This document shows positions 1 to 64,000 of a DNA stretch of 64,000 nt, piece after piece. The stretch covers positions 6,645 through 70,644 of the forward strand of contig JACQLT010000001.1 in NCBI GenBank assembly GCA_016203945.1, read 5' to 3'. The notes beneath the pieces were generated by a model. It saw only the letters and a list, made by a program, of their open reading frames with translations, searched no databases and had not been told where the DNA came from. Position 1 is the first letter of the stretch. Each line of letters starts with the position of its first letter. The position numbers were made by a program, and so were the translations under genes. Source of the DNA: Parcubacteria group bacterium. GTDB taxonomy: Bacteria; Patescibacteriota; Minisyncoccia; Minisyncoccales; UBA10102.

Positions 1-73
1 GCTTGGCGTTCGTGCTTTGTTCTTCTGCGGGAGCTGTCTTTGAAGTTTTCGTGAAAAGTTGCGATTGCTTCAT
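1..73 (-). CDS. proS: prolyl-tRNA synthetase, first 24 codons only (gene runs off left edge)
   Basis: Reverse complement of 1-73 starts ATG and reads MKQSQLFTKTSKTAPAEEQSTNAK, a typical ProRS N-terminus; truncated so absent from ORF track. Confidence 0.5.
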   Translation of the reverse strand, partial: MKQSQLFTKTSKTAPAEEQSTNAK

Positions 74-74
74 G

Positions 75-1157
75 CTAATTTCCGGTTAAGCGACTAATAT
101 CCTGAAGGGTGACAAATAGGAGAAGAGAAATAAGGATGAGGAAGAATGCGGCATGGATGCGCTGTTCAATCCGCGCCTGCACCGGCTTCTTGCGTATCGC
201 TTCAATCGCGAGAAAGAGCAGCTTTCCTCCGTCAACCGCTGGAATAGGCAATGCGTTGAATACTGCAAGATAGACGGCAAGCAACGCCAGGAGCAAAAGG
301 AACGAAGCTAGGCCTCCGGCAAATGCGTTCTGCAGAAGGTCGAAAATGCCAACGACCCCCAGGAATTGCGTCCCTGCAGGAACTCCCCGGAAGCTCACGA
401 GGCCCGCCACCAGCTGCCATAGCCCCTGCACGACCTGCACCGTGAACTGCCAGGTGAACAGGAATCCTTTCACCGGAGCCTCATACCAGGGATATGAAAC
501 CAGGGCCGTTCTCGCAAGCGCAACCCCCAAAGGACCTTGGCCTTCGGGAACCCGCTCTCGGACGTTGAGCGTTACTTCATAGCTCTCCTTGCCAGAGCGT
601 ACACGCATGATTATATCCTGCCCTGCATGGCCCTGGGTAAACTCCTGCACCGCAGACACGGTGTTCATCTCTATGGGAAGCTCCTGAGTTCGGAATCCCT
701 CAATCACGTCCCCCACGGCTAGCCCCGCAGCAGCAGCCGGAGATCCGGGAACCACAGCAACTATCTGTACCTGAGCGTTTCCCGGATACTCATCTTGCAC
801 CTGGCTCGGAATGCCGAAGGTGGCTCCCAGAAAGGTAAGGATGAGAAACGCCACCAGCCAGAACGCAACCACGCCCGAAGCCACGATGAAGGAGCGCTGC
901 AGCACAGACTTGCCAGCATAGCTGCAGTTCCCAGCCATACCCGTTCCCTCTTCCCCTTCCAGGCGCACGAACGCACCCAGAGGAAGAAGGTTCAAGGAAT
1001 ACAGCGTTTCTCCCAAGCGCACTCCTGCAATGCGCGGAGGAAGCCCGACGCCGAACTCTTCCACCTTGACGCCGAATTTCTTTGCAACCAGAAAGTGCCC
1101 GAGCTCGTGCAGCACGACAAGCACAATCAAACTGATGAACACGATAAGTATGGTCAT
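75..1157 (-). CDS. rseP: RIP site-2 metalloprotease, M50 family (RseP-like)
   Basis: HELGH zinc motif in first TM helix, PDZ-like centre, C-terminal NALPIPAVDGG motif. Confidence 0.85.
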   Translation of the reverse strand: MTILIVFISLIVLVVLHELGHFLVAKKFGVKVEEFGVGLPPRIAGVRLGETLYSLNLLPLGAFVRLEGEEGTGMAGNCSYAGKSVLQRSFIVASGVVAFWLVAFLILTFLGATFGIPSQVQDEYPGNAQVQIVAVVPGSPAAAAGLAVGDVIEGFRTQELPIEMNTVSAVQEFTQGHAGQDIIMRVRSGKESYEVTLNVRERVPEGQGPLGVALARTALVSYPWYEAPVKGFLFTWQFTVQVVQGLWQLVAGLVSFRGVPAGTQFLGVVGIFDLLQNAFAGGLASFLLLLALLAVYLAVFNALPIPAVDGGKLLFLAIEAIRKKPVQARIEQRIHAAFFLILISLLLFVTLQDISRLTGN

Positions 1158-1708
1158 CCCTGTAATTCCTTAATTTTGCGCTCTTTCAAGGATTCAATCT
1201 TGCCCTGGTATTCGTCCACGAATTTCTGCAGCTCGTCCTTTCCCTTGAACTTTGCGTCTTCTCTGATTGTTCCTGTCCTTGACCAATTTTGCAACTGATC
1301 CCATGCGTCCTCTCTGCATTTCCGGATCGTCTTGCGCGCCTCTTCTGCTTTCATGCTGATCGCTTTTGCAAGGCTCTTGCGGAATTCCTCGGTCAGAGGA
1401 GGAAATGACAAACGGATCGTATCCTTATCCACGATAGGGGAAGCCCCCATGGAAGCCGCGAACAGCGCCTTTTCAATGGGTTCCAAATACGACCTGTCCC
1501 AGGGCTGTATGAGGAGGGAACGAGGCTCTGGGCAAGAAATTGAGGCCAGCTGTTTCAGAACCATCTTCTGGGAAAACGCCGTGACCTGAATATCCTCCAC
1601 CATGGCAGGAGAAGCGTGGGACGTGCGGACCTTGGAAAGCTCCTTTACAAAGAAGTCCAGTGCTTTTCCCATATCCTGTCGGGTTTTTACAAGAAGTTCT
1701 TTTTCCAT
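1154..1708 (-). CDS. frr: ribosome recycling factor
   Basis: 184 aa, full-length RRF-like sequence; 4-nt overlap with rseP start. Confidence 0.9.
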   Translation of the reverse strand: MEKELLVKTRQDMGKALDFFVKELSKVRTSHASPAMVEDIQVTAFSQKMVLKQLASISCPEPRSLLIQPWDRSYLEPIEKALFAASMGASPIVDKDTIRLSFPPLTEEFRKSLAKAISMKAEEARKTIRKCREDAWDQLQNWSRTGTIREDAKFKGKDELQKFVDEYQGKIESLKERKIKELQG

Positions 1709-1732
1709 GCGAAAATAAATTATTTATTTGAG
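1706..1732 (-). repeat. AT-rich start-proximal repeat (frr copy)
   Basis: catgcgaaaataaattatttatttgag, near-identical to 7161-7188. Confidence 0.8.
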
Positions 1733-1738
1733 CGCTCG

Positions 1739-2458
1739 TTAGAGGGCCAAGAGCACGTGCTCTAAAGCAAGACGGGTATTCACGTTCGTGGTGCGCAGCA
1801 TGAGCCAGGATTCTTGCATTCTCTCAAGAAGCGTCTGTAATGAAACAGGGAACGCAGATACTCTGGACTTCTCTAAGAAGAGAGTGTGAAGCCGGTCTTG
1901 CCAAGCCTCAAGCATAGAGATGACGTGCTCTGCGTCTTCCGCTTTCTCTTTCGCAAAAGCAAGGCGGCTGCGCAATGAAGATTTTTTCAGGCGGGAAAGC
2001 TCCTTTACATATGCTTCCTGCTCTTTATTTGGTTCGGCATATGGAGAAAAGAAGGGTATGTTTTGAAGCCTGGATCTGAGCGGCGAGGAGAGAAGCTGAG
2101 CCGGGTGTGCGAGCAAAAAAAACAGTACTGAGGAACTCGGCTCTTCCAGTATCTTGAGTAAAGCCGCCTGGCTCTCTTTCCCCATGTCTTGGGCTTCTTG
2201 AATAACGACGATCCTGAAAGGTGACTGGGCTGGAGTAAGCGAAGCGAAACGGCGAATCTCCTGCACCTTGGCTATCGCAGGACCCTCTGTAACCCAAAGA
2301 ACATCCCGGTGCGTATCCGTATATTCTCCCAGCAGATAGCGCAGGAGCTCCCGCACGGATTTGAGCTTGCGCTCTTTTGCGTTTCCGGACAACAGATAGG
2401 CATGGCTCATCCTCTCTTGCTCGGCTGACTTGAGGAGGAATGCTGAAGGATTTTTCAT
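1739..2458 (-). CDS. holB: DNA polymerase III delta-prime subunit
   Basis: HAYLLSG..., ALLKILEEP, SRLQ motifs; start moved to MKNPSAF (ATGA overlap with mreB stop) instead of ORF-track 2530. Confidence 0.65.
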   Translation of the reverse strand: MKNPSAFLLKSAEQERMSHAYLLSGNAKERKLKSVRELLRYLLGEYTDTHRDVLWVTEGPAIAKVQEIRRFASLTPAQSPFRIVVIQEAQDMGKESQAALLKILEEPSSSVLFFLLAHPAQLLSSPLRSRLQNIPFFSPYAEPNKEQEAYVKELSRLKKSSLRSRLAFAKEKAEDAEHVISMLEAWQDRLHTLFLEKSRVSAFPVSLQTLLERMQESWLMLRTTNVNTRLALEHVLLAL

Positions 2459-3468
2459 CGTTTTGTCATGATGCTGCGTTTGTATATCTCCAGGTTCTCC
2501 AAAACCACGCCGGTTCCCTTTGCAGCGCACAGCAGGGGTTCATCTGCGATAAAGCAGGGGACGCCGATTGCGCGCGAGATGAGTTGGTCCAGGTTCCTCA
2601 GTAGAGCCCCGCCTCCGGAAAGCACCATTCCCTTATCCATGATATCTGCGGAAAGCTCGGGGGGGGTATCATGCAGTAGAGCTTTGATGACTTGAATGAT
2701 TTCTCCGAGAGGTTCTTTCAGGGCTTCTGCGACATCGTTTGACGAAACCTTTATCGTCTTTGGCAGCCCAAGCAACAAATCCCTTCCCCGTACTTCTACG
2801 ACCTGCTCTTGCTTTTCTGGCAGCGCGCTTCCCACCTGTATCTTAATTTCTTCTGCGGTCTTCTCTCCCACGGCCACGTTATGCTTCTTCTTTATGAAGT
2901 CGGCGATTGCCTGATCGAACCGATCCCCTGCGACGCGCAAGGAAGCGAACGCAACCATCCCTCCCAGCGATATGACTGCAACCTCGGCCGTTCCTCCCCC
3001 GATGTTCACAATCATATGCCCCGAGGAAGAGTTGATGGGAATGCCAGCCCCAATGGCAGCCAAAATAGGCTCTTTTGCAATGTATGTGGCTCTGGCTCCC
3101 GCTTTGGTGGCTGCCTCGATCACGGCCCGGCGTTCGGTAGACGTGATGCCAGCTGGCACGGAAACCAATACTTCCGGCTTGAAAAACTGGAGTCCTGGCA
3201 CTACCCTTCTCAGAAAATATCTGATCATGGCGAGCGTCACGCGGAAATCCGCAATGACTCCGTCCCTCATGGGGCGGTACACGCGAATCGTATCCGGAGT
3301 GCGGCCGGTCATCTCCTTGGCGGCAGCTCCCACGGCTAAAATCCTGTTTTCGCCCAAAGACACCGCAACCACGGAGGGCTCCGAAAGAACCACTCCTTTC
3401 CCCGGAACGAACACCAGTGAGTTGCACGTTCCCAGATCAATGCCGATTTTTGTGATGAAAAATGCCAT
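2455..3468 (-). CDS. mreB: rod shape-determining protein MreB
   Basis: Actin-fold motifs IGIDLGTCNS, NIGGGTAEVAV, LSGGGALL. Confidence 0.92.
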   Translation of the reverse strand: MAFFITKIGIDLGTCNSLVFVPGKGVVLSEPSVVAVSLGENRILAVGAAAKEMTGRTPDTIRVYRPMRDGVIADFRVTLAMIRYFLRRVVPGLQFFKPEVLVSVPAGITSTERRAVIEAATKAGARATYIAKEPILAAIGAGIPINSSSGHMIVNIGGGTAEVAVISLGGMVAFASLRVAGDRFDQAIADFIKKKHNVAVGEKTAEEIKIQVGSALPEKQEQVVEVRGRDLLLGLPKTIKVSSNDVAEALKEPLGEIIQVIKALLHDTPPELSADIMDKGMVLSGGGALLRNLDQLISRAIGVPCFIADEPLLCAAKGTGVVLENLEIYKRSIMTKR

Positions 3469-3480
3469 TATAAAATAGAC

Positions 3481-4761
3481 TCATGCTTGCGTTACCCGTT
3501 TGATTCTTGCTCCCAGCTTCTGAAGGCGTTCCTCAATGCGTTCATATCCCCGATCAATCTGATAGATATTGTTAATGGTGCTCCTGCCTTTTGCGATAAG
3601 AGCGGCCATGAGAAGCGCTGCTCCCCCCCGGATGTCAAAGGTGCCGAGATCCGTTCCCTGCAGCTGGGTGGGGCCGTTGATGATGGCGCGGTGAGGGTCT
3701 GCGATGTAAATCTGGGCTCCCATTTTGTTCAATTCTTCCAAATACTTCAGCCGGCTCTCGTATAGAGGATCGTGCAGCAAGGTAGACCCTTGGGCTTGCG
3801 TAGCCAATACTCCGAATGCGTTCTGAAGATCAGATGCAATGCCGGGATAAATGAAACTCTGGATGTGTTCAATCCTGATGGACTTGGCGGGAAGCACCCG
3901 CACGTGAGCAAAGCCCTTCTTCTTGTTCCCAATCTTTACCTTGGCTCCGGCTTCCTTCAGGCGCTTGAAAAATAGATCCAGATAGCGAACTTCCACATTC
4001 TTTACCAGCACGGTTCCCTTTGTCCCGATCGCAAGCAGGATAAAAGTGGCGGCCTCAATGGGATCATACGACAGTGTGTGATGAAATCCTCTAAGATTCT
4101 TTTTGCCCTGAACCTCAAACACGTGAGGGCTAAGCTGCCGTATGGCAGCCCCCATGCTCTGTAATACCGAAACGAGTTCTTGGGTCTGGTAGTCCTGGTC
4201 TGCAATTTTAAGAAGCACCGGCGAGGACAGATGCGCCGCAAACAAGAGTGTATTGCAGGTTCCGGTCACAGAAAACTCGTTCAGCACCACCTCTCCTCCC
4301 TTTGAAGGGCGTTCTAAATTAAGGCTCACGCCCGTTTTATTTTTCCGAACCTTCGCTCCCAATTGCAAAAACGCGTCCAAGTGCGTATCAATGGGACGAG
4401 CTCCGATGATATCTCCTCCGGGCTGGGGAAGAGAAACTTTACCGAATCTGGCAAGAAGAGGGCCTAAAAAAAGGACGCTCCCGCGGAGCCGTAATACGGT
4501 CTCCCGCTTCATCAAAGAAGGGTTGAGTTTTGCGGTGTTCACGAGGATCCTGCGCTTTCTCTGCCACACGATTGTAGCTCCCATACTCTCCAATATCTCA
4601 AGCATGCGGAACACGTCTTCAATGAGCGGAAGATTGTCAATCACGCAGTCTTTTTTCGTAAGAATGGTGGCGGCTAAGACGGGAAATACTGCGTTCTTCG
4701 CCCCCCTCACCTCAATGGTTCCTCGCAAAGGCTTTCCTCCTTTGATGACGAACATTTCCAT
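3481..4761 (-). CDS. murA: UDP-N-acetylglucosamine 1-carboxyvinyltransferase
   Basis: 426 aa MurA-like; catalytic loop reads PGGDIIGARPID (Asp where E. coli has Cys115). Confidence 0.9.
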   Translation of the reverse strand: MEMFVIKGGKPLRGTIEVRGAKNAVFPVLAATILTKKDCVIDNLPLIEDVFRMLEILESMGATIVWQRKRRILVNTAKLNPSLMKRETVLRLRGSVLFLGPLLARFGKVSLPQPGGDIIGARPIDTHLDAFLQLGAKVRKNKTGVSLNLERPSKGGEVVLNEFSVTGTCNTLLFAAHLSSPVLLKIADQDYQTQELVSVLQSMGAAIRQLSPHVFEVQGKKNLRGFHHTLSYDPIEAATFILLAIGTKGTVLVKNVEVRYLDLFFKRLKEAGAKVKIGNKKKGFAHVRVLPAKSIRIEHIQSFIYPGIASDLQNAFGVLATQAQGSTLLHDPLYESRLKYLEELNKMGAQIYIADPHRAIINGPTQLQGTDLGTFDIRGGAALLMAALIAKGRSTINNIYQIDRGYERIEERLQKLGARIKRVTQA

Positions 4762-4767
4762 GCGCCT

Positions 4768-4796
4768 ATGGTATCGTGAAATATGATATAATGCAA
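4768..4796 (-). promoter_or_regulatory. murA promoter, leaderless type
   Basis: TTGCAT-17-TACCAT then 6 nt to ATG. Confidence 0.5.
4784..4792 (+). promoter_or_regulatory. extended -10 for PEGA gene, leaderless type
   Basis: TGaTATAAT, 7 nt to ATG 4800. Confidence 0.5.
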
Positions 4797-4799
4797 CAG

Positions 4800-5918
4800 A
4801 TGACCAAACGCACGAGAACTCTTCTCTTTTTCTCTTTGGTGCTGCTTTTCTCCGTGGTAGCTCCAGCCCTCATTTTGTACTCGTTGGGGTATCGCGTTGA
4901 CTGGCAAGAAGGAAGTATTGCCCAAACAGGAGGCCTTTATATTAAAACGGATCCTGCCAATGCCGTTATTTCTATCAATGGCAAGCAAGAAAAGAAAACT
5001 GATTTCCTCTTCGGCGAGCTTTTTGTGGATAACCTGCTTCCCGGAACCTACGCGGTGAAGATAGAAAAGGAAGGATACAAGCCCTGGCAGAAAAATCTTG
5101 TAGTACAAGCAAAGCAGGTGACGGAGGCGAAAAATATCATGCTATTTCCAGCCCAGACCGCCCTCAAAACACTGTTTGATTCTGTCGAGGAGGTATGGCC
5201 ATCTCCCGACTTGAACCTCCTCCTGCTTCAGCAAACATCCCCCCAAAGAGAAAGACACCTCTTGCTCTGGAACCCCAGAACCAACAAAGAGACCCCTGTA
5301 ATACAGCGGCTCACTTTTACTCAGAAAATCCAAAGCGTTCAATGGGATAAAAACGGAAAGGCCTTCCTTGTCCAGTTCCAGAAAGGAGGAGGCCAACCCC
5401 TGGTATTTAATGAGCAGGGAGAACCCTGCAAGGAATCTTTCTGTCTTGAGAACATTCTCAAGATTCAGCCCACGGACCAAGAAAAATTTCTTTCTGCCGC
5501 AGAAGAATCCTTGCGGCAGATTTTTCCTCAGATACAAGAACGAGCGCTCAGCCCTGATGAAAAGAAAATAGCCCTGACACAGGGTTCTGAGCTCTGGCTC
5601 CTCTACCTTCAGGACGACGAAGGTCAGCCCAAAAGAACTAAAGGAGAGCGGGTATTCTTAAGCAGGTTTGGAGAACAGATACAGAACCTTTCTTGGGTGA
5701 GCAACCACTATCTTCTATTGGGTATTGGCGGCGACGTTCGGATCGTAGAGATTGATGACCGAGATTCTCTGAATACGATCTCTTTGGGCTCATTCCCTGC
5801 CTTGCCTGCCTCGCCGGTAGGCGGGCCAAACCTTCGTATTTTCTGGGACAACAAAGAAAAAGTTATCTACATCCTGGGCAACGGCATCCTCTCGGTTTCA
5901 GAAAAACTCCTCCGATAG
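4800..5918 (+). CDS. membrane-anchored PEGA-domain protein
   Basis: N-terminal TM helix then PEGA-like block (YIKTDPANAVISINGK...LLPGTYAVKIEKEGYKPW); ATG 4800 preferred over GTG 4776 because TGaTATAAT lies 7 nt upstream. Confidence 0.6.
   Translation: MTKRTRTLLFFSLVLLFSVVAPALILYSLGYRVDWQEGSIAQTGGLYIKTDPANAVISINGKQEKKTDFLFGELFVDNLLPGTYAVKIEKEGYKPWQKNLVVQAKQVTEAKNIMLFPAQTALKTLFDSVEEVWPSPDLNLLLLQQTSPQRERHLLLWNPRTNKETPVIQRLTFTQKIQSVQWDKNGKAFLVQFQKGGGQPLVFNEQGEPCKESFCLENILKIQPTDQEKFLSAAEESLRQIFPQIQERALSPDEKKIALTQGSELWLLYLQDDEGQPKRTKGERVFLSRFGEQIQNLSWVSNHYLLLGIGGDVRIVEIDDRDSLNTISLGSFPALPASPVGGPNLRIFWDNKEKVIYILGNGILSVSEKLLR
5796..5825 (+). repeat. hybrid A/B-like 30-nt element in plus-strand PEGA gene
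   Basis: cctgccttgcc (first 11 nt of family B) + tgcctcgccggtaggcggg (family-A-like hairpin); encodes PALPASPVGG. Confidence 0.45.
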
Positions 5919-5930
5919 AACCCAGCTGGT

Positions 5931-5951
5931 GTTAGACATCGGATGTCTAAC
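5931..5951. terminator. bidirectional hairpin between convergent PEGA gene and rpsI
   Basis: gttagacat-cgg-atgtctaac, perfect 9-bp stem, T-rich flank. Confidence 0.55.
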
Positions 5952-5987
5952 ATTCTATATCTTGAGCGACGGTATGCTCTCGGTAAA

Positions 5988-6437
5988 CTACCGTTTCCTC
6001 CACTGCGTGGCGCGGCGGGCTCGGTGAAGTCCGAACTTCTTGCGCTCGCGCATGCGGGGATCTCTCGTTAAGAATCCAAGCGCTCTCAAGCGGCTTCTCA
6101 GCTCGGGGTCTCCTGCGACAAGAGCACGAGCTACGCCGTGACGGATGGCTTCTGCCTGAGCTGGCAATCCCCCGCCCTTCGTCAACACCTTCACCAAGAA
6201 AGAATCTTCTGTGCCGGCTTTTTCCAAAGATTCCTTGGCTACCCGCTGGAGTTCTGAATCCTGAAAGTATTGCTCCACCGGTTTCTCGTTCACCGTGAAT
6301 TTCTGCTCTTTAGTTTTTGAGGATGTAGGCCAAAGACGGACACGCGCCGTTGCGGTCTTTCTCCGTCCTACCCCCTCCAGATATTTGCCTGCCTGCGCAG
6401 GCAGGCCTTCTTTGTTGGTTTCTTTCTGCGCCGCCAT
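5988..6437 (-). CDS. rpsI: 30S ribosomal protein S9
   Basis: C-terminal ...GGGLPAQAEAIRHGVARAL...RKKFGLHRARRATQWRKR; start at MAAQKE (alternative 6452). Confidence 0.9.
   Translation of the reverse strand: MAAQKETNKEGLPAQAGKYLEGVGRRKTATARVRLWPTSSKTKEQKFTVNEKPVEQYFQDSELQRVAKESLEKAGTEDSFLVKVLTKGGGLPAQAEAIRHGVARALVAGDPELRSRLRALGFLTRDPRMRERKKFGLHRARRATQWRKR
6387..6406 (-). repeat. family B short variant (perfect 20-nt palindrome), rpsI copy
   Basis: gcctgcctgcgcaggcaggc; encodes (G)LPAQAG. Confidence 0.7.
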
Positions 6438-6441
6438 ATGG

Positions 6442-6804
6442 TTATGCCTCAATCGTCAATCGTTTGATAGTTTTGTTGCGCAGCCGGTTCTTGGGCAGCA
6501 TACCAAAGACGGCCCTTCTCAGTACTTCTGTCGGACGCTTGGCAAAAAGCGCCGCAAGAGGCTCTTTATGCAATCCTCCCATATATCCTGAGTGAGTGTA
6601 GTATATCTTCTGGCTGAGCTTCTTTCCGCTCAGCCTGATGCGCTTTGCGTTCTTCACGAGCACACGAGCCTCGCCGTCTATGTGGTGGCGAAAATCCACC
6701 CTGTTCTTGCCGCGCAGCAAAACCGCAACACGCACAGCCAACCTGCCCAAGGGCTGGTCGGTAGCGTCTACGACATGCGCGGGTTGTTTCTTGTTCTGTT
6801 CCAT
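6442..6804 (-). CDS. rplM: 50S ribosomal protein L13
   Basis: L13-like 120 aa, conserved rplM-rpsI pair. Confidence 0.9.
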   Translation of the reverse strand: MEQNKKQPAHVVDATDQPLGRLAVRVAVLLRGKNRVDFRHHIDGEARVLVKNAKRIRLSGKKLSQKIYYTHSGYMGGLHKEPLAALFAKRPTEVLRRAVFGMLPKNRLRNKTIKRLTIEA

Positions 6805-6812
6805 ACTATGCG

Positions 6813-7163
6813 TTATTGCACAAGCTCCAAAAGAGCCATGCGGGCTCCGTCGCTTCCCCGAACTCCAAGCTTGATAACACGGGTATAGCCCCCCCTCCTT
6901 TCTTTGTACCGGGGAGCTATTTCATCCAATAGTTTTTTTACCGCTCGCGCATCAAGATGCAAAGCCGCCTGCCTGCGAGCCATCATAGATCCTGTGCGCG
7001 TCTTGGTGATGAGCTTCTCTGCAAAGCGCCGCGTTTCCTTGGCCCGGGCTTCTGTCGTCTGGATGCGTCCCTTGATGATAAGGGCGCGGACAAGCGAATT
7101 CAAGAACGCCTTCCTGGGCGAGGCCATTCTTGAAAATTTTCTTCCCTGCTTTCTTTTTCGCAT
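6813..7163 (-). CDS. rplQ: 50S ribosomal protein L17
   Basis: L17-like (RKFSRMASPRKAFL...), follows rpoA. Confidence 0.9.
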   Translation of the reverse strand: MRKRKQGRKFSRMASPRKAFLNSLVRALIIKGRIQTTEARAKETRRFAEKLITKTRTGSMMARRQAALHLDARAVKKLLDEIAPRYKERRGGYTRVIKLGVRGSDGARMALLELVQ

Positions 7164-7188
7164 GCGAAAAATAAATTATTTATTTGAG
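7161..7188 (-). repeat. AT-rich start-proximal repeat (rplQ copy)
   Basis: catgcgaaaaataaattatttatttgag; includes rpoA stop; TTTTTCGCATGCGAAAAA palindrome centred on rplQ ATG. Confidence 0.8.
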
Positions 7189-7980
7189 TACCTTCTTCTT
7201 TGAAACCCGCTTCTTTCCGACAGCCGTTTTCCCCGCCTTGCTGCGAGGCAGGTTTGTCTTCTTCTCTTTCTTTTCCTCGGAGGGAGACGTTTCCTCTCTG
7301 CTCAGCCCTTCTCCGATGCGCTGGAATTGCCCCTGGAGGGTTTCGATTGCCTGCGCCAGGGCTGCTGTAGGAGTAAGCGCGCCGTCGGTCTCAATCTCTA
7401 GAATGAGCCGGTCAAAGTCGGTTCGCTCCCCAACACGCATGGCTTCCACCCGGAAGCTCACACGCCTGACAGGAGAGAAGACGGCGTCCAGGGCGATTGC
7501 TCCGATCTCTTGTTTTTCGCCTTTGCGCGCCTCCACGGCCACGTATCCGACGCCTCGCTCAATGCGCAGTTCCATGTCCAGCTCCGCGTGCTTATCCTGC
7601 AAGGTAGCGATGGCCATATCCTTGTTTATCACCTGAACCTCAGAGGAGGTTTTGATATCTCCTGCTTTTACCTTTTTCTCTCCCTTTACCTTGAGGGTCA
7701 CCGCCTGAGGTTCGTCTGAAAACATGCGAAAGCGCACCTGCTTGAGGCGCAAAAGAATGGTCACTACATCTTCTGTAACTCCGGGAATGGCCGAAAACTC
7801 ATGGGCAACACCCTTGATCTTCACCTGAGTAATGGCTGCTCCCTGCAAAGAAGAAAGGAGCACCCGCCTGAGCGTGTTCCCAACGCTCACTCCATATCCA
7901 GGATACAAAGCTTCAATCTCAAACACTCCCTTGTTCTCTGTCTGTTGCACTGTTTTTGCTGGTTGTGGAAGAGGAATCAT
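7180..7980 (-). CDS. rpoA: DNA-directed RNA polymerase alpha subunit, N-terminal domain plus Lys-rich tail (no alpha-CTD)
   Basis: alpha-NTD similarity over about 225 aa; ends in SREETSPSEEKKEKKTNLPRSKAGKTAVGKKRVSKKKVLK. Confidence 0.85.
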   Translation of the reverse strand: MIPLPQPAKTVQQTENKGVFEIEALYPGYGVSVGNTLRRVLLSSLQGAAITQVKIKGVAHEFSAIPGVTEDVVTILLRLKQVRFRMFSDEPQAVTLKVKGEKKVKAGDIKTSSEVQVINKDMAIATLQDKHAELDMELRIERGVGYVAVEARKGEKQEIGAIALDAVFSPVRRVSFRVEAMRVGERTDFDRLILEIETDGALTPTAALAQAIETLQGQFQRIGEGLSREETSPSEEKKEKKTNLPRSKAGKTAVGKKRVSKKKVLK

Positions 7981-8031
7981 ATAAATAAATTAAAGTATGA
8001 ATGATTAACGGGAATAAGCAAAGCTTTTTCT

Positions 8032-8559
8032 CTAACGAGAATAAAACTCAAAGATGAGGGGAATGTCGACTCCGGGATTGGCTTCTTGAACTGTGGGAAG
8101 CCCCTGCACGGTTCCCTTCATTTCTTCCTTGTTGAGCGCAATCCATGAAGGCGCCTCGTACTTCTTCATCGCAAGGCTCGCATTCTTAAACAAGACCTTT
8201 TCCAGCGATTGGGGGCGGATGGCGATGACATCCCCTACTTTTGTCCGGTACGAAGCGACTCCTACCTTTCTCCCGTTTACCAAGATATGTCCGTGAGAAA
8301 CCATCTGCTTTGCCTGATTACGCGTTTGCGCGAATCCCATGCGGAACACGGTGTTATCCAGTCTTCGTTCCAAATACTGGAGCAGCAGATCGCGGGAATC
8401 CCCTCCTTTCCTCGACTGCTCAACCGCTGCTTGCACATAGTTCTTAAACTGCTTCTCGCGGAGAAGGTATGAATTTCTCAAAACCTGCTTCTCTGAAAGC
8501 TGGCGTCCGTATTCTGAGGTCTGACCCGGCCTATGTTTTCGTACGACTGCGTTCTGCAT
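8032..8559 (-). CDS. rpsD: 30S ribosomal protein S4 (N-terminally short)
   Basis: SEYGRQLSEKQVLR..., S4 RNA-binding domain; 175 aa. Confidence 0.88.
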   Translation of the reverse strand: MQNAVVRKHRPGQTSEYGRQLSEKQVLRNSYLLREKQFKNYVQAAVEQSRKGGDSRDLLLQYLERRLDNTVFRMGFAQTRNQAKQMVSHGHILVNGRKVGVASYRTKVGDVIAIRPQSLEKVLFKNASLAMKKYEAPSWIALNKEEMKGTVQGLPTVQEANPGVDIPLIFEFYSR

Positions 8560-8563
8560 AGTA

Positions 8564-8998
8564 TTACACCCTTCTGACTTTGGGGGGGCGGGGCCCGTTA
8601 TGCGGGGTAGGGGTTAGGTCGGTGATAGAGCTGATTTCCAACCCTTTGGTGCCGAGCGAACGAACCGCAGAATCCCTGCCGGACCCCACGCCCCTGACAA
8701 AAACCGCCACGCGCTCAACTCCACGAAGCTTTGCTCCCTGGCTCAGTTGTTCTGCGACCTTGGAAGCCGCAAATGGGGTTGATTTCTTTGTGCCCCTGAA
8801 CCCCATGCGCCCGGCAGACACGCTCAAGACCACGTTTCCCCGCTCGTCGGTCAGGGTCATGATCGTGTTATTGTAGGAAGAATAGATATGTACGCGTCCC
8901 TCCTTAAACTTCTGCTTTCCTGAAACTGTCGTTTCCGGGGCCGCAGATACCGCCTGAGCCCCGGTTTCCCCTTTTTTAATGATTCGTTTCTTTCCCAT
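8564..8998 (-). CDS. rpsK: 30S ribosomal protein S11
   Basis: S11-like core ...NTIMTLTD..GN...SAG..GF.G..KSTPFAA. Confidence 0.92.
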   Translation of the reverse strand: MGKKRIIKKGETGAQAVSAAPETTVSGKQKFKEGRVHIYSSYNNTIMTLTDERGNVVLSVSAGRMGFRGTKKSTPFAASKVAEQLSQGAKLRGVERVAVFVRGVGSGRDSAVRSLGTKGLEISSITDLTPTPHNGPRPPKVRRV

Positions 8999-9000
8999 GA

Positions 9001-9390
9001 TTATGTGGGTGTTGCTGCGGGCTTCCTGCCAGATCCTACTGTTTTTCGTACGTTCCCTCGCACCGTCCTATTATTGGTCTTGGTACGCTGTCCGCGAGTC
9101 GGCAATCCCCTGCTGTGACGCATACCTCTCCAGGATCCGATCGCCTTCAGACGCCTGACATTCATGAGAATCTCTCTGCGCAGCTCTCCTTCAATCTTGT
9201 AGTTCTTCTCAACGTATTCTTTCAGACGGTTCAATTCGTCTGATGTGAGCTTTCCCACCTTCGTTTCCGGGGCGATACGAATCGCCTTGATGATATCCTT
9301 ACTCAACGCAGGACCCACTCCGTAAAGGTATCCTAACGCAATGTCCACCCGTTTATTGTCCGGCAATTGAATGCCGAGAAGTCGTACCAT
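9001..9390 (-). CDS. rpsM: 30S ribosomal protein S13
   Basis: MVRLLGIQLPDNKRV..., S13-like 129 aa. Confidence 0.92.
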   Translation of the reverse strand: MVRLLGIQLPDNKRVDIALGYLYGVGPALSKDIIKAIRIAPETKVGKLTSDELNRLKEYVEKNYKIEGELRREILMNVRRLKAIGSWRGMRHSRGLPTRGQRTKTNNRTVRGNVRKTVGSGRKPAATPT

Positions 9391-9444
9391 ATCGCTATGC
9401 GATATATCAAGTAAAGTTTGTTATAAAAAAATAGCAACTTGTTT

Positions 9445-9558
9445 TTAGCCTTGTCTCTGCTTATGCTTAGGATTTTTGCAGATGATATATATCTTTTGCT
9501 TTCTGCGCACCTGCTTGCAATCCTTGCATCGTTTTTTGATTGATGAACTTACCTTCAT
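9445..9558 (-). CDS. rpmJ: 50S ribosomal protein L36
   Basis: Hand translation: [37 protein letters not shown] (37 aa, below ORF-track size); ATGA overlap with infA stop. Confidence 0.9.
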
Positions 9559-9788
9559 GTTTTTCTGTATGCTCCCCGATATACGATCCTGCCCTTTGTA
9601 CGGTCATAAGGGCTGAGTTCCACGGTGACTTTGTCGCCAGGCAGAATGCGAATCTTATGCATGCGCAATTTGCCCGACACGTATCCCATCACCTCCTTCC
9701 CGTCATCCAGACGCAACTTGAAACGAAAGCTGGGCAGCGCCTCCAATACCTCTCCTTGGCATAGGAGACTTTTATCAGCTTCTTTCAT
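9555..9788 (-). CDS. infA: translation initiation factor IF-1
   Basis: S1-like IF1 sequence ...[35 protein letters not shown]. Confidence 0.93.
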
Positions 9789-9820
9789 CCTTGAATATGC
9801 CAGAATACACGCACCTTATT

Positions 9821-9849
9821 CATATACCATAGAGGCAAAAAAGGGTCAA
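9821..9849 (-). promoter_or_regulatory. infA-rpmJ-rpsM promoter
   Basis: TTGACC-17-TATATG with TGg extended -10; about 32-nt leader. Confidence 0.45.
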
Positions 9850-11118
9850 CTAGAGCGAATCCAGTCCCAGAGAAACATTGATGCGATTAAGATCAGTCGG
9901 AACTCGCCACTCCCAAAAAGGCCAAAGGGAAATAGCGAGGTTCTTCACCCCCTCTGTGGCTTCTCCCTGCCTGATTGCCATATCCGGAGCTTTCCCCTGG
10001 ACCCTGAGGGCAACATCCTGTTTTTGCACTGTCGCATACGCTTTTCCCTTTGAAAATCCTGCCAGCAGCAGAGCTCCCTTCTTGTGATCCACGTTCTTGA
10101 ACGTATACCCGCTCTGCACGGTCCTTTCAAGAATCGTTTCTCTTAGAGATAGCTCCTTTTGCATCGACCGGCTCAAAAAATCGTTGAGCGCGCTCCTGGA
10201 AAACGCTATCGCCAAAACCCGTACTTTTCCCGTCACATTGAACTGGCTCAGTTCAGCTCCCGCCTTTGCCAAAGAAGAGGTCTGCGATGACTCCACCAGA
10301 AAGGCGTCTTCCGGAATCTCATAGCCTGCAGGGAGCTGTTTTCGCAGTTCCTGTTTTGCCTGCTCCCTGAGCTCAGTTGCAATCATATCTTTGCCCCGGT
10401 CAAGATCATCCTGCGCTACGACCGTTGTTTCGCTTTTGGATCCTCCTGTCATAGGAGCTGACGACTTGCCGTAAATTGCGGTGTACAAGACAGAACCTGC
10501 AAGTCCGGGAAGTGAAAAGCTAGAAGGCCCGATATTGTAATCCTCCCCCGCTTCTGCGGCAACCACGTCAACATTCAGGGATCCGGGATCTCCGCCCTGA
10601 ACGGCTCCCTGTATCACCACGCGAGCCGTTGAGCGGAACAGCTTTCCGTCTTGGGAGACAAAGCGAGTGTTTGCGACAAGGATTTGGGGCGTGCTTGGCC
10701 TCGTATTGTATACGGTGATCACCCCTCGCGCCTGCCCTTGTTTGCTGGATTTCCCGGTTGCGGAAAACAGCCGCGTGCCGTCTTGTTGTTTTGTCAAAGG
10801 AAGCGCTTCGATAACTTCTCCTGCTTGCGCAGGCAGGATGGCTTCTTTCTTTGCGGCCAGAACCTCCTGCTCCACGAAAACTTCCCTGGAATCCGGGGTC
10901 ACCCTAATCGTTGCTTTTGCGGCAAAGAGATGGATGCCGAGTACGGAGACGAACACGAGACACAACGCTAACGCCGATAATACAAAAGACCTCGGGAGCT
11001 TACGACGAGGTTTCTGCGGCTTTGAAGGAATAAGAACCGGGGAAACCACAGGAACAGCCGGGGGCTTTTGTCGCGCGCCAGAGCGCGGAGTGATGTCAAC
11101 AAGTCTTCGATTATTCAT
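9850..11118 (-). CDS. membrane-anchored hypothetical protein (possibly baseplate-J/gp47-like fold)
   Basis: Basic Pro-rich N-terminus, one TM helix, large extracytoplasmic part; block RFVSQDGKLF...VDVVAAEAGEDYNIGP resembles baseplate J family. Confidence 0.4.
   Translation of the reverse strand: MNNRRLVDITPRSGARQKPPAVPVVSPVLIPSKPQKPRRKLPRSFVLSALALCLVFVSVLGIHLFAAKATIRVTPDSREVFVEQEVLAAKKEAILPAQAGEVIEALPLTKQQDGTRLFSATGKSSKQGQARGVITVYNTRPSTPQILVANTRFVSQDGKLFRSTARVVIQGAVQGGDPGSLNVDVVAAEAGEDYNIGPSSFSLPGLAGSVLYTAIYGKSSAPMTGGSKSETTVVAQDDLDRGKDMIATELREQAKQELRKQLPAGYEIPEDAFLVESSQTSSLAKAGAELSQFNVTGKVRVLAIAFSRSALNDFLSRSMQKELSLRETILERTVQSGYTFKNVDHKKGALLLAGFSKGKAYATVQKQDVALRVQGKAPDMAIRQGEATEGVKNLAISLWPFWEWRVPTDLNRINVSLGLDSL
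10820..10837 (-). repeat. family B short variant, hypothetical-gene copy
   Basis: cctgcttgcgcaggcagg; encodes LPAQAG. Confidence 0.65.
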
Positions 11119-11156
11119 ATCTCAATAGAAAGGAATGTTCCTGTATCATACCTTGT

Positions 11157-13034
11157 TTAGGAAGTTTTCAAAAGATGTCCGCGAATTCTCCGCACCCCGG
11201 CCGATACCGCTTCCTGTTTTCCGATGCGGAATCCCCCCACCTCTCTTGTGTGCTGCACGTGAGGGCCTCCGCACAGTTCTCTGGAGAACACGTCTCCTGT
11301 CTCAGGATTTCGGGCGGAATACACTTTCACCACGTCAGGATACTTCTCTCTCGGGGAATACAGAGCTCCCAAAGCTACCGCTTCCTGAAAGGGCATTTCC
11401 TTATATCCCATATCAAGATTCTGGCGAATCGCTTCGTTCACCAAGAACTCTATTTGTCGCACCTCTTCATCCGTCAGCTTCCGATCAAACGTAAAGTCAA
11501 AGCGGGTGCGTTCCGGGGTGATGTCAGAACCTGCCTGATGCACGCTTTCCCCTAATACCTTGCGCAGGGCAGCCTGCAGCAAATGGGTTGCCGTATGCAA
11601 ACGCGTGACAACCTTCAGTTCCTCCTCGTTCGCCGCCTTCAGCTCTCCCGTATCTAGTAAGAGCCCATGACCTCCGAACTTTCGCTCTTTCCCTGCTCTT
11701 GAAATTTCCTGATGTTTTCGAAATTCCTCATCAAATTCTTCCCTATCAATAAAAAGTGCGTGTTCGGCTAACAATTCGTTAATGAGCTCTAGTGGAAATC
11801 CATAACTCTGATATAAATCAAATGCTTCTTTTGGAGATATAGCATTGATGGTATAGGCAGACTTTTTACGAAGGTTTTTCGGAGGCCATCTAACAGCATA
11901 TTTTTTTTTGTTCTTTTCTCTTGATAAAAGCTTCTGAAACTCTGTAAGGCCCTTTTCAAGAGTCTTGCTAAATCTATCTGTCTCTTTCTGTAAAACTTCT
12001 AAAATAACCGACTTTTCTTCTCGTAAATTATTATAGTCAGGAACCTTACCATATATTCGTATGATTTCTTCTGCAGGACTTAAATAAAATTTTGAATCTA
12101 ACCCAGCTCCGATGTACTTATAGTGATTAAGCATGGCTCGCCTTATTAATCTCCGCAAAATATAACCCGCTTCTTTATTTGAGGGTCTTATTCCGTCTCC
12201 GATCAAAAATATACTGGCACGTAGGTGATCGGCAATAACACGGAGCTTTTCTATTGGTTTATCTCCAATAATTTCAATGATTGAACTGAAAATTGACATA
12301 AACAAATCTGTCTCGAATATATTCTTCTTGCCTTGGACAACCATCGCCAGTCTTTCTAACCCCATGCCGGTATCTACTCCCGGCTTCTCTAGCTTCCGCA
12401 ACTTCTTGTCCTTTGAGCAGTAGTACTCGTTGAATACGATGTTCCAGACCTCGGTGTTGTTGATATAGAGCTCGGTAGTGGGACCGCAGGGTCCCTCAGC
12501 TCCTGTGGGCCCCCAGAAGTTGTCCTCTCTCCCCTCCTCTCTGATATCCTTGACGCCAAGCTCACTCCAGAACTTTTTTGACTCCTCATCTCTGGGAACC
12601 TCCTTGTCTCCCCCGAACACGGTCACATACTGAATCTTCAACCCAATTTCTTTCAAGAACTCATGGGCAAGCCGTATCGCCTCCTCCTTGAAGTATCCGC
12701 CAAAAGAGAAGTTTCCAAGCATCTCAAAGAAGGTGAGGTGGGTCTCGTCTCCGACGCTGTCAATGTCTGAGGTGCGGAAGGATTTTTGAATGGATACCGC
12801 GTTCCTGCTTCCCAGGAACTTCCCTCCCAAGGTTTGATGAGGAGAAGACATGGGATCTGCCTCTCCCGTGTAATAGGGCTTAAACTGCTGCATGCCTGCC
12901 GTGGTAAGAAGCACAGAGGCGTCATCTGGAACCAAAGAAGACGAGGGCACAATGGTGTGCTTCCCGCCCGTGGCGGGTCCGCCTTGGGCGGAAAAAAACT
13001 CCAAAAATCTCCTGCGCAACTCCTGCGACTCCAT
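11157..13034 (-). CDS. alaS: alanyl-tRNA synthetase, short form (625 aa, no C-Ala domain)
   Basis: TAGMQQFKP, FEMLGNFSFGGYFK, GMGLERL, editing-domain HTATHLL and CGGPH motifs. Confidence 0.9.
   Translation of the reverse strand: MESQELRRRFLEFFSAQGGPATGGKHTIVPSSSLVPDDASVLLTTAGMQQFKPYYTGEADPMSSPHQTLGGKFLGSRNAVSIQKSFRTSDIDSVGDETHLTFFEMLGNFSFGGYFKEEAIRLAHEFLKEIGLKIQYVTVFGGDKEVPRDEESKKFWSELGVKDIREEGREDNFWGPTGAEGPCGPTTELYINNTEVWNIVFNEYYCSKDKKLRKLEKPGVDTGMGLERLAMVVQGKKNIFETDLFMSIFSSIIEIIGDKPIEKLRVIADHLRASIFLIGDGIRPSNKEAGYILRRLIRRAMLNHYKYIGAGLDSKFYLSPAEEIIRIYGKVPDYNNLREEKSVILEVLQKETDRFSKTLEKGLTEFQKLLSREKNKKKYAVRWPPKNLRKKSAYTINAISPKEAFDLYQSYGFPLELINELLAEHALFIDREEFDEEFRKHQEISRAGKERKFGGHGLLLDTGELKAANEEELKVVTRLHTATHLLQAALRKVLGESVHQAGSDITPERTRFDFTFDRKLTDEEVRQIEFLVNEAIRQNLDMGYKEMPFQEAVALGALYSPREKYPDVVKVYSARNPETGDVFSRELCGGPHVQHTREVGGFRIGKQEAVSAGVRRIRGHLLKTS
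12963..12992 (-). repeat. family A 30-nt in-frame double-hairpin element, alaS copy
   Basis: cccgcccgtggcggg|tccgccttgggcgga; encodes SAQGGPATGG. Confidence 0.8.
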
Positions 13035-13040
13035 GCATTG

Positions 13041-13069
13041 AGTATATCATTTATCCTTGACTCGGTTAA
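13041..13069 (-). promoter_or_regulatory. alaS promoter, leaderless type
   Basis: TTAACC-17-TATACT (TGa extended), 6 nt to ATG. Confidence 0.45.
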
Positions 13070-13070
13070 G

Positions 13071-13079
13071 TTATCCACA
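13071..13079 (+). promoter_or_regulatory. consensus DnaA box
   Basis: TTATCCACA, abuts alaS -35. Confidence 0.3.
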
Positions 13080-13108
13080 CCTTGACTTAGCCAAGGATAT
13101 ACGACCGT

Positions 13109-13149
13109 AAAAGAAAGGGGGGTCAGAGCCACTGATGTGGATAACCCCC
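13109..13149 (-). terminator. terminator-like hairpin after secreted-protein gene
   Basis: GGGGGT...ACCCCC with inner CCAC/GTGG, followed by TTTCTTTT on minus strand. Confidence 0.4.
13136..13144 (-). promoter_or_regulatory. consensus DnaA box (inverted)
   Basis: tgtggataa on plus strand; inside terminator-like loop. Confidence 0.25.
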
Positions 13150-13184
13150 TCGTTGCGAACTCCTGAGAGTCCTTAAGTTGATGA

Positions 13185-14234
13185 TTAGCGCTGCAGCGCT
13201 CCGGCGACGATATCTCCCCGGAAGATGACGTCAGCCCGGTGATACGGACCGATGCCGTTGATTCCCCAAGCAAGGTTGCCAGGGCTCGAATCGTCAAGCC
13301 GCACCTGGATTGCGTCGCCCAGATCGTCAAGATCGGTCGTGTCTCCGTACAGGTAGATCCTTCTCGTTTGCTGGGCTGGCACAACGAGTTCACCAAAACT
13401 GCCGAAGGAACTGCCGAAGTAAATCTCCACTGCGAGATCTGCTTCGTTTTCTCTGATCCCCACCAGAAGCTTGTCTCCAAGCCTGATTCCGTATTCGTCC
13501 CTCAAGACGAATCCCATGTGAGTTTTGGTTTGCTTGGAGATCGATCTGGTGATCCAAAACGTCACGTAGTCCAATTCCTGGAACGTTACGCTTTGGGTTC
13601 CCACTGCCGTGATGTCAAAGACGGCAAGCAGCGTATTGGAAGAAGGGGTGAGCGTTCCGGAAGGAGTGGCCGAGTTTATGGTGAACCTCGGATAGCTCCC
13701 GAAGTACCGATGCGTGGGACCGGGCACCGCATGAAAGTCCCATACCCTCTGGGATGGGGTGGTGCCCATCGCCCCGATGAGGCTCACCTCGATTGGCACC
13801 TCATTGTCTAATGGCGATACCATGGGATAGGTTTCGCCAAGAACCGTGATAGCCTTGAAACTCCCTGCTGGCACCGAAAGCACGCCGTCCTCAAAGTTTA
13901 GTTTGATGACTTGAGGAGAGCTTCCCCCGACTGCAAATTCTTTGATGAGATTGCCAGCGTGGTAGATGCTGAGCTTCGCTATATGCTCGCTGCCGACCAC
14001 GCGGAATACGAGCATAGTCACAGCCACGTTCTCGTTGCCGGCGCTCAGGATGAACGATGCCAAAGGGATATTCATATATCCTGCTGGCACCAGGCTGCTT
14101 ACGGATTCGGCCCGGAAATCCCGCTCCATGCTTAACGAACGGGCTCTCGTTCCCGCTCCCATTGCCGTGGACGCGGGAAGCATCACAGCTAGAACAGCGA
14201 GAATTGCGACCAGGACTGCTAGTTTCTTAAACAC
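13185..14234 (-). CDS. secreted hypothetical protein (two beta-rich repeats)
   Basis: GTG at 14234 preceded by AGAGGAGGG; signal-like FKKLAVLVAILAVLAVMLPASTAMG; ORF-track start 14324 judged too long. Confidence 0.5.
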   Translation of the reverse strand: MFKKLAVLVAILAVLAVMLPASTAMGAGTRARSLSMERDFRAESVSSLVPAGYMNIPLASFILSAGNENVAVTMLVFRVVGSEHIAKLSIYHAGNLIKEFAVGGSSPQVIKLNFEDGVLSVPAGSFKAITVLGETYPMVSPLDNEVPIEVSLIGAMGTTPSQRVWDFHAVPGPTHRYFGSYPRFTINSATPSGTLTPSSNTLLAVFDITAVGTQSVTFQELDYVTFWITRSISKQTKTHMGFVLRDEYGIRLGDKLLVGIRENEADLAVEIYFGSSFGSFGELVVPAQQTRRIYLYGDTTDLDDLGDAIQVRLDDSSPGNLAWGINGIGPYHRADVIFRGDIVAGALQR

Positions 14235-14316
14235 GGGAAATCCCTCCTCTATGCTATCTACATAGGGTTGTAGTTGCTGAATAGCACAATATCGTAAAAC
14301 GTTGGATCTGTCAATA

Positions 14317-15357
14317 TTAGACAATAACGCCGCCTGCGATGAGTTGGGTATCCTGATAGAGAGCCGCCACTTGGCCTGGAGTAATGGCGCGCTGAGGGGT
14401 TTGGAACGTAAGCTTGTACGCGTCCCCTATCTTGGAAAGCGTGGCTGGGGCCAGATGCTGGCGATATCTAATACGCGCATCCACCGAGATGAGATTCTTT
14501 CTCGTGTCCCCAGAAAGCCAGTTTATGTCCCGCAGTATCAGCTCTTTCTGATACAATCCCTCTTCGTTCTTGCTCACTACGAGAATATTGCGATCAATAT
14601 CCTTTTGCACGACGTAGTACGGACCCCCTCCCAATCCAATACCCTTTCTTTGCCCAATGGTGTAATACTGCGCTCCCTCGTGCGTTCCGAGCACGGTTCC
14701 CTGAACATCTATGATCTTCCCTGGCTTCACGGGCAAATAGTGCTTTAAGAAATCAACGACATCCACTTTTCCAACGAAACAAATGCCCTGGCTGTCTTTA
14801 CGTTCCGCATTCGGCAGCCCGAACCTCCTCGCCAGCTCCCGAACCTGAGGCTTCGTATGTTCCCCTATCGGAAACAACACCTTGCTCAGCACCTCTGGCT
14901 TGATAAACGAGAGGAAGTACGACTGATCTTTGTTTTCATCAACGGCCTCCCGCAGCTTTCCGTCCTTCAGGCGGGCATAGTGGCCGGTTGCGACGTATGC
15001 GGCTCCGAGCTGTATTGCCTTTTCAAAGAACAAGCCGAATTTGATTTCCTTGTTGCACATGGCATCAGGATTCGGAGTAATCCCTTTGCGGTAGCCTTCC
15101 AAGAGATAATCAACGACCCGTTTCTTGTACTCATCAATGAAGTTCACGGCGTAAAAGGGAATGTTCAGATGAGAAGCCGCCAGGCGAGCCATGCGCTCGT
15201 CTTCTTTGCTCGTGCACGCAGGAGACAATTCGGCCGACCAGCACTTCATGAAGATTCCGACAACCTCAAAACCGGCCTTCTTGAGCAAGGCCGCGGCTAC
15301 CGAAGAATCCACGCCTCCCGACATGGCGACTATAATTTTTGATCGCTTCTTGATCAT
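14317..15357 (-). CDS. mnmA: tRNA 2-thiouridine(34) synthase
   Basis: PP-loop AMSGGVDSSV, full-length MnmA/TrmU similarity. Confidence 0.9.
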   Translation of the reverse strand: MIKKRSKIIVAMSGGVDSSVAAALLKKAGFEVVGIFMKCWSAELSPACTSKEDERMARLAASHLNIPFYAVNFIDEYKKRVVDYLLEGYRKGITPNPDAMCNKEIKFGLFFEKAIQLGAAYVATGHYARLKDGKLREAVDENKDQSYFLSFIKPEVLSKVLFPIGEHTKPQVRELARRFGLPNAERKDSQGICFVGKVDVVDFLKHYLPVKPGKIIDVQGTVLGTHEGAQYYTIGQRKGIGLGGGPYYVVQKDIDRNILVVSKNEEGLYQKELILRDINWLSGDTRKNLISVDARIRYRQHLAPATLSKIGDAYKLTFQTPQRAITPGQVAALYQDTQLIAGGVIV

Positions 15358-15365
15358 AGGAAGGT

Positions 15366-15845
15366 TTAGGAGAATCGGTCGGCTACCGAGGACGCGGCAA
15401 AGGACTCTGGCTTGATGACTGGTTCAAATCCGTTGCCGCGGATGAGTCCTACGATCTCTTTAATCATGTCCTTGGTCGGCCCATTCTCCCCGACATCCGC
15501 GTGAATATACTGGATCTTGTCCCCAAAATGTTCTCGCAAAAACGAAGCGAAATCGCAAGAAAGCAGCACTTCTTGCAAGATGCGCTCATGCAGATTGTGA
15601 AACTTCCTAGCCTCAGGGTACTTTACCTTATGAATGAAAAAACGGCCGCCTTCCCCGTGCCGCAATACCACGACCACCAAGGGAAACGTGGGCTCCAAAG
15701 AAGAGGAGGAGTCGCAGCCGACGATGATCTCGTATTCTTTCTCCTGCTTCTCTTCCGTATAGTTCCGGATCTCCTCAAATACCTGCTCCATGGTAAGCTG
15801 ACCCTTGGTTGGATTGAAAAATTTTCCTTCCCAGAATATATTCAT
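15366..15845 (-). CDS. YkuK/DUF458 RNase H-like family protein
   Basis: IIVGCDSS...FIHKV...YIHADVG pattern; start at MNIFWEG, longer ORF overlaps tpiA. Confidence 0.55.
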   Translation of the reverse strand: MNIFWEGKFFNPTKGQLTMEQVFEEIRNYTEEKQEKEYEIIVGCDSSSSLEPTFPLVVVVLRHGEGGRFFIHKVKYPEARKFHNLHERILQEVLLSCDFASFLREHFGDKIQYIHADVGENGPTKDMIKEIVGLIRGNGFEPVIKPESFAASSVADRFS

Positions 15846-15859
15846 ACAACTCTCTGAGC

Positions 15860-16561
15860 TTACCCGAAACCCGTCTTTTTTACAAGATGTGCGAACTCTC
15901 TGGGCTTGAGCGATGCCTGGCCGACCAAGAATCCTTGCACCATGCCTTTTTTGAGAAACACGCCTGCGTTTTTGGCAGATACGCTTCCTCCGTACAGGAA
16001 GGTGGCGGATGGCGCAATTGCTCCCAGCCGCTGCACCATCTTTCTCACTTCGTTCGGACGCGCGGGCTTTGCCCCTTTGCGCGTACTGATTGCCCACGAG
16101 GGCTCATACGCCACTTTGATTTTTCCGTAGCTGCTCTTTGAAACTCCCTTGAGGGCCTTCATAAGCTGAGCCACGTTCTCTACGCAAACGACGGGAACAA
16201 GCCCTGCTTTGAGCGCAGCGCGCAGTTTCCCGTTGACCATGAAATCGGTTTCGCCAGATTCTCGCCTGAGCTCCGGGTGTCCCAGGATGACGAATGCACA
16301 GCCAAGCGCTTTGAGCATGGCAGGAGCAACTTGGCCCGTGTGAGCCCCCTCTTCTTCCGATGACATGTCCTGGGCGCCGAGCGGCAGCCCGCTGCGCTTC
16401 AACTGGCGCCCCACGGCCGCAAGATACGGGAACGGCGGACAGATGACGACGCGGACCCCATGCGTGTCCCTCAGATGCCGTTTCACAGAACCCGCCAGCA
16501 CAATAGCCAGATTGAGGCTCTTTGGATTCATCTTCCAGTTCGCTATGACCAGGCGTTCCAT
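15860..16561 (-). CDS. tpiA: triosephosphate isomerase
   Basis: ANWKMN, ILGHPELR, AYEPSWAIST motifs; start MERLVIANWKMN. Confidence 0.88.
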   Translation of the reverse strand: MERLVIANWKMNPKSLNLAIVLAGSVKRHLRDTHGVRVVICPPFPYLAAVGRQLKRSGLPLGAQDMSSEEEGAHTGQVAPAMLKALGCAFVILGHPELRRESGETDFMVNGKLRAALKAGLVPVVCVENVAQLMKALKGVSKSSYGKIKVAYEPSWAISTRKGAKPARPNEVRKMVQRLGAIAPSATFLYGGSVSAKNAGVFLKKGMVQGFLVGQASLKPREFAHLVKKTGFG

Positions 16562-16563
16562 AT

Positions 16564-17028
16564 TCAAGAAAATACGGAGAATAATCCGAGACTGACCATT
16601 GTCACAACGGCTCCCCCGAGCATGGACCCTATGACGAGCAACGGAAACGCTTGCCGCAAGGACATGCCAAAGGCAAAGGCCGCAATGGCTCCGGTCCATC
16701 CTCCTACGAAAGGAATCGGAGTCGCAACAAGAAGCAGAACCGTGGCATTCTTGCCCCAGCGTTCAGCCGTGGATTGATGAGTTCTTCGTGTGTGTTCAAA
16801 CACCCGAGACGCAATGCTTCCCAAGAATGGCATATGCCTTGTAAAAAACTTTAGGAAGAGGTTGCCAGTCCCTACGATCAGGCACAAGGGCACGAGATTC
16901 CCAAGCACTGACCACACGTACGCTGACCACACGGGCATGTCGGAATAATGGAGAGCCCAGGGGATGGCGCCCCGCAACTCAACAATCGGAGACATGGCAA
17001 TAAGAAATGTTTTGAGTTCCGGAGTCAT
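16564..17028 (-). CDS. small membrane protein (putative small multidrug export family, COG2426-like)
   Basis: 4 predicted TM helices; SPIVELRGAIPWAL N-terminal motif. Confidence 0.45.
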   Translation of the reverse strand: MTPELKTFLIAMSPIVELRGAIPWALHYSDMPVWSAYVWSVLGNLVPLCLIVGTGNLFLKFFTRHMPFLGSIASRVFEHTRRTHQSTAERWGKNATVLLLVATPIPFVGGWTGAIAAFAFGMSLRQAFPLLVIGSMLGGAVVTMVSLGLFSVFS

Positions 17029-18041
17029 TGTTTGCGCAAAAAAGCTGCTGCTTGTTCCGGCTCAATGGTGGATATCTCAATACCCGTGCTAATCTCAAAC
17101 CCCGCCCAGGTTGAGGTCTTGGGGAATATCTCCAGGTGCCAGTGGTAATACATGTGCTTTCCTTCGTCCACGGGAGCCGTGTGGATGAAATAGTTGTAGT
17201 CGGGATTATTCAGGGCCCTTGAGAGCTTCTTCATGGCAACCAACAAGACTTCTGAGAACTGTTCTTTCTGTCGCTCGATTATCTGTTCAAAATACGAAAG
17301 GTGCGCCTTGGGATACACACGGACCTCAAATGCAACCCTTGAAGCGAACGGGCACAGGACAACAAAGGCGTCGTTTTCAAAGACGATGCGCTTCTTCTCC
17401 TTCAGATCCCACTCCAGCATGCTGCAGTGCACGCATGTGTTGTATGTGACAAAATATTGTTTTGATCCCCGCAGGCTACGCTGGATGTCTGCTGCGATGA
17501 CCGGGGTCGCGATGAGCTGGGAATGTGGGTGGGCGATGGTCGCTCCCGCAGCCTTTCCCTTGTTCTTGAAGATAGAAATGTAATCTACAAACTCTTTTTT
17601 CATGAGGCTCAAGTACCGCTCTTGGTAAACATCTATAAGCTCTTTTGTTTCTGACAAGGAAAATTCAGGGATGTCTCTCGTGTGGTCCTTCGTAATGATT
17701 ACCTCATGGAATCCCACGCCCTCCATGGTCTGATAGGGACCGATGATGCTTGTGTGGGGAGAAGCAATGGGAGAAAACGCCGGATACTTGTTCGGGATTG
17801 CGATGGTGCTCCATGCCGACCCCTGCCCAACCTGTTTTCCATTCAAGAAAATGGCAGTAGGCTTCTCCTGCTCATCAAGTTTCTCAAAGGGACATGCGGA
17901 AGCAGAATCTTCCACCGAAACCCGCGCATCTTTCTGAAACGTTTCGGGACGCCGCGCGCGTCCGGTTGCGATCAGTACCCAGTCCTGAGAGACAGGATCC
18001 AATCTAAGCTCTGAGGGAAACTTTTGCTTCTTATCTTTCAT
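17025..18041 (-). CDS. galactose-1-phosphate uridylyltransferase-like (GalT/HIT superfamily)
   Basis: NKYPAF and HPHSQL (HxHxQ) motifs, two half-barrel repeats. Confidence 0.7.
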   Translation of the reverse strand: MKDKKQKFPSELRLDPVSQDWVLIATGRARRPETFQKDARVSVEDSASACPFEKLDEQEKPTAIFLNGKQVGQGSAWSTIAIPNKYPAFSPIASPHTSIIGPYQTMEGVGFHEVIITKDHTRDIPEFSLSETKELIDVYQERYLSLMKKEFVDYISIFKNKGKAAGATIAHPHSQLIATPVIAADIQRSLRGSKQYFVTYNTCVHCSMLEWDLKEKKRIVFENDAFVVLCPFASRVAFEVRVYPKAHLSYFEQIIERQKEQFSEVLLVAMKKLSRALNNPDYNYFIHTAPVDEGKHMYYHWHLEIFPKTSTWAGFEISTGIEISTIEPEQAAAFLRKQ

Positions 18042-18783
18042 ATATTCCTTTCCAAAGGTTAATCCTGATTTTCAATACTTCAAGCAGCATCTTTATCATG
18101 CCAGACAGCTTCACCCTGCTATTGGGATCATTGATCCATCTGACCGGAATCTCTTGTATTTTGTATTTGCGTTTCTTCGCCAGGACGAGAATTTCTACGT
18201 CAAACGCCCACCTGTCAATAGTGGCCCGCGAAAACAATTCTTCCGCCGCCTTTCTGGTAAATCCCTTAAACCCGCACTGCGTGTCCCATATGCCCCAGAG
18301 GCCCGAGATGGTCTGGACGATGAGGTTAAAGATATCTCCCAGGCGCATCCGCAGCCAAGACTGGGGCACAGGAAGCTCGGCTCCCTTGATGTCGCGGGAA
18401 CCAATGACCACCTCAAATCCCTTTTCTCCGCCAGAGGCGGACCCGCCTTGGGCGGGAAACCATGGCCACATTCGTTCCACCTGATCTACCGAAGTTGAGT
18501 TGTCGGCATCCATAAACAGGCGAAAGTCCCCGTGCGCAGCCAGCATGCCCTGTTTTACCGTGTATCCCTTTCCACGATTCTCCTTGCGATCAATAAGCCA
18601 AAGATTCTTGATAGATTCCGCCGCCTGCCGCACCACGTCTGCCGTGCTGTCTTTGGAGCCGTCGTTCACCACCAGAATCTCGTATTTATAGGATTGCCTC
18701 CTCAAGTATTCATCCACCGCCTTCAAGGTATTCGGAAGGCGCTCTGCCTCGTTGTATGCGGGAATAATAACAGATAATCGCAT
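18031..18783 (-). CDS. family 2 glycosyltransferase (dolichyl/polyprenyl-phosphate hexosyltransferase-like)
   Basis: SVIIPAYNE, VNDGSKDST, DADNS motifs. Confidence 0.8.
   Translation of the reverse strand: MRLSVIIPAYNEAERLPNTLKAVDEYLRRQSYKYEILVVNDGSKDSTADVVRQAAESIKNLWLIDRKENRGKGYTVKQGMLAAHGDFRLFMDADNSTSVDQVERMWPWFPAQGGSASGGEKGFEVVIGSRDIKGAELPVPQSWLRMRLGDIFNLIVQTISGLWGIWDTQCGFKGFTRKAAEELFSRATIDRWAFDVEILVLAKKRKYKIQEIPVRWINDPNSRVKLSGMIKMLLEVLKIRINLWKGIYER
18427..18456 (-). repeat. family A element, glycosyltransferase copy
   Basis: tccgccagaggcgga|cccgccttgggcggg; encodes PAQGGSASGG. Confidence 0.8.
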
Positions 18784-18801
18784 TACGCTATTGTAGCAAA
18801 A

Positions 18802-19551
18802 TTACCTCACCTTCGTCAGTATCTCGGGCCCCTTCTTGGTAATAGCAATGGTATCTTCAAAATGGCAGGATAGGGAGCCGTCTTCGGTCGTAAAGCCGTG
18901 ACCGTCTTTCATATGCTTGAGTTTCCAATGGCCTTGGGTCACCATGGGCTCTATACAAATAACCATGCCTTCTTTCAGCGTTTCCCCTTCGTGCCGCTTG
19001 CCGAAGTTCGCAACCTTGGGGTCCTCGTGCAGTTCTTTTCCGATGCCGTGGCCGCACAACTCCCGCACGACCTGATATCCCTGGCCTTCCACAAATCGCT
19101 GGATTGTTTCCCCTATATCCCCGACCGTATTCCCTACGGTCGCCTTCTTCACGCCGAGGCGCAGCGCTTTTTTGGTCACATCAATCAGATGGCGGGTTTC
19201 GGGAGTGACAGCACCGACTCTGAGCGTGCGCGCCATATCCAGATAGAACCCCTTCCAAATGCATCCGATGTCCAGTGTGATGATATCTCCATCTTTGAAC
19301 ACGCGCTTTGAGGGAACCACGTGGACAATCTCCTCGTTCACCGAGATGCAGATGGCACCGGGAAACCCGTGGTACCCCTGAAACGCCACCTGGGCACCTG
19401 ACTGCACGATGAGTTTTTTTGCCGCCCCATCTAATTCCTTGGTGGTGACTCCCGGCCGCACCATAAACTGCAGTTGCTTCATGATGAGGGCGAGCTTCCT
19501 GCCGCCTTCGCGCATGCAGGCCAACTCTTCAGGACTCTTAATGGATATCAT
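18802..19551 (-). CDS. map: type I methionine aminopeptidase
   Basis: Pita-bread metal ligands context (DIGCIW..., GHGIG, EPM). Confidence 0.9.
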   Translation of the reverse strand: MISIKSPEELACMREGGRKLALIMKQLQFMVRPGVTTKELDGAAKKLIVQSGAQVAFQGYHGFPGAICISVNEEIVHVVPSKRVFKDGDIITLDIGCIWKGFYLDMARTLRVGAVTPETRHLIDVTKKALRLGVKKATVGNTVGDIGETIQRFVEGQGYQVVRELCGHGIGKELHEDPKVANFGKRHEGETLKEGMVICIEPMVTQGHWKLKHMKDGHGFTTEDGSLSCHFEDTIAITKKGPEILTKVR

Positions 19552-20144
19552 CTGATGCCAAGCTTCTTGAGCTTGCGAAGGATGTCTTTATGGATTGTCT
19601 CTACGCTGCGTTCTCCGTCAATATCAACACGGATGTCTTTCCTTTGATAGAATCTCAGCACCGGTATGACCTCGATTCTAAACCATGCCAAACGCCTTTT
19701 GATATCGTCTCTATCATCATCATGGCGATCGCGCTTTAAAAGACGCTTCATCGCCTCCTCGGGAGAAATGATGAGGTTCAGCACAATCATGTTTTGTCCC
19801 CACCCGTAAAAATCCAGCGCCTCGTCTAACATACGGGCTTCGTAGAGCTTGCGGGGAGACCCGTCAAGAATCACCCCCTTAAACTTTTTATCGTGGCGAA
19901 AGCGTTCCAGCCGCGGCATCCAGAGCTGGAACACGAGAGGCGTGGGAACCAATCCCCCAACATTCATAACTTTCTTCAGGGTCCGACCTACAAAATCTCT
20001 ATGCTTATTCCGTTCTCTCAAAAGAGCGCCTGTGCTAAGATGTTCAAATTTGAATTTCTTTTCCAGGAGAGCGGCTTGAGTTCCTTTTCCAGAACCCGGC
20101 CTTCCCAGAATGACGATAAGATAGGGTTTTCGTAAAGAAGGCAT
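19548..20144 (-). CDS. adk: adenylate kinase
   Basis: P-loop GRPGSGKGTQ, between secY and map. Confidence 0.85.
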   Translation of the reverse strand: MPSLRKPYLIVILGRPGSGKGTQAALLEKKFKFEHLSTGALLRERNKHRDFVGRTLKKVMNVGGLVPTPLVFQLWMPRLERFRHDKKFKGVILDGSPRKLYEARMLDEALDFYGWGQNMIVLNLIISPEEAMKRLLKRDRHDDDRDDIKRRLAWFRIEVIPVLRFYQRKDIRVDIDGERSVETIHKDILRKLKKLGIR

Positions 20145-20148
20145 GTCT

Positions 20149-21429
20149 CTAAAACGTATCGTAATCTCTCATTTGAAGCTGCGAGCGCAACTGCCGTATG
20201 GTTTCAAGCACCACGCTCACAAGAATGAGGAGGGAAGTTCCTCCTACGAGAAATTGAAATGTCTGCACGCCGGTCGCCCCCTGAACAATAGCTGGCATCA
20301 AGGCAACCGATCCCAGAAAGAGAGCGCCGATGAGAAGAATTCGGTTCAAGACATAGCTCAAAAAGTGAGTTGTCGAGATCCCAGGCCGCACGCCGGGAAC
20401 AAACCCTCCCATCTTCTGAAGGTTGGAGGCGATGGCTTTCGGGTCAAAGGTCACCGACGTGTAGAAATAGGTGAAGACGCCCACGAGCAGGAAATAGGAG
20501 AACCCGTACGTCCATGGATTGGCGACAAAGTTCTGAACGGCCTGCGCGATACTTCCCAAGATGCCGGGAGACGCCTGGAAAAACGAGGCTATCATACCAG
20601 GAAACAGCAAAAGGGACAGCGCGAATATGATGGGGATCACGCCTGCCGGGTTCACGTTGAGCGGAAGATACGTTGAGACCCCTCCGTACATCCTGTTCCC
20701 CCGCACGCGCTTGGCGTAGGAGACCGGGATATTTCTCCTGGCGTCGGTGATCATGACCACTCCTGCGATGATAAGGAATGAGACCACGAAGAACGCAAGA
20801 TACGGCACGGCCTGGGAAGCATCCCAAGTGAGAAACAACTGCCTGATAGACGTGGGTAGGCTGGACACGATGCCAGCAAAAATGAGCAGGGATACTCCGT
20901 TCCCAATGCCTTTTTCTGAGATGAGCTCTCCTAACCACATGAGGAACACGGTGCCCGCGGTGATCGTAAGAAGCGTAGGGATGAGGGAGATGAGCGAGAA
21001 CTGATCAATGACCTGCTGCCTGACGAGAATCGTCAGGAACGCGTATCCCTGAAAAAACGCAAAGGGCACGGTGAGCATGCGGCCGTATTGATTGAACTTC
21101 TGCTTTCCCTGCTCCCCCTCTTCTTTGTAGAGTTTCTCCAAAGCCGGGAAGATCATCGTCAGGAGCTGGAGCACGATGGTTGCCGTAATATAGGGCCCAA
21201 CTCCGAGCATGACGATGGAAAGATTGTCTAAGGCCCCCCCGGTAAAGACGTTGAGCAATCCAAAGAGCTGGTTCCCGGCAAAAAATTCGCGGAGTCGCTC
21301 TTGATCGATCGCCGGAATGGGAATGTTCGCCATTATGCGGAATATGACGAGTATGCCGAATACGAAAAGAAGCTTGTTTCGAAGCTCTGGAATCTTGAAT
21401 ATTTGTATTGCTTTTAAAAGCCAGTTCAT
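20149..21429 (-). CDS. secY: preprotein translocase subunit SecY
   Basis: 10-TM SecY-like 426 aa. Confidence 0.93.
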   Translation of the reverse strand: MNWLLKAIQIFKIPELRNKLLFVFGILVIFRIMANIPIPAIDQERLREFFAGNQLFGLLNVFTGGALDNLSIVMLGVGPYITATIVLQLLTMIFPALEKLYKEEGEQGKQKFNQYGRMLTVPFAFFQGYAFLTILVRQQVIDQFSLISLIPTLLTITAGTVFLMWLGELISEKGIGNGVSLLIFAGIVSSLPTSIRQLFLTWDASQAVPYLAFFVVSFLIIAGVVMITDARRNIPVSYAKRVRGNRMYGGVSTYLPLNVNPAGVIPIIFALSLLLFPGMIASFFQASPGILGSIAQAVQNFVANPWTYGFSYFLLVGVFTYFYTSVTFDPKAIASNLQKMGGFVPGVRPGISTTHFLSYVLNRILLIGALFLGSVALMPAIVQGATGVQTFQFLVGGTSLLILVSVVLETIRQLRSQLQMRDYDTF

Positions 21430-21857
21430 GTGATTTTCCCGCCCGCTTTCTCAATTTTCGCCTTTGCGCTCTTGGAAACTTCGCATCCCTGAATGGTAAA
21501 AGACTTGGACATCTCTCCTCTTCCGAGGATTTTCACTCCGGACGTCTTCCCTTCCATTCTACGAATAATCTTGCGTTCAAGCAAAAGCTCAGGAGTCACG
21601 GTCGTTCCCGGTTCAAATCGGCTCTCAAGCACGTCAACGTTGAGCGTTGCTTTCCTAGTACGCAATATCTTGGCTCTTGTGCCGCGCAGTTTGGGATAGC
21701 GCTTGATGAGTTCGCGTATGGAAGGGGGGAACTTGCCGCCGGCTCTCGCTCCCTGCCCTTTCATGCCTCGGCCCGCATACGTTCCCCGTTTTCCTCCGCG
21801 TCCCACACGTTTCTTCTTTTTGCGCTTATGGATTGGTCGCAACTCGTGTAATTGCAT
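21426..21857 (-). CDS. rplO: 50S ribosomal protein L15
   Basis: KRVGRGGKRGTYAGRG motif. Confidence 0.9.
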   Translation of the reverse strand: MQLHELRPIHKRKKKKRVGRGGKRGTYAGRGMKGQGARAGGKFPPSIRELIKRYPKLRGTRAKILRTRKATLNVDVLESRFEPGTTVTPELLLERKIIRRMEGKTSGVKILGRGEMSKSFTIQGCEVSKSAKAKIEKAGGKIT

Positions 21858-21859
21858 AA

Positions 21860-22423
21860 TTAAGATTCTAATGAATTTGTTTCGCCCACCTGCAACGCTT
21901 GATGCGTAGCGTCTGCGGGCAGGGATTTCGTGCTTCGTGCTTTGAGTTTGCGCAATGCTTCTATCGTAGCCATGGCGTTGTTGAGCGGATTCTTTGTCTT
22001 GCTCAGGAATTTCGCCGAAACGTTCGCAATCCCCGCGCGCTCGCAGATCACGCGCACGGCTCCCCCCGCAATCAATCCCCTACCTTTGGGTATGGGTTTT
22101 AAGAGCACGCGCGAAGCCCCGAACTTCGCCTCTACCTGGTGCGCAATGGTTTCGTTTACTATGGGCACGTCAACAAGATGCTTGCGGGCGGCCCGGGTTG
22201 CTTTTGCCACCGCCTGCTGGACGTCCTGACCCTTGCCGATGCCGACTCCCACCTTCCCTTTCTTGTTTCCCACGACCACGGTTGCCCGAAAGCGAAATTT
22301 CCTGCCGCCGGCTGCCACTCTTGTGACGCGGGCAAGATCCAAGGTTTTTCCCTCAAACTCATCCCTGGGTCCCCTGGAACCTCTCCTATCTCCTCTTCTA
22401 TTGTTTTCTCTTCGTTGCATCAT
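21860..22423 (-). CDS. rpsE: 30S ribosomal protein S5
   Basis: VTRVAAGGRKFRFRATVVVGN..., basic N-terminal extension. Confidence 0.92.
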   Translation of the reverse strand: MMQRRENNRRGDRRGSRGPRDEFEGKTLDLARVTRVAAGGRKFRFRATVVVGNKKGKVGVGIGKGQDVQQAVAKATRAARKHLVDVPIVNETIAHQVEAKFGASRVLLKPIPKGRGLIAGGAVRVICERAGIANVSAKFLSKTKNPLNNAMATIEALRKLKARSTKSLPADATHQALQVGETNSLES

Positions 22424-22439
22424 GGTCAGAATTGAACAC

Positions 22440-22808
22440 TCAAAATATCAATCCTCCTTCCCGCGCCCCTTCGGCCAAGGCCTTTACGAGGCCGTGATAC
22501 TTGTATCCTCCGCGGTCAAACACAACCTTTGAGATTTTCTTTGTTTTCGCCTTGCTCGCAATCGCGCTTCCGATTTCCTTTGCCACATGTTGCGGCTTCT
22601 TTTTTATCTTTGTGGTTATATCGCGGTCAGAATAACTCATAAGAACGTTTCCCGCCTCGTCGTCAATGAGGCTGGCATACAGATGCTGATTTGAGCGGAA
22701 CACCATAAGGCGGGGTACCTTCACGGTGCCCTGAATCCGGCCCCGAACCCTGCGGTGACGCCGCATTCTTCGTTCTCTTTTCGTTGATGGATTCCTGTTC
22801 GTTCTCAT
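22440..22808 (-). CDS. rplR: 50S ribosomal protein L18
   Basis: L18-like ...RLMVFRSNQHLYASLIDD...FDRGGYKYHG. Confidence 0.92.
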   Translation of the reverse strand: MRTNRNPSTKRERRMRRHRRVRGRIQGTVKVPRLMVFRSNQHLYASLIDDEAGNVLMSYSDRDITTKIKKKPQHVAKEIGSAIASKAKTKKISKVVFDRGGYKYHGLVKALAEGAREGGLIF

Positions 22809-22816
22809 ATGATTTT

Positions 22817-23377
22817 TTATGCCTTGCCCGCAGATACCACGGCTTTCTTGCCGAGCTTTCTTCTTACGAACTGTCCCTGGTACCGAATGCCCTTTCCCTT
22901 GTACGGCTCCACCGGCCTGACGCGTTTTACTGTTGCCGCAAACTGTCCCACCCGTTCCTTTGAAGCGCCTGATACGGTTATCAAGTTTTTCTCCACAACA
23001 ATCTGCAAGCCAGTCGGAATAGGAAACCTGATTGGTTTGCTGTATCCGACCGTAAGCACCAGGTCCTGCCCCTCAACTGCGGCGCGGTATCCAACTCCTT
23101 CAATTTCAAGCTTCTTGTCATATCCCTTGGTGACACCTTCCACCATGTTGGAAAGAAGCTGACGCGCCAATCCCCAGAGGGCCCGATCTTTCCTTGAAAG
23201 CTTGGCAGATTCCATGGGAGAAACGGTGATACTCTTCTTGTCTTGCTGCAGGTTCACGCGAGGGATGCGGTCCTGCCGCAACTCACCCTTAGGGCCTTTC
23301 ACGCGGATGCTCCCGGCATCTATCTGAACCTCAACTCCCGAAGGTATGAGGACTGGTTTTCTTCCGATTCTACTCAT
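22817..23377 (-). CDS. rplF: 50S ribosomal protein L6
   Basis: MSRIGRKPV..., two L6 repeats. Confidence 0.92.
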   Translation of the reverse strand: MSRIGRKPVLIPSGVEVQIDAGSIRVKGPKGELRQDRIPRVNLQQDKKSITVSPMESAKLSRKDRALWGLARQLLSNMVEGVTKGYDKKLEIEGVGYRAAVEGQDLVLTVGYSKPIRFPIPTGLQIVVEKNLITVSGASKERVGQFAATVKRVRPVEPYKGKGIRYQGQFVRRKLGKKAVVSAGKA

Positions 23378-23399
23378 AGTTTGAGCGTTAGCGAGAACT
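23378..23399 (-). repeat. 22-nt conserved sequence immediately upstream of rplF ATG
   Basis: agtttgagcgttagcgagaact, 20/22 identical to 23835-23856. Confidence 0.75.
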
Positions 23400-23441
23400 A
23401 TATGGTTCTGAGCGATAGCGAATGGTTCATATATGTATGTA

Positions 23442-23834
23442 TTACCATACTTCGCATAGTATTTCTCCTCCGCATCCCTGTTCTTTTGCCTCCTGGTCCG
23501 TCATCACGCCCTTAGAGGTTGAAATGATGCTGATGCCATATCCGCCTTTCACCCGCCTCAGCCGTGAAACTCCAGCATATCTCCTAACCCCGGGCTTTGA
23601 GACGCGCTTCAACCCTGCGATAGCGGCTTTACCGGTCTGAAGATACTTAAGCTCAAGCTCAAGGATTCTTCTGCCCCGAAGCTTGCGCATCTCCACTCCC
23701 CGTATAAATCCCTTGCGTTCCAGCACCTTGCTTATGGCAAGCTTCAGTTTGGAAAACGGGATCTCAACAAGCTCCTTTTTCAGGGCGCTTGCGTTCCGAA
23801 TCCGCGTCAACATGTCTGAGATTGGATCTGTCAT
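23442..23834 (-). CDS. rpsH: 30S ribosomal protein S8
   Basis: MTDPISDMLTRIRNA... Confidence 0.93.
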   Translation of the reverse strand: MTDPISDMLTRIRNASALKKELVEIPFSKLKLAISKVLERKGFIRGVEMRKLRGRRILELELKYLQTGKAAIAGLKRVSKPGVRRYAGVSRLRRVKGGYGISIISTSKGVMTDQEAKEQGCGGEILCEVW

Positions 23835-23856
23835 AGTTTAAGCGTTAACGAGAACT
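23835..23856 (-). repeat. 22-nt conserved sequence immediately upstream of rpsH ATG
   Basis: agtttaagcgttaacgagaact. Confidence 0.75.
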
Positions 23857-23863
23857 TGTCGAA

Positions 23864-24049
23864 CTACCAGCTTGATTTTTGTATTCCCGGAATCAACCCT
23901 TTGTTTGCCATTTCCCTGAAGCAAATTCGGCACAACCCGAAGTCTCTCATGAATGCCCGCTTCCTGCCGCATCGAAAACATCGACGCGTGATACGACTCG
24001 AGAACTTCGGCTTCTTCTTTGATTTTGCGATTTGCGCTTTGGTTGCCAT
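23864..24049 (-). CDS. rpsZ: 30S ribosomal protein S14 type Z (zinc form)
   Basis: 61 aa, CFRCGR...CRIC cysteines. Confidence 0.92.
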
Positions 24050-24058
24050 ATATATAAA

Positions 24059-24622
24059 TTACGCTTCCTTCTTGAATGGGAATCCGAGGAGTTTAAACAG
24101 CTCCAGGCCCTGTTCTTTGTTCGGAGCCGTAGTCACGACGGTCATTTCCAAGCCCAGAGAGGAACGGACCTTTTCTGGCGCTATTTCAGGAAAAAATATA
24201 TGTTCCTTAAAGCCAAGTGTCAAATTTCCCATGGGATCCACGGATTTGGGGTCAATCCCCCGAAAGTCGCGCGATCGGGGCAGCACGACGTGAATAACCT
24301 TGTCCAAAAAACTTTCCATGCGCCTCCCTCTCAATGTCACCTTTGCGCCCGACGCCATTCCTTTACGCAGCTTAAAAGTCGCAATAGAGACCTTGGCCTG
24401 CGTGAGCGCGGGCTTCTGCCCCGCGATGGCGGCGAGATCCTCCATAACAGCCGCGATGGTCTTTTCCCTATCCTGTCCGGTCTTTACTCCCACCAGTTTC
24501 CCGATGCCGATGTTCAACGCCACTTTCTCCAAACGGGGAACCGCCATGCTGTTGCCATAGCCAAACTTCTTTTTCATCTCCGGAACCGCCTCTTTTTGAT
24601 ATGTTTCCCGTATGTATTTCAT
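24059..24622 (-). CDS. rplE: 50S ribosomal protein L5
   Basis: L5-like; start at MKYIRETY gives ATGA overlap with rplX stop (alternative 24637). Confidence 0.9.
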   Translation of the reverse strand: MKYIRETYQKEAVPEMKKKFGYGNSMAVPRLEKVALNIGIGKLVGVKTGQDREKTIAAVMEDLAAIAGQKPALTQAKVSIATFKLRKGMASGAKVTLRGRRMESFLDKVIHVVLPRSRDFRGIDPKSVDPMGNLTLGFKEHIFFPEIAPEKVRSSLGLEMTVVTTAPNKEQGLELFKLLGFPFKKEA

Positions 24623-24939
24623 GTGGTTACTCCGCATTTCTTGCAGGTCCGGTGCTTCTCATCTCCCGCAAAGACAAATCCGACTCGCGTGGCTTTTCCG
24701 CAGTGCGAACACACAAGTTTCGCCTTGCCCGCAGAAAACGGGGCGGGGATCTGCACCACCTGTCCCTTCTCGCCCTGGCGCCGGGGCTTCGTATGCTTCT
24801 TTCTCATGTTCATCCCCTCCACGGTCAAGCGGCCCTGCTGAGGAAATACGCGCAGCACCTTTCCCTTTCGTCCCCGGTCCTTTCCCGAAATGATCAAGAC
24901 GGTGTCTCCCTTTTTTATTTTAGATCCGATTACGTTCAT
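24619..24939 (-). CDS. rplX: 50S ribosomal protein L24 (Cys4 C-terminal variant)
   Basis: KOW motif [16 protein letters not shown]; CSHCG...CKKCG. Confidence 0.9.
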
Positions 24940-25304
24940 ATGACTTCTGGAGCCAGCGTCGCTATTTTCACGAATCCTTTCTCGCGAATCTCCCGGGGAA
25001 TCGGACCGAAGATTCTTCCTCCCTTGGGCTCCTTGTCTTTTTCTAAGATAACGGCTGCGTTCTCGTCAAAGGAAATGTATGAGCCGTCTTTTCTTCGGTA
25101 CTGCTTCTTCTGACGCACGATGACCGCTTTCACCACTTCGTGCTTCTTGACCTGACGCCTGGGCTCTGCATCCTTGACCGCGGCCACGATGATGTCTCCA
25201 AGCTGGGCGTACCGTTTTCTGGTACCCCCCAACACCCTGAAACACTGAATGATTTTTGCCCCCGTGTTGTCGGCAACGGTAAGCATTGTGCGCGGCTGTA
25301 TCAT
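24936..25304 (-). CDS. rplN: 50S ribosomal protein L14
   Basis: [17 protein letters not shown]... Confidence 0.95.
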
Positions 25305-25549
25305 GATTGGCTCTTCTCAATCTTCTGTACTACGCGCCATCGCTTATCTCGAGAAGCGGGCCTGGTCTCCTCAATGATGACTTTATCTCCAGTCTTATAT
25401 TCGTTGTTTTCGTCGTGCGCCTTGTAGCGGTTGTGCTGCTTGAAATACCTCAGGTATTTGGGGTGTTTCTTGATAGATTGGACTTCCACGACGACGGTTT
25501 TCTGCATCTTGTCTGAGACAACGATGCCTTCAAGTTTCTTTTTAGGCAT
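25301..25549 (-). CDS. rpsQ: 30S ribosomal protein S17
   Basis: [14 protein letters not shown]...KYKAHDENN. Confidence 0.92.
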
Positions 25550-25730
25550 GATGGTTTTTACTCAAGGTAAGTATGCGCGAGATGACCTTTTTTGTATCCC
25601 GCACTTCTCGTATGTTCTTTACCTTTCCAGATGACATGTCAAACCTAAGCTGAGCTAACTTCACTCGCAACTCGGAAAGAAGATGCTGCAGCTCCACTTC
25701 TGATTTTCCTTGTAATTCTTTCGTATTCAT
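25542..25730 (-). CDS. rpmC: 50S ribosomal protein L29
   Basis: 62 aa, ELQ..L..L...LAQLRF pattern. Confidence 0.88.
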
Positions 25731-26140
25731 ACTGGTTGCCGCGTGATGATGGTGGTTTTCACCCCCAGCTTGCCAGCTGCCATCTTCAAAGCTTCCCTGG
25801 CCTGGTCTTCCGGGAGCCCTTCAATCTCAAAAATGATGCGTCCGGGACGCAACGGGTATACGTAGTGGTCCACCGATCCCTTGCCTCCGCCCATGGGCGT
25901 CTCAGCTCCCTTTTTGGTGACGGGCTTGTCCGGGAATATGCGGATCCACATCTTTCCTCCTTTCCTCAGGAATCGGACGATCACGCGCCTTCCTGCTTCA
26001 AGCTGACGGGCCGTGATCCATTTCGCTTCCAGGCCTTTCAGCCCGTAGCTTCCGTGCACCAAGAGGGTGCCCCGCGAATCCGGCAGGGCAGAAGCCCGCT
26101 TTCGCCACTTTCTGTGTTTTACCCGCTTTGGAGTCAACAT
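25727..26140 (-). CDS. rplP: 50S ribosomal protein L16
   Basis: MLTPKRVKHRK...MGGGKGSVDHYV. Confidence 0.93.
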   Translation of the reverse strand: MLTPKRVKHRKWRKRASALPDSRGTLLVHGSYGLKGLEAKWITARQLEAGRRVIVRFLRKGGKMWIRIFPDKPVTKKGAETPMGGGKGSVDHYVYPLRPGRIIFEIEGLPEDQAREALKMAAGKLGVKTTIITRQPV

Positions 26141-26165
26141 AAATATTTAAGGTAAACCATATTGG

Positions 26166-26807
26166 TTATGCTCTTTCTCCCTTATACATCCATACCTTTA
26201 CCCCGATGGTTCCATAGGTAGTCTGCGCTTCAGCTTGCGCGTAGTCAATGTCAGACCGAAGCGTCTGTAAGGGCAGTGTCCCTTTTCTCAGCTGCTCCCG
26301 CCTTCCGATTTCAGCCCCTCCGAGACGACCCGATACCTCCACTTTCGCTCCTTGCACCTCCTTGTTTGCCATCATCTTTTCTACGACCTGCCTCAAGGTC
26401 CTCCGATGAGGCATGCGCTTCTCCAACTGTTGAGCGACCCACTGTGCGCACAGGGGAGCCGATACCCAGGGGTTCCTGATCTCCCGAATCTCCAAACGGA
26501 TCTCGGTCTTCTTATTTTGTATCCCCAAAAGCTTCCTGAGGCTGTTTCGCACCTCTTCAATGCCAGATCCTCCCCTTCCGATCACCAGCCCGGGGCGCGC
26601 GGTGTTTATGATCACCGTAATCTTGTTCGCTGACCGTTCAATTTCAACTCCTTCCAGACTGCTCTCCTTGAACCGTTTTTCCAGGAACGTGCGGACGGCA
26701 AAATCCTCTGCCAGAAGCTGAGGCATGCGTCTGACATTCATCCACCGGCTCTGCCAAGAGCCTGTTTCATGAAGGCGAAATGATTTTGGATGCACTTTAT
26801 GCGCCAT
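26166..26807 (-). CDS. rpsC: 30S ribosomal protein S3
   Basis: MAHKVHPKSFRL..., KH domain GRGGSGIEE. Confidence 0.93.
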   Translation of the reverse strand: MAHKVHPKSFRLHETGSWQSRWMNVRRMPQLLAEDFAVRTFLEKRFKESSLEGVEIERSANKITVIINTARPGLVIGRGGSGIEEVRNSLRKLLGIQNKKTEIRLEIREIRNPWVSAPLCAQWVAQQLEKRMPHRRTLRQVVEKMMANKEVQGAKVEVSGRLGGAEIGRREQLRKGTLPLQTLRSDIDYAQAEAQTTYGTIGVKVWMYKGERA

Positions 26808-26815
26808 AAATAAAA

Positions 26816-27328
26816 TTATATGCTCTTCCTTCTGAACATGCGTCTCATCCCTTGTTCTTTTTTCGGTACCTCCTTTCGTGTCATAGCTCGTGGAATCTGT
26901 TTTCTGGATTCGTCTTTCATCGTCTGTTCCTGCTCATCTTGAACTTCCTGCGCCTCTTGCACTGCTTTGGATTCCTGCTTTTTCTCTTTTAATTCTTCGC
27001 GGGATCCCAGCACCAAGGTAATGTGTGAGGTCTTCTTTTGAATCTCGAAGGCCTGGCCGCGCGAGCGTGCCCTCCGGCGCTTTAGCTTAGAACCTTCATC
27101 TACGGTAAGCTTCTCAATATACATCTGATTCTCCTGAACTTCAAAACGTAGCTTTGCTGCGGCTGCAGCTGCCTTCAGAAGTTTGGAGAAGGAATCGGTC
27201 CCTTTCTTGGTGGTAAAGCGCAAAATCGCCTCAGCTTCTCTGATGCTTTTTCCCCGGATCAAATCTGCCACGAGGCGGACCTTTCTGGGAGCTATTCTTA
27301 GGTTGCGTAATGTTGCGGATGATTGCAT
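26816..27328 (-). CDS. rplV: 50S ribosomal protein L22 with acidic/basic C-terminal extension
   Basis: Start at MQSSATLRNLRIAPRKVRLVADLIRG; ORF-track start 27451 overlaps rpsS. Confidence 0.88.
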   Translation of the reverse strand: MQSSATLRNLRIAPRKVRLVADLIRGKSIREAEAILRFTTKKGTDSFSKLLKAAAAAAKLRFEVQENQMYIEKLTVDEGSKLKRRRARSRGQAFEIQKKTSHITLVLGSREELKEKKQESKAVQEAQEVQDEQEQTMKDESRKQIPRAMTRKEVPKKEQGMRRMFRRKSI

Positions 27329-27332
27329 GGGA

Positions 27333-27716
27333 TTATTTTCCGCCAGAGGCGGATCCGTCTTTGGCGGACTTTCCTTCTGCTGACGCAGCTGTGGTTGCTG
27401 CCGCTGCCGCCTGTTGCCCTTGCTCAAGTTCCTTCTGGATCCTTCCTCCATGCTTGCCGAACTTAGTGGAGGGAGAAAACTCTCCCAACCTATGGCCTAC
27501 CATTTCTTCAACCACGAGCACGGGAATAAAATCCTTCCCGTTGTGCACGCCAAAGGAAAATCCGATCATGTCGGGAGTGATGGTAGCAGCCCTGCTCCAG
27601 GTCTTTATCACGGTCTTGCCTGCCTTGCCGTCAGGCAGGTCCCCTGACTTGAGCTTTTTGACCTTGAGCATGAGCTTCTCGTCTATATACGGGCCTTTTT
27701 TGAGTGATCGAGCCAT
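27333..27716 (-). CDS. rpsS: 30S ribosomal protein S19 carrying two in-frame hairpin elements
   Basis: MARSLKKGPYID...TWSR...VHNGK...EMVGHRLGEF; 7-aa LPDGKAG insertion and Ala/Gly-rich C-terminal extension. Confidence 0.92.
   Translation of the reverse strand: MARSLKKGPYIDEKLMLKVKKLKSGDLPDGKAGKTVIKTWSRAATITPDMIGFSFGVHNGKDFIPVLVVEEMVGHRLGEFSPSTKFGKHGGRIQKELEQGQQAAAAATTAASAEGKSAKDGSASGGK
27339..27368 (-). repeat. family A element, rpsS 3'-end copy
   Basis: tccgccagaggcgga|tccgtctttggcgga; encodes SAKDGSASGG just before stop. Confidence 0.75.
27619..27639 (-). repeat. family B 21-nt in-frame hairpin element, rpsS copy
   Basis: cctgccttgccgtcaggcagg; encodes LPDGKAG; identical to 44222-44242. 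Confidence 0.85.
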
Positions 27717-27722
27717 ATTGAA

Positions 27723-28502
27723 TTATTTGTTCTTCTTTTTTCTCCTTTCCAGTATCAGCTTGTTTGTCCATTTCTTTCTATTTCTGGTCTTGACGCCAAG
27801 GGCGTGCTTTCCCCACGGGGTCTTCGGATACCTCAATCCGATGGGTTGCCTCCCTTCTCCTCCTCCGTGCGGGTGATCAACCGGGTTCATGGCGGTCCCT
27901 CTAACGTGAGGCCGTCTGCCCTTCCTTCTTTGCGATCCCGCTTTTCCGATGACCTTATACCTGTGTTCCGGATTGGAAACAGCTCCGATGGAGGCAAACC
28001 CGCGCTCGTCCACTTTGCGTATTTCAGAAGAGGGCATGCCAAGATGCGCGTATCCTCCTTCGTGAGCAAGCAGGGTGGCGCTAGACCCCGCGCTTCGCGC
28101 CATTCTGCCTCCTCTTCCGGGTTCCAGCTCAACTGAATACACCTGGGTTCCGACAGAAATATTCGAAAGCCGCATGCGGTTCCCTGGCCGAACTTCGGTC
28201 TTCTCCGCGCACAGCACCTCTTGCCCGGTTTCCATGCCGTGGGCGGCAAGCAGATATCCTTTGTTTCCGTCTTCGTACTGCACAAAGGCGAGAAAGGCAG
28301 TGCGGTTGGGATCATACTCAATCCCAACGACCTTCCCTTTCACGTCCATATGCTCCTGTCCGAAATCAACCTGGCGCCACAGCTTGCGCAACCCTCCTCC
28401 CCGATGGCGGATCGTAATCCTGCCCTGCGCGTTCCTGCCTCCGTGCTTTTGCAAAGATACGAGCAGACTCTTCTCTGGTTTTTTCCTGTCTATGACAGCC
28501 AT
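27723..28502 (-). CDS. rplB: 50S ribosomal protein L2
   Basis: RHRGGG, GTAMNPVDHPHGGGEG motifs; start at MAVIDRKKP. Confidence 0.93.
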   Translation of the reverse strand: MAVIDRKKPEKSLLVSLQKHGGRNAQGRITIRHRGGGLRKLWRQVDFGQEHMDVKGKVVGIEYDPNRTAFLAFVQYEDGNKGYLLAAHGMETGQEVLCAEKTEVRPGNRMRLSNISVGTQVYSVELEPGRGGRMARSAGSSATLLAHEGGYAHLGMPSSEIRKVDERGFASIGAVSNPEHRYKVIGKAGSQRRKGRRPHVRGTAMNPVDHPHGGGEGRQPIGLRYPKTPWGKHALGVKTRNRKKWTNKLILERRKKKNK

Positions 28503-28506
28503 AATG

Positions 28507-28899
28507 TTAACGAGGAAGCACCTCAATAGTATGACCCTCTGCCAGCTTCACGATTGCCTTGCGGAATCCGGATTTCTCCCCTATGCGCCTTCCCACTCTC
28601 CTCTTCTTTGCAGGCATCGTGCTTGTCCTTACGCGTGCGACTTTCACTCTGTATCGTTCTTCCACGGCGGCCTTGATCTGGCGCTTGTTGGCTTCGGAAG
28701 AAACTACAAACACGTATTCGTTGCGTTCAGCCAGTATCCCCGCCTTCTCTGAAATGTGTGGGCGCCGCAGCACGTACGCCAAAGCTCCCGCGGTATCAGA
28801 AATAACTTGAAGTTCGTGGGCTGCTTCTTTTTTCTCTTCCTTGCTCTCCGTAGCCTTGGCGGAGGAGGGTTCCTTTTTCTTGAAAATATTGAATGCCAT
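28507..28899 (-). CDS. rplW: 50S ribosomal protein L23 with N-terminal extension
   Basis: L23 core LRRPHISEKA...YVFVV; about 35 extra Lys/Glu-rich N-terminal residues. Confidence 0.85.
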   Translation of the reverse strand: MAFNIFKKKEPSSAKATESKEEKKEAAHELQVISDTAGALAYVLRRPHISEKAGILAERNEYVFVVSSEANKRQIKAAVEERYRVKVARVRTSTMPAKKRRVGRRIGEKSGFRKAIVKLAEGHTIEVLPR

Positions 28900-28903
28900 A
28901 CTA

Positions 28904-29539
28904 TTATTTCACAAATGTGGTCTTGATCACCTCTATGGTCTCTTTCGGCATCACCAAAGAATGGAAGGATAGGACATCCAGCGCATTCAGGTCTTTTGCC
29001 TGCATGGTTTGAACGTTCGGAAGATTGTTTGCACTCTGGATGATATTGCGTTCCATGCCAGGCAACACGAGCATTGCCTTTGCCGTTTTCTTCTGCAGCG
29101 GCAGTTGTTTGAAGGTCTGGGTTAAGATCTTTGCTTTCGCGGAACCTGCGTGCAGTTCGTCTAGTATGATAATCTGACTGCGCCTTGCCTTTTCGGAAAG
29201 CGCCATGAACAGCGCCTTCCTCCTCAACTTCTTGTTTATTTTCTGCAAAAACACCTTGTCTTTGCGGGGGCCGAACGTAATGCCTCCTCCCCTCCACAAA
29301 GGAGAGCGGATGCTGCCCGCTCGCGCCCTGCCCGTGCCCTTCTGGCGCCACGGCTTCTTTCCTCCTCCCGAGACCTCTCTGCGATCTTTGGTGTGGGCCA
29401 ACGTCTGCCTGCGATTTGCCATCTGGGAGATCACAACCTGGTGCAAAGCATCTTGCTGCAAAGCAACCTCAAAGATTTCCTTGGGAAGCTCTACCTGGCC
29501 CACTTCTTTGCCTTCCTGGTTGTATACCGGCGTCTTCAT
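28904..29539 (-). CDS. rplD: 50S ribosomal protein L4
   Basis: Start MKTPVYNQEGKEVG; GGGKKPWRQKGTGRAR motif. Confidence 0.92.
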   Translation of the reverse strand: MKTPVYNQEGKEVGQVELPKEIFEVALQQDALHQVVISQMANRRQTLAHTKDRREVSGGGKKPWRQKGTGRARAGSIRSPLWRGGGITFGPRKDKVFLQKINKKLRRKALFMALSEKARRSQIIILDELHAGSAKAKILTQTFKQLPLQKKTAKAMLVLPGMERNIIQSANNLPNVQTMQAKDLNALDVLSFHSLVMPKETIEVIKTTFVK

Positions 29540-29540
29540 A

Positions 29541-30101
29541 TTACAATGAGCGGATTTCCAACAGCGTTCCTTTGGCTCCGGGCAATGCACCCCGTACCGC
29601 CAGGAGGTTGTTTGCCGCATCCACCTTCATGATCTCCAAGTTCTTTACGGTGACGCGATCTGCTCCCATGTGGCCCGGCATGCGCTTTCCCTTTACCACG
29701 CGCTGAGGAAAGCGGCCGCCCACAGAGCCCAGCGTACGGTGTTCGTGCTTCACTCCGTGGGTCGCGTTTCTTCCGGAAAATCCGTGTCGTTTCACGGCAC
29801 CCTGGAATCCCTTACCCTTGGAAATACCTGAAATCTTCACCTTGTCGCCTTCCTGAAATGCCGAAACCGAAATCTCTTGTCCGACCTCAGCATCAAAGCC
29901 GTTTTTGAATTCCCGAAGGAACTGATATTTGCCCTTTTTTCCCTTGCGCCCCAATTGAACCGCCTCATACCCGTCTGTATCTTTTGTGCGAATGCGCACC
30001 ACTGTGCAGGGGGCAGCTTCAATCAGGGTAACAGGAAACACTCTTCCGTCTGCATGAAAGATTTGAGTCATTCCTACTTTTTTTCCTAGTAATGTCTTCA
30101 T
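29541..30101 (-). CDS. rplC: 50S ribosomal protein L3
   Basis: LLGKKVGMTQIF...; ATG 30101 preferred over TTG 30116. Confidence 0.9.
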   Translation of the reverse strand: MKTLLGKKVGMTQIFHADGRVFPVTLIEAAPCTVVRIRTKDTDGYEAVQLGRKGKKGKYQFLREFKNGFDAEVGQEISVSAFQEGDKVKISGISKGKGFQGAVKRHGFSGRNATHGVKHEHRTLGSVGGRFPQRVVKGKRMPGHMGADRVTVKNLEIMKVDAANNLLAVRGALPGAKGTLLEIRSL

Positions 30102-30196
30102 ATCTATTTGCAACAAAAGACCGGGTACTCACCCGGCCAACACCGCGAGTACTCGGACAATCAATTCCTTATGAGGCTGCGCTCCACATCCCCATA
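30102..30196 (-). promoter_or_regulatory. rplC 5' leader with terminator/antiterminator-like elements
   Basis: ccgggtgagtacccgg + tcttttgtt 10 nt before ATG; upstream cgagtactcg can pair with gagtac of the hairpin. Confidence 0.4.
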
Positions 30197-30202
30197 CAAA
30201 CC

Positions 30203-30231
30203 AGTGTAGAAAACTTCCGCCCAAATGTCAA
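30203..30231 (-). promoter_or_regulatory. internal promoter for rplC-rplD... operon
   Basis: TTGACA-17-TACACT; phased A-tracts upstream. Confidence 0.55.
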
Positions 30232-30293
30232 CACCTTCTTGCACCTTCTTGTCCGGGACAAGGAAAAACAAGGAAAAAAACAAGGATAGAACC

Positions 30294-30314
30294 AAAACGC
30301 CCCTTTCGGGGGCG
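30294..30314 (-). terminator. intrinsic terminator after rpsJ
   Basis: cgcccc-cgaaa-ggggcg followed by TTTT on minus strand. Confidence 0.65.
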
Positions 30315-30359
30315 CTGGCTTCCCGCTCATCCTTGACTCAGTCAAGGATGAGTCAAGGA

Positions 30360-30698
30360 TTAGACGGTTTTGATTTCGATGTCTACTCCGGCCGGCAAAT
30401 TGAGGTTTCCTAAGGCGTCGATGACTTTGGGATTCGGATTAAGAATGTCTATGAGGCGCTTGTGCACTCTCATCTCAAACTGCTCCCGAGCATCCTTGTG
30501 CACGAAGGAAGAGCGGTTGACGGTGTATTTCTTGATCTCGGTGGGAAGGGGTACGGGACCTACGATTTGACATCCCTGGCGCAAGACGGCTTCCGCGATC
30601 TGCTTGCAGGAAGCGTCAATAACCTTGTGGTCGTATGCCACAATGCGGATTCGTAGTTTCTGTGAAAGAGCTTCTTTTTCTGCCCGCTTTGCCACCAT
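30360..30698 (-). CDS. rpsJ: 30S ribosomal protein S10
   Basis: [15 protein letters not shown]...GPVPLPT. Confidence 0.93.
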
Positions 30699-30716
30699 CC
30701 CGTCTTGAGTTTTTTG

Positions 30717-31913
30717 TTACTTGATGATCTTGGTTACCACTCCGGCTCCCACGGTCTTGCCTCCTTCGCGGATGGCGAACCGCTGTTGTTCCTCCATAGC
30801 GATGGACTGAATGAGCTTAATGGTCATCTTGACCGTGTCTCCGGGCATCACCATTTCAGTACCCTGGGGAAGGGTCGCCTCTCCGGTCACGTCCGTGGTA
30901 CGGAAGTAGAACTGGGGCTTGTAGCCGGTGAAGAATGGCGTGTGCCTTCCTCCTTCTTCCTTGGTGAGAATATAGACCTCTGCCTCAAAATCCGAGTGGG
31001 GTGTGATGGAACCCGGCTTTGCCAATACCTGGCCTCGTTCCACATCTTCTTTCTTCAGTCCGCGCAAGAGAATACCCACGTTGTCTCCGGCTCGGGTCTC
31101 GTCCAAGGTCTTGTTGAACATTTCCATGGATACAACCACGGTCTTTTGGGTAGGCTTCAATCCAACAACCTCCAACTCGTCGTTTGCCTTCACTTGGCCT
31201 CGCTCCACCCGGCCCGTAACCACGGTTCCCCGTCCTTCAATGGAAAAGACGTCTTCTGCTGCCATGAGGAAGGGCTTGTCTATTTCGCGCTTGGGCTCTG
31301 GAATATGCTGGTCTACGGCTGCCATGAGTTCAATGACTTTCTTGACCCATTCGTCGTCAGCAGATTTCCCTTCCAATGCCTTGAGAGCCGAACCTCGGAT
31401 CACGGGAATCGTGTCGCCGGGAAACTGGTACTTTTTTAAGAGTTCTCTCACTTCTGACTCCACGAGATCCACGATCTCAGGATCATCCACCATGTCGGTC
31501 TTGTTCAGGAATACCACGAGCGCTGGCAATCCTACCTGGCGAGCCAAGAGGATGTGCTCTCTGGTCTGCGGCATAGGGCCGTCAGGAGCTGACACCACCA
31601 AAATGGCGCCGTCCATTTGGGCAGCTCCCGTAATCATGTTCTTGATGTAGTCCGCGTGCCCGGGAGCGTCAATGTGCGCGTAGTGGCGGTTTGCGGTCTC
31701 GTACTCTGAGTGGTGAAGGGCGATGGTGATTCCTCGCTGGCGCTCTTCTGGGGCGTTGTCAATATCGGTGACGCTTTCTGCCTTTACCTTGTTGCCGGCC
31801 AACGCCAAAGAATGCAGGATGGCTGCGGTCAAGGTGGTTTTGCCGTGGTCCACGTGTCCGATGGTCCCGATGTTTACGTGCGGCTTTGTTCGCTCAAATT
31901 TTTCTGCTGCCAT
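30717..31913 (-). CDS. tuf: elongation factor Tu
   Basis: [19 protein letters not shown] motifs; 398 aa. Confidence 0.97.
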
Positions 31914-31962
31914 GATGGTTGTTGATTTAGCTTATTTATATCTATTTATATCGCCTACGCTA

Positions 31963-32187
31963 TCATTCTATCGGCAAATCGTCAAGGGTAAACTCTTCTT
32001 CGGGCGGCTGCGCTGTATCGTTCTCCATGCCGTTGTTTCCGTTATTCCCATTGAGAGCACGATTCATCCCCAGCCCCTGCCTATCGTATTCTTCGAAGGG
32101 AAGGATGACGAGGGTCGGCTTTCCGTCTTCCACGATAATAACCCGCTCTCCGTTTCTGATGAGGTGTTTGACGTCTTTCAAGTCCAT
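31963..32187 (-). CDS. small Phd/YefM-like antitoxin-fold protein with acidic tail
   Basis: 74 aa; ERVIIVEDGKPTLVILPFEEY resembles Phd/YefM core; Asn/Gly linker; tail EEEFTLDDLPIE; ATG 1 nt after fusA stop. Confidence 0.45.
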   Translation of the reverse strand: MDLKDVKHLIRNGERVIIVEDGKPTLVILPFEEYDRQGLGMNRALNGNNGNNGMENDTAQPPEEEFTLDDLPIE

Positions 32188-32188
32188 G

Positions 32189-34297
32189 TTACCTGCGCTT
32201 TCCCTCAATAATCTCCTGGGCGATAGAGGGAGGAACTTCCTCGTATCGGTCAAACTCCATGGTAAATGTCCCTCGTCCCTCTGTCAATGAGCGGAGAGAG
32301 GTGGCATACCCGAACATTTCAGAAAGGGGTACCTTGGCGTGCACTATCTTCATCTGCAGCCGATCTTCGGTGTCCTGAATGGCAGCCCTCTTTGCAGAAA
32401 GGTCCCCGATGACGTCTCCGAAGAAATCAGCAGGGATTAACACCTCAAGCGCCATGATGGGCTCGAGCAGCACGGTCTGCGCCTTCCTGGCCGCCGCCTG
32501 CAGAGCCATGGAGGCTGCGATCTTAAAAGCGATTTCTGAAGAATCCACGTCGTGATAGCTGCCGTCAAAGAGCGTTGCCTGCACGTCAATCATAGGGTAT
32601 CCGGCGAGCACGCCTTTGTCCAATGCTTCCTTCACTCCTTTTTCCACCGCGGGAATGTACTCCCGGGGAATTGATCCTCCTTTGATTTCATCTACGAACT
32701 CAAATCCCTCCCCTCTCAACTTCGGAGCAAGTTTGAGCCATACGTGTCCGTATTGGCCGCGGCCTCCAGACTGCTTGATGTATTTGCCCTCGGCCTCTTC
32801 TTCCTTTTTGATGGTTTCTTTGTAGGCAACCTGGGGGCGGCCGATGTTCGCCTCCACGTTAAACTCGCGCTTCATGCGGTCCACAATGATTTCCAAATGA
32901 AGCTCTCCCATGCCAGCGATAAGGGTTTCTCCTGTTTCCATGTCAGAGCGAACCCTGAATGTCGGGTCCTCGTCAGAAAGGCGCTTGAGGGACATACCCA
33001 TGCGCTCCTGGTCGGCTTTGGTCTTGGGCTCAATGCGAATGGAGATGACGGGCTCGGGGAACGAAATCTGTTCTAAGAGTAAGGGAGCCTGCTCGTCGCT
33101 GAGCGTGTGTCCCGTGGACGTGTTCTTGAGGCCGATGGTGGCTGCAATGTCTCCTGCATAGAGATCTTCCACTTCTTCCCGTTCGGCTGCATGCATACGC
33201 AGTATCCTGCTGATGCGCTCTTTTTCCTGGGTCGTAGTATTCAAAATGTACGAACCCTTCTTGAGCGTGCCCGAATACACCCTAAAGTACGTGAGGGTGC
33301 CGACGTACGGGTCTGAAGCCACTTTAAACGCAAGAGCTGAGAAGTGTTCTTCATCTAAGGGTTTGCGCTCTTCTTCTGCTCCGGTTTTTGGATTCGTGCC
33401 CTTGACCGGAGGAAGATCGGCGGGGCTGGGAAGGTAATCGGCTACCCCGTCCAGCACAAGCTGCACTCCCTTGTTCTTCAGGGATGACCCGCAGAATACG
33501 GGGACCAATGTTCCCGTCAGGGTCCCCTTGCGGATGACGCGCTTTACATCCTCGACCTTGAGTTCTTCTCCTGCCAGATAGGCTGCAAGAAGCTGTTCGT
33601 CTTCTCCCGCTATCTTTTCCAGCAGTCGGCTCCGCCATTCCTTGGCTGACTCTACATACTCTGCCGGAATGTCGCGCTCCTCCACTTGGCGCCCCATTTC
33701 TCCTTCAAAGAAGTATGCCTTCTGCCTCAGAAGGTCAATGATGCCTTCAAACTTCTCTTCTTCCCCAATCGGAATCTGCAAAGCTATTGCGTTGGGAGTG
33801 AGTTTCGTGAATACGGAGTTCAGGCTCTTCTCAAAGGACCCTCCCATGCGATCCAATTTGTTGATAAAACAGATGCGGGGAACGTGGAACTTGTCCGCCT
33901 GGTGCCATACGGTTTCAGACTGGGGCTCCACTCCTGCCACGCCGTCAAACACGACAACGGCCCCGTCCAGCACGCGCAGGGAACGCTGCACTTCTGCGGT
34001 AAAATCAATGTGGCCGGGGGTGTCAATGATGTTGATGCGGTATTCATTGCTCTTGGAACGATCCTGAACATACGTGGGCGTCCAGAAGCAAGTCGTCGCG
34101 GCCGAGGTAATGGTGATGCCGCGCTCGCGCTCCTGAGCCATCCAGTCCATGATAGCCGCCCCCTCGTGCACCTCCCCTATCTTGTGGGAAATGCCCGTGT
34201 AAAACAAAATGCGCTCGGTTGTCGTTGTTTTCCCGGCGTCAATGTGCGCGATGATTCCGATATTCCGGTATTTTTCTATGGGATATTGTCTGGGCAT
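32189..34297 (-). CDS. fusA: elongation factor G
   Basis: [18 protein letters not shown] motifs; 702 aa. Confidence 0.97.
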
Positions 34298-34303
34298 ACT
34301 TAT

Positions 34304-34319
34304 GCGAAATGAGCAAATG
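34304..34319 (-). repeat. 16-nt direct repeat copy A' just upstream of fusA ATG
   Basis: gcgaaatgagcaaatg, identical to 34419-34434 (last codons of rpsG). Confidence 0.9.
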
Positions 34320-34414
34320 TCGCTTCGCTCCTTAATAACCTTCGGTTTTTAATATTTTTCCACCACGGGAGGATACCCAATCCTCCCGACCCCTCCTGTG
34401 ATTTGCTCATTTCA

Positions 34415-34879
34415 CTAAGCGAAATGAGCAAATGCTCTGTTGGCGTCTGCCATGCGATGCACGTCTTCCTTTTTCCTGAACGCCGTCCCCTCCTTCTTGG
34501 ACGCGAGTAAGATCTCTTCTGCGAGCTTCTGGGCCATGGGCTTTCCCTTCTGGGAACGGGCGGCTCCAAGAAGCCAACGCAATGCCAAACTGAACTTCCT
34601 GTTCCCCTTCACCTCAACCGGCACCTGGTAGGTTGCTCCTCCAATGCGGCGGGACCTCACCTCCACAAAAGGAGAAATATTCTCCATCGCGAGCTGAAAT
34701 ATTTCCAGGGGCTCTTTTTTGCTCTTCTCTTTGATCAAGGCAAAAGCTCCGTACACGATCTTTCTCGCAACGGATTTCTTTCCCCGTTCCATGACATGGT
34801 TGATAAGCTTTGAAACGATCACATCTTGGTATATGGGGTCTGGGTGGATGAGCCGGGGGGGTGTTTTTCTGCGAGCCAT
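34415..34879 (-). CDS. rpsG: 30S ribosomal protein S7
   Basis: MARRKTPPR...ANRAFAHFA. Confidence 0.95.
34419..34434 (-). repeat. 16-nt direct repeat copy A (rpsG 3' end)
   Basis: gcgaaatgagcaaatg; pairs with inverted copy 34401-34413. Confidence 0.9.
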
Positions 34880-34913
34880 AAAGTATTAAATTCGAATTTT
34901 CGTCATCGGATTT

Positions 34914-35324
34914 TTACTTGGATTGTTTAGATCCATATTTCGAGCGCTCCTGCTTTCTTCCTTCAACTCCAGCGGCATCCAGCACGCCGCGCACAATGTG
35001 ATAGCGTACGCCAGGAAGGTCTTTTACCTTTCCTCCTCGAAGCAATACTACGGAGTGCTCCTGGAGGTTGTGACCTTCTCCGGGAATATAGGCCGTGACT
35101 TCCGTACCGTTGCTCAAACGCACCCTGGCTACTTTGCGCAAGGCCGAGTTGGGCTTCTTTGGAGTCGTGGTAAACACGCGCAAGCACACTCCGCGCTTAA
35201 ACGGGGCAGGAAACTCTACGGGCCGGTTTTGCAAAAGGTTAAACCCAAACATCAACGCGGGCGCCTTGGATTTCTTCTTGGCCCTTTGTCGCTCCTTTTT
35301 GATGAGTTGATGAATCGTCGGCAT
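34914..35324 (-). CDS. rpsL: 30S ribosomal protein S12
   Basis: Start [12 protein letters not shown]; [16 protein letters not shown] motif. Confidence 0.95.
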
Positions 35325-35374
35325 AAACTCAACGGCTATCGTACCAAGAGACGGAGAATATGTCAATTCGCTTC

Positions 35375-35989
35375 TTACAGAGAAAACCCGACGATGAGGG
35401 AAAAAAGAATGCGCACGAGAGACACGAGCCAGTCAAAGAAGAAAAAGATGAATATGAGCAGCAGAAAGAATCCGTACTGTTGAAGGAATGCGCGCATGGA
35501 ACGCATAGAGTCCGGCAACACGGAAAACAGGAGATGGGAGCCGTCAAGCGGCGGAATGGGAAGGAAGTTGAACAACGCAAGGAGCAGGTTTACAGAAACA
35601 ATGGAAGCCAAGAAATACGGGACAGCCGAGGGCAGGGCCGCGAGAGGAAGAAAGCGGAGCAATAATCCGAATACAAGCGCTATCAGTAGATTTGAGGCGG
35701 GACCTGCAATACTTACCTTGGCATGCCCCCATTTCTGATCTCGCAAGCGCATGGGATTTACGGGAACCGGCTTTGCCCATCCAATGGCAAACCCTCCCCC
35801 GCTTACCAAAAGCAAGAGCAGAGGAAGGATAACAGAACCAAAGGGATCGAGGTGCGGGATGGGATTGAGAGTCAGCCTCCCCTCGTCCTTTGCCGTAGAG
35901 TCTCCCAGCGCGTTGGCGACAGCGCCGTGTGAAACCTCGTGCAGCACCACGGAAATCAAGAGCACCGCGATAAGAAATATAAAATCCAT
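35375..35989 (-). CDS. M50-family site-2 protease homologue (small, SpoIVFB-like)
   Basis: HEVSHG zinc motif in TM helix, [15 protein letters not shown]; start MDFIFLI. Confidence 0.75.
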
Positions 35990-35997
35990 ACCGTTCA

Positions 35998-36026
35998 AGT
36001 ATATCGCAAAACGATATATCAAGCAA
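35998..36026 (-). promoter_or_regulatory. M50 gene promoter, leaderless type
   Basis: TTGCTT-17-TATACT, 8 nt to ATG. Confidence 0.45.
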
Positions 36027-36044
36027 GGCTCGCTATAGCACGGC

Positions 36045-36073
36045 TTGCGAACCAAAACAATCCCTGATATAAT
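36045..36073 (+). promoter_or_regulatory. rpmB promoter, leaderless type
   Basis: TTGCGA-17-TATAAT with TGa extension, 7 nt to ATG. Confidence 0.5.
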
Positions 36074-36080
36074 CCTGCGT

Positions 36081-36287
36081 ATGACACGAACATGCGCCCT
36101 GTGCGGAAAAGGGATCAACAAAGCGTGGACGCTCGTAAAGCTCCGCGGAAAATACAACCCGAGCACTTCTCACAGACAGAAGCCGAATTTGCAATGGCTC
36201 CGCTTGCCTGTCTCGCAGCAAGGCGGACTTTCTGGAAAACGCATACGGGCCTGCACGAAGTGCATCAAGGCGCTGGGGAAACGATAA
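36081..36287 (+). CDS. rpmB: 50S ribosomal protein L28
   Basis: MTRTCALCGKG...PNLQ...; start 36081 not 36045. Confidence 0.8.
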   Translation: MTRTCALCGKGINKAWTLVKLRGKYNPSTSHRQKPNLQWLRLPVSQQGGLSGKRIRACTKCIKALGKR

Positions 36288-36302
36288 TTCTGGCATTTGT
36301 TG

Positions 36303-36332
36303 AAAAAAAGAAGCCCTGGCGTCAGCCGGGGC
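36303..36332 (-). terminator. terminator-like hairpin at end of tmk-like gene
   Basis: 8-bp GC stem (one A-C mismatch on minus strand) with the stop codon in the loop, then T7 run. Confidence 0.4.
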
Positions 36333-36927
36333 CTGTAGAACAGGGGTCAGAGCAGTTTCGTAGAGCCGGGAGAATCGCTTGCAGGCAAGCTTCCCTGACC
36401 CGAGCCGGAGACAACGTGGCATCCACACGAACCCAAGAGAAAATATTTGCAAGCTCCTGGTAGCCGCGCTCCACTCGACGAGCAAAGCTCGGATCGCCCA
36501 TCGTCGTCGCCTCCTTTCTTTCTCGTACCACACAAAGTGGAGCTTCAAAAAGAAGGGTGATGTCTGGCTGTCGCTTGATGTGCTGGCCGACCCAATCAAG
36601 GAGCTCGCGCGGTACGCCGTTGCCGTAAACATCAAAGGCGATAGTAGAACCCCAGAAACGGTCAGCGAAGATGATGTCGGCCTTGTCCAGCATCTCCTGC
36701 ATTGTGTCGTACTGCTGAATCCGAAGCACCCAGAAGAGAAGAATTCTTGCCGGATGACCGAGCGGATATGTCCGCGCGATCGCGCGGAGAGTGGGCGCGT
36801 GGCCGATGGTCTCAACATCAACCATCTCGACCTGAAGTCCGCAACTCCGCAATTCATCCTTCAGCATCCCAATGATGGTCGTCTTCCCGCATCCGGGAAG
36901 TCCCTCTACGCCAATTATCAAACTCAC
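36322..36927 (-). CDS. thymidylate kinase-like P-loop NTPase
   Basis: GVEGLPGCGKTT P-loop, DRFWGSTIAF (dTMP-kinase DRY..S..AY-like). Confidence 0.55.
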   Translation of the reverse strand: MSLIIGVEGLPGCGKTTIIGMLKDELRSCGLQVEMVDVETIGHAPTLRAIARTYPLGHPARILLFWVLRIQQYDTMQEMLDKADIIFADRFWGSTIAFDVYGNGVPRELLDWVGQHIKRQPDITLLFEAPLCVVRERKEATTMGDPSFARRVERGYQELANIFSWVRVDATLSPARVREACLQAILPALRNCSDPCSTGPG

Positions 36928-37066
36928 GAGCGTCGCCTCCCCTCAGATCGTATTGGCAAGGTACGGTACGCAGAAGTATACCAGCAGATCTCAGAAAATC
37001 AATCCTTTCATTTCCCTCCTCTTTCAGGTACACTCAACTCGGATGATTCAAAATTAGCACAGAACG

Positions 37067-37140
37067 CGGGGCGTAGTATAATGGTAGTACGCGAGGCTGG
37101 GGGTCTTGCAGCTCGGGTTCGATTCCCGACGCCCCGACCA
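37067..37140 (+). tRNA. tRNA-Pro (anticodon GGG), CCA encoded
   Basis: Hand-folded cloverleaf: acceptor CGGGGCG/CGCCCCG with C1-G72 and A73 (Pro identity), D stem GTAT/GTAC, anticodon arm CGAGG-CTGGGGG-TCTTG with G37, T arm TCGGG-TTCGATT-CCCGA. Confidence 0.85.
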
Positions 37141-37147
37141 AAAACAC

Positions 37148-37774
37148 ATGGATCAAGAACAACCAAGTAAATACGAACAAAAGAAACTCAGGCGCGAAGA
37201 GAAGGAAAAACAAAGAATGCGAGGGCGCGCAAAGCGACGGTGGGGAACATGGCTTATGCTTCTACTTGGAACCGCAGTTATCGCTACGGGAATATTTTTC
37301 TTGATCAACAACAAAGGCAAAAGAGACAATGTGCCAGATCTCTCCCGGGCAATGCCAGATGAAGGCAGTATCCACGTGCCAGAAGGTACGGATGTAACAT
37401 ATCAATCCAATCCTCCAACTTCGGGAAATCATTGGCCCATTCCCCTGTTCCCTAAACTGTATGACGTGGAAAAACCAGATGAAGCAATCATACATAGTTT
37501 GGAGCACGGACGCGTCTGGATTTCCTACAAGCCTTCTATCCCGGAAGAAACAAAACAGGGGCTTACAAAACTCCTTCGAGGACGCTCAGGTGTTATTCTT
37601 ACGCCGCGGCTAGCGAACGATACCGATATTGCCATGGCCGCTTGGGGACGACTGGATACGTTTAATCTTTTTGCGGACGGCGAACTTTCAAGAGACCGAA
37701 TCCTAAACTTTGTGAACCGCTACCTCAACAAGGGCCCCGAATACGTTCCCACGATGGACGGGAAAGAATACTAG
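37148..37774 (+). CDS. DUF3105-domain membrane-anchored protein
   Basis: Lys/Arg-rich N-terminus, TM helix, NPPTSGNH and HSLEHGRVWISY motifs; ATG 8 nt after tRNA CCA. Confidence 0.65.
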   Translation: MDQEQPSKYEQKKLRREEKEKQRMRGRAKRRWGTWLMLLLGTAVIATGIFFLINNKGKRDNVPDLSRAMPDEGSIHVPEGTDVTYQSNPPTSGNHWPIPLFPKLYDVEKPDEAIIHSLEHGRVWISYKPSIPEETKQGLTKLLRGRSGVILTPRLANDTDIAMAAWGRLDTFNLFADGELSRDRILNFVNRYLNKGPEYVPTMDGKEY

Positions 37775-38343
37775 CGCGAACGAGGGACTTTACCAGCAAG
37801 CACCTCGTTTTTTATTTTCTTCCACCACGACTTGTTGTATTTTTTAAGCGAAGCAAGCTCCTTTTTGTAGATCGGCTTGAAGAACTGGTTACCTCCTTTC
37901 ACCTCCTCTGAGCATTTTGCGATCAACGAAAGCCGGTCTGCCAGCTTGACCACCTGGGCCTCAATCACCTTCTGCTCCCCTTCTTCGTTCCATAACGAGA
38001 CAAAGTGGTTAGCGAGTTGGTTGGGAAGCCCGGCAAACACTTTCTTGATCAAACGCTCATTCACCTTGCGGATGGCGCCCATCACGTCGGGAGAATAGTG
38101 CTTGAAGGGTCCCAGGATGTCTCCTGAAAACATTTCTTCCATGTCGTGGACGAGCGCCATCATGACCGCTTTTTCAGAATTAATCTTTACTTTCTTTCTC
38201 TTGAGCAGCTGACAAAACACCGCTGTTGTATACGCGACAAAAAAAGAGTGTTCTGCCACACTCTCCGGAAAATTCTGAGCATACGCGCTGAAACGCACGA
38301 TGTGTGCAAGCGACCTCTTCTGTAGGTGGGTGAACATATTCAT
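37771..38343 (-). CDS. HD-domain phosphohydrolase (YfbR-like 5'-nucleotidase family)
   Basis: ESVAEHS ... ALVHDMEE ... D motifs of HD superfamily. Confidence 0.7.
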   Translation of the reverse strand: MNMFTHLQKRSLAHIVRFSAYAQNFPESVAEHSFFVAYTTAVFCQLLKRKKVKINSEKAVMMALVHDMEEMFSGDILGPFKHYSPDVMGAIRKVNERLIKKVFAGLPNQLANHFVSLWNEEGEQKVIEAQVVKLADRLSLIAKCSEEVKGGNQFFKPIYKKELASLKKYNKSWWKKIKNEVLAGKVPRSR

Positions 38344-38354
38344 AAGAAGGGTTC

Positions 38355-38391
38355 ATAAAATACCCGCGAGAGCCAAGCAGTTGGCTCTCGC
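38355..38391 (-). terminator. strong hairpin ending candidate sRNA, 22 nt before HD gene ATG
   Basis: gcgagagccaa-ctgc-ttggctctcgc (11 bp) then gggtatttta. Confidence 0.5.
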
Positions 38392-38528
38392 CCCCATCTT
38401 CTTCCTATCGAGATTTATTCCAAAGTATCCAGGTGGGTGCCTCAGCCTCCGCCCAAGGGCGAAGAACATATCCGGCTCCCGAAAGAAATGTTTGTAGAAA
38501 AATCACGACAGAGGAAGCAGACAGGGCT
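38355..38528 (-). ncRNA. candidate rod-shaped small RNA or cis-leader (unclassified)
   Basis: Own TTGACC-16-TACAAT promoter, 5' arm 38500-38526 largely complementary to 3' arm 38393-38416, then 11-bp terminator hairpin. Confidence 0.35.
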
Positions 38529-38534
38529 ACTTCC

Positions 38535-38562
38535 ATTGTAGAACGCCCAATGCCTCGGTCAA
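38535..38562 (-). promoter_or_regulatory. promoter of candidate sRNA/leader
   Basis: TTGACC-16-TACAAT starting 5 nt after ndk stop. Confidence 0.5.
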
Positions 38563-38566
38563 GACC

Positions 38567-39154
38567 TCAGAACATCATGTCCTCCTCTGCCCTTTTGTAG
38601 TCGTGTATCTCTTCTGGAGCAAACCAAAACGTAATCTCGTGTTCTGCTTCCTCGGGAGTTTCTGAGGCGTGTAGGATATTGTGGATGGCACGCTTATCCC
38701 TGTTGGCAGCGGTTGCGTCATCCACGGAGAAGTCCCCTCTAATGGTGCCCATCTCAGCTACTGCCGGCATCGTATTCCCTGCGATCTTTCTCATCATATC
38801 CACCGCATGAATGCCCTTGACTACCATTTTTACCAAAGGGCTTGAAGTCATATAGTCAATGAGCCAGGATCGCACCATAATTCCAATTTCTTCTGGTTTA
38901 TCCGTGCCCAGTTCCTGGCTGGCATCCCATCCGTACTTCTTATAGTTTGCAAGAGTTTTCTCTCCAAGGCGCTTAATCCAGGAAGAATCTTTTGGATAGT
39001 GATCGTCAATTTGCGCTTTTGTCGCGGTAAACATCTCCAAAGCAATAATCTTTAATCCCCTTCTTTCCAGACGAGAAATAATCTCGCCGATGAGTCCGCG
39101 CTTTACTCCGTCTGGTTTAACAATGACAACGGTCCTTTCTTCTTTTGGATGCAT
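38567..39154 (-). CDS. ndk: nucleoside diphosphate kinase (long form, 195 aa)
   Basis: VIVKPDGVKRGLIGEIISR..., NILHASE (catalytic His) context. Confidence 0.85.
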   Translation of the reverse strand: MHPKEERTVVIVKPDGVKRGLIGEIISRLERRGLKIIALEMFTATKAQIDDHYPKDSSWIKRLGEKTLANYKKYGWDASQELGTDKPEEIGIMVRSWLIDYMTSSPLVKMVVKGIHAVDMMRKIAGNTMPAVAEMGTIRGDFSVDDATAANRDKRAIHNILHASETPEEAEHEITFWFAPEEIHDYKRAEEDMMF

Positions 39155-39160
39155 ATACGG

Positions 39161-40018
39161 CTATCGTAAATAAAATCTAATATCTCCTTCTTGATCTGTT
39201 CTCCTTATCTGTATACCATATTGTTCCAACTTCGCAAGGGTTTCTTGGTGAGGATGGCCGTATGTATTTTCTTTACCGCTTGAGATAATGGCAACGCTGG
39301 GACCCACCGCCTGCAAAAATCCGGAAGCGCTGGAATTTTTGCTCCCGTGATGGGCAACCTTAAGAATATCTGAAGCAAGCTGCGCGCCGATCTTTACCAG
39401 ATCCATCTCTACTGATGCCGGAATATCTGCAGTGAGAAGTATGGAATGCTTGGGCAAAACCAAGCGCGCCACAATGCCGCTTTCGTTGCTCATATCCATC
39501 ATCCTTCCCGCATAGTCTTGTACGGGAGACAGGATGTCCAGATGCTGAGATTGATTCTGTGTCCAGGAAATCCGCTGTGGCGCCCGGGCAAGCACTACGT
39601 TGTGCTCTGCAAGTTCCAGCTCCCAGGCCGCATATTCTGCGGTTTTTCGCCGTACTCCTGTCCAGTACACGGTATCTGCCTGAAACCGCTGAAGTATGCC
39701 AATAAGTCCAAAGATATGATCTTTGTCCGGATGGGACAAAATCACAAGATCAATGCGTTTTTCCCATGGAAGAAGCATCCTCCCTACCTTCTCTTGCACT
39801 TGAGTATCCGGACCCCCGTCTATGAGCACGGTATGGCCCCAGGGACTCCTCATGAATATGGAATCGCCCTGCTTAACGTCAAAAAATGCGATAAGAAAAG
39901 AAGGGCCCTGCCAGATATCCCGCCACACAATGAGATTTCCTATAGAGAGAGCGAATAAAAAGAAACACACCAGTATCGTCTGTAAACTCCGATACTGATG
40001 TGTATCCATGAGAGACAC
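39161..40018 (-). CDS. ComEC/Rec2-related metallo-beta-lactamase domain protein (MBL domain only)
   Basis: TM helix, ILSHPDKDH metal motif, VAHHGS; GTG 40018 or ATG 40009. Confidence 0.7.
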   Translation of the reverse strand: MSLMDTHQYRSLQTILVCFFLFALSIGNLIVWRDIWQGPSFLIAFFDVKQGDSIFMRSPWGHTVLIDGGPDTQVQEKVGRMLLPWEKRIDLVILSHPDKDHIFGLIGILQRFQADTVYWTGVRRKTAEYAAWELELAEHNVVLARAPQRISWTQNQSQHLDILSPVQDYAGRMMDMSNESGIVARLVLPKHSILLTADIPASVEMDLVKIGAQLASDILKVAHHGSKNSSASGFLQAVGPSVAIISSGKENTYGHPHQETLAKLEQYGIQIRRTDQEGDIRFYLR

Positions 40019-40180
40019 CTATTTCTTCCCCATGATGCGGAACATCTTGGTGCCGCACTTCGGGCAGGTCCCGGTCATAGCCCGTCTGGTCACTCCTCCC
40101 TTGCCTGCCATGGAAACCTCCTTCTCGTTAGACATCGTCCTCTTTGCCTTGCACTTAACACAGTATCCTTCTGTTGCCAT
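40019..40180 (-). CDS. DUF5679-type small zinc-ribbon protein
   Basis: Hand translation MATEGYCVKCKAKRTMSNEKEVSMAGKGGVTRRAMTGTCPKCGTKMFRIMGKK (53 aa, below ORF-track cutoff). Confidence 0.7.
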   Translation of the reverse strand: MATEGYCVKCKAKRTMSNEKEVSMAGKGGVTRRAMTGTCPKCGTKMFRIMGKK

Positions 40181-40288
40181 ATGGTTCGTATGAAAATGGA
40201 TTGCTTACGCGACCTTTGCCGCCTTTCTGCAAATGGATGAGCAGATTACTATAGCCTAAACGCCCCTTTTGAAGCTGTCAAGCGTGGA

Positions 40289-40981
40289 TTACTGCGCAAG
40301 CGCAGCATCAATGACAGCCTTCAGGGTCTCGTACGGCACGGCTCCCGATACTGGAACGCCGTTCACAAAAGATCCTGGAGTACCGTTCACTCCCAAAGAA
40401 ATCCCATACTGGTAATCCTCTTCCACGTGATCTGCGTATGTTCCGCTATTCAAGCACGCTTCAAATGCGGCCCTGTTCAAACCGATCTCTTGCGCAATTT
40501 GAGGAAGAAGCGCGAGATCCAATCCATTGTTTGAAGGAGTGATTTCGAAGACGCGATCCACGTATTTCCAAAACATATCGTTCCCGCCCAATTCTCCGGC
40601 GCATTCTGCAGCTTCCGCCTCTTTATCTGCCTTGGGGTGAAGCTGGTCAAGAGGAAAATGCTTGTAGACCCAGCGTACATTTTCTCCATATTCTGCAAGC
40701 GCTCGATTTACCGTGGGATGAAAACTCTTGCAGAACGGGCACTCAAGATCAGAAAACTCCACAATCGTAACGGGAGCCGCTATATTTCCACGGACGTGAT
40801 CCTGCTCTGACACCTGCACTTCTGCGGGAACTCCGGCTTGCGGAGCATTGTTCGAACCCAGCTGGGAAAGAGGGCTGGAACTTCCCTCGCGAATAACGGG
40901 GCCGTAAATAATGGCTCCTGCCACGAGAATGCCTACGACTACGATGGCTCCCGGAACAAAGAAATCTTTATATCGCTCCAT
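40289..40981 (-). CDS. DsbA-family thiol:disulfide oxidoreductase, membrane anchored
   Basis: N-terminal TM helix, CPFC active site, thioredoxin fold. Confidence 0.8.
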   Translation of the reverse strand: MERYKDFFVPGAIVVVGILVAGAIIYGPVIREGSSSPLSQLGSNNAPQAGVPAEVQVSEQDHVRGNIAAPVTIVEFSDLECPFCKSFHPTVNRALAEYGENVRWVYKHFPLDQLHPKADKEAEAAECAGELGGNDMFWKYVDRVFEITPSNNGLDLALLPQIAQEIGLNRAAFEACLNSGTYADHVEEDYQYGISLGVNGTPGSFVNGVPVSGAVPYETLKAVIDAALAQ

Positions 40982-41011
40982 GATGGTAGTACTTTAGTGT
41001 ATATTAGTTTT

Positions 41012-41935
41012 TTATGTCTTCGACTGGTTTTTATATTCGTAAGCAGAGGTGGCCGCTACCGCCCCCATGGCAGCGGCAGTAATGTCCTGCTTAAAACTTC
41101 CGAAATGGTTCGTTGCGTCTCCTGCCGCAAACACTCTAGAAACATTCGTTCTCATCTTATTATCCACTATAATATAGTTTTTTTCATCAAGCTTCAACCC
41201 CAGCTGCTTTGGAAGCGAAGTATCGGGATCAAATCCAATCTCAATAAATAGTCCATCTACCTTCAAATCAGACGACCCTTGATAGGACTTTGAAAGAACG
41301 AGTTTTTCGAGCATCTTGTCGCCCACGATCGTAGTAACCTCGGTTTCTGTAAGCACCTCAACCTTGTCTCCGAGTTTCTTCATCTGGTCCAGGTTTATCG
41401 GCTCAGCTAAAATTTCTTTGCCTTTGGCGATCAGATAGATTTTTTGGGCGTACTCTCCCAAAAAGTTTACCCCTTTCACCGAAGAATCTCCTCCTCCCAC
41501 CATGGCGACCGTCTTTCCTCCATACAGGGGGCCGTCGCACGTCCAGCAATAGTGCACCCCTTTTCCCGTAAGTTCTTTTTCATTGGGAAGATTCAAATGG
41601 CGCCTTCGAGAACCAAAAGCAAGGATAACGGTTTTTCCTTCAAATGTTTCTTCTTTGGTAGAGAGCTTGAAAGCTGACCCCTCTTTTTGGATACTGTCCA
41701 CTCTTCCATCCGCAAGCTTCACTCCCAACGAAAGAGCCTGATCTTTCATTGTCTTCATAAAATCATACCCGTCAATGGAAGCAATGGCGGGATAATTTTC
41801 TATCGTTCCTGCCGTTGCGGTCTCTCCTCCAAACTCTCCTGCAATGACAAGCGTAGTCATCTTATACCTTCCTGCATACAAAGCCGCTGCCAAGCCGGCA
41901 GCTCCAGATCCTATAATAATGAGGTCGTATATCAT
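41012..41935 (-). CDS. trxB: thioredoxin-disulfide reductase
   Basis: GSGAAGLAAA FAD motif, redox CWTCDG, GGGDSS NADPH motif. Confidence 0.88.
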   Translation of the reverse strand: MIYDLIIIGSGAAGLAAALYAGRYKMTTLVIAGEFGGETATAGTIENYPAIASIDGYDFMKTMKDQALSLGVKLADGRVDSIQKEGSAFKLSTKEETFEGKTVILAFGSRRRHLNLPNEKELTGKGVHYCWTCDGPLYGGKTVAMVGGGDSSVKGVNFLGEYAQKIYLIAKGKEILAEPINLDQMKKLGDKVEVLTETEVTTIVGDKMLEKLVLSKSYQGSSDLKVDGLFIEIGFDPDTSLPKQLGLKLDEKNYIIVDNKMRTNVSRVFAAGDATNHFGSFKQDITAAAMGAVAATSAYEYKNQSKT

Positions 41936-41942
41936 ACGTATT

Positions 41943-41948
41943 ATTATA
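41943..41948 (-). promoter_or_regulatory. trxB -10 box, leaderless type
   Basis: TATAAT, 7 nt to ATG. Confidence 0.4.
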
Positions 41949-41975
41949 TTCTACTACGACGTCCTCAAAAGAGAA

Positions 41976-42212
41976 TTAGGAAACTTTGAGGAGTTCGGAG
42001 AGTTTCCGCTTATCAAATCCAATGACAATAGAGCCGTCAACATCAATGACCGGCACCCCGAGCTGGCCGGACTTCTTGATCATATCCTCTCTGGCGCGCA
42101 TATCGCCCACAACATCCAGTTCCTTATACGAAACGTTGTGCTCCTTAAAGAACTCTTTAGCCGACTTGCAGTAGACACAGGAAGGCGTGGTGTAAATGGT
42201 TATGTTTGGCAT
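41976..42212 (-). CDS. glutaredoxin-like/NrdH-like small redoxin
   Basis: 78 aa, ITIYTTPSCVYCK active site. Confidence 0.75.
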   Translation of the reverse strand: MPNITIYTTPSCVYCKSAKEFFKEHNVSYKELDVVGDMRAREDMIKKSGQLGVPVIDVDGSIVIGFDKRKLSELLKVS

Positions 42213-42221
42213 AACATATTT

Positions 42222-42250
42222 ATGATAATCGTATGCGCATATGCTGTCAA
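42222..42250 (-). promoter_or_regulatory. glutaredoxin-like gene promoter, leaderless type
   Basis: TTGACA-17-TATCAT, 9 nt to ATG. Confidence 0.55.
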
Positions 42251-42278
42251 CACGGAAACATTGTCTCGCAGTTTTATT

Positions 42279-42671
42279 TTAAAACGAGATCACCTTTCCT
42301 GAAAGGGGAATAAAGTATTTCTCTATCGCCTGAGGAAAAGACTTCATCAGTAGTGTCTCCGCCTTATCAAGCTCCGCTCGTTGCGCCGCCCGCTCTTCTT
42401 CGGGGCTTGAAAATGCCCTACTTCCTCCGTATGCTCCACAATCCTCGTGCTGGATAAGGAGAATGGTTTTGGGGCTGTGGAGCCGTGAAGAAATTTGAAG
42501 CTGTTTGAGCAGGAAGTCGCGTTCTACACCCTCGCTGTTCAATGCCTGGACGGATCCCGCAACCGAAATCAGGTCGTATCCTTCGAAGAATCGAGGCGCG
42601 AGATACGCGGTGAGCGCCTTTCTGAGCCGAAAATCAATACAATGAATGACAAGAGCTTCGCACCGGTGCAT
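42279..42671 (-). CDS. minimal beta-carbonic-anhydrase-like protein
   Basis: HCIDFR (CxDxR) and HEDCGAYGG (HxxCG) motifs; only 130 aa. Confidence 0.4.
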   Translation of the reverse strand: MHRCEALVIHCIDFRLRKALTAYLAPRFFEGYDLISVAGSVQALNSEGVERDFLLKQLQISSRLHSPKTILLIQHEDCGAYGGSRAFSSPEEERAAQRAELDKAETLLMKSFPQAIEKYFIPLSGKVISF

Positions 42672-42676
42672 GTAAA

Positions 42677-44319
<1,643 letters not shown>

Positions 44320-45246
44320 TTAATCCGCGGTTAATGCTTCTTTTGCTGTTGTCACTTCTGCGAGCTCCTGCGTGATTGCGGCTTGCCTTGCCTTGTTCAG
44401 CTGCAGGGTCAAGGATTCAATGAGGTCTTCTGCGTTTTCCGTGGCATTCTTCATGGCAACCATGCGCGAAGAATGTTCGGATGCGTTTGATTCAAATATG
44501 ATATGGAGGATAACCGCGCGCACGAGTTCTGGAAGAATGCTTTCAAAAATCTCTTGAGCAGACGGTTCAAAGAGATGGGAACCACCCACTTCTTCTCTCT
44601 TTGTTTGCATCTCTGAATACTTGCCCCGCGAGGGCACGATCCCTTCAATGATGTTTTGAAGGCCCTCCATGGTGAGAGGGAGCAGGTCTGTGAGTTCCGT
44701 TCTCTGAACGAGGGCAGAAACAAACATGGTTGAACAGAACGTCACTTTATCATACGTATGGTTCTGATAGCGCGTGATCAGCCATTCTGCCAAGGGAGAT
44801 ATCTCAGACAATGTGGCAACGCTTGAAAAGCCGGCGAAAGACGCAACCGCCTTCACGCCGCGCCTCGCGAAGAATTCTTCCGCCTTCTTGCCCACGGCGA
44901 CAATATCAACATTCGCATGCTCCTCGTGAAAACGCATAGCTCTGCGCAGTACATTCGCGTTAAAGGCTCCGGCAAGACCGCGATCTGAAGTCACCACGAC
45001 AAGACACATAGGACCGCCTTCTGCCTTTTTAAAATAGTGGCTGTGGTGCGTCAGTTCCTCCTTCTGGGCGATGAAAAGGAGGTTGCGCAAGAGCGTGACT
45101 GCCTCTTTCGCGTAGGGACGCGCCCTCAGAGCGGTTTCTTCTGCTTTGCGCATCTTGGTGGCAGCCACCATCTCCATTGCCTTCGTGATCTGCTTGATGT
45201 TGGAGGTTGCCCGTATCTTGTCTTTTACCTGTCTCGTTACTGCCAT
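44320..45246 (-). CDS. atpG: F1 ATP synthase gamma subunit
   Basis: gamma-like N/C helices (ITKAMEMVAATKMRKA ... ITQELAEV). Confidence 0.92.
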   Translation of the reverse strand: MAVTRQVKDKIRATSNIKQITKAMEMVAATKMRKAEETALRARPYAKEAVTLLRNLLFIAQKEELTHHSHYFKKAEGGPMCLVVVTSDRGLAGAFNANVLRRAMRFHEEHANVDIVAVGKKAEEFFARRGVKAVASFAGFSSVATLSEISPLAEWLITRYQNHTYDKVTFCSTMFVSALVQRTELTDLLPLTMEGLQNIIEGIVPSRGKYSEMQTKREEVGGSHLFEPSAQEIFESILPELVRAVILHIIFESNASEHSSRMVAMKNATENAEDLIESLTLQLNKARQAAITQELAEVTTAKEALTAD

Positions 45247-45252
45247 ATCATG

Positions 45253-46803
45253 TTATATGAATTCTTTGCGAACCTGCTCAATGATCAGCTGTAGTTTCTT
45301 TTGCGTGTCTTCTGAAAAATCCTGGGTTTTGCGTATGTCCTCTAAAATATCCGGATGCAGATTCCGGAGAAGTTCCAGCAGTTTTTGTTCAAATGCGAGT
45401 ACCTTGTGTACCGGAATCTCGTCCAAAAATCCAGCAACGCCGGCAAATAGAGAGCACACCTGTTCTTCCATTGGCATGACTGCGTACTGATCCTGCTTGA
45501 GCAGCTCGGTGAGCCTAGCTCCCCGGTCAATGCGCTTTCTGGTTGCCTCGTCCAAGTCCTGCGAAAACTGCGCGAACGCGGCAAGCTCCTGATACTGGGC
45601 GAGTTCCAGCTTCAGCTGAGAAGCCACTTTCTTCATTGCTTTTGTTTGCGCGGAAGAACCCACGCGCGATACCGACAATCCGATGTTCATCGCAGGCCTC
45701 TGGCCCTTAAAGAAAAGCTCTGGCTCCAAATAAATCTGGCCGTCCGTGATGGAAATGACGTTTGTGGGGATATACGCGGAGACATCTCCGAGCTGGGTCT
45801 CTACGATCGGAAGCGCGGTCAAGGATCCCCCGCCCTGCTCCTTGGAAAGCTTTGCCGCGCGCTCCAGTAGACGGGAATGAAGATAGAAAATGTCTCCAGG
45901 ATATGCCTCGCGCCCTGGCGGTCGCTTTAGGAGAAGCGCGATTTGGCGCCACGCCCACGCATGCTTGGAAAGATCATCATAGATGACCAGGGCATCCTTT
46001 CCCTTGTCGCGGAAATATTCTCCTATAGTGCATCCCGCAAAGGGAGCCAGGTACCAGAGGGCAGCTGAGTCTGCGGCGGTTGCCGCCACCACGACAGTGT
46101 ATTCCATAGCTCCCCTGCTTTCTAAATCGCGAATGAGCTTTGCAACCTTGGACGCTTTCTGGCCGATTGCGACGTAAATGCAGATTGGCCGCGTCTTTGC
46201 GGGACTGTTGAGCTGATTGAGAATGACGTCTTGAGCCAAGGCGGTTTTTCCGATTTGCCGGTCTCCGATGATGAGCTCGCGCTGGCCGCGGCCTATAGGG
46301 CACGTGGCGTCAATGACCTTAATGCCTGTAGCCAGCGACGTATTCACCGGCTCTCTAGCCATGACCGAGGGAGCGTTGCGCTCCAAGGGCGATGAAGAAA
46401 GGCCTTCTTTTGAAAGTTTGCCCTTTTCATCCAGCTCTTTTCCCAGCGGGTTTATTACTCTGCCCAGAAGAGCTTCTCCCACCGGAACAGAGAGCACCTG
46501 TCCCGTGCGTTTCACGACGTCTCCTTCGCGAACCTTCACGTCGTCTCCCAGCACCACGGCTTCCACGAGGTATTCCTGGAGGTTTAGTACGAGAGCAGCC
46601 ACGGGAGGCTGATTGAGACTTGCAGGCCAGGAAGAGATGAGCACCATTTCAGAAAACATGGCATTCGCCAGCCCTTCAATGGAAACAATGCCGTCTCCGA
46701 CGCTCACAATTCTGCCGATCTCCTCTGCCTTTGGCTTGAGGTTTGCTCCCTGGATCTGTTTCTGTAAAAGCTCGATGATAAAATCTTTTTCCATGGTGGT
46801 CAA
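45253..46803 (-). CDS. atpA: F1 ATP synthase alpha subunit
   Basis: [10 protein letters not shown]-loop, full-length alpha. Confidence 0.97.
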
Positions 46804-47192
46804 AGAAACATGCGGTATAGTTTTTCTCTCAGTGTTCCATCCATTAAATATTCATTTCCCAGAAAGATTGCTATCCCCCCCAGGAGTTGTGGATTCACGC
46901 GCACAGTGATCGCTCCAAATCCTTTTGGTTTCAATATTGATAACGCCTTCTTTTGAGTAGTCAGAGAAAGAGGAGCCGCGCTTACCATCTCAACTACCTT
47001 TTTCCCTTTTGCTTTGTATTCGTTTTGAACCCCAACTAAGCAGGCCTGCAGGAATTTCGTATCCCCTCGGCGCTTTACGAGCGCAAAGAAATTGCTCATC
47101 TGTGCCTTCGCTTCTTTTCTGGTCTTGGCTTTTGCAAGAGAGCCGACTAATGCCTTAACGTATCTCCGTATCTTATTATTTCTTGCTTGCAT
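46800..47192 (-). CDS. atpH: F1 ATP synthase delta subunit, short (130 aa)
   Basis: Operon position; C-terminal [23 protein letters not shown]-like; start MQARNNK overlaps atpF end. Confidence 0.7.
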
Positions 47193-47694
47193 ATCCTTGC
47201 GCCACAGAATGAAGCAACTCTGCCGTGAGTTTCTCTTGGTCTTTTTTGCTGATCGTTCGTGCAAGCACGCGTGCGGCTGCTGCAAACGCCATGTCTCGCA
47301 CCTGACCCTGCAACTCCTTGAGAGCCGCTTCCTGCTCCCTGGAAGCCTGGTCTTTAGCCGATTTCACGATTCCTTCGGCTTTTCTCTTTGCAAGGCTCAT
47401 CTGCTGCTGCTCCATGGCTTGAGAGCGCGCCTGAGTTTCTCTCATAACCTGCTGCGCCTCGCCTTGCGCCTTATGCAGCACATCTTCCCTCAATACTTTC
47501 GTGCGCTCAACTTCCCGCTCAGCTGTGGCTTTGAGCTCCAAGCCCTTTGCAATTTCGCGCTTTCTGTTCTCAATAAAATCCAGGAGTCGCTTGAAGACGA
47601 AACGCCGGAGTAGCCAGAACACCAATAGAAAATTCAGCACCTGCGCCGCCAGGAGCTTTCCGTTGATCCCAAGGTTCTCCAAAAGCTCTGCCAT
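47176..47694 (-). CDS. atpF: Fo ATP synthase subunit b
   Basis: One TM helix then long charged helix. Confidence 0.85.
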   Translation of the reverse strand: MAELLENLGINGKLLAAQVLNFLLVFWLLRRFVFKRLLDFIENRKREIAKGLELKATAEREVERTKVLREDVLHKAQGEAQQVMRETQARSQAMEQQQMSLAKRKAEGIVKSAKDQASREQEAALKELQGQVRDMAFAAAARVLARTISKKDQEKLTAELLHSVAQGYASKK

Positions 47695-47708
47695 GCTATG
47701 TGAACGAA

Positions 47709-47942
<234 letters not shown>

Positions 47943-47981
47943 TTATTGAATTATGTGTTTGTTATTCTTTTTGACCTTTAG

Positions 47982-48728
47982 TTAATGTGCGGTTTCAGTC
48001 GCCATCCTCGCAAATATCATGGCCAGCATGGAAAACACAAGCGCCTGCACCAGCCCCACGAACAACTCAAGGAGTAGAAAGGGAAAGGGAGCCACTAGGG
48101 GAACAAGCGTCATGATGATGACCAGAAGAACCTCTCCCGCAAAGATATTCCCAAACAAACGGAACGAGAACGAAAGAACTTTGGCGAACTCCGCGATGAG
48201 TTCCAAAATGCCGACGAAGAAATAGATGGGCCCTTTGGTAAACGTAAAGAACTTGGAGAGGTGCCGCAAGAACCCGAGCTGCCGTATGCCGTATAGCTGA
48301 ATGGCAATCATGGTAACGAGCGTCAAGGCAAGCGTGCTATTCAAATCGCTGTTTGCCGACCTGAAAAACGGCACAAACGCGCGTTCTCCCTCATGCATCT
48401 CGTATATACCGAACGACCCCACTCCCGGCACCAGCCCGATCCAGTTGTTTAGAAGAACAAAAAGAAATATGGTGGCAATGAGAGGGAAAAACTTTTTTGC
48501 CTGCTCCCTATTTCCTAAGGTTTGCGCCATGAAATCCAGAATGCCGTCCACCACGATTTCAGCTCCGTTTTGAATGCGGCCGGGCACTCGTTGAAGTCGC
48601 CGGACCGCAAAAAAACCGGCTCCGCAAAGCAGGAGCGCGGTCAACAAAGAGAGAATCAAACTATTGGAAATGGGGATTCCTGCGAGGTGAGCTATAATCT
48701 CTGGCTTCAAACTAATGTGAATATCCAT
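47982..48728 (-). CDS. atpB: Fo ATP synthase subunit a
   Basis: Conserved LSFSFRLFGNIFAGE (Arg) motif. Confidence 0.92.
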   Translation of the reverse strand: MDIHISLKPEIIAHLAGIPISNSLILSLLTALLLCGAGFFAVRRLQRVPGRIQNGAEIVVDGILDFMAQTLGNREQAKKFFPLIATIFLFVLLNNWIGLVPGVGSFGIYEMHEGERAFVPFFRSANSDLNSTLALTLVTMIAIQLYGIRQLGFLRHLSKFFTFTKGPIYFFVGILELIAEFAKVLSFSFRLFGNIFAGEVLLVIIMTLVPLVAPFPFLLLELFVGLVQALVFSMLAMIFARMATETAH

Positions 48729-48747
48729 AACAATTACTCAACGCTTA

Positions 48748-49173
48748 TCATACCTTGCTTATAGGATGCTTGTAAAGAGCCCGCACTATGGAGATGGATA
48801 TCCCCTGTTCCGCCATCCACTGTTTCAGATCCTTCTCAAGCGCGTCCTGATCATAGCCGAGGCAGATGACGTCAGGCGCAAGTCGCTCAAGCACCCGCCA
48901 GGAAGACAGATCCTTGTCACCCAACACAGCCCAACTCACCAAGGGCTCCTGACTTACGAGGCGCATGCGCTCCTGCTCTGGAAGCCGAGGTTCTTTCTTC
49001 TTGAACTCCCGCACGAAGCTATCCCTGCCAACAATGGCAACTAGTTCAATATCTGTGCGGACTTGCCCCGAGCGATCCGCCGACTGGGCGGAGAGTCGAT
49101 GGGCCTGGTCGAACAAAGAACGGTGACCCTCATGCACCCCGTCAAAAATACCGAATACGACAACTCGTTTCAT
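48748..49173 (-). CDS. cytidylyltransferase-like nucleotidyltransferase, archaeal RibL (FAD synthase)-like
   Basis: VVVFGIFDGVHEGH (HxGH) motif, about 141 aa; ATGA overlap with upstream gene. Confidence 0.55.
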   Translation of the reverse strand: MKRVVVFGIFDGVHEGHRSLFDQAHRLSAQSADRSGQVRTDIELVAIVGRDSFVREFKKKEPRLPEQERMRLVSQEPLVSWAVLGDKDLSSWRVLERLAPDVICLGYDQDALEKDLKQWMAEQGISISIVRALYKHPISKV

Positions 49174-49913
49174 GCCTTTCCCTTCTTCCATGGAGCTCGG
49201 AGAAGTATAGACGCATACAGGTCTTCTTCCAATGAAATACGGAGTCCCGCAAGCTCTTCTTGGCTTGGGTTCCTATCTTGAAACTGCACAAACGGAACGT
49301 CTTCGATCACCGCAAGAGGAGTTTGCTCGCTTCCTTCTCCCATCTCAAGGACTGCCGACGAAGCCAAGCCGTCCGCGACATTCACCTGCGTTACTTTCAA
49401 TGGCCTGCCAAAAAGGTCTGGCGTGCCGCGATAATCGTTCAGCGCCAAAAATCCAGAATGCGAAATGGCAATACCATTGACCCCCCATCTCAAGGGACGG
49501 GTCGTGCTGTCTGTGATGATAACCCCTACGCGCTCCAGAGAAAACCGTTTCTGTAAAAACTCCCGAATGCTATCTGCGCTCCCTTGAGGGTCACGCGGCC
49601 AGAAGACATAGAGGTCTGACGCGTTGGATTCATCAATGCCCGCGGTGGCGGCAAGCATCCCTCGCTTGACCGCCAGAAAAAAGTGGTGCTTGTTTTCGTC
49701 TGCCGGAAGATACATCTCTGCCTCCTGCTCCACCAGCTTCTTCTTTTCCGCGCCTTCCTTTTTTATAACCCTCCCTTCGCACAGGGAAACGATCTTGGAG
49801 GTGACGGCTAATACGGAACCCTCGGGCATTTCTTTTAGGTATACGTTAATAACCGCAAGGATATCCGTATCCTTCTGCGTTATCTTGTGTGTTTTCACCG
49901 TCCGGACCTTCAT
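49170..49913 (-). CDS. CofE-family (F420-0:gamma-glutamyl ligase-like) protein
   Basis: VTSKIVSLCEGR, ATAGIDESNA, IITDSTTRPLRWG motifs. Confidence 0.7.
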   Translation of the reverse strand: MKVRTVKTHKITQKDTDILAVINVYLKEMPEGSVLAVTSKIVSLCEGRVIKKEGAEKKKLVEQEAEMYLPADENKHHFFLAVKRGMLAATAGIDESNASDLYVFWPRDPQGSADSIREFLQKRFSLERVGVIITDSTTRPLRWGVNGIAISHSGFLALNDYRGTPDLFGRPLKVTQVNVADGLASSAVLEMGEGSEQTPLAVIEDVPFVQFQDRNPSQEELAGLRISLEEDLYASILLRAPWKKGKA

Positions 49914-49919
49914 GGTCGT

Positions 49920-49928
49920 ATCGTAGCA
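49920..49928 (-). promoter_or_regulatory. extended -10 for cofE-like operon, leaderless type
   Basis: TGcTACGAT, 6 nt to ATG. Confidence 0.4.
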
Positions 49929-49933
49929 AAAAA

Positions 49934-49942
49934 TGGTATAAT
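49934..49942 (+). promoter_or_regulatory. extended -10 for 49952 gene, leaderless type
   Basis: TGgTATAAT, 9 nt to ATG. Confidence 0.5.
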
Positions 49943-49951
49943 TAAAAAAAC

Positions 49952-51079
49952 ATGCAATACCTTATCATCCCCCTTCTTATCATCCTTGCGATTGGGGTCG
50001 TGGCAGCTCGCATTGATCTCCCCGGGTTTGATTTTCCAAACGTGCTTTCAATCCTTGGGTGGGGAACTTCAACTCCTTCATCTCAAGGCGAGGTATATCT
50101 CTCGCAACGAGATACGCAACCCACAAATCCTCTCTTAGATACGGCAATTATAGAGGGTCCGCAGAATAATACCGTATTCCTTACTACAACCACCGTCACA
50201 TTTATATTTTCCGGAACAGGGCCTAAAAATATTCCCGTAAACACTCTCTCGTTTGAAACAAAAATAGAGGGTCTCGAGGAATCCTGGCAGTCCTCATCGG
50301 GAAACTCCAGAACCGTTACGCTTCCCGGAGGCAAAAAAACCTATCGGTTCTCGGTGCGTTCAAAACTGGGAAACGAGGTGGACCCAACCCCTGCCTCAAG
50401 AATCTTTGTTGTCCGGGTGTCTCCGTACTTTGGCAAAGTGAGCATCGGGAGCATTCGGGCACCCAGCTCTTTTCAGTCAGGCACCGTCACTCTTCAGGCG
50501 TATTCCCTGGGACAGAACGAATCGGTTTCTGTAACCGGCTGGAAGCTGCAGGGAAGAAACGATGACTTTGTTATTCCTCAGGGCGTGAAAAAGTATCTTC
50601 TTTTAGGGCAAAATTCTAGAGAGAATATAATAATGATACCGGGAACTTCTGTTATTATCTCTGAAAACCAGAATCCTTTGGCAGGAGGAATTGCATTCCA
50701 ACCCAATCGGTGTTTCGGGTATTTTACGGCAAATCGCACCTTCCCGATTTCGGTGCCATCCAGTTGTCCTGATTTTAATCCTCCGCGTTCTGCAATTTCC
50801 TATCTTTCTCCCATATGCCAGGACTTTATTTCGCAACTTTCCGGCTGCAGAAAACCGGACTATCGGCAGCATGCAGTATCTGCAGATGTGGAATGCAAGG
50901 ATTATTTAGATAACCATTTTACCTACGACATCTGCGTTCGCGATTATGGGACGACGTCCAATTTTCTGGTCAATCAATGGCATATATATACCGAGCAAGA
51001 ACGATTCCTCAGGCCGGGCCACGACCAAGTTAGCCTCTACGACTCTGACGGCCTCTTCGTCCAACGCTACGACTACTAG
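49952..51079 (+). CDS. secreted hypothetical protein with possible lamin-tail-like domain
   Basis: N-terminal hydrophobic anchor; block VTLQAYSLGQNESVSVTGWKLQGRNDDFVIPQG resembles LTD; Cys-rich C-terminus. Confidence 0.4.
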   Translation: MQYLIIPLLIILAIGVVAARIDLPGFDFPNVLSILGWGTSTPSSQGEVYLSQRDTQPTNPLLDTAIIEGPQNNTVFLTTTTVTFIFSGTGPKNIPVNTLSFETKIEGLEESWQSSSGNSRTVTLPGGKKTYRFSVRSKLGNEVDPTPASRIFVVRVSPYFGKVSIGSIRAPSSFQSGTVTLQAYSLGQNESVSVTGWKLQGRNDDFVIPQGVKKYLLLGQNSRENIIMIPGTSVIISENQNPLAGGIAFQPNRCFGYFTANRTFPISVPSSCPDFNPPRSAISYLSPICQDFISQLSGCRKPDYRQHAVSADVECKDYLDNHFTYDICVRDYGTTSNFLVNQWHIYTEQERFLRPGHDQVSLYDSDGLFVQRYDY

Positions 51080-51510
51080 TCAATCCGATCTCCTACAATA
51101 ACTCCGTAGCGGTCTGCCCATCCTGCAGAAATTTCCAGTACATACTGCACAGGCAACCCAGAAGAAAATGTCTGTGGAAAGGTGTCTGGAGAAATATCGG
51201 GCGCAATGCCAACGATGGTTTTGTATTCGTCAATCCATATAATGTCTATGGCAAAACGCATGTCCTTCATCCAGAAAGACAGGGCCTGAGGGTTTTCGTA
51301 TACAAACAGCATCCCCTCTCGTTCTCCCAGAGACGGGCGCCCAGACAGTCCGCGTATCTGAAGCTGCCTCGTGTCTGCGATCTCTACCAGAAGCTCTTGA
51401 TTCCCTATGCGAATTATCCTCTGTTCCGTTTGTACATCCTTTCCCTTCGGCAGAAAAACCGCCGAAGCTCCGAGGAAAAGAGTGACTCCGATGACGATCA
51501 GCGCGCGCAT
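51076..51510 (-). CDS. DUF192-domain protein
   Basis: RGLSGR...GMLFVY...FWMKDMRFAIDIIWID pattern. Confidence 0.7.
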   Translation of the reverse strand: MRALIVIGVTLFLGASAVFLPKGKDVQTEQRIIRIGNQELLVEIADTRQLQIRGLSGRPSLGEREGMLFVYENPQALSFWMKDMRFAIDIIWIDEYKTIVGIAPDISPDTFPQTFSSGLPVQYVLEISAGWADRYGVIVGDRID

Positions 51511-51513
51511 GAT

Positions 51514-52545
51514 CTATCCATGCTTGAATTCAATGACGTCTCCGTCTTGCACCTCGTATTCCTTTCCTTCCGTGCGCACAAGGCCGCGGGAAGCAGCCGA
51601 TGCGATGCTTTCCGATTCAAGCAGCTGCTCGCTTGGAACAACCATGGCTTTGATGAACTTCGTTTCAAAATCGCTGTGAATGACGGCTCCAGCTGTGGGC
51701 GCACGCGTCTCCTTGCGTATCGTCCAAGCTCGAACCTCATCTGATCCTGCAGTGAAAAAAGTTATGAGGCCCAACAGTTCGTATGATTTCGCGATCAATT
51801 CCGGCAACCGCGGAGCCATGCCAAGCTCGGTTAATCCGGCCTCGTTCAGTCCTGCCATATCAAACTCTTCCTTGATGTTCAGAGCGATGAAAGACATATC
51901 CATGCTTTCAAGCTTCTTTCTGAGAGAAACTGAAACATCACTGCTTTCGGCATTCAATACATAGAGTACCGGCTTTGCAGAAAGAAGATGGAGATTGGGC
52001 TGGGCTTCGGCGATCGGCTTACCTTCTGCCAATGCCGCACGAGCCCTGGAAAGAATCTCCAGTTCTTCTTGGACCTCCTTTTTTCCGGTCTTGGCATCCC
52101 GCTGAAGATCAAACATCCTCCGGTCAACGGTTTCCATGTCTTTGAGGGCAAGCTCCGTGCGTATGGTTTCAATGTCTCTGAGAGGATCTGGCGCTCCCTC
52201 GACATGAGTAATCTCGGGGTCTTTAAAACAGCGCACCACATGCAGAATGGAAGCCACTTCGCGAATGTGAGCTAAAAACTTGTTTCCGAGCCCTTCTCCT
52301 GCGGCAGCTCCCTTCACCAATCCTGCGATATCCACAAATTCAACGATGGCCGGGATGGTCTTTTCTGGTTTGAATAGCTGGCTGAGTTTCTCAAGCCGTG
52401 CGTCCTGCACGGTCGCGATGCCAACGTTCGGCTCAACGGTGCAGAACGGGTAGTTTGCAATATCCACGGGTTTCTTGGTGAGCGCCTGAAACAGCGTTGA
52501 CTTCCCCACATTCGGCAACCCGACAATTCCGACAGAGAGCTTCAT
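51514..52545 (-). CDS. ychF: ribosome-binding ATPase YchF
   Basis: GIVGLPNVGKST, TGS-like C-terminus DGDVIEFKH. Confidence 0.9.
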   Translation of the reverse strand: MKLSVGIVGLPNVGKSTLFQALTKKPVDIANYPFCTVEPNVGIATVQDARLEKLSQLFKPEKTIPAIVEFVDIAGLVKGAAAGEGLGNKFLAHIREVASILHVVRCFKDPEITHVEGAPDPLRDIETIRTELALKDMETVDRRMFDLQRDAKTGKKEVQEELEILSRARAALAEGKPIAEAQPNLHLLSAKPVLYVLNAESSDVSVSLRKKLESMDMSFIALNIKEEFDMAGLNEAGLTELGMAPRLPELIAKSYELLGLITFFTAGSDEVRAWTIRKETRAPTAGAVIHSDFETKFIKAMVVPSEQLLESESIASAASRGLVRTEGKEYEVQDGDVIEFKHG

Positions 52546-53261
52546 GGAGTAATGATAGTGCCTTCAAAGGATTTTCCGTCAATGGCGGCCTTGAAGCTTT
52601 TCAAATCCGCTGCCTTAAAAATTTTTGCGGTGAGCGAGAGCTTTTCTGCCAGGCGCGTGGCAACCGGGTCCACGGGAGTAGAAAGTCCAGGGACCCACGT
52701 CCGCGGAATAAGTTTTTTGTAATTGCTCCAGGAAATTCTCCTGATTGGCTTTGCCTTTGAGTTTTTTCTCGGGTCGCTGTCGTGCACAAATGAGGTGTCT
52801 TTTGCAATGATGACGTCTCGGGCATCGAATTTCTGCGCAAGCCGCACTGCGATATAGTCGGTTGACCATCCGGGCCTCCAGCCAGAAGCAAAGAAAATCT
52901 CCCTGTTTGAGTGCTTCATCATTTCTACTTCTTCTTCCAAAGGATCGTGATCAATAACTATAGGATATGCTTCTTTCACGAAAATCGTTCTCAATAAATG
53001 AGCGTTTAGGCGCGTAGCGTGAATGCCGATCCAGTCAAGATCCCAATCAGAAACCTTTTTTACCTTGTTAGCCGACTCTTGATATACCCTGCATATCTTG
53101 CCCCCGCCCACGACAATGACAAAGCGTTTGCCTTTACCAAGCTGTCTGCGCATGAATATGAGGAAGTCCCTCAAAAAAGCGGTGTTGATTCCGCCTTGGT
53201 CTGAAAGATGGGGAACAACCGCAGATCCCCCCAAATGGATGACAATGTACGAGGATTTCAT
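52542..53261 (-). CDS. pyrH: amino-acid-kinase family protein, archaeal-type UMP kinase-like
   Basis: IHLGGS, VIVVGGGK, TTDY-like WSTDYIAVRLA, final GTIITP resemble archaeal PyrH. Confidence 0.6.
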   Translation of the reverse strand: MKSSYIVIHLGGSAVVPHLSDQGGINTAFLRDFLIFMRRQLGKGKRFVIVVGGGKICRVYQESANKVKKVSDWDLDWIGIHATRLNAHLLRTIFVKEAYPIVIDHDPLEEEVEMMKHSNREIFFASGWRPGWSTDYIAVRLAQKFDARDVIIAKDTSFVHDSDPRKNSKAKPIRRISWSNYKKLIPRTWVPGLSTPVDPVATRLAEKLSLTAKIFKAADLKSFKAAIDGKSFEGTIITP

Positions 53262-54103
53262 GATCGGGAATATTGTAGCATAAATTTTGCCAGACCCTTC
53301 TTTTTGAGCTCCTGATGAAGCTTATAGTACCCGCACCATTCTTTGGAGCATATCCAGGACTCCGCGGGATGCAGGCAGTAGAATACGTTATGCTTTACGG
53401 CTTCCAAGATGGCATGCGCAGCCCGAAGCACCGTCGCATAGTTGTGCGCGGGACGCTGTACCTGGAATCGCACGATCCTGGAATCTTGTTTTGAGAATAC
53501 GATGTAGTCCTTGCTTATCCCGCGAACGGGCTTTCCCTTGAGCCGCAAGAATGCCTCCTGGTAAATTGAGATCTGCGGATCGTTATTGATATCCTGCCAG
53601 CTGGGCGTGCGGCGCGTGGTCTTCATCTCGTGGATGACGTGGCTCGTGTCGGAAAGATCAATCCTGCCCACCATTTCCAGGCCCTTGCCCGCGGGAAAGT
53701 TGAACGCGGTCTCCACGAGATCCGGCTTGATCTTGGGCTCCAATTCTTTGTAATAGACGTCTATGCCCCTGGCCCCCGTAAGCAGGAGGTTCGGTATGCT
53801 GCTCTTGCGCTCCTTTGCGAGGTATTCTTTCGTGAGAAGCGCGCGGGATTGCTCCATTTCAATCTCATAATCTTCCAGTGCCGATTGGAAAATCCCCGCG
53901 AAGAAATCCTTCGCGTCCCGCGCCTTCACGCCTTTCCGATCCAGTTTTTTCTGCTCAAAATGGTAGGCGAACGTCTCATGCAAGGCAAAGCCGTGCTTCT
54001 GGGCTTTGGTCGGAGGCCGCCTGATACCCAAGACGTAGCGAAACAGAAAATGTTCCGGACATCGCACATAGACCATCAATTGACTAAAGCTTATATGTTT
54101 CAT
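53258..54103 (-). CDS. PD-(D/E)XK nuclease, RecB/Cas4-like with Cys cluster
   Basis: GRIDL...IHEMKT (D...ExK), QISIYQ, Cys at VRCPEH plus C-x8-C-x4-C near C-terminus. Confidence 0.65.
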   Translation of the reverse strand: MKHISFSQLMVYVRCPEHFLFRYVLGIRRPPTKAQKHGFALHETFAYHFEQKKLDRKGVKARDAKDFFAGIFQSALEDYEIEMEQSRALLTKEYLAKERKSSIPNLLLTGARGIDVYYKELEPKIKPDLVETAFNFPAGKGLEMVGRIDLSDTSHVIHEMKTTRRTPSWQDINNDPQISIYQEAFLRLKGKPVRGISKDYIVFSKQDSRIVRFQVQRPAHNYATVLRAAHAILEAVKHNVFYCLHPAESWICSKEWCGYYKLHQELKKKGLAKFMLQYSRS

Positions 54104-54134
54104 GGTTCTTCAAAAGATACACTCTGTGAGTGCA

Positions 54135-54914
54135 TCATTTGTCTTTCTTTGCTTTTTTTCGAAAAGGAGTAAGCGCCGTCTGCACCGCCTCCCGGTACGT
54201 GCAGAATTCGCACTCTGCTCCTGCGCGCGGAAGCTCGTCTTGCATCAAAGTCAGCTTCGCCTGTTTGAGCATATCCCCAACCCAGGAATCGTCTCCCTTG
54301 TATGGGATGACTTTCACGTCAAACTCAAGCTTTGCGTCAAACGCCTTGGCGTCCGCTTTTCCGTTCACGTATACGAAGTATCCTACTGGCGAAACCCTGA
54401 ACCCGTTCTTCCGCATCAGCCATTGGTAGATTTCAATCTGGCGCTTGTACCCCTGCTGCCAGTCGGCGTCAATGTTCACCTCCCCGTTCTTTGCGGTTGC
54501 CTTGTAATCAACGACGTGCAGCTCTCCTGCCGCGTTCTCCCAGATATCGTCCACTCCTCCCGTCACCAGAAAATTCGTTTCAGGATCAAGATATCGCACT
54601 CCCTTGAAGGGGTCTCTCCACTCGTCCATGAGCGCGTGCTGAAAAGGGACCGCCTCAATACCGTAGGCCTCCATGAGAGGATGGGGGGTGGCGCTCGCGC
54701 GATGTCCGTCAAACTCCTTTTTCAAGAGCGTGTCCACGGCGGCGTTCAGACTGAATGGGTACCCGGGGGGCTGGTCTACGCCGAGGCGGCGGTCGATATA
54801 AAAGCATCTGGCGCATTTGATGAAATTATCCAAACGGCTCCTGCTTAGAACAAAGGGTTCCTTGGAAGCTACGTCAAATACGTTTTTTTTCCGTTTTCCT
54901 GGGTAAAAGACCAT
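54135..54914 (-). CDS. PD-(D/E)XK nuclease family protein (second, distinct)
   Basis: GGVDDIW...VVDYKAT (D...DxK), QIEIYQ, CARC and CEFC pairs; start MVFYPGK. Confidence 0.6.
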   Translation of the reverse strand: MVFYPGKRKKNVFDVASKEPFVLSRSRLDNFIKCARCFYIDRRLGVDQPPGYPFSLNAAVDTLLKKEFDGHRASATPHPLMEAYGIEAVPFQHALMDEWRDPFKGVRYLDPETNFLVTGGVDDIWENAAGELHVVDYKATAKNGEVNIDADWQQGYKRQIEIYQWLMRKNGFRVSPVGYFVYVNGKADAKAFDAKLEFDVKVIPYKGDDSWVGDMLKQAKLTLMQDELPRAGAECEFCTYREAVQTALTPFRKKAKKDK

Positions 54915-54930
54915 ATAGTTGTATTTTACC

Positions 54931-56109
54931 TTATGCCGTCTTTGTGACCAATACTGACTTTGCAAAAAATAACGAGCTCCCTATCAAAAACAGAGCTCCC
55001 AGAAGAAATTGGCTATGGATGCCAGCTGCATTGATGAGAAATCCTCCTACGAGCGGCCCTATGACTCTTCCTAACGACTCAAAAGAAAAGGCAAGGCCCA
55101 TGGTGGTTCCCTGCCCCTCTCTTGTTCCTTTGGAAAGGAGCGCGTTTACCGTGGGCCGCATTAATGCGGATCCCAATGTGGAAACTGATACGAATAAAAA
55201 CAGAATCCCAAGATTTGGAGCATATGAAATAAGCGCTTGTCCTGCTGCCATGCCAAGGCCGCCCGCAATGATCGTGCGAAACTCACCAAACTTTTTCACT
55301 ATAAAAGGCAGAAATACCCATTGCACAAAGGCGGCCACGCTTCCCATCCAGGCAAACACCACTCCGATTTGCTGCTCATGGAACGACAGCTGCTGCTCTG
55401 CAAACAACGGAAACCCTACCTCCAGATTCGCCAGGGCGAATGCCCAGGCAAAGAGCATAAAAAACAGAGTTCCAAATTCTCCCCTAAATCCGTGAAGGAT
55501 TGCTTTCACGTTAACCAATCCTTCTTTTAATACAAGCTTCTCTGCTTTTGCGGTCAGGGATTCGCGCAAGAAAAAGAATATGAACGTTGCGTTTAAAAAG
55601 GCTAATATGCCTGCTGCCACAAAAGGAAATGCGGGCGCAAAACCCGCCAACAGTCCGGAAGCTGCGGGCCCCACGATAAATCCCAAGGCAAAAGTCGCAG
55701 TCAGTCTACTCATATACGTCACTCGCTCCTCTTTTGAAGTGCTGTCTCCGATGTAGGCAGCGGCAATGGGAAATACCCCAGAAGAAAATAATCCGTGCAC
55801 CGCGCGCGCGATGAAAAGCCAGAACAAAGAGGGGGCGAGTCCAAACGCCACAAAGGAACCCGCGGTCCCTAAAAGAGCTACTACAAGCACGGGTTTTCTT
55901 CCATATCTGTCGGAGATGCGACCTACGATGGGTGAGACCAAAAACTGGGTGATGGAAAAAGAAGCTGCTAAAAATCCCAGCTGCAAAGGGGTGGCCCCGA
56001 AGTGCTGGGCATAAAAAGGCAAAAGCGGGAATACCATTCCGTATCCCACGATGGTGATAAACGCCGCTAAATATAAAAAAAGAAGGCGATGCCCCAAAAA
56101 TCTTTTCAT
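54931..56109 (-). CDS. MFS transporter
   Basis: 12 TM helices, GRISDRYGRKP motif. Confidence 0.85.
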   Translation of the reverse strand: MKRFLGHRLLFLYLAAFITIVGYGMVFPLLPFYAQHFGATPLQLGFLAASFSITQFLVSPIVGRISDRYGRKPVLVVALLGTAGSFVAFGLAPSLFWLFIARAVHGLFSSGVFPIAAAYIGDSTSKEERVTYMSRLTATFALGFIVGPAASGLLAGFAPAFPFVAAGILAFLNATFIFFFLRESLTAKAEKLVLKEGLVNVKAILHGFRGEFGTLFFMLFAWAFALANLEVGFPLFAEQQLSFHEQQIGVVFAWMGSVAAFVQWVFLPFIVKKFGEFRTIIAGGLGMAAGQALISYAPNLGILFLFVSVSTLGSALMRPTVNALLSKGTREGQGTTMGLAFSFESLGRVIGPLVGGFLINAAGIHSQFLLGALFLIGSSLFFAKSVLVTKTA

Positions 56110-56133
56110 GCCTGTTCCACTATAGCTTATTTT

Positions 56134-56460
56134 CTAGAAAGATTCAATCTTGGCCGCCAAAATGAAGTCGTTTTCGGAGAGGCCGCCGATGGCGTGGGTG
56201 GAAAGATCTATCGCAACCCTCCCCCACCCAAGCTCAATGTCTGGATGATGATTTTCTTGTTCGGCAAGCTCCCCCACCTTGTTCACGAAATCCAAAGCTT
56301 CTTTGAAGTTTTTAAATTTGAACTCCTTGCGTATTGTTATTCCATCAACAATCTCCCAGGGCGTTGTAAGCTGGGAAAGATATTCTTGGATCTGCGCACC
56401 CCGCAAAGGAGCTGTTCCCCCTTCGCATGCTGCGCATTTCTTTTGCGCTAAATCGGTCAT
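56134..56460 (-). CDS. pterin-4-alpha-carbinolamine dehydratase
   Basis: ENHHPDIELGWGRV motif; start MTDLAQKK, ATGA overlap with nth. Confidence 0.8.
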   Translation of the reverse strand: MTDLAQKKCAACEGGTAPLRGAQIQEYLSQLTTPWEIVDGITIRKEFKFKNFKEALDFVNKVGELAEQENHHPDIELGWGRVAIDLSTHAIGGLSENDFILAAKIESF

Positions 56461-57083
56461 TGTAATGAAGGATGTTTGCTGCAATCGTGAGGACGGGCCG
56501 GGCAATACTGTCTGCCGTACTCAATGAGGCGGTACGTGAAATCAAACCATTCTTTCTTGGGCAGGAGCTCCATGAGGTCGCGCTCTATCTTCACGGGATC
56601 TTTGTGGGACGTAAGACCAAGCTTCTGGCTTAGACGCATAACATGGGTATCCACCGCAATGCCCTCAACCACCCCGTATGCATTCCCCAGCACCACGTTT
56701 GCCGTCTTTCTCGCCACGCCCGGGATCCTCAACATCTCTGCCATGGTTCGGGGCACCTTCCCATGATACTCTTTCTGCACCATTCTGGCCGCAGCTAAAA
56801 TATTCTTTGTCTTTGCTCGAAAAAATCCCGTCTGTCTGATGTCTTTCTCAAAGACCCTTGGATTTGCACGCACGTAATCCTCCAGCTTGCGATATTTCTT
56901 GAATAGCTTCTCGGTAACCTCATTCACCTTCTTGTCCGTGCATTGAGCAGACAGTTCTACTGCCACCAGCAGCTCCCAGTTGTTTGAAAAACGCAGGGCG
57001 ATCTTGGCTTTTGGAAAAAGCTTCTTGAGCTTGCGCACGACGGCGAAGGCCCGCTTCTTTCGCTCTGAAAAAGAACCTATCAT
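56457..57083 (-). CDS. nth: endonuclease III
   Basis: HhH-GPD (LRIPGVARKTANVVL), C-terminal Cys cluster. Confidence 0.88.
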   Translation of the reverse strand: MIGSFSERKKRAFAVVRKLKKLFPKAKIALRFSNNWELLVAVELSAQCTDKKVNEVTEKLFKKYRKLEDYVRANPRVFEKDIRQTGFFRAKTKNILAAARMVQKEYHGKVPRTMAEMLRIPGVARKTANVVLGNAYGVVEGIAVDTHVMRLSQKLGLTSHKDPVKIERDLMELLPKKEWFDFTYRLIEYGRQYCPARPHDCSKHPSLQ

Positions 57084-57709
57084 TCCAGTTCAAGCGTGTT
57101 GCCGGTTTCAAGCCCCCGGAACTCAATGCCGTGCTCCTTAAAGTATGCTGCAAGGCGTTCGTACATTGTCTTGCGGGCCTCGTCACGCCAATGCCAGTCG
57201 TGGATCGGAATGACAACCCTGGGCCTGAGTTGCAGCGCTTTCTCTACCGCCTGCGTCGTGCTTCCCCACGGGGCCTGGACCGGAAGTGCAAGAACCTCTC
57301 GCGTCTCAAAAAAAGCGAATGAGTCTCCGGGATGGGTCAGCCGTGAAAACACGTGGAACAAAATGTTTTGAGGGGGAGAGGAAAAAGGCAGCCGTTCATG
57401 GCTGGCTTCAGCAATACTCACATCCTTGTTCCCCCTAGACGACGCCTTGACGCCTTGTTGCTCCAGCAAAAGAACGACCGATGGGTTGCTTATGATTTCA
57501 ACATTCGGAAACTGGGCAAGAATGGTCCTCAAGAACGGAACGTCAAGGTGATCTTGATGCTCGTGGGTAATAAGCACGAAATCCAGCTTCTCTATATACC
57601 GCACATCCAGAGCCTTGCTCTGGAACGTATAGTTCCCAGGGTCAATGAGCGCCGCCTTCCCTTGCTCCTCAACGAGTAGGCACGAATGAACGTATTTGGT
57701 AATCTTCAT
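57080..57709 (-). CDS. MBL-fold metallo-hydrolase
   Basis: MKITKYVHSCLLVE, ITHEHQDH motif; start 57709 overlaps upstream gene by 41 nt. Confidence 0.75.
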   Translation of the reverse strand: MKITKYVHSCLLVEEQGKAALIDPGNYTFQSKALDVRYIEKLDFVLITHEHQDHLDVPFLRTILAQFPNVEIISNPSVVLLLEQQGVKASSRGNKDVSIAEASHERLPFSSPPQNILFHVFSRLTHPGDSFAFFETREVLALPVQAPWGSTTQAVEKALQLRPRVVIPIHDWHWRDEARKTMYERLAAYFKEHGIEFRGLETGNTLELE

Positions 57710-58151
57710 TGGAAACAGACTGGACTTCCCTGGCAAAACATGTGCGGCCTTTTGTGTGATTCCACTGTTCCGCCGAAAAAGGAGTCGTGGTCTTCGTCTT
57801 TGCCTCAACCTGAGAGGAATCCGTGGCAAACACCGCGCAGAGTTCATACGTCTTCTCTCCCAACACCCGGTACTCGTATAGAACCTTGGTCTCGGGATCC
57901 TGGACCGACTGGATGTACGCGAACTGCTGCTGTTTCAAGTCGTCAAATCCCTGCGGAAGCTTTCTCTGCTGCTCCCAGTACATCTGAACTGCTGAGGATA
58001 TCTGCTGAAGGTCAGATGTCCTTCTTTGGTCAAATTGACGAGCGCGCTGTTCTGCCGGACTTCCGACGAGCAGCATACCGTATACCACGGCGGCAACAAC
58101 GCTGCAGATTATAGCTCCCAAGAAGATTGGTGAATGGAAAAATGATTTCAT
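57669..58151 (-). CDS. membrane-anchored pilin-like hypothetical protein
   Basis: N-terminal TM helix then RRTSDLQQISSAVQMYWEQQRKLP, like pseudopilin helix; no GFTLIE processing motif. Confidence 0.35.
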   Translation of the reverse strand: MKSFFHSPIFLGAIICSVVAAVVYGMLLVGSPAEQRARQFDQRRTSDLQQISSAVQMYWEQQRKLPQGFDDLKQQQFAYIQSVQDPETKVLYEYRVLGEKTYELCAVFATDSSQVEAKTKTTTPFSAEQWNHTKGRTCFAREVQSVSNEDYQIRSFVPTR

Positions 58152-58783
58152 GATTCCTTTTCTTCCTTTTGAAGGCCCGCAAGATAGAAGCCGAGAATGG
58201 CCCCACCAATGAGGAACACGACGAGGGACTTCAGTAAGAATCGCATAGTCGTCTCCCCTCCCAATACATTAAAGAGTAGTGAGATGGAGTCTCCGATGAG
58301 GACTCCCGCAACCACTACGAGCGTAAGATACGTGAGCCATTTGCGCACGAGCGACCGGCTGCGCTCAGGATCCTGAGCCGCGGACTTCATGAGTCTCGCC
58401 ATGAGCGCAAGATGAAGCGGGAACGCGATGACCAAAGAAGCAATAGCCATGCGCAAGGAGCTCAAAGAAATGTCCTGCCCGTAGAGGACGCGCGAGGCGT
58501 CCGGAAACCAGCGGTCAATGAACTGGAACAGAAGCGCCCCAAAGCTGAAGGCCGAGATGTACAGGGTGATGAAAGAAAGCAGATAGAGGAATGCTTCTCT
58601 GGCAGCCAAATAGGGCTTGGGTTTTGGAACCGGAAGCGGGAAAGGTACTTGGGTAAAGGCCGAAAGCGCTTTCTTTACCTCTTCTTCCTGCCAATGTGCC
58701 GCAAGAAGGGCATCGCGTATTGCCTGCCTGCTCATCCCCCTTCCTAGGGATTCTTTTACGAATTCCCGAAGATCAGAACTCAT
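58148..58783 (-). CDS. DUF5671-like integral membrane protein
   Basis: N-terminal soluble helix bundle then 4-5 TM helices; ATG 58783 chosen because TACACT lies 6 nt upstream. Confidence 0.5.
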   Translation of the reverse strand: MSSDLREFVKESLGRGMSRQAIRDALLAAHWQEEEVKKALSAFTQVPFPLPVPKPKPYLAAREAFLYLLSFITLYISAFSFGALLFQFIDRWFPDASRVLYGQDISLSSLRMAIASLVIAFPLHLALMARLMKSAAQDPERSRSLVRKWLTYLTLVVVAGVLIGDSISLLFNVLGGETTMRFLLKSLVVFLIGGAILGFYLAGLQKEEKES

Positions 58784-58789
58784 ACTCGT

Positions 58790-58795
58790 AGTGTA
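58790..58795 (-). promoter_or_regulatory. -10 box for DUF5671 gene, leaderless type
   Basis: TACACT, 6 nt to ATG 58783; TTGCGG about 16 nt upstream. Confidence 0.4.
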
Positions 58796-58897
58796 CCTCA
58801 ACAAAGCCAGACCGCAAGGTCAGCTTTCCGCATTTGTGCTACACTCACATCAGAACACCCAGCACATTACCATTACAAAGAAAGTAGAGAGTGTCGT

Positions 58898-60271
58898 ATG
58901 AAGAGAATAGCCGTTGTCGGCGCTGGCATGGTGACAGCGCACGGCAGAAGCAAGGAGACCTGGTCTGCGGTCTGCAATGGAAGGTCTGCTATCGCTGAGC
59001 TTCCGCAGACATGCGAGCTTGCGGCAGACGAAGAGCGCATCGGAGACGCGGCCTTCGAATGCTTTAGGGAGTGCGAAACGACCATCGGAGGATACCTCCC
59101 GAGAGAATGTCTGTCCGGTCTCGTCTTCGCCTCTCGTCCGGCGCTAGCGGTACGGGACATTGAGCGGAGTACGCCCCCAACGCAGTTCGCCTTTGTCGCG
59201 GTTCACGAGGCCCTCTTAACGGCCCGGCTCCTCGGTGAAGACGGGACGCTGCTCCCTCGGTTAGCTGAACGAACCGGTATTTCGCTCGGAAGCGGCATCG
59301 GTTCCTCCTCGAGAGTCGGAGACCTCGCCTCGCGCCTCCTCCAGATTCGGCGCGAGCCGAATGAGGAGACAAGGCAAAAGCTGTTCAGGACGCTGTTGAG
59401 GTCTCATCTGGACTCGGCGGCCACGGCCCTGCCGGACGCCTCCTCGTATCTCTTGGCAAAGACGTTTCAACTGCAGGGGCCTACCAACTGCACAATCAAC
59501 GCCTGCGCCACGGGAGCTGGAAACATCCGGCATGCCGCCATGGAAATCCTCCTGGGATATGTGGACGTAATGGTGGCCGGAGGAACGGAGGCCCTGAGCG
59601 CCATTGCGATGAAGGCGTTCAACATGTACGCCAAAAGCGGCGCTTTGAGCCGGCAAAACGGGCTGGGACCAAGAGCGAGCCGTCCGTTCGATGAAGCCCG
59701 GGACGGATTCGTGCCGGCCGAGGGAGCGGGAGTAGTCGTTCTCATGCGAGAAGAGCTCGCCTCAGACCTCCAGATTCCACCCCTGGCATATCTGGAGGGG
59801 TATGGCGCCTCCAACGACGCCAAACATCTCACGGACCCCGACGTGCACGGCCAGAGCCGCGCCATGAAAGAGGCCATCTCCATGGCAGGCCTCACCCCAG
59901 AAGACATCGGGGCTGTAAAGGCGCACGGCACGTCCACAAAAAACGGGGACGTGGCAGAGCTCAGGAGCATCAGGCAGGTGCTGGGAGAGAGGCGCTGTCC
60001 CATCTGGGCCCCCAAGTCCGTTCTCGGACATACCGTGGGCGCGTGCGGAGGCATTGAAACGGTACTTGCCGTGCTCGCGCTCAAGCACCAGGTCATTCCG
60101 GGAACCATCAACATCGAGAATCCGATCCCGGACTGCGGAGAGGAGCATTTACACAAAGAAGCGTGTTTTCCAAAAATTCCTCACCGCACCACGGAGGCGA
60201 ATGTTCGGCACATGCTGCTCAACTACTTTGGGTTCGGAGGCCAAAATGTCTGTCTCGTGCTGGGAAAGTAA
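58898..60271 (+). CDS. beta-ketoacyl synthase (KAS I/II, FabF-like) orphan
   Basis: Cys-His-His triad contexts NACATGAGN, AHGTSTKNGD, LGHTVGACGG; FGFGGQN C-terminus. Confidence 0.85.
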   Translation: MKRIAVVGAGMVTAHGRSKETWSAVCNGRSAIAELPQTCELAADEERIGDAAFECFRECETTIGGYLPRECLSGLVFASRPALAVRDIERSTPPTQFAFVAVHEALLTARLLGEDGTLLPRLAERTGISLGSGIGSSSRVGDLASRLLQIRREPNEETRQKLFRTLLRSHLDSAATALPDASSYLLAKTFQLQGPTNCTINACATGAGNIRHAAMEILLGYVDVMVAGGTEALSAIAMKAFNMYAKSGALSRQNGLGPRASRPFDEARDGFVPAEGAGVVVLMREELASDLQIPPLAYLEGYGASNDAKHLTDPDVHGQSRAMKEAISMAGLTPEDIGAVKAHGTSTKNGDVAELRSIRQVLGERRCPIWAPKSVLGHTVGACGGIETVLAVLALKHQVIPGTINIENPIPDCGEEHLHKEACFPKIPHRTTEANVRHMLLNYFGFGGQNVCLVLGK

Positions 60272-60291
60272 ATTGGCCAAGGAACCAAAAA

Positions 60292-60322
60292 GGCGGAGAG
60301 TTTCTCTCCGCCTCTTTTTTTT
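60292..60322. terminator. bidirectional terminator between KAS gene and yvcK-like gene
   Basis: ggcggagag-ttt-ctctccgcc flanked by A5 and T-run. Confidence 0.7.
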
Positions 60323-60327
60323 CGCGC

Positions 60328-61287
60328 CTATGCGAGACGCAAAAGGGCCTGGACGATCTTTTCCGCGTCGTGGCGCAAAAGACCCAATTCGTGCCACTTG
60401 TGTTTTACTTCTTCATTGACAAAGTCGCCTTCGATTATCTTAATTCCTTCCAGGTTTTCTTTGTCAATGCGCACGGGTTCGGCCGACTCCTTCCGGAATT
60501 CTTCTATGACTTCTTCGCTCAGATGTTTCGTGTTCACGAGTACGTAATCGAGCACGCCCTTGCCCAGATACTTTTCAATCTCTCGGACGTGATCGGACAA
60601 CGCATACCCTTCCGTAGTATGGGGCTGAGTCATGATGTTTGCAATAAACGCTTTCTTAGCCGAGGATCTCACAATGGCATCCCTGAGATCGCCGACGAGC
60701 AGATTCACGATAACGCTGTTATACAGCCCCCCGGGACCAAGAACGATGAGATCGGCAAGATTCAGAGCATTGATAACCTCGGGAATCGTCTTGAGATTCG
60801 AGGGTTCTGTAAACACTTCCTCAATGGGAGCTCTTGACTCGCGCGGCGACTTGATCTCGTGCTCTCCCCTGACAACAGTTCCGTCGGCCAGCCGAGCGAG
60901 AAGCGTCGCATTTTGAAGCGTACAGGGCAGAACGGTACCCCGAACCTGCAGGATCTTTGAGGCCTCTTGGACCGCCGTCAGAAACGAGTGTTGGATTTCG
61001 CTAAGAGAAGCAATGAGCAGATTGCTCATATGGGTTCCGTCCAGATACCCCTTTGTGAAACGGTAAGAAAACACCTGTCTGAGCCCTTCTGAAGCGTCAG
61101 AAAGCGCAAGCAGAGCGTTCTTAATGTCAGCCGGGGGCAAAACCCCAAGCTCTCTTCTGAGAACGCCCGAGTTCCTCCCATTATCCAGAACCGTTATGAT
61201 GGCAGTAATGTCTACGCCCTTGTCCTTGAGCCCCGCAAGCACGGTTGGCACCCCCACACCCCCGCCGATGATAACGAGTTTCTTCAT
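60328..61287 (-). CDS. YvcK/CofD-family (UPF0052) protein
   Basis: IIGGGVGVPTVLAGLK, GPGGLYNS motifs. Confidence 0.75.
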   Translation of the reverse strand: MKKLVIIGGGVGVPTVLAGLKDKGVDITAIITVLDNGRNSGVLRRELGVLPPADIKNALLALSDASEGLRQVFSYRFTKGYLDGTHMSNLLIASLSEIQHSFLTAVQEASKILQVRGTVLPCTLQNATLLARLADGTVVRGEHEIKSPRESRAPIEEVFTEPSNLKTIPEVINALNLADLIVLGPGGLYNSVIVNLLVGDLRDAIVRSSAKKAFIANIMTQPHTTEGYALSDHVREIEKYLGKGVLDYVLVNTKHLSEEVIEEFRKESAEPVRIDKENLEGIKIIEGDFVNEEVKHKWHELGLLRHDAEKIVQALLRLA

Positions 61288-61883
61288 AGAACAATGCCGA
61301 ACGACTTGAGACCGTCTTCCAGCATTTTGATGTCGTGCTCCCGGAAGAGAACGGTGTTTAAACCAAGAGCCTGGGCCGCCATGACGTTTCGCTCCTTGTC
61401 GTCAATGAAGACTGCGTCTTTTGGCGTAATTCCATACTCATCCAAAATGACGCGGAACGCGCGTTCGTCCGGTTTTCGGATGCCGTGCTCAAAGGAAAAA
61501 TACATCTTATCAAAAAACGAATCCAGATTATGATGCGCAATGAGATGCTCGGCCCACTCCCTGGCATAATTGGAAGAGAGAACCACCGAATGCCGTTTTC
61601 TGAGTTTCTGCACTCGAGAGAGAAGATCCGCGTTAACAACCAAAGAGTCCCTGATTCTCCGCTTCAGATCCTCCTCGTCAGCCTCAATGGACAGCGCCGT
61701 TTTCAGATGTCCCAAGAACTCATATTCGCTTATCTTGCCTCGATGAAGGTCTTTGCGAATCTCGGATGCGTCAAACTCGTGAAACACGTGCGGGGGAACC
61801 TGAAACTCTCCCTGAAGAAACACGTCGTGCCAGCTATCCACGAACACGCGCTCTAGGTCAAAAATGATGAGAGGAAGATTCAT
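61284..61883 (-). CDS. HAD-superfamily hydrolase
   Basis: IIFDLERV (DxD-like motif I variant), SSN, IDDKERN motifs. Confidence 0.65.
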   Translation of the reverse strand: MNLPLIIFDLERVFVDSWHDVFLQGEFQVPPHVFHEFDASEIRKDLHRGKISEYEFLGHLKTALSIEADEEDLKRRIRDSLVVNADLLSRVQKLRKRHSVVLSSNYAREWAEHLIAHHNLDSFFDKMYFSFEHGIRKPDERAFRVILDEYGITPKDAVFIDDKERNVMAAQALGLNTVLFREHDIKMLEDGLKSFGIVL

Positions 61884-62851
61884 GTCGTCTTGAGACGCGA
61901 TTTAAAGTCCCGGACCATAGGAACCTCGCTTGGGTTCTGTTTGTAAAACAACGCGAGATAGTACGCAACCCAATCTGCTAAAATTAAAGAAGAGAATATG
62001 CGTTCGAGTTTCGTCTCGCCCTCTGCGTCAATGATGTGGACGGCAAAACTTTTTTCTTTAAGCATTGCTGCCGATACGTCCACGCGTTCTTGAATGCGCG
62101 GCCTGTCTTCCGGATCTCGCAGAAATACAAACGAAAAACGTTCCGAGAGTGCCCTTGTTGAATCAATGACATCAAAACCCTGCATCTCGTTGTGATTGAA
62201 TTCAGGCAGCTGATTGGCAAAGCAAGGAATTTTTGTTGTCTCGTTTATCTTAATTTTCCACTGAAACGACAAAAAGCGGTTGTGTCGAGAACTATAGAGT
62301 ATGGGTACCTTGCCTTGCAAAGAAGCCGCGATGTTTTTCCCGCGCTCTTCAAGAGCTTCCGGATGCAGGCGTGCGGCTAATTCGCGGGCCTCTCGCTGCA
62401 TCTCTTTTTGCCCCATGAATTCCAAGAGCCCCATGAGCACCCATCCGGTAATGGCATGATGCAGCACATTGGAGCTGGGCAGTTGAATGTACGGAATATT
62501 GTTTTTCTTTGCTATCTCAAGCAATATTCCTCCTGTGCATAACGCGGCTGCCGGAAGATTTCGCCTGATTGCTTCTTTCAAAGCGTCGATCGTTTCCTCG
62601 GTATTTCCGGAATACGAACTTGCAATAAACAGCGTATGGCGTAGAAAATGTTCCGGGAGTTCGGGAAGGCCGTAATCCTGGTGAACGGTAATCTCCAAAA
62701 GCGGCTTGTGTCCGTCGAGAATGTCTGCTGCAAGATGGGAACCTCCCATTCCGATAACGACAAAACGCTCGTATTGTTTCCAGTGTTCCTTATTCTGGAT
62801 TACGGGTTCAAATAAAAACTGGTGGGGAAATGCCTTGATGAATTCGTACAT
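61880..62851 (-). CDS. bifunctional phosphoglucose/phosphomannose isomerase (SIS domain, archaeal type)
   Basis: GMGGSHLAADIL, SSYSGNTEET motifs. Confidence 0.7.
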   Translation of the reverse strand: MYEFIKAFPHQFLFEPVIQNKEHWKQYERFVVIGMGGSHLAADILDGHKPLLEITVHQDYGLPELPEHFLRHTLFIASSYSGNTEETIDALKEAIRRNLPAAALCTGGILLEIAKKNNIPYIQLPSSNVLHHAITGWVLMGLLEFMGQKEMQREARELAARLHPEALEERGKNIAASLQGKVPILYSSRHNRFLSFQWKIKINETTKIPCFANQLPEFNHNEMQGFDVIDSTRALSERFSFVFLRDPEDRPRIQERVDVSAAMLKEKSFAVHIIDAEGETKLERIFSSLILADWVAYYLALFYKQNPSEVPMVRDFKSRLKTT

Positions 62852-62852
62852 A

Positions 62853-63902
62853 TTATGTGCGAAACACTCCCGCTTTTTTCACCATCGCGTCGTTCTGAAC
62901 AATCCATGCATACAGTCGCCGTACCCCTTCTTTGGCGGAAACGCGAGGGGCCCAGCCAAAATCCCGTTGTGCCTTGGAAATATCGGAAATATAAATTTTT
63001 TGGTCGCCGGCCCTCCACGGACCAAAACTATACCGGAACTTCTTTCCAGAAATGCCTTCTAAGATGGCAAACAGCTCCCAGAGAGAAAGCGAGTGGTTCC
63101 TGCCTCCTCCCACGTTGTACACGTTTCCTTTTGTGACGGCAATATGGCTGAATGCAAGATCGTACGCTCGCACGAGATCATCCACAAACAGCACGTCTCG
63201 TACCTGTTTTCCGTTCCCAAAAATGGTAACCGGCTTTTGAAATAGCAGAGCGTTGCAGAACCAGGCAATCCACCCCTGCTCTTCAATGCCGAATTGGTGG
63301 GGTCCGTAAATGCCCGATTGTCGGAATACGACGGTTCGAAGTCCAAAAATCCGCGCGTAGTCAAGAAAATACTGATCCCCGCATCCTTTGGAGCATCCGT
63401 AGGGGCCGTGGAAATCGAGCGGAAAGCTTTCGTCAATGCCCGCGATGGCTCGATATTCGTATCGCCGTTCCTTTTCTGCGACTGGCAAGGCGGTCAATTC
63501 TCCATATACCTTGTTCGTGCTGGAATATAAAGCGGCTGCCTTGCTTTTTGTTTTGCGAAGCACCTCAAGCACGTTAAATGTTCCCAGGGCGTTAATCTCA
63601 AAGTCCTCTCTCGGATTCGTAATCGAGGTCACCATGGTCACTTGAGCTGCCAAGTGAAGCACCCGATCAGGACGATATTTTTTGAATACGGCAAGAAGTT
63701 TTTTATCGTCCCGTACATCGCCCTTCACAAACAAAAAGCTTCCCTTTTGTTTTTTAAGCCATGCTAAATTTTCTTTTGCTCCAACTCGCGAAAGATTATC
63801 GTATACCACCACACGGAATCCCTTTTTTACATAGAAGATGCTTGCATTGGTTCCTATAAACCCCGCGCCTCCCGTGATAAGAATGGTTTTTGTCATAACC
63901 AT
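62853..63902 (-). CDS. NAD-dependent sugar epimerase (CDP-paratose 2-epimerase-like SDR)
   Basis: ITGGAGFIG Rossmann motif, YGCSKG (YxxxK). Confidence 0.8.
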   Translation of the reverse strand: MVMTKTILITGGAGFIGTNASIFYVKKGFRVVVYDNLSRVGAKENLAWLKKQKGSFLFVKGDVRDDKKLLAVFKKYRPDRVLHLAAQVTMVTSITNPREDFEINALGTFNVLEVLRKTKSKAAALYSSTNKVYGELTALPVAEKERRYEYRAIAGIDESFPLDFHGPYGCSKGCGDQYFLDYARIFGLRTVVFRQSGIYGPHQFGIEEQGWIAWFCNALLFQKPVTIFGNGKQVRDVLFVDDLVRAYDLAFSHIAVTKGNVYNVGGGRNHSLSLWELFAILEGISGKKFRYSFGPWRAGDQKIYISDISKAQRDFGWAPRVSAKEGVRRLYAWIVQNDAMVKKAGVFRT

Positions 63903-64000
63903 TAGCTTCCGTTTTTCCAGTTTATTATCGCCTTCTCCCAGCGCTCAAACGTTCCGATATCCATCCACCGCCCCCTCCATTTATATCCGTACAGTTTCTT
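63902..64000 (-). CDS. sugar-phosphate nucleotidyltransferase, C-terminal 32 codons only
   Basis: Reads ...KKLYGYKWRGRWMDIGTFERWEKAIINWKNGS*; W.DIGT motif of G1P nucleotidyltransferases; TAATG overlap with epimerase start. Confidence 0.5.
   Translation of the reverse strand, partial: KKLYGYKWRGRWMDIGTFERWEKAIINWKNGS

Follow-up and report, generated by a model that had tools for sequence, protein, structure and literature searches.

The 30 bp at positions 18427–18456 of the window, the whole 64,000-nucleotide stretch of DNA analysed here, are probably a copy of a widespread repeat that encodes no product of its own, a mobile palindrome of minimal size that is non-autonomous and that the host protein carries as a surface loop. 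This repeat, here called family A, is apparently undescribed; no description of it was found in the searchable literature. The copy is a dyad-symmetric double hairpin (80% G+C, no strand assigned) inside a gene encoding a 250-residue GT2-family dolichyl-/polyprenyl-phosphate glycosyltransferase (GT; 18031–18783, minus strand; Pfam PF00535/PF10111/PF13641), the product being named 'glycosyltransferase family 2 / dolichyl-phosphate beta-glucosyltransferase' in source annotations. As the first-pass annotation had stated, it comprises two perfect 6-bp stems with 3-nt loops, which read on the plus strand TCCGCC-AGA-GGCGGA (half-unit 1, 18427–18441) and CCCGCC-TTG-GGCGGG (half-unit 2, 18442–18456; closing pair C-G, T-A in the consensus). 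The minimum-free-energy fold as DNA consists of the same two hairpins. Read on the minus strand, CCC GCC CAA GGC GGG TCC GCC TCT GGC GGA encodes P-A-Q-G-G-S-A-S-G-G, residues 110–119 of the GT.

When the 64-kb window was searched with the consensus TCCGCCNNNGGCGGATCCGCCNNNGGCGGA, allowing up to three mismatches, exactly three sites were found (12963–12992, 18427–18456 and 27339–27368), compared to none in 100 dinucleotide shuffles; a scan for decayed copies to seven mismatches yielded no further real copy. The two sister copies, likewise without assigned strand, lie in alaS (alanine--tRNA ligase, 625 aa; 11157–13034, minus strand), where the sequence is CCCGCC-CGT-GGCGGG TCCGCC-TTG-GGCGGA, and at the 3' end of rpsS (ribosomal protein S19, 127 aa; 27333–27716, minus strand), where it is TCCGCC-AGA-GGCGGA TCCGTC-TTT-GGCGGA, with one stem mismatch. 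The first half of the GT copy is indeed identical to that of the rpsS copy (both TCCGCCAGAGGCGGA; 27339–27353 in rpsS). Its second half had been described as one base off that of the alaS copy (TCCGCCTTGGGCGGA); the two in fact differ at two bases, which form the closing pair (C-G versus T-A, a compensatory change) around an identical 13-nt core (CCGCCTTGGGCGG).

Alleles with and without the element (filled and empty) were compared for the GT and S19. The closest GT homologs (85–90% identity) lack exactly the 10 residues, or 30 nt, of the element, and the closest relative of the window S19 (L213, 89% aa identity) lacks exactly 30 nt between AAG and AAA TAA; the GT and S19 copies are thus insertions, since the closest homologs lack precisely these 30 nt. 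In the sense of the GT gene, the downstream half of the target, GAAAAG (E-K; 18421–18426, minus strand), is unchanged in empty alleles, and the upstream half, TGG TTT (W-F; 18457–18462, minus strand), corresponds to GAA YTT (E-F/L). The boundaries are unambiguous at both loci, and neither has the target-site duplication proposed for the flanks; on the plus strand, the GT context (...CCCTTTTC|element|AAACCATGG...) contains no direct repeat. As judged from these alignments, the comparison establishes that exactly 30 bp were inserted into the GT gene as one block, with no duplication of the target, at a TTY|RAA junction in a surface loop. The filled GT site recurs in independent assemblies (the window, L001, L126 and L165). 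The filling of identical GT and AlaRS sites in polyphyletic lineages, with odd details in common, is not predicted by simple transposition.

The GT copy is positioned in a loop between a helix (residues 98–108) and a strand (residues 124–127). Alignment with PDB 5mlz (DPMS) leaves a 10-residue gap at the insertion point, and in an AF2 model of the GT residues 111–121 are coil with pLDDT below 50. The alaS copy reads SAQGGPATGG and is placed between FF and KH of the N-terminal AlaRS motif, where human AlaRS aligns with a 7-residue gap. In S19 the copy reads SAKDGSASGG, followed by K and the stop codon, and a protein containing it is recorded from NCBI as well as Logan assemblies. At 110 aa, the closest empty homolog is 17 aa shorter, 10 of these being due to family A and 7 to a second repeat in rpsS, family B (CTGCCT-GACGGCA-AGGCAG, 21 nt). 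Once translated, the host proteins would contain the stretches ...WFPAQGGSASGGEK... and ...SAKDGSASGGK. Clean 10-residue insertions were also found in many unrelated hosts, including AspRS-, CysRS- and RecG-like proteins and T9SS C-terminal domains. The best reading of these data is that the element is tolerated as a flexible 10-residue Ser/Ala/Gly surface loop.

Family A extends well beyond the window. At least 120 stretches were found in GTDB species genomes, compared to a chance estimate of ~0.03 in 50%-GC DNA, and the carriers among the matches listed include many Patescibacteria classes, Omnitrophota, PVC phyla and others. All of these listed matches come from MAGs or a SAG, with Mb-scale contigs among the carriers. 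The element is 70–80% G+C and its host loci average 44%. The consensus is TCCGCC-nrA-GGCGGA-TCCGCC-Tyn-GGCGGA, around an invariant central palindrome, A-GGCGGA-TCCGCC-T (central segment AGGCGGATCCGCCT, with a BamHI site, GGATCC, at the centre). Dimers are the rule among the matches listed (135 dimers and no trimers), and most apparent monomers prove to be dimers of which one partner is degenerate. Within each half the closing pairs co-vary, T-A and C-G occurring 105 and 12 times at positions 0–14 and 109 and 15 times at positions 15–29, where about two C-G pairs would be expected; across the 30-mer, C-G was found four times at positions 0–29 and G-C never at positions 14–15. As covariation occurs within each 15-mer and not across the 30-mer, the unit is two hairpins and not one long one. 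A single long hairpin, the minimum-free-energy fold of the RNA, was rejected as contradicted by the covariation. An origin as a perfect 30-nt palindrome was also discarded, the loops being complementary in 19 of 127 copies compared to 16.3 ± 3.6 in shuffles. Rfam covariance models gave a single match, which at 15 bits (E 0.88) fell short of the gathering score of 35.6.

In the 127 copies examined among the matches listed, variation is confined to the loops, which are drawn from a small alphabet; 29% of these copies have the half TCCGCCAGAGGCGGA and 13% have the core CCGCCTTGGGCGG. There is no statistical linkage between loop 1 and loop 2, and a random pair of copies shares a given half with a probability of 0.17. 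With a small loop alphabet and unlinked loops, the sharing of halves among the three window copies is expected without recombination, and the earlier view of the copies as recombinants of the same two half-units is not borne out. The accompanying argument that they are an inserted repeat and not convergent codon usage does hold, given homologs that lack exactly 30 nt, the near-identity across the element of window and L001 GT genes that otherwise diverge, and other genomes in which the same 30-mer is found outside coding DNA and in each of the three reading frames.

Coding and non-coding copies have similar flanks, with T at position −2 in 75–78% and A at position +31 in 88–95%; a logo of 61 coding and 24 non-coding copies was T-rich on the 5' side and A-rich on the 3' side only. 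The family flanks can be summarized as TTY|RAA, the rpsS copy having AAG upstream in place of the T's, and the empty GT site of 60 homologs is close to this (T90 T98 Y95 | R98 A91, i.e. TTY|RA). Within open frames of at least 600 nt, the matches listed were distributed over the three frames as 55/9/5, so that 55 of 69 encode S-A-x-G-G twice; for Patescibacteria the counts were 32/4/1, with 37 of the 55 copies listed lying in such frames. Part of this bias comes from the target itself, since a T|RA junction that fell in phase 1 would give a stop codon: in the window CDSs, the phase counts are 26:0:12 for TTTRAA sites and 144:32:66 for TTYRA sites.

Decayed coding copies were found in relatives, reading SSQEKSALSQR (P0142), SVKGGSVSGGK (L210) and PATKGGSAPGGQ (L212), and a further relative (L152) retains a 12-nt remnant encoding SVGG. 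They suggest that the element is translated and decays as coding sequence. The first-pass annotation had inferred recent spread, which stands for the GT copy relative to its nearest relatives and not for the alaS and rpsS copies, which are older, as decayed versions are present in relatives. Near-identical genomes lacking the GT copy were sought to date the insertion, but a metagenome scan returned relatives at no more than 63% identity, and L002 was rejected as an empty alaS site because its last ORF proved not to be alaS. Insertion polymorphism within a population was not observed, leaving current mobility unproven.

The persistence of the element inside genes can be explained in part from the data above and in part by inference. 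Its length is a multiple of three, and one of its frames has no stop and encodes Ser-Ala-x-Gly-Gly twice. Owing to the palindrome this peptide is encoded from either strand. The hairpins are followed by A's and not U's on both strands and should not work as an intrinsic terminator. Translation would then yield a flexible loop of 10 residues, and copies in other frames would be selectively lost.

How the element moves can be proposed only tentatively. A trans-acting enzyme may recognize the hairpins in single-stranded or cruciform DNA and catalyze seamless insertion and excision, by analogy with HUH/Y1 'peel-and-paste' transposition (IS200/IS605, REP-RAYT), which the inferred mobility resembles; no mobilizing enzyme was identified in the 64 kb of genome examined. 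Known HUH systems require guide and cleavage sequences outside the hairpins, and this counts against mobility of that type, since 30 bp leave no room for them. The symmetric T-rich/A-rich flanks also fit a double-stranded palindromic target better than a strand-specific single-stranded one. A phage or plasmid vector was rejected, with only three matches in 2.9 million IMG/VR contigs and none in PLSDB plasmids (7.3 Gb) or INPHARED phage genomes (2.3 Gb). So was a larger parent element bounded by 15-mers: the 1.6 kb between copies in Kiritimatiellae L010 encode a TIM-barrel enzyme and a STAS protein and no transposase. More speculative still is the idea that the 30-mer is the substrate of a dedicated insertion system of Patescibacteria, Omnitrophota and PVC-type uncultivated bacteria, which would recognize two minimal hairpins and paste them seamlessly at TTY|RAA. 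If so, no smaller mobile element would be known from bacteria, and the 30-mer would write Gly/Ser loops into essential proteins independently of orientation, at permissive sites that it hits again and again; besides being a parasite, it would thereby supply variation in protein loops across phyla.

Among the alternatives, the likeliest, though still unlikely, is that a filled allele, once made, is taken up as DNA by related lineages and spreads through homologous recombination over short tracts or through gene conversion. A bias of uptake or repair towards the palindrome may add to this, comparable to DNA uptake sequences or to co-conversion of the homing type. Filled alleles of the GT, AlaRS and S19 have a polyphyletic distribution and always have empty ones as nearest neighbours, which is compatible with DNA uptake sequences. 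The GT genes of the window and L001 differ by ~20% overall, yet 49 of 50 nt are identical around the element and only 1 of 45 differs across the element and its upstream flank. Three filled GT alleles have TGG TTT upstream, where empty ones have GAA/TAT YTT, and AlaRS copies in three or four lineages involve the same non-trivial replacement, a net gain of 7 and not 10 residues; the TGG and the +7 replacement hint at a transfer of alleles by recombination. Co-conversion tracts beside yeast mitochondrial GC clusters provide a precedent (PMC4478555). However, such transfer leaves the first insertion unexplained, as well as the common TTY|RAA flanks and the occurrence of copies, across phyla, in non-coding DNA and in numerous unrelated genes. 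The W also occurs in two empty GT alleles, and the L126 and L165 alleles differ from that of the window at many flank and loop positions, excluding recent transfer among them.

Templated copying without a dedicated enzyme, in which a nascent strand would, in the course of replication or repair, switch to another copy as template via T-run/A-run microhomology, copy the stable hairpins and switch back, is less probable again. It would account for T/A-rich flanks that accompany coding and non-coding copies and pre-exist at empty sites, for the absence of target-site duplication and for AlaRS copies that replace sequence and do not merely add it. Against it, 3 nt of microhomology is very little, the boundaries in the GT and S19 are exact, and the S19 copy has AAG and not T's upstream; the near-identical sequence across phyla and the strict dimer form also remain unaccounted for.

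Convergent acquisition of a selected module, with Ser-Ala-x-Gly-Gly or the mRNA hairpins serving as flexible linker, in translational pausing or in mRNA stability, is very improbable. The strong bias to the S-A-x-G-G frame and the co-varying closing pairs would agree with it, as would stem changes in decayed coding copies, mostly C->T, after which G.U pairing persists in the sense RNA. However, this excess of C->T is explained by silent third positions, which confound G.U preservation as a test of RNA- versus DNA-level selection, and the RNA fold is predicted as one long hairpin that covariation does not support. Furthermore, the 30-mer is also found outside coding DNA and in both of the other frames, the hosts are functionally unrelated and their closest homologs work without it, and peptide selection does not need codons fixed as TCC GCC ... 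GGC GGA across phyla. An assembly or library artefact can practically be dismissed: the exclusive origin of the at least 120 matches from MAGs or a SAG, their absence from the plasmid and phage collections and the linker-like look of the BamHI-centred sequence would favour it, but carrier lineages are almost entirely uncultivated, so isolates are absent, the orthologous site is filled in independent studies and assemblers, Mb-scale contigs and a SAG are among the carriers, and evolution in vivo is reflected in the frame bias, the decayed copies, the varying loops and the compensatory changes of closing pairs.

The preferred reading, a mobile palindrome accommodated as a loop, was compared to known systems, of which Rickettsia palindromic elements, REPs and mitochondrial GC clusters or double-hairpin elements are the nearest analogues. 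Comparable double hairpins are found as double-hairpin elements in the fungus Allomyces. Other GC-rich palindromic analogues are GC42 and related yeast mitochondrial GC clusters, short hairpin elements of unexplained mechanism (PMC4478555), and the repetitive hairpin elements of sponge mitochondria (PMC2800124). These mitochondrial elements are ~30–80 nt long, reside in AT-richer genomes and in some cases in coding regions, and have units that merge or shuffle; family A resembles them in its GC-rich double hairpin, sporadic presence and absence, and constrained stems. They are organellar and unrelated in sequence, whereas family A is bacterial-chromosomal, and GC42 has an AG target duplication (AG/TAG) where family A has none and targets TTY|RAA.

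Rickettsia palindromic elements (RPEs) are found in-frame in many unrelated, often essential genes, are translated, and are viewed as selfish DNA at permissive sites (PMC10969869). Family A shares with them the in-frame position in unrelated genes (GT, AlaRS, S19, AspRS-, CysRS- and RecG-like, T9SS). RPEs are, in contrast, ~100–150 bp long, form about ten families and are confined to Rickettsia, while family A is 30 bp, consists of two hairpins only, occurs in several phyla and gives the same peptide from either strand; set against RPE descriptions, there was no obvious resemblance.

REPs and REPINs are similar in being 20–40-nt imperfect palindromes with many copies and no target duplication that are thought to be recognized as hairpins. 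Family A likewise consists of 15-nt hairpins, always paired to 30 nt, and is repeated three times in the 64 kb of the window and in at least 120 stretches of species genomes; the L010 copies, which lie within a 185-nt composite intergenic repeat with other hairpin motifs, recall BIMEs. REP ends are defined by the tags GTAG or CGTC (PMC3733652); the flank logo of family A shows neither head. REPs are also extragenic, whereas all three window copies are intragenic, as most are in Patescibacteria, and a REPIN is an inverted REP pair forming one long hairpin where family A has tandem hairpins. No RAYT was identified in the 64 kb examined. Like MITEs, the element is non-autonomous, and its two 15-mers are inverted repeats of each other, i.e. 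terminal inverted repeats without an interior; MITEs are usually 50–500 bp, with an internal, usually AT-rich region and a target-site duplication, both of which are missing here. Intrinsic terminators share the GC-rich stem-loop, but with T-runs upstream and A-runs downstream on both strands family A has no 3' U tract, and its copies are found within genes that are intact.

If this is correct, a sequence of 30 bp without a gene has colonized conserved housekeeping genes in a large part of the uncultivated bacteria, among them those for aminoacyl-tRNA synthetases, ribosomal protein S19 and glycosyltransferases. Its coding symmetry, Ser-Ala-x-Gly-Gly from either strand, would make the palindrome nearly invisible to selection inside genes. 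The element would explain puzzling 10-residue indels in Patescibacteria protein alignments, and such indels would be unreliable as phylogenetic characters, given that unrelated lineages have them at identical sites. The element would also provide a concrete marker with which to search for the mobility mechanism, and a bacterial counterpart of the mitochondrial GC clusters and double-hairpin elements, with which it could be studied jointly.

The glycosyltransferase (GT) copy of family A (18427–18456), which reads TCCGCC-AGA-GGCGGA CCCGCC-TTG-GGCGGG on the plus strand, forms two perfect 6-bp stems with 3-nt loops, as claimed in the first-pass annotation and confirmed by direct reading, and has a G+C content of 80% compared to ~51% for the window. 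The consensus TCCGCCNNNGGCGGATCCGCCNNNGGCGGA, allowing up to three mismatches, matched exactly three sites in the window (12963–12992, 18427–18456 and 27339–27368) and none across 100 shuffles, and no further real copy was found in the window at up to seven mismatches. The first half of the GT copy is identical to that of the rpsS copy, as reported earlier, whereas its second half differs from the alaS copy by two bases and not one; the two share a 13-nt core and differ only in the closing pair (C-G vs T-A).

The host gene (18031–18783, minus strand) encodes a 250-residue GT2 enzyme (PF00535/PF10111/PF13641), annotated at the source as a dolichyl-phosphate beta-glucosyltransferase. On its sense strand the element reads CCC GCC CAA GGC GGG TCC GCC TCT GGC GGA (PAQGGSASGG), and the nearest homologs (P0002–P0005, 85–90% identity) are 240 residues long and lack precisely those ten residues, with WPEF^EKGF in place of WPWF-PAQGGSASGG-EKGF (^ marks the junction). 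At the DNA level, ...CCG GAA CTT^GAA AAA GGG... in the empty allele L002 corresponds to ...CCA TGG TTT^30 nt^GAA AAG GGA... in the window. Neither boundary can be placed differently and no direct repeat flanks the element; the insertion thus lacks the target-site duplication raised in the first-pass annotation. In an alignment to the Pyrococcus DPMS structure 5mlz the ten residues sit in a gap, and in an AlphaFold model (mean pLDDT 63, N-terminal half good) they form a coil between helix 98–108 and strand 124–127 with pLDDT <50. Two other homologs, P0107 and P0108, carry one and three tandem copies, respectively, of a 15-residue unit, YFRKETRSLSEAKDS, in the same loop, which is thus confirmed as a permissive hot spot.

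The rpsS gene (27333–27716, minus strand) encodes a 127-residue S19 ending in AEGK-SAKDGSASGG-K, compared to 110 residues in the closest relative, L213 (89% at the amino acid level). Relative to L213 (...GTA AAG^AAA TAA), the window (...GGA AAG^30 nt^AAA TAA) contains an exact 30-nt insert without duplication, and decayed copies were found in L210 and L211 (TCC GTT AAA GGT GGA TCC GTC TCT GGC GGA, SVKGGSVSGG) and, in a different form, in L212 (PATKGGSAPGG). The leftover seven-residue difference is due to another type of hairpin, family B (GCCTGCCTTGCCGTCAGGCAGG; stem 7 bp, loop 7 nt), present as an exact 21-nt in-frame insert, CTG CCT GAC GGC AAG GCA GGC (LPDGKAG), after SGD in the window and L212 but not in L213, L210 or L211; S19 thus bears two different hairpin insertions. 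Family B occurs in the window as identical 22-mers (27618–27639, 44221–44242), as weaker copies (5804–5825, 7231–7252, 36207–36226) and at an additional site (6388–6405), and the GT homolog P0016 has a 7-residue insert, AGLPAGE, at another GT site (aligned to window residues ~63–64) that resembles LPDGKAG at the peptide level. The rpsS TAA (27333–27335) lies one codon past the family-A copy and the rplV ATG (27326–27328) follows 4 nt on, placing the GGCGGA of the element ~11 nt upstream of the L22 start.

In alaS (11157–13034, minus strand; N-terminus MESQELRRRFLEFF-SAQGGPATGG-KH), the site is occupied by FFEKRGH or similar in 116 of 120 AlaRS homologs. P0148 and P0230 contain the element at the same position, P0142 a decayed version of it (FFSSQEKSALSQRH), and P0228 a copy elsewhere in the protein (ALHFF-PARGGSAFGG-KEKYP). 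Four lineages have a filled GT loop (the window, P0006/L001, P0024/L126 and L165), and for GT, AlaRS and S19 alike the nearest neighbours of every filled allele are empty only. L152 (metagenome contig OBEQ010416266.1, ~2001–2717), which is closely related to the filled allele L165, holds a 12-nt remnant at the GT site, TCA GTG GGC GGG (SVGG), the sequence of which suggests internal deletion of the element and not precise excision.

The anatomy of the element was studied in 127 copies gathered by exact stem pattern, in which stem variation is readable at the closing pairs only; as this pattern fixes the stems, the informative positions are elsewhere. The closing pairs covary within each 15-mer (positions 0–14: T-A 105, C-G 12, C-A 8, T-G 2; positions 15–29: T-A 109, C-G 15, C-A 2, T-G 1), with ~2 C-G pairs expected at either under independence, and no covariation was seen across the 30-mer (four C-G at positions 0–29, no G-C at 14–15). 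What is conserved is thus a pair of small hairpins, the fold also obtained with DNA energy parameters (−13.6 kcal/mol); RNA parameters favour one long hairpin. Loop 1 follows nrA (AGA, GGA, AAA, GAA, CGA, CAA) and loop 2 Tyn (TTT, TTC, TCT, TCC, TTG), in non-coding copies likewise, making the central palindrome A-GGCGGA-TCCGCC-T the most invariant part. Across the 127 copies the loops are unlinked and not complementary above chance. Units were found in dimeric form only (135 dimers vs zero trimers), and the majority of seeming monomers are paired with a degenerate unit.

A family pattern that is its own reverse complement, YCCGCCNNNGGCGGRYCCGCCNNNGGCGGR, was scanned on one genome per GTDB species (596 Gb) and matched at least 120 stretches, compared to our calculated chance expectation of ~0.03 for 50%-GC DNA and a handful in very GC-rich genomes; host loci have a mean G+C of 44%. 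By database record names, the matches listed include the Patescibacteria classes Kaiser-, Sacchari-, Portnoy-, Lipton-, Magasanik-, Doudna-, Moran-, Campbell-, Terry-, Giovannoni-, Buchanan-, Davies-, Falkow-, Kerfeld-, Sung- and Tagabacteria, as well as Omnitrophota (one single-cell genome included), Kiritimatiellae, Planctomycetes, Lentisphaerae, Verrucomicrobia, Ignavibacteria/Bacteroidota, Chloroflexota and a few more. Third-party MAGs labelled 'uncultured Gammaproteobacteria' (L015, L018, L025, L027, L038, L039, L054, L082, L083, L095, L104) carry copies mostly in-frame, as in Patescibacteria; the best local match of the L018 AspRS-like protein (51% identity) is on a Saccharibacteria contig, and these labels appear doubtful and may be wrong. 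The pattern occurred in only three IMG/VR contigs (L123, L124, L125) and was absent from the plasmid and phage records searched (PLSDB, INPHARED). Local BLAST among the fetched loci revealed clean 10-residue inserts in AspRS-, CysRS- and RecG-like proteins, sugar-binding proteins and T9SS C-terminal domains, the latter in Ignavibacteria/Chitinophagales MAGs (...VQF^SAKGGSASGG^N...SGVYFY in L042, L060 and L100; NPF^..^NP in L056). In the Kiritimatiellae MAG L010, family A lies inside a 185-nt composite intergenic repeat (4569–4752 and 6390–6572) of BIME-like organisation that also holds other hairpin motifs, e.g. GTCATTCCGAGCGTAG...GGAATC, and an extra degenerate copy is found at ~4775–4800.

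Flanks are T-rich 5' and A-rich 3' in coding and non-coding copies (T at −2 in 78% and 75%; A at +31 in 88% and 95%, respectively). As the empty GT site already reads T90 T98 Y95 ^ R98 A91 (percent of 60 homologs), these bases belong to the target and not to the element. In AlaRS and AspRS-like proteins the empty site is FF^EK, and at the protein level F precedes the insert in 28 of 61 cases and K/E/N/D follows; the T-run on the 5' side is dispensable, as seen at the S19 site (AAG^AAA). Of the 69 copies in open frames ≥600 nt long, 55 use the S-A-x-G-G frame (frame counts in Patescibacteria, 32:4:1). Reverse complementation of TCC GCC nnn GGC GGA gives back the same pattern, so Ser-Ala-x-Gly-Gly is read in both orientations. 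In phase 1, T^RA would create a stop codon, so part of the bias stems from the target itself (junction phases in the window's genes: TTTRAA 26:0:12; TTYRA 144:32:66). The PPxADPPxAE phase is nevertheless depleted well past this effect (one observed vs ~10 expected), and selection on the peptide therefore also acts. Decayed copies retain the reading frame with altered amino acids, a sequence pattern indicating that the insert is translated. In PVC bacteria most copies lie in short open frames and each of the three phases is represented, so they are probably intergenic.

The earlier proposal that a DNA element has spread, as opposed to convergent codon usage, is supported by these results. Rickettsia palindromic elements, a form of selfish DNA inserted in-frame, are similar in function (PMC10969869), and mitochondrial GC clusters and double-hairpin elements in structure (PMC4478555). 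Family A has no GTAG/CGTC head or long REPIN hairpin and is not extragenic, as REP/REPIN would be; it also fails the defining tests for MITEs and terminators and matches no Rfam family. No description was found in the full-text literature, in which most subscription journals are outside coverage, making an earlier description possible.

The recurrence at the same sites is compatible with repeated insertion into a favoured target at one of the few sites that tolerate it, but also with filled alleles being passed on through short-tract recombination. Some recombination is favoured by TGG TTT upstream of three filled GT alleles, compared to GAA/TAT YTT in empty ones, although the W also occurs in two empty alleles, and by the AlaRS copies, all of which show a net gain of seven residues (FF-EKRG-H to FF-SAKGGSATGGK-H). 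Recombination of half-units, as proposed in the first-pass annotation, does not follow from the shared halves: two random members match in a given half with a probability of 0.17, and 29% of copies have the GT first half, more than any other variant, and 13% its second-half core.

Insertion without duplication would involve a trans-acting protein recognising the hairpins or central palindrome in single-stranded or cruciform DNA, which would both insert and excise the 30-mer. The closest known chemistry is the HUH/Y1 'peel-and-paste' of IS200/IS605 and REP-RAYT. An HUH-like mechanism specifically appears rather unlikely, the 30-mer being too small for guide sequences and the target appearing symmetric; no mobilising enzyme was found, including between the two L010 copies. 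Alternatives are template switching and allele transfer or gene conversion. The analysis demonstrated seamless insertion of exactly 30 bp at a TTY^RAA target, two conserved hairpins in a strict dimer form, presence and absence among close relatives, and decay through point mutation and internal deletion. Family A is probably a mobile palindrome that is tolerated as a loop.

Follow-up and report, generated by a model that had tools for sequence, protein, structure and literature searches.

Probable colonisation of one Parcubacteria ribosomal protein S19 gene by two families of very short palindromic elements

How does a universal ribosomal protein gene come to carry two different palindromes within its reading frame, one in a loop and the other almost at its end? 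This is the question raised by the uS19 gene (rpsS) of a Parcubacteria group bacterium, which lies in a 64-kb stretch of DNA (51% GC; hereafter the window). The product of the gene matches the Pfam family PF00203 (E 3.5e-31, residues 3-89) and is 100% identical to an S19 entry at NCBI labeled "MAG: Parcubacteria group bacterium." A sequence-only reading of the window had proposed that the gene was struck by two different dispersed elements, termed families B and A, and had seen in this either strong insertion pressure or high tolerance. The features considered below are collected in Table 1.

Table 1. Copies of the family A and family B elements in the window and associated features of rpsS
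Feature	Position	Strand	Sequence	Description
Family B-like copy, degenerate/compound	5795..5825	minus	CCCGCCTACCGGCGAGGCAGG+CAAGGCAGGG	Inside plus-strand PEGA-domain gene 4776-5918; reads PALPASPVGG
Family B variant, 18 nt	6388..6405	minus	CCTGCCTGCGCAGGCAGG	N-terminal extension of rpsI (S9); reads LPAQAG
Family B variant, 21 nt	7232..7252	minus	CCTGCCTCGCAGCAAGGCGGG	Lys-rich C-terminal tail of rpoA; reads LPRSKAG
Family A 30-nt double hairpin	12963..12992	minus		N-terminus of alaS; reads SAQGGPATGG; fold z -4.0
Family A 30-nt double hairpin	18427..18456	minus		Family-2 glycosyltransferase (GT2) gene; reads PAQGGSASGG; fold z -3.1
rpsS (ribosomal protein uS19)	27333..27716	minus		127 codons + stop; hosts both elements; from ORF list
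Last Lys codon + TAA stop of rpsS	27333..27338	minus		Followed by conserved TCCC spacer and L22 start ATG (27328-27326)
Family A 30-nt double hairpin	27339..27368	minus	TCCGCCAAAGACGGA+TCCGCCTCTGGCGGA	rpsS residues 117-126; reads SAKDGSASGG; repeat family D5
Ala/Gln-rich low-complexity C-terminal extension of S19	27369..27449	minus		Residues 90-116; outside the family A element
Family B 21-nt hairpin	27619..27639	minus	CCTGCCTGACGGCAAGGCAGG	In rpsS; 7-bp stem, 7-nt loop; reads (D)LPDGKAG
Family B 21-nt hairpin, second exact copy	44222..44242	minus		atpD, N-terminal barrel loop of F1 beta subunit; same frame, LPDGKAG

The family B element interrupts the codon for Asp26 (GA / C) in the loop between helix 1 and strand 1. 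Where the E. coli protein has SGD-KKPLRTWSR, the S19 encoded here has SGD-LPDGKAG-KTVIKTWSR, an excess of exactly seven residues. The earlier attribution of this excess to the 21-nt hairpin is upheld both by the comparison with E. coli and by the exact copy in atpD; two exact copies of the 21-mer in the window compare with 0.00 expected matches in 100 shuffles. More generally, the window contains 18 hairpin motifs of the form CYGCC..GGCRG, where 2.9 would be expected. As DNA, copies of the elements are predicted to fold with energies of -7.3 to -13.6 kcal/mol, the S19 family B hairpin standing at -7.3 kcal/mol, and the fold of the degenerate copy in the PEGA-domain gene is not significant (z -0.7). 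All window copies of both families lie within open reading frames.

Family A consists of two 15-nt units, each with a 6-bp stem and a 3-nt loop, and the junction of the units creates a BamHI site. The family was recognized only by a repeat search of the window combined with a corrected consensus 30-mer, and the uncorrected 30-mer of S19 is matched nowhere else in the window at up to 3 mismatches. In the S19 copy the first hairpin has decayed, being one substitution off the consensus and reduced to 4 bp, and the second is intact in the predicted fold. Placed by length arithmetic rather than by alignment, this copy looks like an in-frame 30-nt insertion directly before the ancestral final Lys codon, and it looks to contribute 10 residues only and no stop codon. 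The sequence AAATAATCCnATG (AAA-TAA-TCCnATG), which joins the last Lys codon and stop of S19 to the start of L22, is common to S19 genes with and without the family A element, and the final Lys codon and the stop accordingly look ancestral. On this placement the element would not have created a new C-terminus. The related description of a roughly 35-residue Ala/Gly/Gln-rich tail ending in a family A unit stands in so far as the last ten residues before the Lys are that unit; the long tail itself is a Parcubacteria-wide feature. Nearly all the Parcubacteria S19 proteins aligned have an Ala/Gln-rich tail of about 25 residues after HGGRIQKELE, comparable in length and variable in sequence, and this tail is a lineage trait of Parcubacteria rather than a product of the family A element.

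Relative to the nearest orthologues, both S19 elements are insertions. The two closest sequences (P0003 and P0004; 88-89% identical) are without either element and are 110 amino acids long as against 127, a gap of exactly 21+30 nt (7+10 codons), which supports the proposal that two different dispersed elements hit the gene. At the family B site of S19, the empty allele reads GGAGA/CAAGACC (P0003, P0004; the slash marks the insertion point) and the filled one GGGGA(21)CAAGACC; at that of atpD, they read GAGTC/CCTCCC and GAATC(21)CCTTCC, respectively. No target-site duplication is seen at these two family B sites for which empty alleles are available. Homologues of atpD at 90-94% identity (P0124-P0137) are without the family B element, carriers are found at 93-96% identity, and the assembly GCA_041643095.1 is empty at all three sites (both in S19 and that in atpD).

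Among the 120 nearest S19 sequences the presence of the elements is sporadic. The 21-mer is 100% identical between the window and the S19 gene of P0002, although their flanks differ, and an independent sample (L002) carries this insert in S19 at an identical position, its flanks differing by synonymous changes. Beyond these, more distant Parcubacteria appear from their sequences to have gained related hairpins independently in the same S19 loop and tail: the loop holds family B variants in P0010 (LPTGQAG) and, one codon upstream, in P0021 (LPAGKAG), P0081 has a family A unit in the very loop that holds the family B insert of the window, and the distant P0029 and P0062 have family A units in the tail. 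Like the S19 family A copy, the copies in P0002 and P0005 are visibly decaying. Such recurrent hits agree with the proposal of strong insertion pressure or high tolerance. An alignment with relatives had been suggested as a check, on the reasoning that a loop and tail conserved as peptide over unrelated nucleotide sequences would speak against insertion; the alignment gives the opposite, with sporadic presence and the palindrome retained. In the AF2 model of S19, the family B insert lies between H13-21 and E36-39, with pLDDT <50 at residues 30-33 and again from residue 101 on, that is, over the C-terminal tail; the length of the loop also differs among solved S19 structures.

The elements extend far beyond this lineage. 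The exact 21-mer is found at no fewer than 119 loci with unrelated flanks in GTDB species-representative genomes, against a chance expectation of about 0.3 in 596 Gb by our own arithmetic. Its hosts include Ignavibacteria, Bacteroidota isolates, spirochaetes, Omnitrophota, Planctomycetota, Chloroflexota, Pelotomaculum, Gammaproteobacteria, and five Patescibacteria lineages. The inferred family A consensus 30-mer, itself absent from the window, has exact matches on at least 120 metagenome contigs. These cross-genome counts cover exact matches and are thus lower bounds, and the taxonomy of some metagenome-assembled genomes (MAGs) may be wrong. Most carriers are MAGs, but copies also occur in isolate genomes and long-read assemblies, and the median GC of carrier loci is 37%. 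The host proteins are unrelated to one another (FtsH, IF-2, DnaK, HsdR, T9SS sorting domains, the tails of RpoA and S15, RecG). The identical 21-mer also occupies the same DnaK codon in four deeply diverged CPR genes whose flanks are 52-77% identical. Where the 21-mer is noncoding, it often forms the tip of a larger palindrome, and in some genomes the hairpin lies within 150-280-nt repeats. The 21-mer has 0 matches among 2.9 million viral contigs (IMG/VR), so that no vector is evident.

Three kinds of constraint are seen across these copies. The first is on the reading frame: among the 125 family B matches listed, 47 read LPDGKAG in frame in long ORFs, 53 are noncoding, and none is coding in the frame that contains a stop; among the 120 family A matches listed, 67 read SAKGGSASGG in frame in long ORFs. 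The element lengths (18, 21, and 30 nt) are all multiples of three, and coding copies are biased in orientation toward the sense strand. These patterns indicate that the inserts are probably translated by read-through rather than bypassed. The second is on the flanks: among the matches listed, family B prefers purines followed by a pyrimidine (RR/Y; position -1 is A in 62, G in 48, and T in 1, and position +1 is C in 52 and T in 43), and family A prefers TTY/RAA (-2 is T in 53/59 and +2 is A in 52/59). Both preferences persist in noncoding copies. The bases flanking family B at -1 and +1 pair in 39/121 cases, roughly as under independence, and R/Y is therefore a flank preference rather than a part of the stem. 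The third is on the hairpin: in 54 of 57 variant units the closing pair is Watson-Crick, either T-A or C-G, using the synonymous third position of Gly. The stems are maintained through compensatory changes, and conservation acts on the palindrome at the nucleotide level rather than on the peptide. Relative to local GC skew, noncoding copies are not biased in orientation (family B 27:23, family A 3:8), although the loci span no more than 8 kb and the test is weak. This result gives no support for a single-stranded-DNA mechanism specific to one replication strand and led us to set aside orientation of the IS200/IS605 type. Intrinsic terminators were likewise rejected, as no T-run follows the hairpins and the window copies lie inside ORFs. 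At the gathering threshold, Rfam reports a single tRNA in the window and no known RNA family at the elements.

Taken together, these observations make it probable that S19 was colonized twice, by two families of ultra-short palindromic selfish elements resembling REPs and Rickettsia palindromic elements (RPEs), which survive where translation tolerates them. Family B, a 21-nt hairpin, and family A, a dimer of 15-nt hairpins, would have spread as selfish DNA and inserted widely, and selection would have purged all copies but the in-frame ones that encode a short flexible peptide of Gly, Ala, Ser, Pro, Lys, and Asp. The survivors would be those that landed in tolerant surface loops or termini. 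In S19, both the helix 1-strand 1 loop and the disordered C-terminal tail would offer this tolerance, and this would account for the independent hits there in several lineages. Once inserted, the elements would be translated, as LPDGKAG and SAKDGSASGG, and then slowly decay through point mutation, a course on which the broken first hairpin of the S19 family A copy may already be. The most speculative step, by analogy with REPs and their RAYT (HUH/Y1) enzymes, is mobilization in trans by a putative hairpin-recognizing enzyme. Against this explanation, no element has been caught moving, and no transposase or RAYT-like gene came up among about 30 window ORFs scanned; the four DnaK 21-mers at one codon could point to site-specific homing or a nucleotide-level function, and the strong sense-orientation and frame bias could reflect function as well. 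Identity across phyla also requires either a very conserved recognizer or frequent horizontal transfer, which is unlike REPs.

Of the alternatives, an unlikely one holds that no dedicated transposase is involved and that the copies arose by template switching or gene conversion through microhomology during replication or repair, as by-products of hairpin-prone DNA metabolism. The lack of duplication at the family B sites with empty alleles would fit this, as would the resemblance of the S19 and DnaK targets (GA/CAAR) to the ...GGCAAGG of the element and of the atpD target (/CCTYCC) to its start, CCTGCC. Moreover, the tandem 15-mers of family A could be duplicated by slippage, and a Pfam scan found no transposase or RAYT-like gene among the approximately 30 ORFs scanned in the 64-kb window. 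However, such a process would not yield clean insertions of whole units with family-specific flank rules at hundreds of unrelated sites, and it leaves identical sequences in different phyla unexplained.

Rather improbable is the possibility that the hairpins are functional cis-acting signals, either as protein-binding or structured DNA (compare REPs with gyrase or IHF) or as mRNA hairpins that affect stability, processing, or pausing; even then their dispersal may still be by transposition. In its favor may be counted the compensatory changes that keep the stems, the identical 21-mer at one DnaK codon in four lineages with divergent flanks, its complete retention between the window and P0002, and the frequent position of noncoding copies at the tip of larger palindromes. 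Yet the host genes and the positions within them are unrelated, the closest relatives manage without the inserts in both S19 and atpD, and the copies in S19 (family A), P0002, and P0005 are visibly decaying. No U-tract follows the hairpins either, and the constraints on frame and length make translation the dominant filter.

It is very improbable that the loop insert and the tail are ordinary lineage-specific adaptations of a CPR ribosomal protein under selection on the amino acid sequence, with the nucleotide repeats coincidental. Long C-terminal extensions are indeed general in Parcubacteria S19 and LPxGxAG-type peptides recur in the same loop, but the identical 21 nt are found in atpD and at those 119 or more loci of many phyla, the nearest relatives are without the inserts, and it is the palindrome rather than the peptide that is conserved; nucleotide identity and palindrome conservation led us to reject a convergent protein motif. 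It is scarcely credible, too, that the inserts are errors of sequencing or assembly or stem from contamination with synthetic DNA, as might be suspected from the preponderance of MAGs, the likeness of GGSASGG to designed linkers, and the BamHI site of family A; this reading was rejected in view of the same S19 insert with synonymous flank differences in an independent sample, the copies in isolate genomes and long-read assemblies, and the frame bias, flank rules, and mutational decay, which an artefact would not be expected to show.

The elements resemble several known systems and differ from each of them. Intragenic, codogenic REPs are on record (Di Nocera et al. 2013, PMC3733652); housekeeping genes such as uvrA, dnaE2, and those for tRNA synthetases sometimes carry them in frame, at similar positions in different species. 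Like REPs, which are GC-rich imperfect palindromes of 20-40 nt that form stem-loops, the elements come dispersed, some as monomers and others as dimers. Unlike REPs, they lack the terminal GTAG/CGTC tag: GTAG is absent from both families, and CGTC is confined to the loop of family B, read on the opposite strand. Furthermore, REPs are mainly extragenic, lying between convergent or co-directional genes, and the window copies all intragenic; the units here are shorter (15 and 21 nt), with lengths in multiples of three; REP families are normally specific to a species or genus, whereas the identical 21-mer occurs in many phyla; and a cognate RAYT gene, which REPs often flank, did not turn up among the approximately 30 window ORFs scanned. 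RPEs were reportedly described by Ogata et al. in 2000 and 2002. They share with the present elements in-frame insertion into ORFs, compatibility with translation, tolerant surface sites, and sporadic presence among orthologues (here of S19 and atpD). RPEs, which are also mentioned in PMC3733652, are set apart by length: they measure about 100-150 bp (30-50 residues) and are found in Rickettsia and relatives, whereas those described here are shorter by a factor of 5-7 and occur across phyla.

Further parallels come from mitochondria. Fungal mitochondria have mobile G+C clusters and double-hairpin elements (DHEs), such as the optional GC clusters of the yeast ribosomal protein gene var1 and the DHEs of Allomyces. 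As here, these are short GC-rich palindromes, optional between strains and possible within a ribosomal protein gene; family A, too, is a double hairpin, and the genomes are mostly AT-rich, as are the carrier loci, though not the window itself. They differ in being organellar, at least 30-50 bp long, and lineage-specific, and their mobility, as seen in crosses, is tied to gene conversion and double-strand breaks. In Magnusiomyces mitochondria, ribosomes skip the byp elements by translational bypass; byps and removed intervening sequences need not keep the frame or avoid stops, in contrast to the frame-keeping elements described here, where none of the family B matches listed codes in the stop-containing frame. 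Palindromes also coexist with an open reading frame in PARCELs, which are coding palindromes in tandem repeat modules of surface proteins (PMC2996958), and in the coding palindromes of Nematomorpha mitochondria (PMC6649704), but these and the byps are all much longer. MITEs (PMC10969869) are similarly nonautonomous, dispersed, terminally symmetric by inversion, and occasionally in frame in genes, but they are at least about 50 bp long, with IS-derived terminal inverted repeats and target-site duplications of the kind missing at the family B sites. A literature search that included the literal sequences and peptides yielded no description of these elements, the only matches to GGSASGG being synthetic linkers, and we could not find an earlier account of families A and B.

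A bolder proposal, which we consider possible though somewhat short of an even chance, is that families A and B are members of a single superfamily, pan-bacterial and perhaps pan-prokaryotic, that comprises the smallest known mobile elements, coding-compatible hairpins of 15-21 nt. Their identity would be kept by a conserved hairpin-specific enzyme, either spreading horizontally or performing a housekeeping role, that reads nearly every base; their length in multiples of three, open frame, and flexible Gly/Ala/Ser/Pro/Lys peptide would be adaptations for colonizing essential genes (S19, S15, RpoA, AtpD, DnaK, IF-2, FtsH, and AlaRS being named in this context) of gene-dense genomes with little intergenic space; and recurrent hits at the same codon, as in DnaK and the S19 loop, would represent homing.

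If the reading of the elements as selfish hairpins is correct, universal CPR marker proteins, including ribosomal ones used for phylogeny and binning, carry optional inserts of 7-10 residues that are not of vertical origin, and alignments, trees, and the interpretation of CPR ribosome structure would therefore be affected. It would also mean that one hairpin of 15-21 nt could suffice as mobile DNA and yet keep its identity across phyla. This poses a testable problem, namely which enzyme reads CCTGCCT-N7-AGGCAGG and YCCGCC-N3-GGCGGR and by what route the elements cross phylum boundaries. Finally, the elements would provide a natural catalogue of where essential proteins can accept a flexible insert.

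The window, from a Parcubacteria (Patescibacteria) MAG, is gene-dense, with nearly all genes on the minus strand and a uniformly negative GC skew on the plus strand, and rpsS, the gene for ribosomal protein S19, has rplB and rplV as neighbours in the usual S10-operon order. The protein reads SGD-LPDGKAG-KTVIKTWSR in a loop where E. coli S19 and solved S19 structures are 6-7 residues shorter, and it ends in ...AEGK-SAKDGSASGG-K. The sequence-only reading had described both features accurately and ascribed them to the insertion of two different elements, a family B hairpin in the loop and a family A unit at the C terminus. Homologous proteins bear this out. Both elements are absent from the nearest S19 homologues, P0003 and P0004 (88-89% identical), whereas P0002 (87%) has both and P0005 the tail unit only; P0003 is 17 residues shorter than the window protein, exactly 7 + 10. 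With a caret for the insertion point, the empty allele is TCA GGA GAC^AAG ACC and the filled one GGG GA[CCTGCCTGACGGCAAGGCAGG]C AAG ACC, so that the loop insertion amounts to 21 nt with no target bases duplicated, the flanking A and C having been there before family B arrived. Likewise, atpD homologues with 93-96% identity have LPDGKAG, whereas others with 90-94% identity read ...VEFAES^LPSLQN... (empty site GAGTC^CCTCCC). The empty S19 and the empty atpD both come from assembly GCA_041643095.1. The S19 and atpD elements are insertions relative to their homologues; they occur sporadically, the palindrome is the conserved part, and phylum-wide conservation of the S19 loop and tail at the protein level with unrelated nucleotide sequences was not found.

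The earlier interpretation, essentially right overall and resting on a real observation, needs amendment in its claim that family A created a new C terminus: residues 117-126 were added, but the long Ala/Gln-rich extension did not come with them and, it appears, neither did a new stop. An Ala/Gln-rich tail of ~25 residues, variable in sequence, follows HGGRIQKELE in nearly every aligned Parcubacteria S19, and the extension was therefore not made by the element. Filled and empty S19 genes share the 3' end AAA-TAA-TCCnATG, which comprises the last Lys codon, the stop and the L22 start. Length arithmetic appears to place the unit before the final Lys codon, with approximate boundaries, as the low-complexity region aligns ambiguously; family A appears to have entered, with the frame preserved, immediately ahead of a terminal Lys and a stop that were already there in the ancestor, supplying no stop of its own. 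The longest ORF for L22 begins within the S19 tail, and the conserved TAA-TCCC-ATG spacing and the homologues indicate a later ATG as the real rplV start. When S19 from the window is modelled with AlphaFold (mean pLDDT 63), the LPDGKAG insert follows helix 13-21 and precedes strand 36-39; pLDDT is <50 at residues 30-33, and residues 101-127 are also unconfident. Loop and tail look like tolerant places, hit repeatedly.

Element copies and associated genes in the window
Feature	Position	Strand	Description
rpsS (S19)	27333-27716	minus	Pfam Ribosomal_S19, E 3.5e-31, residues 3-89 of 127
Family B 21-mer in S19	27619-27639	minus	CCTGCCTGACGGCAAGGCAGG; 7-bp stem, 7-nt loop; encodes the loop excess
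Family B 21-mer in atpD	44222-44242		second identical copy, same reading frame; N-terminal barrel of ATP synthase beta subunit
B-like relative in S9			18 nt, LPAQAG
B-like relative in RpoA C-terminal tail			21 nt, LPRSKAG
B-like compound hairpin	5795-5825		PALPASPVGG, in PEGA-domain gene
Family A in S19	27339-27368		30-nt double hairpin TCCGCCAAAGACGGA + TCCGCCTCTGGCGGA, the last ten codons before final Lys
Family A in alaS			30 nt, SAQGGPATGG
Family A in GT2 glycosyltransferase gene			30 nt, PAQGGSASGG
Lone 17-nt hairpin	49076-49092	minus	TCCGCCCAGTCGGCGGA, SAQSAD, in cytidylyltransferase-like gene
PEGA-domain gene	4776-5918	plus	only plus-strand gene nearby
rpoA	7180-7980		266 aa
alaS	11157-13034		625 aa
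rplV, longest ORF	26816-27451		probable start ATG 27328-27326
Nucleoside diphosphate kinase gene	38567-39154	minus	195 aa

All copies in the window are 18, 21 or 30 nt long, and 100 shuffles of the window gave zero matches to the 21-mer with 3 mismatches allowed. Since one B-like copy sits in a plus-strand gene, the copies share one chromosomal orientation whatever the direction of the gene. The lone 17-nt hairpin, whose length is not divisible by three, could be either a unit that has decayed or a chance similarity. Some of the genes concerned are unusual in themselves. AlaRS, only 625 aa long, has the catalytic core and the second additional domain without the long C-terminal part, its family A unit directly following the conserved FLEFF motif. 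By Pfam, RpoA has only the N-terminal domain and the insert domain, with no alpha-CTD match, and it ends in a Lys-rich tail containing the B variant; in a metagenomic RpoA with this architecture (L202:260-1048), the corresponding tail holds an exact family A unit. The nucleoside diphosphate kinase is matched by the Pfam NDK model in two separate stretches, which suggests that an insert of a different type lies within it.

The same sites have been hit repeatedly and independently. Among the 120 best S19 matches, three lineages have a B-type hairpin in the helix1-strand1 loop. One comprises the window and P0002; another is P0010, whose hairpin occupies the identical position but differs in its own loop (CTGCCTACCGGACAGGCAGGT, LPTGQAG); the third is P0021 from Giovannonibacteria, one codon upstream (CCTGCCTGCCGGCAAGGCAGG, LPAGKAG). 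P0081 has a family A unit (SAKGGPVSGG) in the helix1-strand1 loop, and a Wildermuthbacteria AtpD has one (SAKGGSAAGG) in the loop where the window AtpD has B. C-terminal A units recur in the S19 proteins P0029 and P0062 (61-62% identical), the former ending CCCGCCAAAGGCGGG TCCGCCTCCGGCGGA AAG AAG TAA, with the unit again directly before the terminal lysines.

Both families are widely dispersed, the cross-genome figures being lower bounds from exact-match scans. In one genome per GTDB species (596 Gb), the exact 21-mer occurs at at least 119 loci, against ~0.3 expected by chance from arithmetic for that volume, with flanks unrelated to each other. Hosts among the matches listed, whose MAG taxonomy may contain errors, include Ignavibacteria and many Bacteroidota (among them the isolates Arenibacter sp. 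F20364, Aquimarina celericrescens KCTC 52897 and Fulvivirga lutimaris KCTC 42720), Treponema, a spirochaete symbiont, Omnitrophota, WOR-3, Planctomycetota, Chloroflexota, Chloroherpeton, Pelotomaculum propionicicum, gammaproteobacterial MAGs, Saccharibacteria, and Levyi-, Davies-, Yanofsky-, Giovannoni- and Sungbacteria; 2.9 million viral contigs yielded no match. The family A consensus TCCGCCAAAGGCGGATCCGCCTCTGGCGGA, which is the S19 copy with one broken base repaired and is not present in the window, has at least 120 exact matches in metagenome contigs. As predicted, the S19 copy thus belongs to a large family and has decayed slightly. Near-consensus A doublets with a compensated stem (TCAGCC...GGCTGA) occur in an Ignavibacteria MAG and a partial copy in an Omnitrophota MAG. 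Two type I restriction hsdR genes with the 21-mer, from the genome of an Olavius spirochaete symbiont and from a Methylococcaceae MAG (L080:103-3411 and L111), are ~90% identical over 3.2 kb, indicating either that the entire gene was transferred horizontally or that a contig was binned wrongly. A Cdc48/VCP-like double-AAA ATPase that has a CDC48_N domain (L143:2996-5344), an architecture typical of archaea, also contains an exact family A unit, and the elements may extend beyond Bacteria.

Copies within genes pass a frame filter. Among the 125 B copies listed, 47 are read in the LPDGKAG frame in long ORFs, none of the coding copies uses the TGA-containing frame, and about 53 are noncoding; of 120 A copies listed, 67 read SAKGGSASGG, 17 are read on the opposite strand as SARGGSAFGG, and 21 are noncoding. 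This pattern of frame and length would be expected of translated inserts under selection on frame and peptide. Flanks follow rules as well: purine-purine before and pyrimidine after B (-1, A62/G48/C10/T1; +1, C52/T43, matches listed), and TTY before and RAA after A (T at -2 in 53/59 copies, A at +2 in 52/59), the S19 copy, preceded by AAG, being an exception upstream. The preference is also seen in noncoding copies and is thus a property of the element or its target rather than a peptide effect. Of 57 non-consensus NCCGCC-N3-GGCGGN units, 54 close with a Watson-Crick pair (T-A 45, C-G 8); in coding A copies the closing pair joins the first base of Ser/Pro to the synonymous third base of Gly, and the constraint therefore acts on nucleic acid.

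Host proteins are diverse: FtsH, IF-2, DnaK, type I HsdR, DNA methylase, penicillin amidase and a propeller sensor kinase with two copies in equivalent blades for B, and T9SS C-terminal sorting domains, RpoA and S15 tails, RecG, Cdc48-like ATPase and class I tRNA synthetase for A. One hybrid sensor kinase (L105:456-4982) with ~13 Reg_prop repeats has the exact 21-mer equivalently in two, ..GE(S/R)^LPDGKAG^FTHYT... In several otherwise unrelated secreted proteins, family A (L138, L167, L211, L227, L245) or B (L016, L029, L070, L099) has entered the sorting domain at one and the same beta-hairpin, ..Y.V.F^A^(D/N)..SGVY (the A here standing for the family A element), apparently a hot spot in genomes of the FCB group. 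The 21-mer also lies inside longer 150-280-nt repeats in some genomes (Ignavibacteria GWC2_36_12: L032, L065, L079; a Lutibacter MAG: L039, L068, L084), and noncoding copies often form the tip of a larger palindrome, e.g., attcccca-B-tgggaat. An Aureispira MAG (L060:1687-1728) has two 21-mer copies abutting head to head.

Insertion, dispersal, flank rules, frame filter and stem constraint are established; selfish spread, mobility and translation of the copies we infer. The elements would be selfish, non-autonomous hairpins of the REP/RPE kind, inserting at short preferred sequences without target duplication and kept only where 5-10 added flexible residues do no harm; retained copies would later decay, as shown by the broken first A hairpin in the S19 copies of the window, P0002 and P0005. 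By analogy with RAYT and REP, we speculatively favour a hairpin-recognising single-strand-DNA enzyme as mobiliser; among about 30 ORFs of the window scanned, no gene for a hairpin-recognising or RAYT-like enzyme was found, and a crude test of noncoding copies showed no bias in their orientation relative to the replication strand. Sequence identity across phyla does not fit selfish spread comfortably, nor does the identical 21-mer at one DnaK codon (..RDAGD^LPDGKAG^K..) in four highly divergent CPR lineages: Parcubacteria (L023), Levyibacteriota (L066), Giovannonibacteria (L109) and Sungbacteria (L123). The flanking 60 nt of these genes are just 52-77% identical, and the target, GGNGA^YAAR, resembles that in S19. 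The shared codon reflects either homing or nucleotide-level constraint, and these observations keep alive both true site-specific homing and a cis-acting function of the hairpins. Copy-paste by microhomology-mediated template switching could exploit element-like microhomologies at the S19, DnaK and atpD targets but accounts poorly for whole units having been inserted cleanly at hundreds of places.

In-frame palindromic repeats are found in genes as Rickettsia RPEs, and the yeast mitochondrial ribosomal protein gene var1 has optional GC clusters. Intragenic REPs, likewise in-frame palindromic repeats in genes, have been surveyed by Di Nocera et al. (PMC3733652). Unlike REPs, the present elements have no GTAG/CGTC tag, which defines REPs, and are neither extragenic nor lineage-restricted; they differ from Rickettsia RPEs in length and from MITEs in making no target duplication. 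They work like REPs, RPEs and MITEs yet are not members of any of these groups. No description of them was found in the literature searched, literal nucleotide and peptide strings included, which took in few subscription journals, and an earlier description may exist. We classify them as a variant of intragenic selfish palindromes, a kind already known, with a substantial possibility that they constitute a class of their own, of minimal mobile elements that cross phyla.

Follow-up and report, generated by a model that had tools for sequence, protein, structure and literature searches.

The window analyzed here, i.e., the whole stretch of 64,000 nucleotides, carries a ribosomal protein (r-protein) gene cluster on its minus strand in the order fusA, a small ORF, tuf, rpsJ, an intergenic gap, rplC, rplD, rplW, rplB, and onward. 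The rpsJ stop codon (TAA) occupies positions 30362-30360 and the rplC start codon (ATG) positions 30101-30099; the gap between them (30359-30102) measures 258 nt rather than the 243 nt given in the original prediction. All four elements that this prediction had placed on the minus strand of the gap (a terminator hairpin, A/T tracts, a promoter, and a structured leader) were found in the sequence. In the direction of transcription, the features are as follows:

30360..30698, minus strand: rpsJ (ribosomal protein S10), 112 aa, from the ORF list; last gene of the upstream fusA/tuf-rpsJ block
30326..30352, minus strand: 12-bp hairpin CUCAUCCUUGAC-UGA-GUCAAGGAUGAG, read from the sequence, directly past the rpsJ stop
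30288..30316, minus strand: T1, an intrinsic-terminator-like hairpin AGCGCCCC-CGAAA-GGGGCGUU (30316-30296) plus UUGGUUCU, from the terminator scan
30232..30287, minus strand: T-rich stretch with CCTTG(T)n repeats and two copies of CAAGAAGGTG, read from the sequence, upstream of the -35 element
30203..30231, minus strand: sigma-70-type promoter, TTGACA (30231-30226), 17 nt, TACACT (30208-30203), from the promoter scan (10/12)
30169..30196, minus strand: P0 hairpin (30196-30170, 27 nt) at the predicted 5' end of the leader, with a mini-ORF, from the fold
30145..30156, minus strand: element A, CCGAGUACUCGC, containing the palindrome CGAGUACUCG (30155-30146) and complementary to the apex and 3' arm of T2, from the fold and conservation
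30111..30138, minus strand: T2, hairpin GGCCGGGU-GAGU-ACCCGGUC (30138-30119) plus U-tract UUUUGUUG (30118-30111), from the terminator scan
30104..30172, minus strand: match to the covariance model R1 (element A, linker, T2, tail), 34 bits, E = 8e-5
29541..30101, minus strand: rplC (L3), from the ORF list; first gene of the rplC-rplD-rplW-rplB-... cluster behind the leader

Judged by its S10 and L3 sequences, the window belongs to the Patescibacteria/Parcubacteria (Paceibacteria). S10 is 62-79% identical to its best 80 Patescibacteria/Parcubacteria matches, and the best of these among species-representative genomes (78-79%) include a Wildermuthbacteria MAG; L3 is 85-91% identical to the eight closest L3 proteins, all of which carry Pfam PF00297. 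Contrary to the original assumption, contiguity of rpsJ and rplC is not the norm in this lineage. Across 160 related loci, only 1 of 121 distinct rpsJ-rplC spacers is shorter than 30 nt, and the median is 171 nt. Long spacers are thus the rule in Parcubacteria and not a peculiarity of the window. Coding potential was considered for the gap and rejected, as a 58-aa ORF at 30345-30169 has no Pfam match and the region cannot be aligned with close relatives.

The 12-bp hairpin that follows rpsJ is an inverted repeat of the unit ATCCTTGAC, another direct copy of which lies at 30361-30351. In the related loci L083 and L163, this hairpin shows compensating changes (CTTGAC to CTAGAC) and an embedded TGTGGATAA. 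Next comes T1, where a GC hairpin and TTTT terminator had been proposed; the terminator scan called the same element, an 8-bp stem followed by UUGGUUCU, i.e., the GC stem-loop and U-rich tract of an intrinsic terminator. The two hairpins fold jointly at -41 kcal/mol (z = -6.4). T1 is conserved in L083/L084 and L163, and a similar GC hairpin plus T-run after rpsJ occurs in L001, L006, L009, L022, and L051, all of which possess a distal promoter. Presumably, T1 would end the tuf-rpsJ transcript. Farther downstream, T-runs are indeed present where phased A/T tracts had been described, with (T)CCTTG plus T-runs occurring three times between 30287 and 30258, but they are not conserved in the closest relatives: the whole stretch from T1 to the -35 element is effectively unalignable even with L083. 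This T-rich stretch could be UP-element-like.

Consensus scans alone do not lift such elements above shuffled sequence (19 terminator-like hits vs 18.1 in shuffles; 16 promoter-like hits vs 10.0), and the case for them therefore rests on comparison with relatives. The proposed TTGACA-17-TACACT promoter was recovered by the scan with a score of 10/12. Alignments A1 and A4 compare it across the window's clade of seven members (the window, L081, L083/L084, and L162-L165), in all of which both hexamers are kept while the spacer between them is free to vary. On a broader scale, a promoter scoring at least 10/12 lies upstream of the conserved motif described below in 42 of 88 motif-bearing rpsJ-rplC spacers, compared with 4.9 +/- 2.2 in shuffles. 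This count takes in the last 45 nt of rpsJ; a scan of the spacer only (17/88) underestimates the number because many -35 elements fall within the last rpsJ codons. In about 25 spacers, TTGACA stands at a fixed position within these codons and the -10 element just past the stop, and these relatives have no T1. The arrangement with a terminator after rpsJ and a promoter farther downstream is a minority layout shared by the window, L083, L006, L022, L051, L001, and L009, and roughly half of the relatives show no promoter match at the 10/12 stringency.

Loci L162, L164, and L165 carry the promoter-leader-rplC module without rpsJ among the genes called upstream. Of all the indications that the operon can be driven by this promoter alone, we regard the rpsJ-less module, as seen in these gene calls, as the strongest. 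A new transcript would start near 30196. A scan of the window found no promoter between T2 and the rplC ATG. In relatives, an rplC promoter downstream of the motif was likewise rejected, since the long DNA between hairpin and ATG consists of inverted-repeat insertions or duplicated rplC 5' ends. As the distance from T2 to the ATG is too short for a promoter, read-through of T2 would be obligatory for expression of the rplC operon.

The leader that would begin at this start is about 95 nt long and structured and has T2 plus UCUUUUGUUG at its end, in accordance with the original prediction, which had also placed a T-rich run 10 nt before the rplC ATG. T2, called by the terminator scan, consists of an 8-bp stem with six GC pairs, the loop GAGU, and a U-tract, and thus has the stem-loop and U-tract of an intrinsic terminator; the hairpin ends 17 nt and the U-run 10 nt before the ATG. 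These properties make T2 a candidate attenuator terminator, at which transcription would end. Upstream of T2, element A pairs with GUGAGUAC-CGG, a segment of T2 that takes in the upper 5' arm together with the loop and the larger part of the 3' arm. The fold confirmed the expected pairing of the palindrome with the gagtac half of T2 (GUACUC/GAGUAC): base-pair probabilities of the A-T2 helix range from 0.61 to 0.99, mostly above 0.96, and the helix is also part of the minimum free energy (MFE) structure. The resulting 36-nt alternative helix (C30156-G30121) has a free energy of -18.0 kcal/mol, compared with -13.2 kcal/mol for T2, and accounts for about 98% of the equilibrium ensemble in the window, with about 1% left to T2.

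However, the 3' arm of T2 is part of the alternative helix in the window, and only 2 nt separate this helix from UUUUGUUG. Because it abuts the U-tract, both conformers could terminate, which weakens a simple on/off switch in the window. The alternative helix may itself be a terminator and is thus not a clean antiterminator there. The classic terminator/antiterminator layout suggested for this leader holds at the family level, where the competing helices covary; in the window itself, the pairing is real and even dominant but not obviously that of an antiterminator. Conformers that both keep a hairpin against the U-tract also favor a constitutive boundary, in which T2 or the longer helix would act as a fixed insulator or leaky terminator, keeping leader starts and operon transcripts at a constant ratio without any switching factor. 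On that account, the role of the upstream complement would be limited to adjusting efficiency, and where relatives have short spacers, the hairpin would additionally block read-through from tuf-rpsJ. In line with this, the hairpin is the first terminator after rpsJ in the roughly 25 relatives that lack T1. We consider a constitutive boundary unlikely, in view of the comparative evidence on the pairing set out below.

Within the clade, the invariant features are the -35 element, the -10 pattern T-A---T, the AUG, GGAUGUGGAGCGCA, CCUCAUAA, UCCGAGUACUCGCGGU, and GCCGGGUG-GU-CCCGGUCUUUUGUUG; the promoter spacer, the nucleotides between the -10 element and the AUG, the linkers, and the T1-to-(-35) stretch vary. 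The window and L083 are 88% identical in the leader, 69-72% at third codon positions, and 46% between T1 and the -35 element. Element A is invariant in the seven members, as are the T2 stem and U-tract bar two changes that are kept paired as U.G. These two substitutions (loop A to G and 3'-arm A to G) fit T2 and the alternative helix equally well.

Beyond the clade, a GC-clamped hairpin with a GGG(C)...(G)CCC core and a U-tract (consensus GCCCGGUUUUUnAUUA) was found in 87 of 102 distinct spacers. Shuffled spacers yielded 0.6 such elements, and rplC coding pieces of equal length yielded 2 in 102. From 85 distinct motif examples (alignment A2), the covariance model R1 was built. With filters off, R1 has a single match in the 64-kb window, whose sequence was in the seed alignment. 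Over 461 kb plus 368 kb (829 kb) of related loci, all matches with E <= 1 represent the rpsJ-rplC spacer or its reverse-strand echo, and 92 of the 160 loci have a match with E <= 0.01; most of these matches are seed sequences, the new ones being L031, L078, L061, L002, and L030. In L001, L117, and L122, ORFs are inserted between rpsJ and rplC, and the motif still adjoins rplC.

This exclusive position bears on the nature of the RNA. As the promoter (30231-30203) and T2 bracket about 85 nt, they could delimit an independent gene for a trans-acting small RNA. We give this idea next to no credence and rejected it: the element always lies directly upstream of rplC on the same strand, no further promoter follows, so that an essential operon depends on read-through, and about half of the relatives show no promoter match at the stringency used. 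A cis-acting element controlling rplC in another way was also weighed. As a translational operator or mRNA-stability element, the hairpin, protein-bound or merely folded, would control access to the rplC AUG or protect the 5' region, with no termination involved. No gene of this cluster has a Shine-Dalgarno sequence, which implies that local structure near the start should matter, and the hairpin (at a median of 19 nt before the ATG in the 75 distinct spacers with R1 matches) lies within 35 nt of the ATG in 51 of 75 cases. Repression of translation by a ribosomal protein also has a well-established precedent in L4 of E. coli. However, conservation of the U-tract (UUUUnnUU) equals that of the stem, although an operator alone could do without such a tract, and the hairpin is kept in 13 of 75 cases despite insertions that move it at least 90 nt away from the ATG. 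L165 likewise carries a 23-nt insertion between T2 and the ATG. A purely translational or stabilizing role is therefore quite improbable.

The pairing itself argues for competition between helices around a terminator. In A2, 93.5% of the terminator stem cells are paired, with changes on both sides at six pairs. Since the A2 sequences were chosen by the hairpin criterion, these stem statistics are partly built in, which does not apply to the statistics of the competing helix. This second helix is formed by an upstream segment, A, that is complementary to B (the top of the 5' arm plus the loop) and changes in step with it. Examples of A/B pairs are AUAGCC/GGCUAU, AUUGCC/GGCAAU, CUAACC/GGUUAG, CUAAAGC/GCUUUAG, and GCUUCACA/UGUGGAGC. 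The A:B helix is 84.9% paired in A2, compared with 12-54% when the partner is slid, and none of 500 shuffles reached its score; pair 27-50, for instance, is UA in 31 sequences and AU in 27. A register-free test found an A:B helix of at least 6 bp in 77 of 85 sequences, compared with 31% for mismatched apexes and 27% for shuffled upstream sequence. The many G.U pairs in A:B indicate pairing at the RNA level on this strand. The comparison of rpsJ-rplC spacers from related genomes that had been proposed as a check thus yielded covariation for both the stem and A:B, and the terminator with its competing helix is a conserved, covarying motif before rplC across Parcubacteria.

Folding of truncated and complete sequences adds a temporal aspect. 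When the RNA was truncated before the 3' arm, B paired with A in 76 of 85 sequences; at full length, the MFE structure was the terminator in 73 of 85. Such a contrast between the kinetic and the thermodynamic outcome is what an attenuator would be expected to show. In the truncated folds, A:B is short in most lineages (6-7 bp, about -7 to -10 kcal/mol), and complete motif sequences with the terminator fold at -16 to -26 kcal/mol. A terminator far more stable than A:B in most lineages is again what a constitutive boundary would predict. Conversely, the complement tracks the apex in most of the 34 apex types, and one group of sequences possesses still more apparatus. In subgroup I (21 sequences), RNAalifold revealed a third helix, X:A, in which the 5' part of A (AAC-AUUG) is paired with CGAUnGUU, a conserved sequence close to the rpsJ stop. 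X:A encloses a hairpin, P1, with six pairs that each show 3-8 double changes, so the subgroup has the helix set X:A, A:B, and B:B'. Together with the third helix and the strongly covarying P1, the conserved internal loop and the single-stranded AUAACAAC, which is conserved well past pairing needs, exceed what a fixed terminator requires. L001 and L131, which are nearer to the window, share the subgroup I layout with other sequences. UAACAA within AUAACAAC brought to mind BoxA/NusB-NusE antitermination; the window does not contain this sequence.

Taken together, the element is probably a promoter-proximal transcription attenuator of the rplC operon, built on a conserved Parcubacteria motif that is absent from Rfam 15 and from the portions of the literature searched, and it probably serves r-protein feedback; we hold this reading with moderate confidence. 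Within the rpsJ-rplC spacer, one transcription unit would then end and the next begin, with entry to the second under regulation. The transcript of tuf-rpsJ would end at the tandem hairpin and T1, and the sigma-70-type promoter would start a new transcript at about 30196. Its leader, the 3' two-thirds of which are one instance of the Parcubacteria rplC motif, would have to be read through for expression of rplC-rplD-rplW-rplB and the genes that follow. During transcription, the segment complementary to the hairpin apex would pair first and compete with folding of the terminator, and in one large subgroup a third helix could sequester the competing segment. Most likely, the attenuator sets the number of polymerases entering the operon. 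A ribosomal protein from a downstream gene, when free (by analogy, L4 or L3), would probably shift the balance of the alternative helices; both the regulated switching and the identity of this effector are what we infer from the layout and from known systems. For the attenuator-like device suggested before rplC, a separate promoter and a terminator-ended leader are thus conserved, whereas the alternative helix in the window is not obviously an antiterminator.

Leaders of r-protein operons are the main known means of balancing ribosome components in bacteria, and the well-studied ones are narrowly distributed. The best-known example is the E. coli S10 leader, which combines L4-mediated, NusA-dependent transcription attenuation with translational repression; L4 prolongs a NusA-dependent pause at the terminator hairpin. 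As in the window, the operon contains rplC-rplD-rplW-rplB and stands behind a structured leader that closes with an intrinsic-terminator hairpin, and by analogy feedback by an operon-encoded protein is expected here. The E. coli leader stands before rpsJ, however, and the window element between rpsJ and rplC. Rfam at E <= 10 revealed no similarity of the two in sequence or structure, and the family of the window is characterized by multi-helix competition, with an apex complement and, in one subgroup, a third helix. Among Firmicutes, the Bacillus subtilis infC-rpmI-rplT (L20) leader and other r-protein leaders also place mutually exclusive helices before an r-protein operon, and in their terminator/antiterminator designs protein binding would favor the terminator. 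These leaders differ in operon, lineage, and fold, and for the window element no rRNA mimicry could be demonstrated and no Rfam match was obtained. Thus, by analogy, the element functionally resembles the E. coli S10/L4 attenuator and the Firmicutes r-protein leaders, and its position after rpsJ and its unrelated fold make it a member of neither class; its effector is putative.

The search of Rfam for r-protein leaders, also part of the original proposal, matched no family to this region or to the spacers of 11 relatives. Rfam 15 returned a single tRNA over the whole window at the gathering score, two snoRNA noise matches over the leader region at E <= 10, and over 11 related loci at E <= 1 only noise far below gathering scores. 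In the portions of the literature searched, neither an rplC leader element of this kind nor any such element of the Candidate Phyla Radiation (CPR) is described. A survey of r-protein leaders offers a parallel: an L4 r-leader candidate of Archaeoglobi precedes rplC, rplD, rplW, rplB, and further genes, and L4 was proposed as its ligand by precedent (Eckert and Weinberg, 2020; PMC7247131). In the sections of that survey consulted, the L4 leader before rplC is given for Archaeoglobi only, and no Parcubacteria or CPR motif appears. The downstream genes are thus the same; the Archaeoglobi leader is archaeal, and its structure appears unrelated, as no Rfam family matched the region or the spacers of the 11 relatives. 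Mimicry of rRNA by the motif was followed up as a lead, since GGUUAGUGC and GCAAUGGC stand side by side at positions 2318-2332 of the E. coli 23S rRNA. It was dropped because the k-mers were at the level of the antisense control: a comparison of 106 motif sequences with the E. coli 23S rRNA, a reference that is not the host rRNA, found no consistent site and no excess over that control. That neither a ligand nor rRNA mimicry was found is a further point on the side of a constitutive boundary.

In the portions of the literature searched, no r-protein leader was found described for the CPR (Patescibacteria). The motif precedes rplC in most of the Parcubacteria sampled, with covariation enough to define a family, and would represent a solution unlike that of E. 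coli, with the control point after rpsJ and two or three competing helices. For organisms that cannot be cultured, it supplies a defined RNA on which their recombinant L3, L4, and NusA can be tested in vitro. In addition, the motif would improve operon and noncoding RNA annotation of CPR genomes, as an incremental addition to a known class.

The predicted 5' end of the leader raises a further question of what is sensed. An AUG (30195) 7 nt past the -10 element opens an 8-codon mini-ORF, MGMWSAAS* (30195-30169), whose start and stop codons are paired with each other in the fold of P0. Ribosome-mediated attenuation would have translation of this leaderless mini-ORF open P0, so that the ribosome terminating 12 nt from element A selects the helix. 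The AUG stands 7-8 nt past the -10 element in all seven clade members even though the intervening nucleotides differ, recurs 6-8 nt past the -10 element in L006, L022, L051, L001, and L135 (in other lineages at about +6/+7 behind strong promoters), and is present overall in 18 of the 42 promoter-bearing spacers. In L164, a 39-nt hairpin insertion in the mini-ORF is in frame. The genome also appears accustomed to short 5' ends, although the earlier claim that most first genes of operons are leaderless was only partly borne out: alaS, a glutaredoxin-like ORF, and rpsL are leaderless or nearly so, with the alaS ATG 7 nt past a TATACT and the other two at +10 and +14, respectively. Given such near-leaderless first genes and the lack of Shine-Dalgarno sequences, it is conceivable that ribosomes load at the 5' AUG.

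Conversely, with AUG and stop paired in P0, structure alone can explain their retention. Both substitutions in the mini-ORF within the clade are nonsynonymous, and one of them turns a G.U into an A-U pair in the P0 stem. Across lineages, the mini-ORF ranges from 2 to 21 codons and the distance from its stop to A from 2 to 24 nt; the 5' AUG is absent from subgroup I, and the mini-ORF has no regulatory codon runs. We therefore give ribosome-mediated attenuation little chance. The comparison with trp-type four-segment attenuators (1:2, 2:3, 3:4) leads to a similar view. The helices X:A, A:B, and B:B' plus U-tract of subgroup I and the short 5' ORF of the window's clade recall this type, but here codon runs are missing and the mini-ORF is neither universal nor unpaired, which suggests that the sensor of the attenuator proposed above is probably a protein and not a stalled ribosome. 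A more speculative variant, which we also think improbable, is that the leader senses ribosome availability rather than a single protein: a free 70S ribosome binding the leaderless AUG locked in P0 would open P0, translate the mini-ORF, end about 12 nt from A, and redirect the helices. If this were so, transcription of the main r-protein operon would be coupled directly to spare translational capacity in organisms without Shine-Dalgarno-led initiation.

Five relatives, L046, L047, L064, L066 and L079, lack the GGGC...GCCC motif, the GC-clamped hairpin conserved before rplC in Parcubacteria. They carry another GC-rich hairpin (CGCGC.../...GCGCG) followed by a U-tract, 10–16 nt upstream of rplC, or ~35–40 nt in L066; this arrangement suggests a device analogous to the GGGC...GCCC motif. 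L046 and L047 are Kaiserbacteria MAGs. In four further loci (L035, L097, L123 and L156), the motif is separated from rplC by insertions that contain long, MITE-like inverted repeats, and by duplicates of the first ~20–30 nt of rplC.

In ~25 relatives (e.g., L094, L115, L123, L155 and L158), a TTGACA −35 hexamer lies within the last codons of rpsJ, in the stretch that encodes the conserved V-D-I of S10. Its position is constant, at −23 counted from where the stop codon ends. The same relatives carry a −10-like hexamer immediately 3′ of the rpsJ stop. No Shine-Dalgarno sequence was found before any gene examined in the window (the rpsJ, rplD, rplW, rplB, tuf, fusA and rpsG starts). For several first genes, only 7–14 nt separate the −10 box from the ATG (promoters near 13046, 42222 and 35338), and their messages would thus be leaderless or nearly leaderless.

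Further features of the window are as follows:

34298–34414, minus strand: rpsG-fusA spacer, 117 nt, candidate structured element
32287–32259, minus strand: promoter-like TTGACA-17-TACCAT, a sequence match within the fusA 3′ end
31963–32253, minus strand: 96-aa ORF between fusA and tuf, weak Phd/YefM antitoxin match
13052–13143: ATCCTTGAC inverted repeats upstream of the alaS-like gene

The rpsG-fusA spacer is closed by a 15-bp helix (GUGAAAUGAGCAAAU / AUUUGCUCAUUUCGC) with hairpins inside. Its predicted fold (MFE −40.9 kcal/mol, z = −5.4) was equalled in 0 of 200 shuffles, pointing to a candidate structured element within the str-operon section of the gene cluster. The 96-aa ORF is an odd insert, as both flanking genes encode translation factors; its match to the Phd/YefM antitoxin (E = 3e-4, 20.9 bits) falls under the cut-off of 29.8.

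The ATCCTTGAC inverted repeats recur in intergenic positions, namely at 13052–13143 and 30326–30361 in the window, at 486–570 in the related locus L083, and in the spacer of another, L163. Upstream of alaS, where the repeat region overlaps the promoter spacer, they lie on either side of TGTGGATAA, which matches the DnaA box perfectly, and a second TTATCCACA occurs at ~13143–13135. The repeats could serve as an operator or be a repeat element. In L083 and L163 they likewise flank TGTGGATAA downstream of rpsJ, with two copies in L163.
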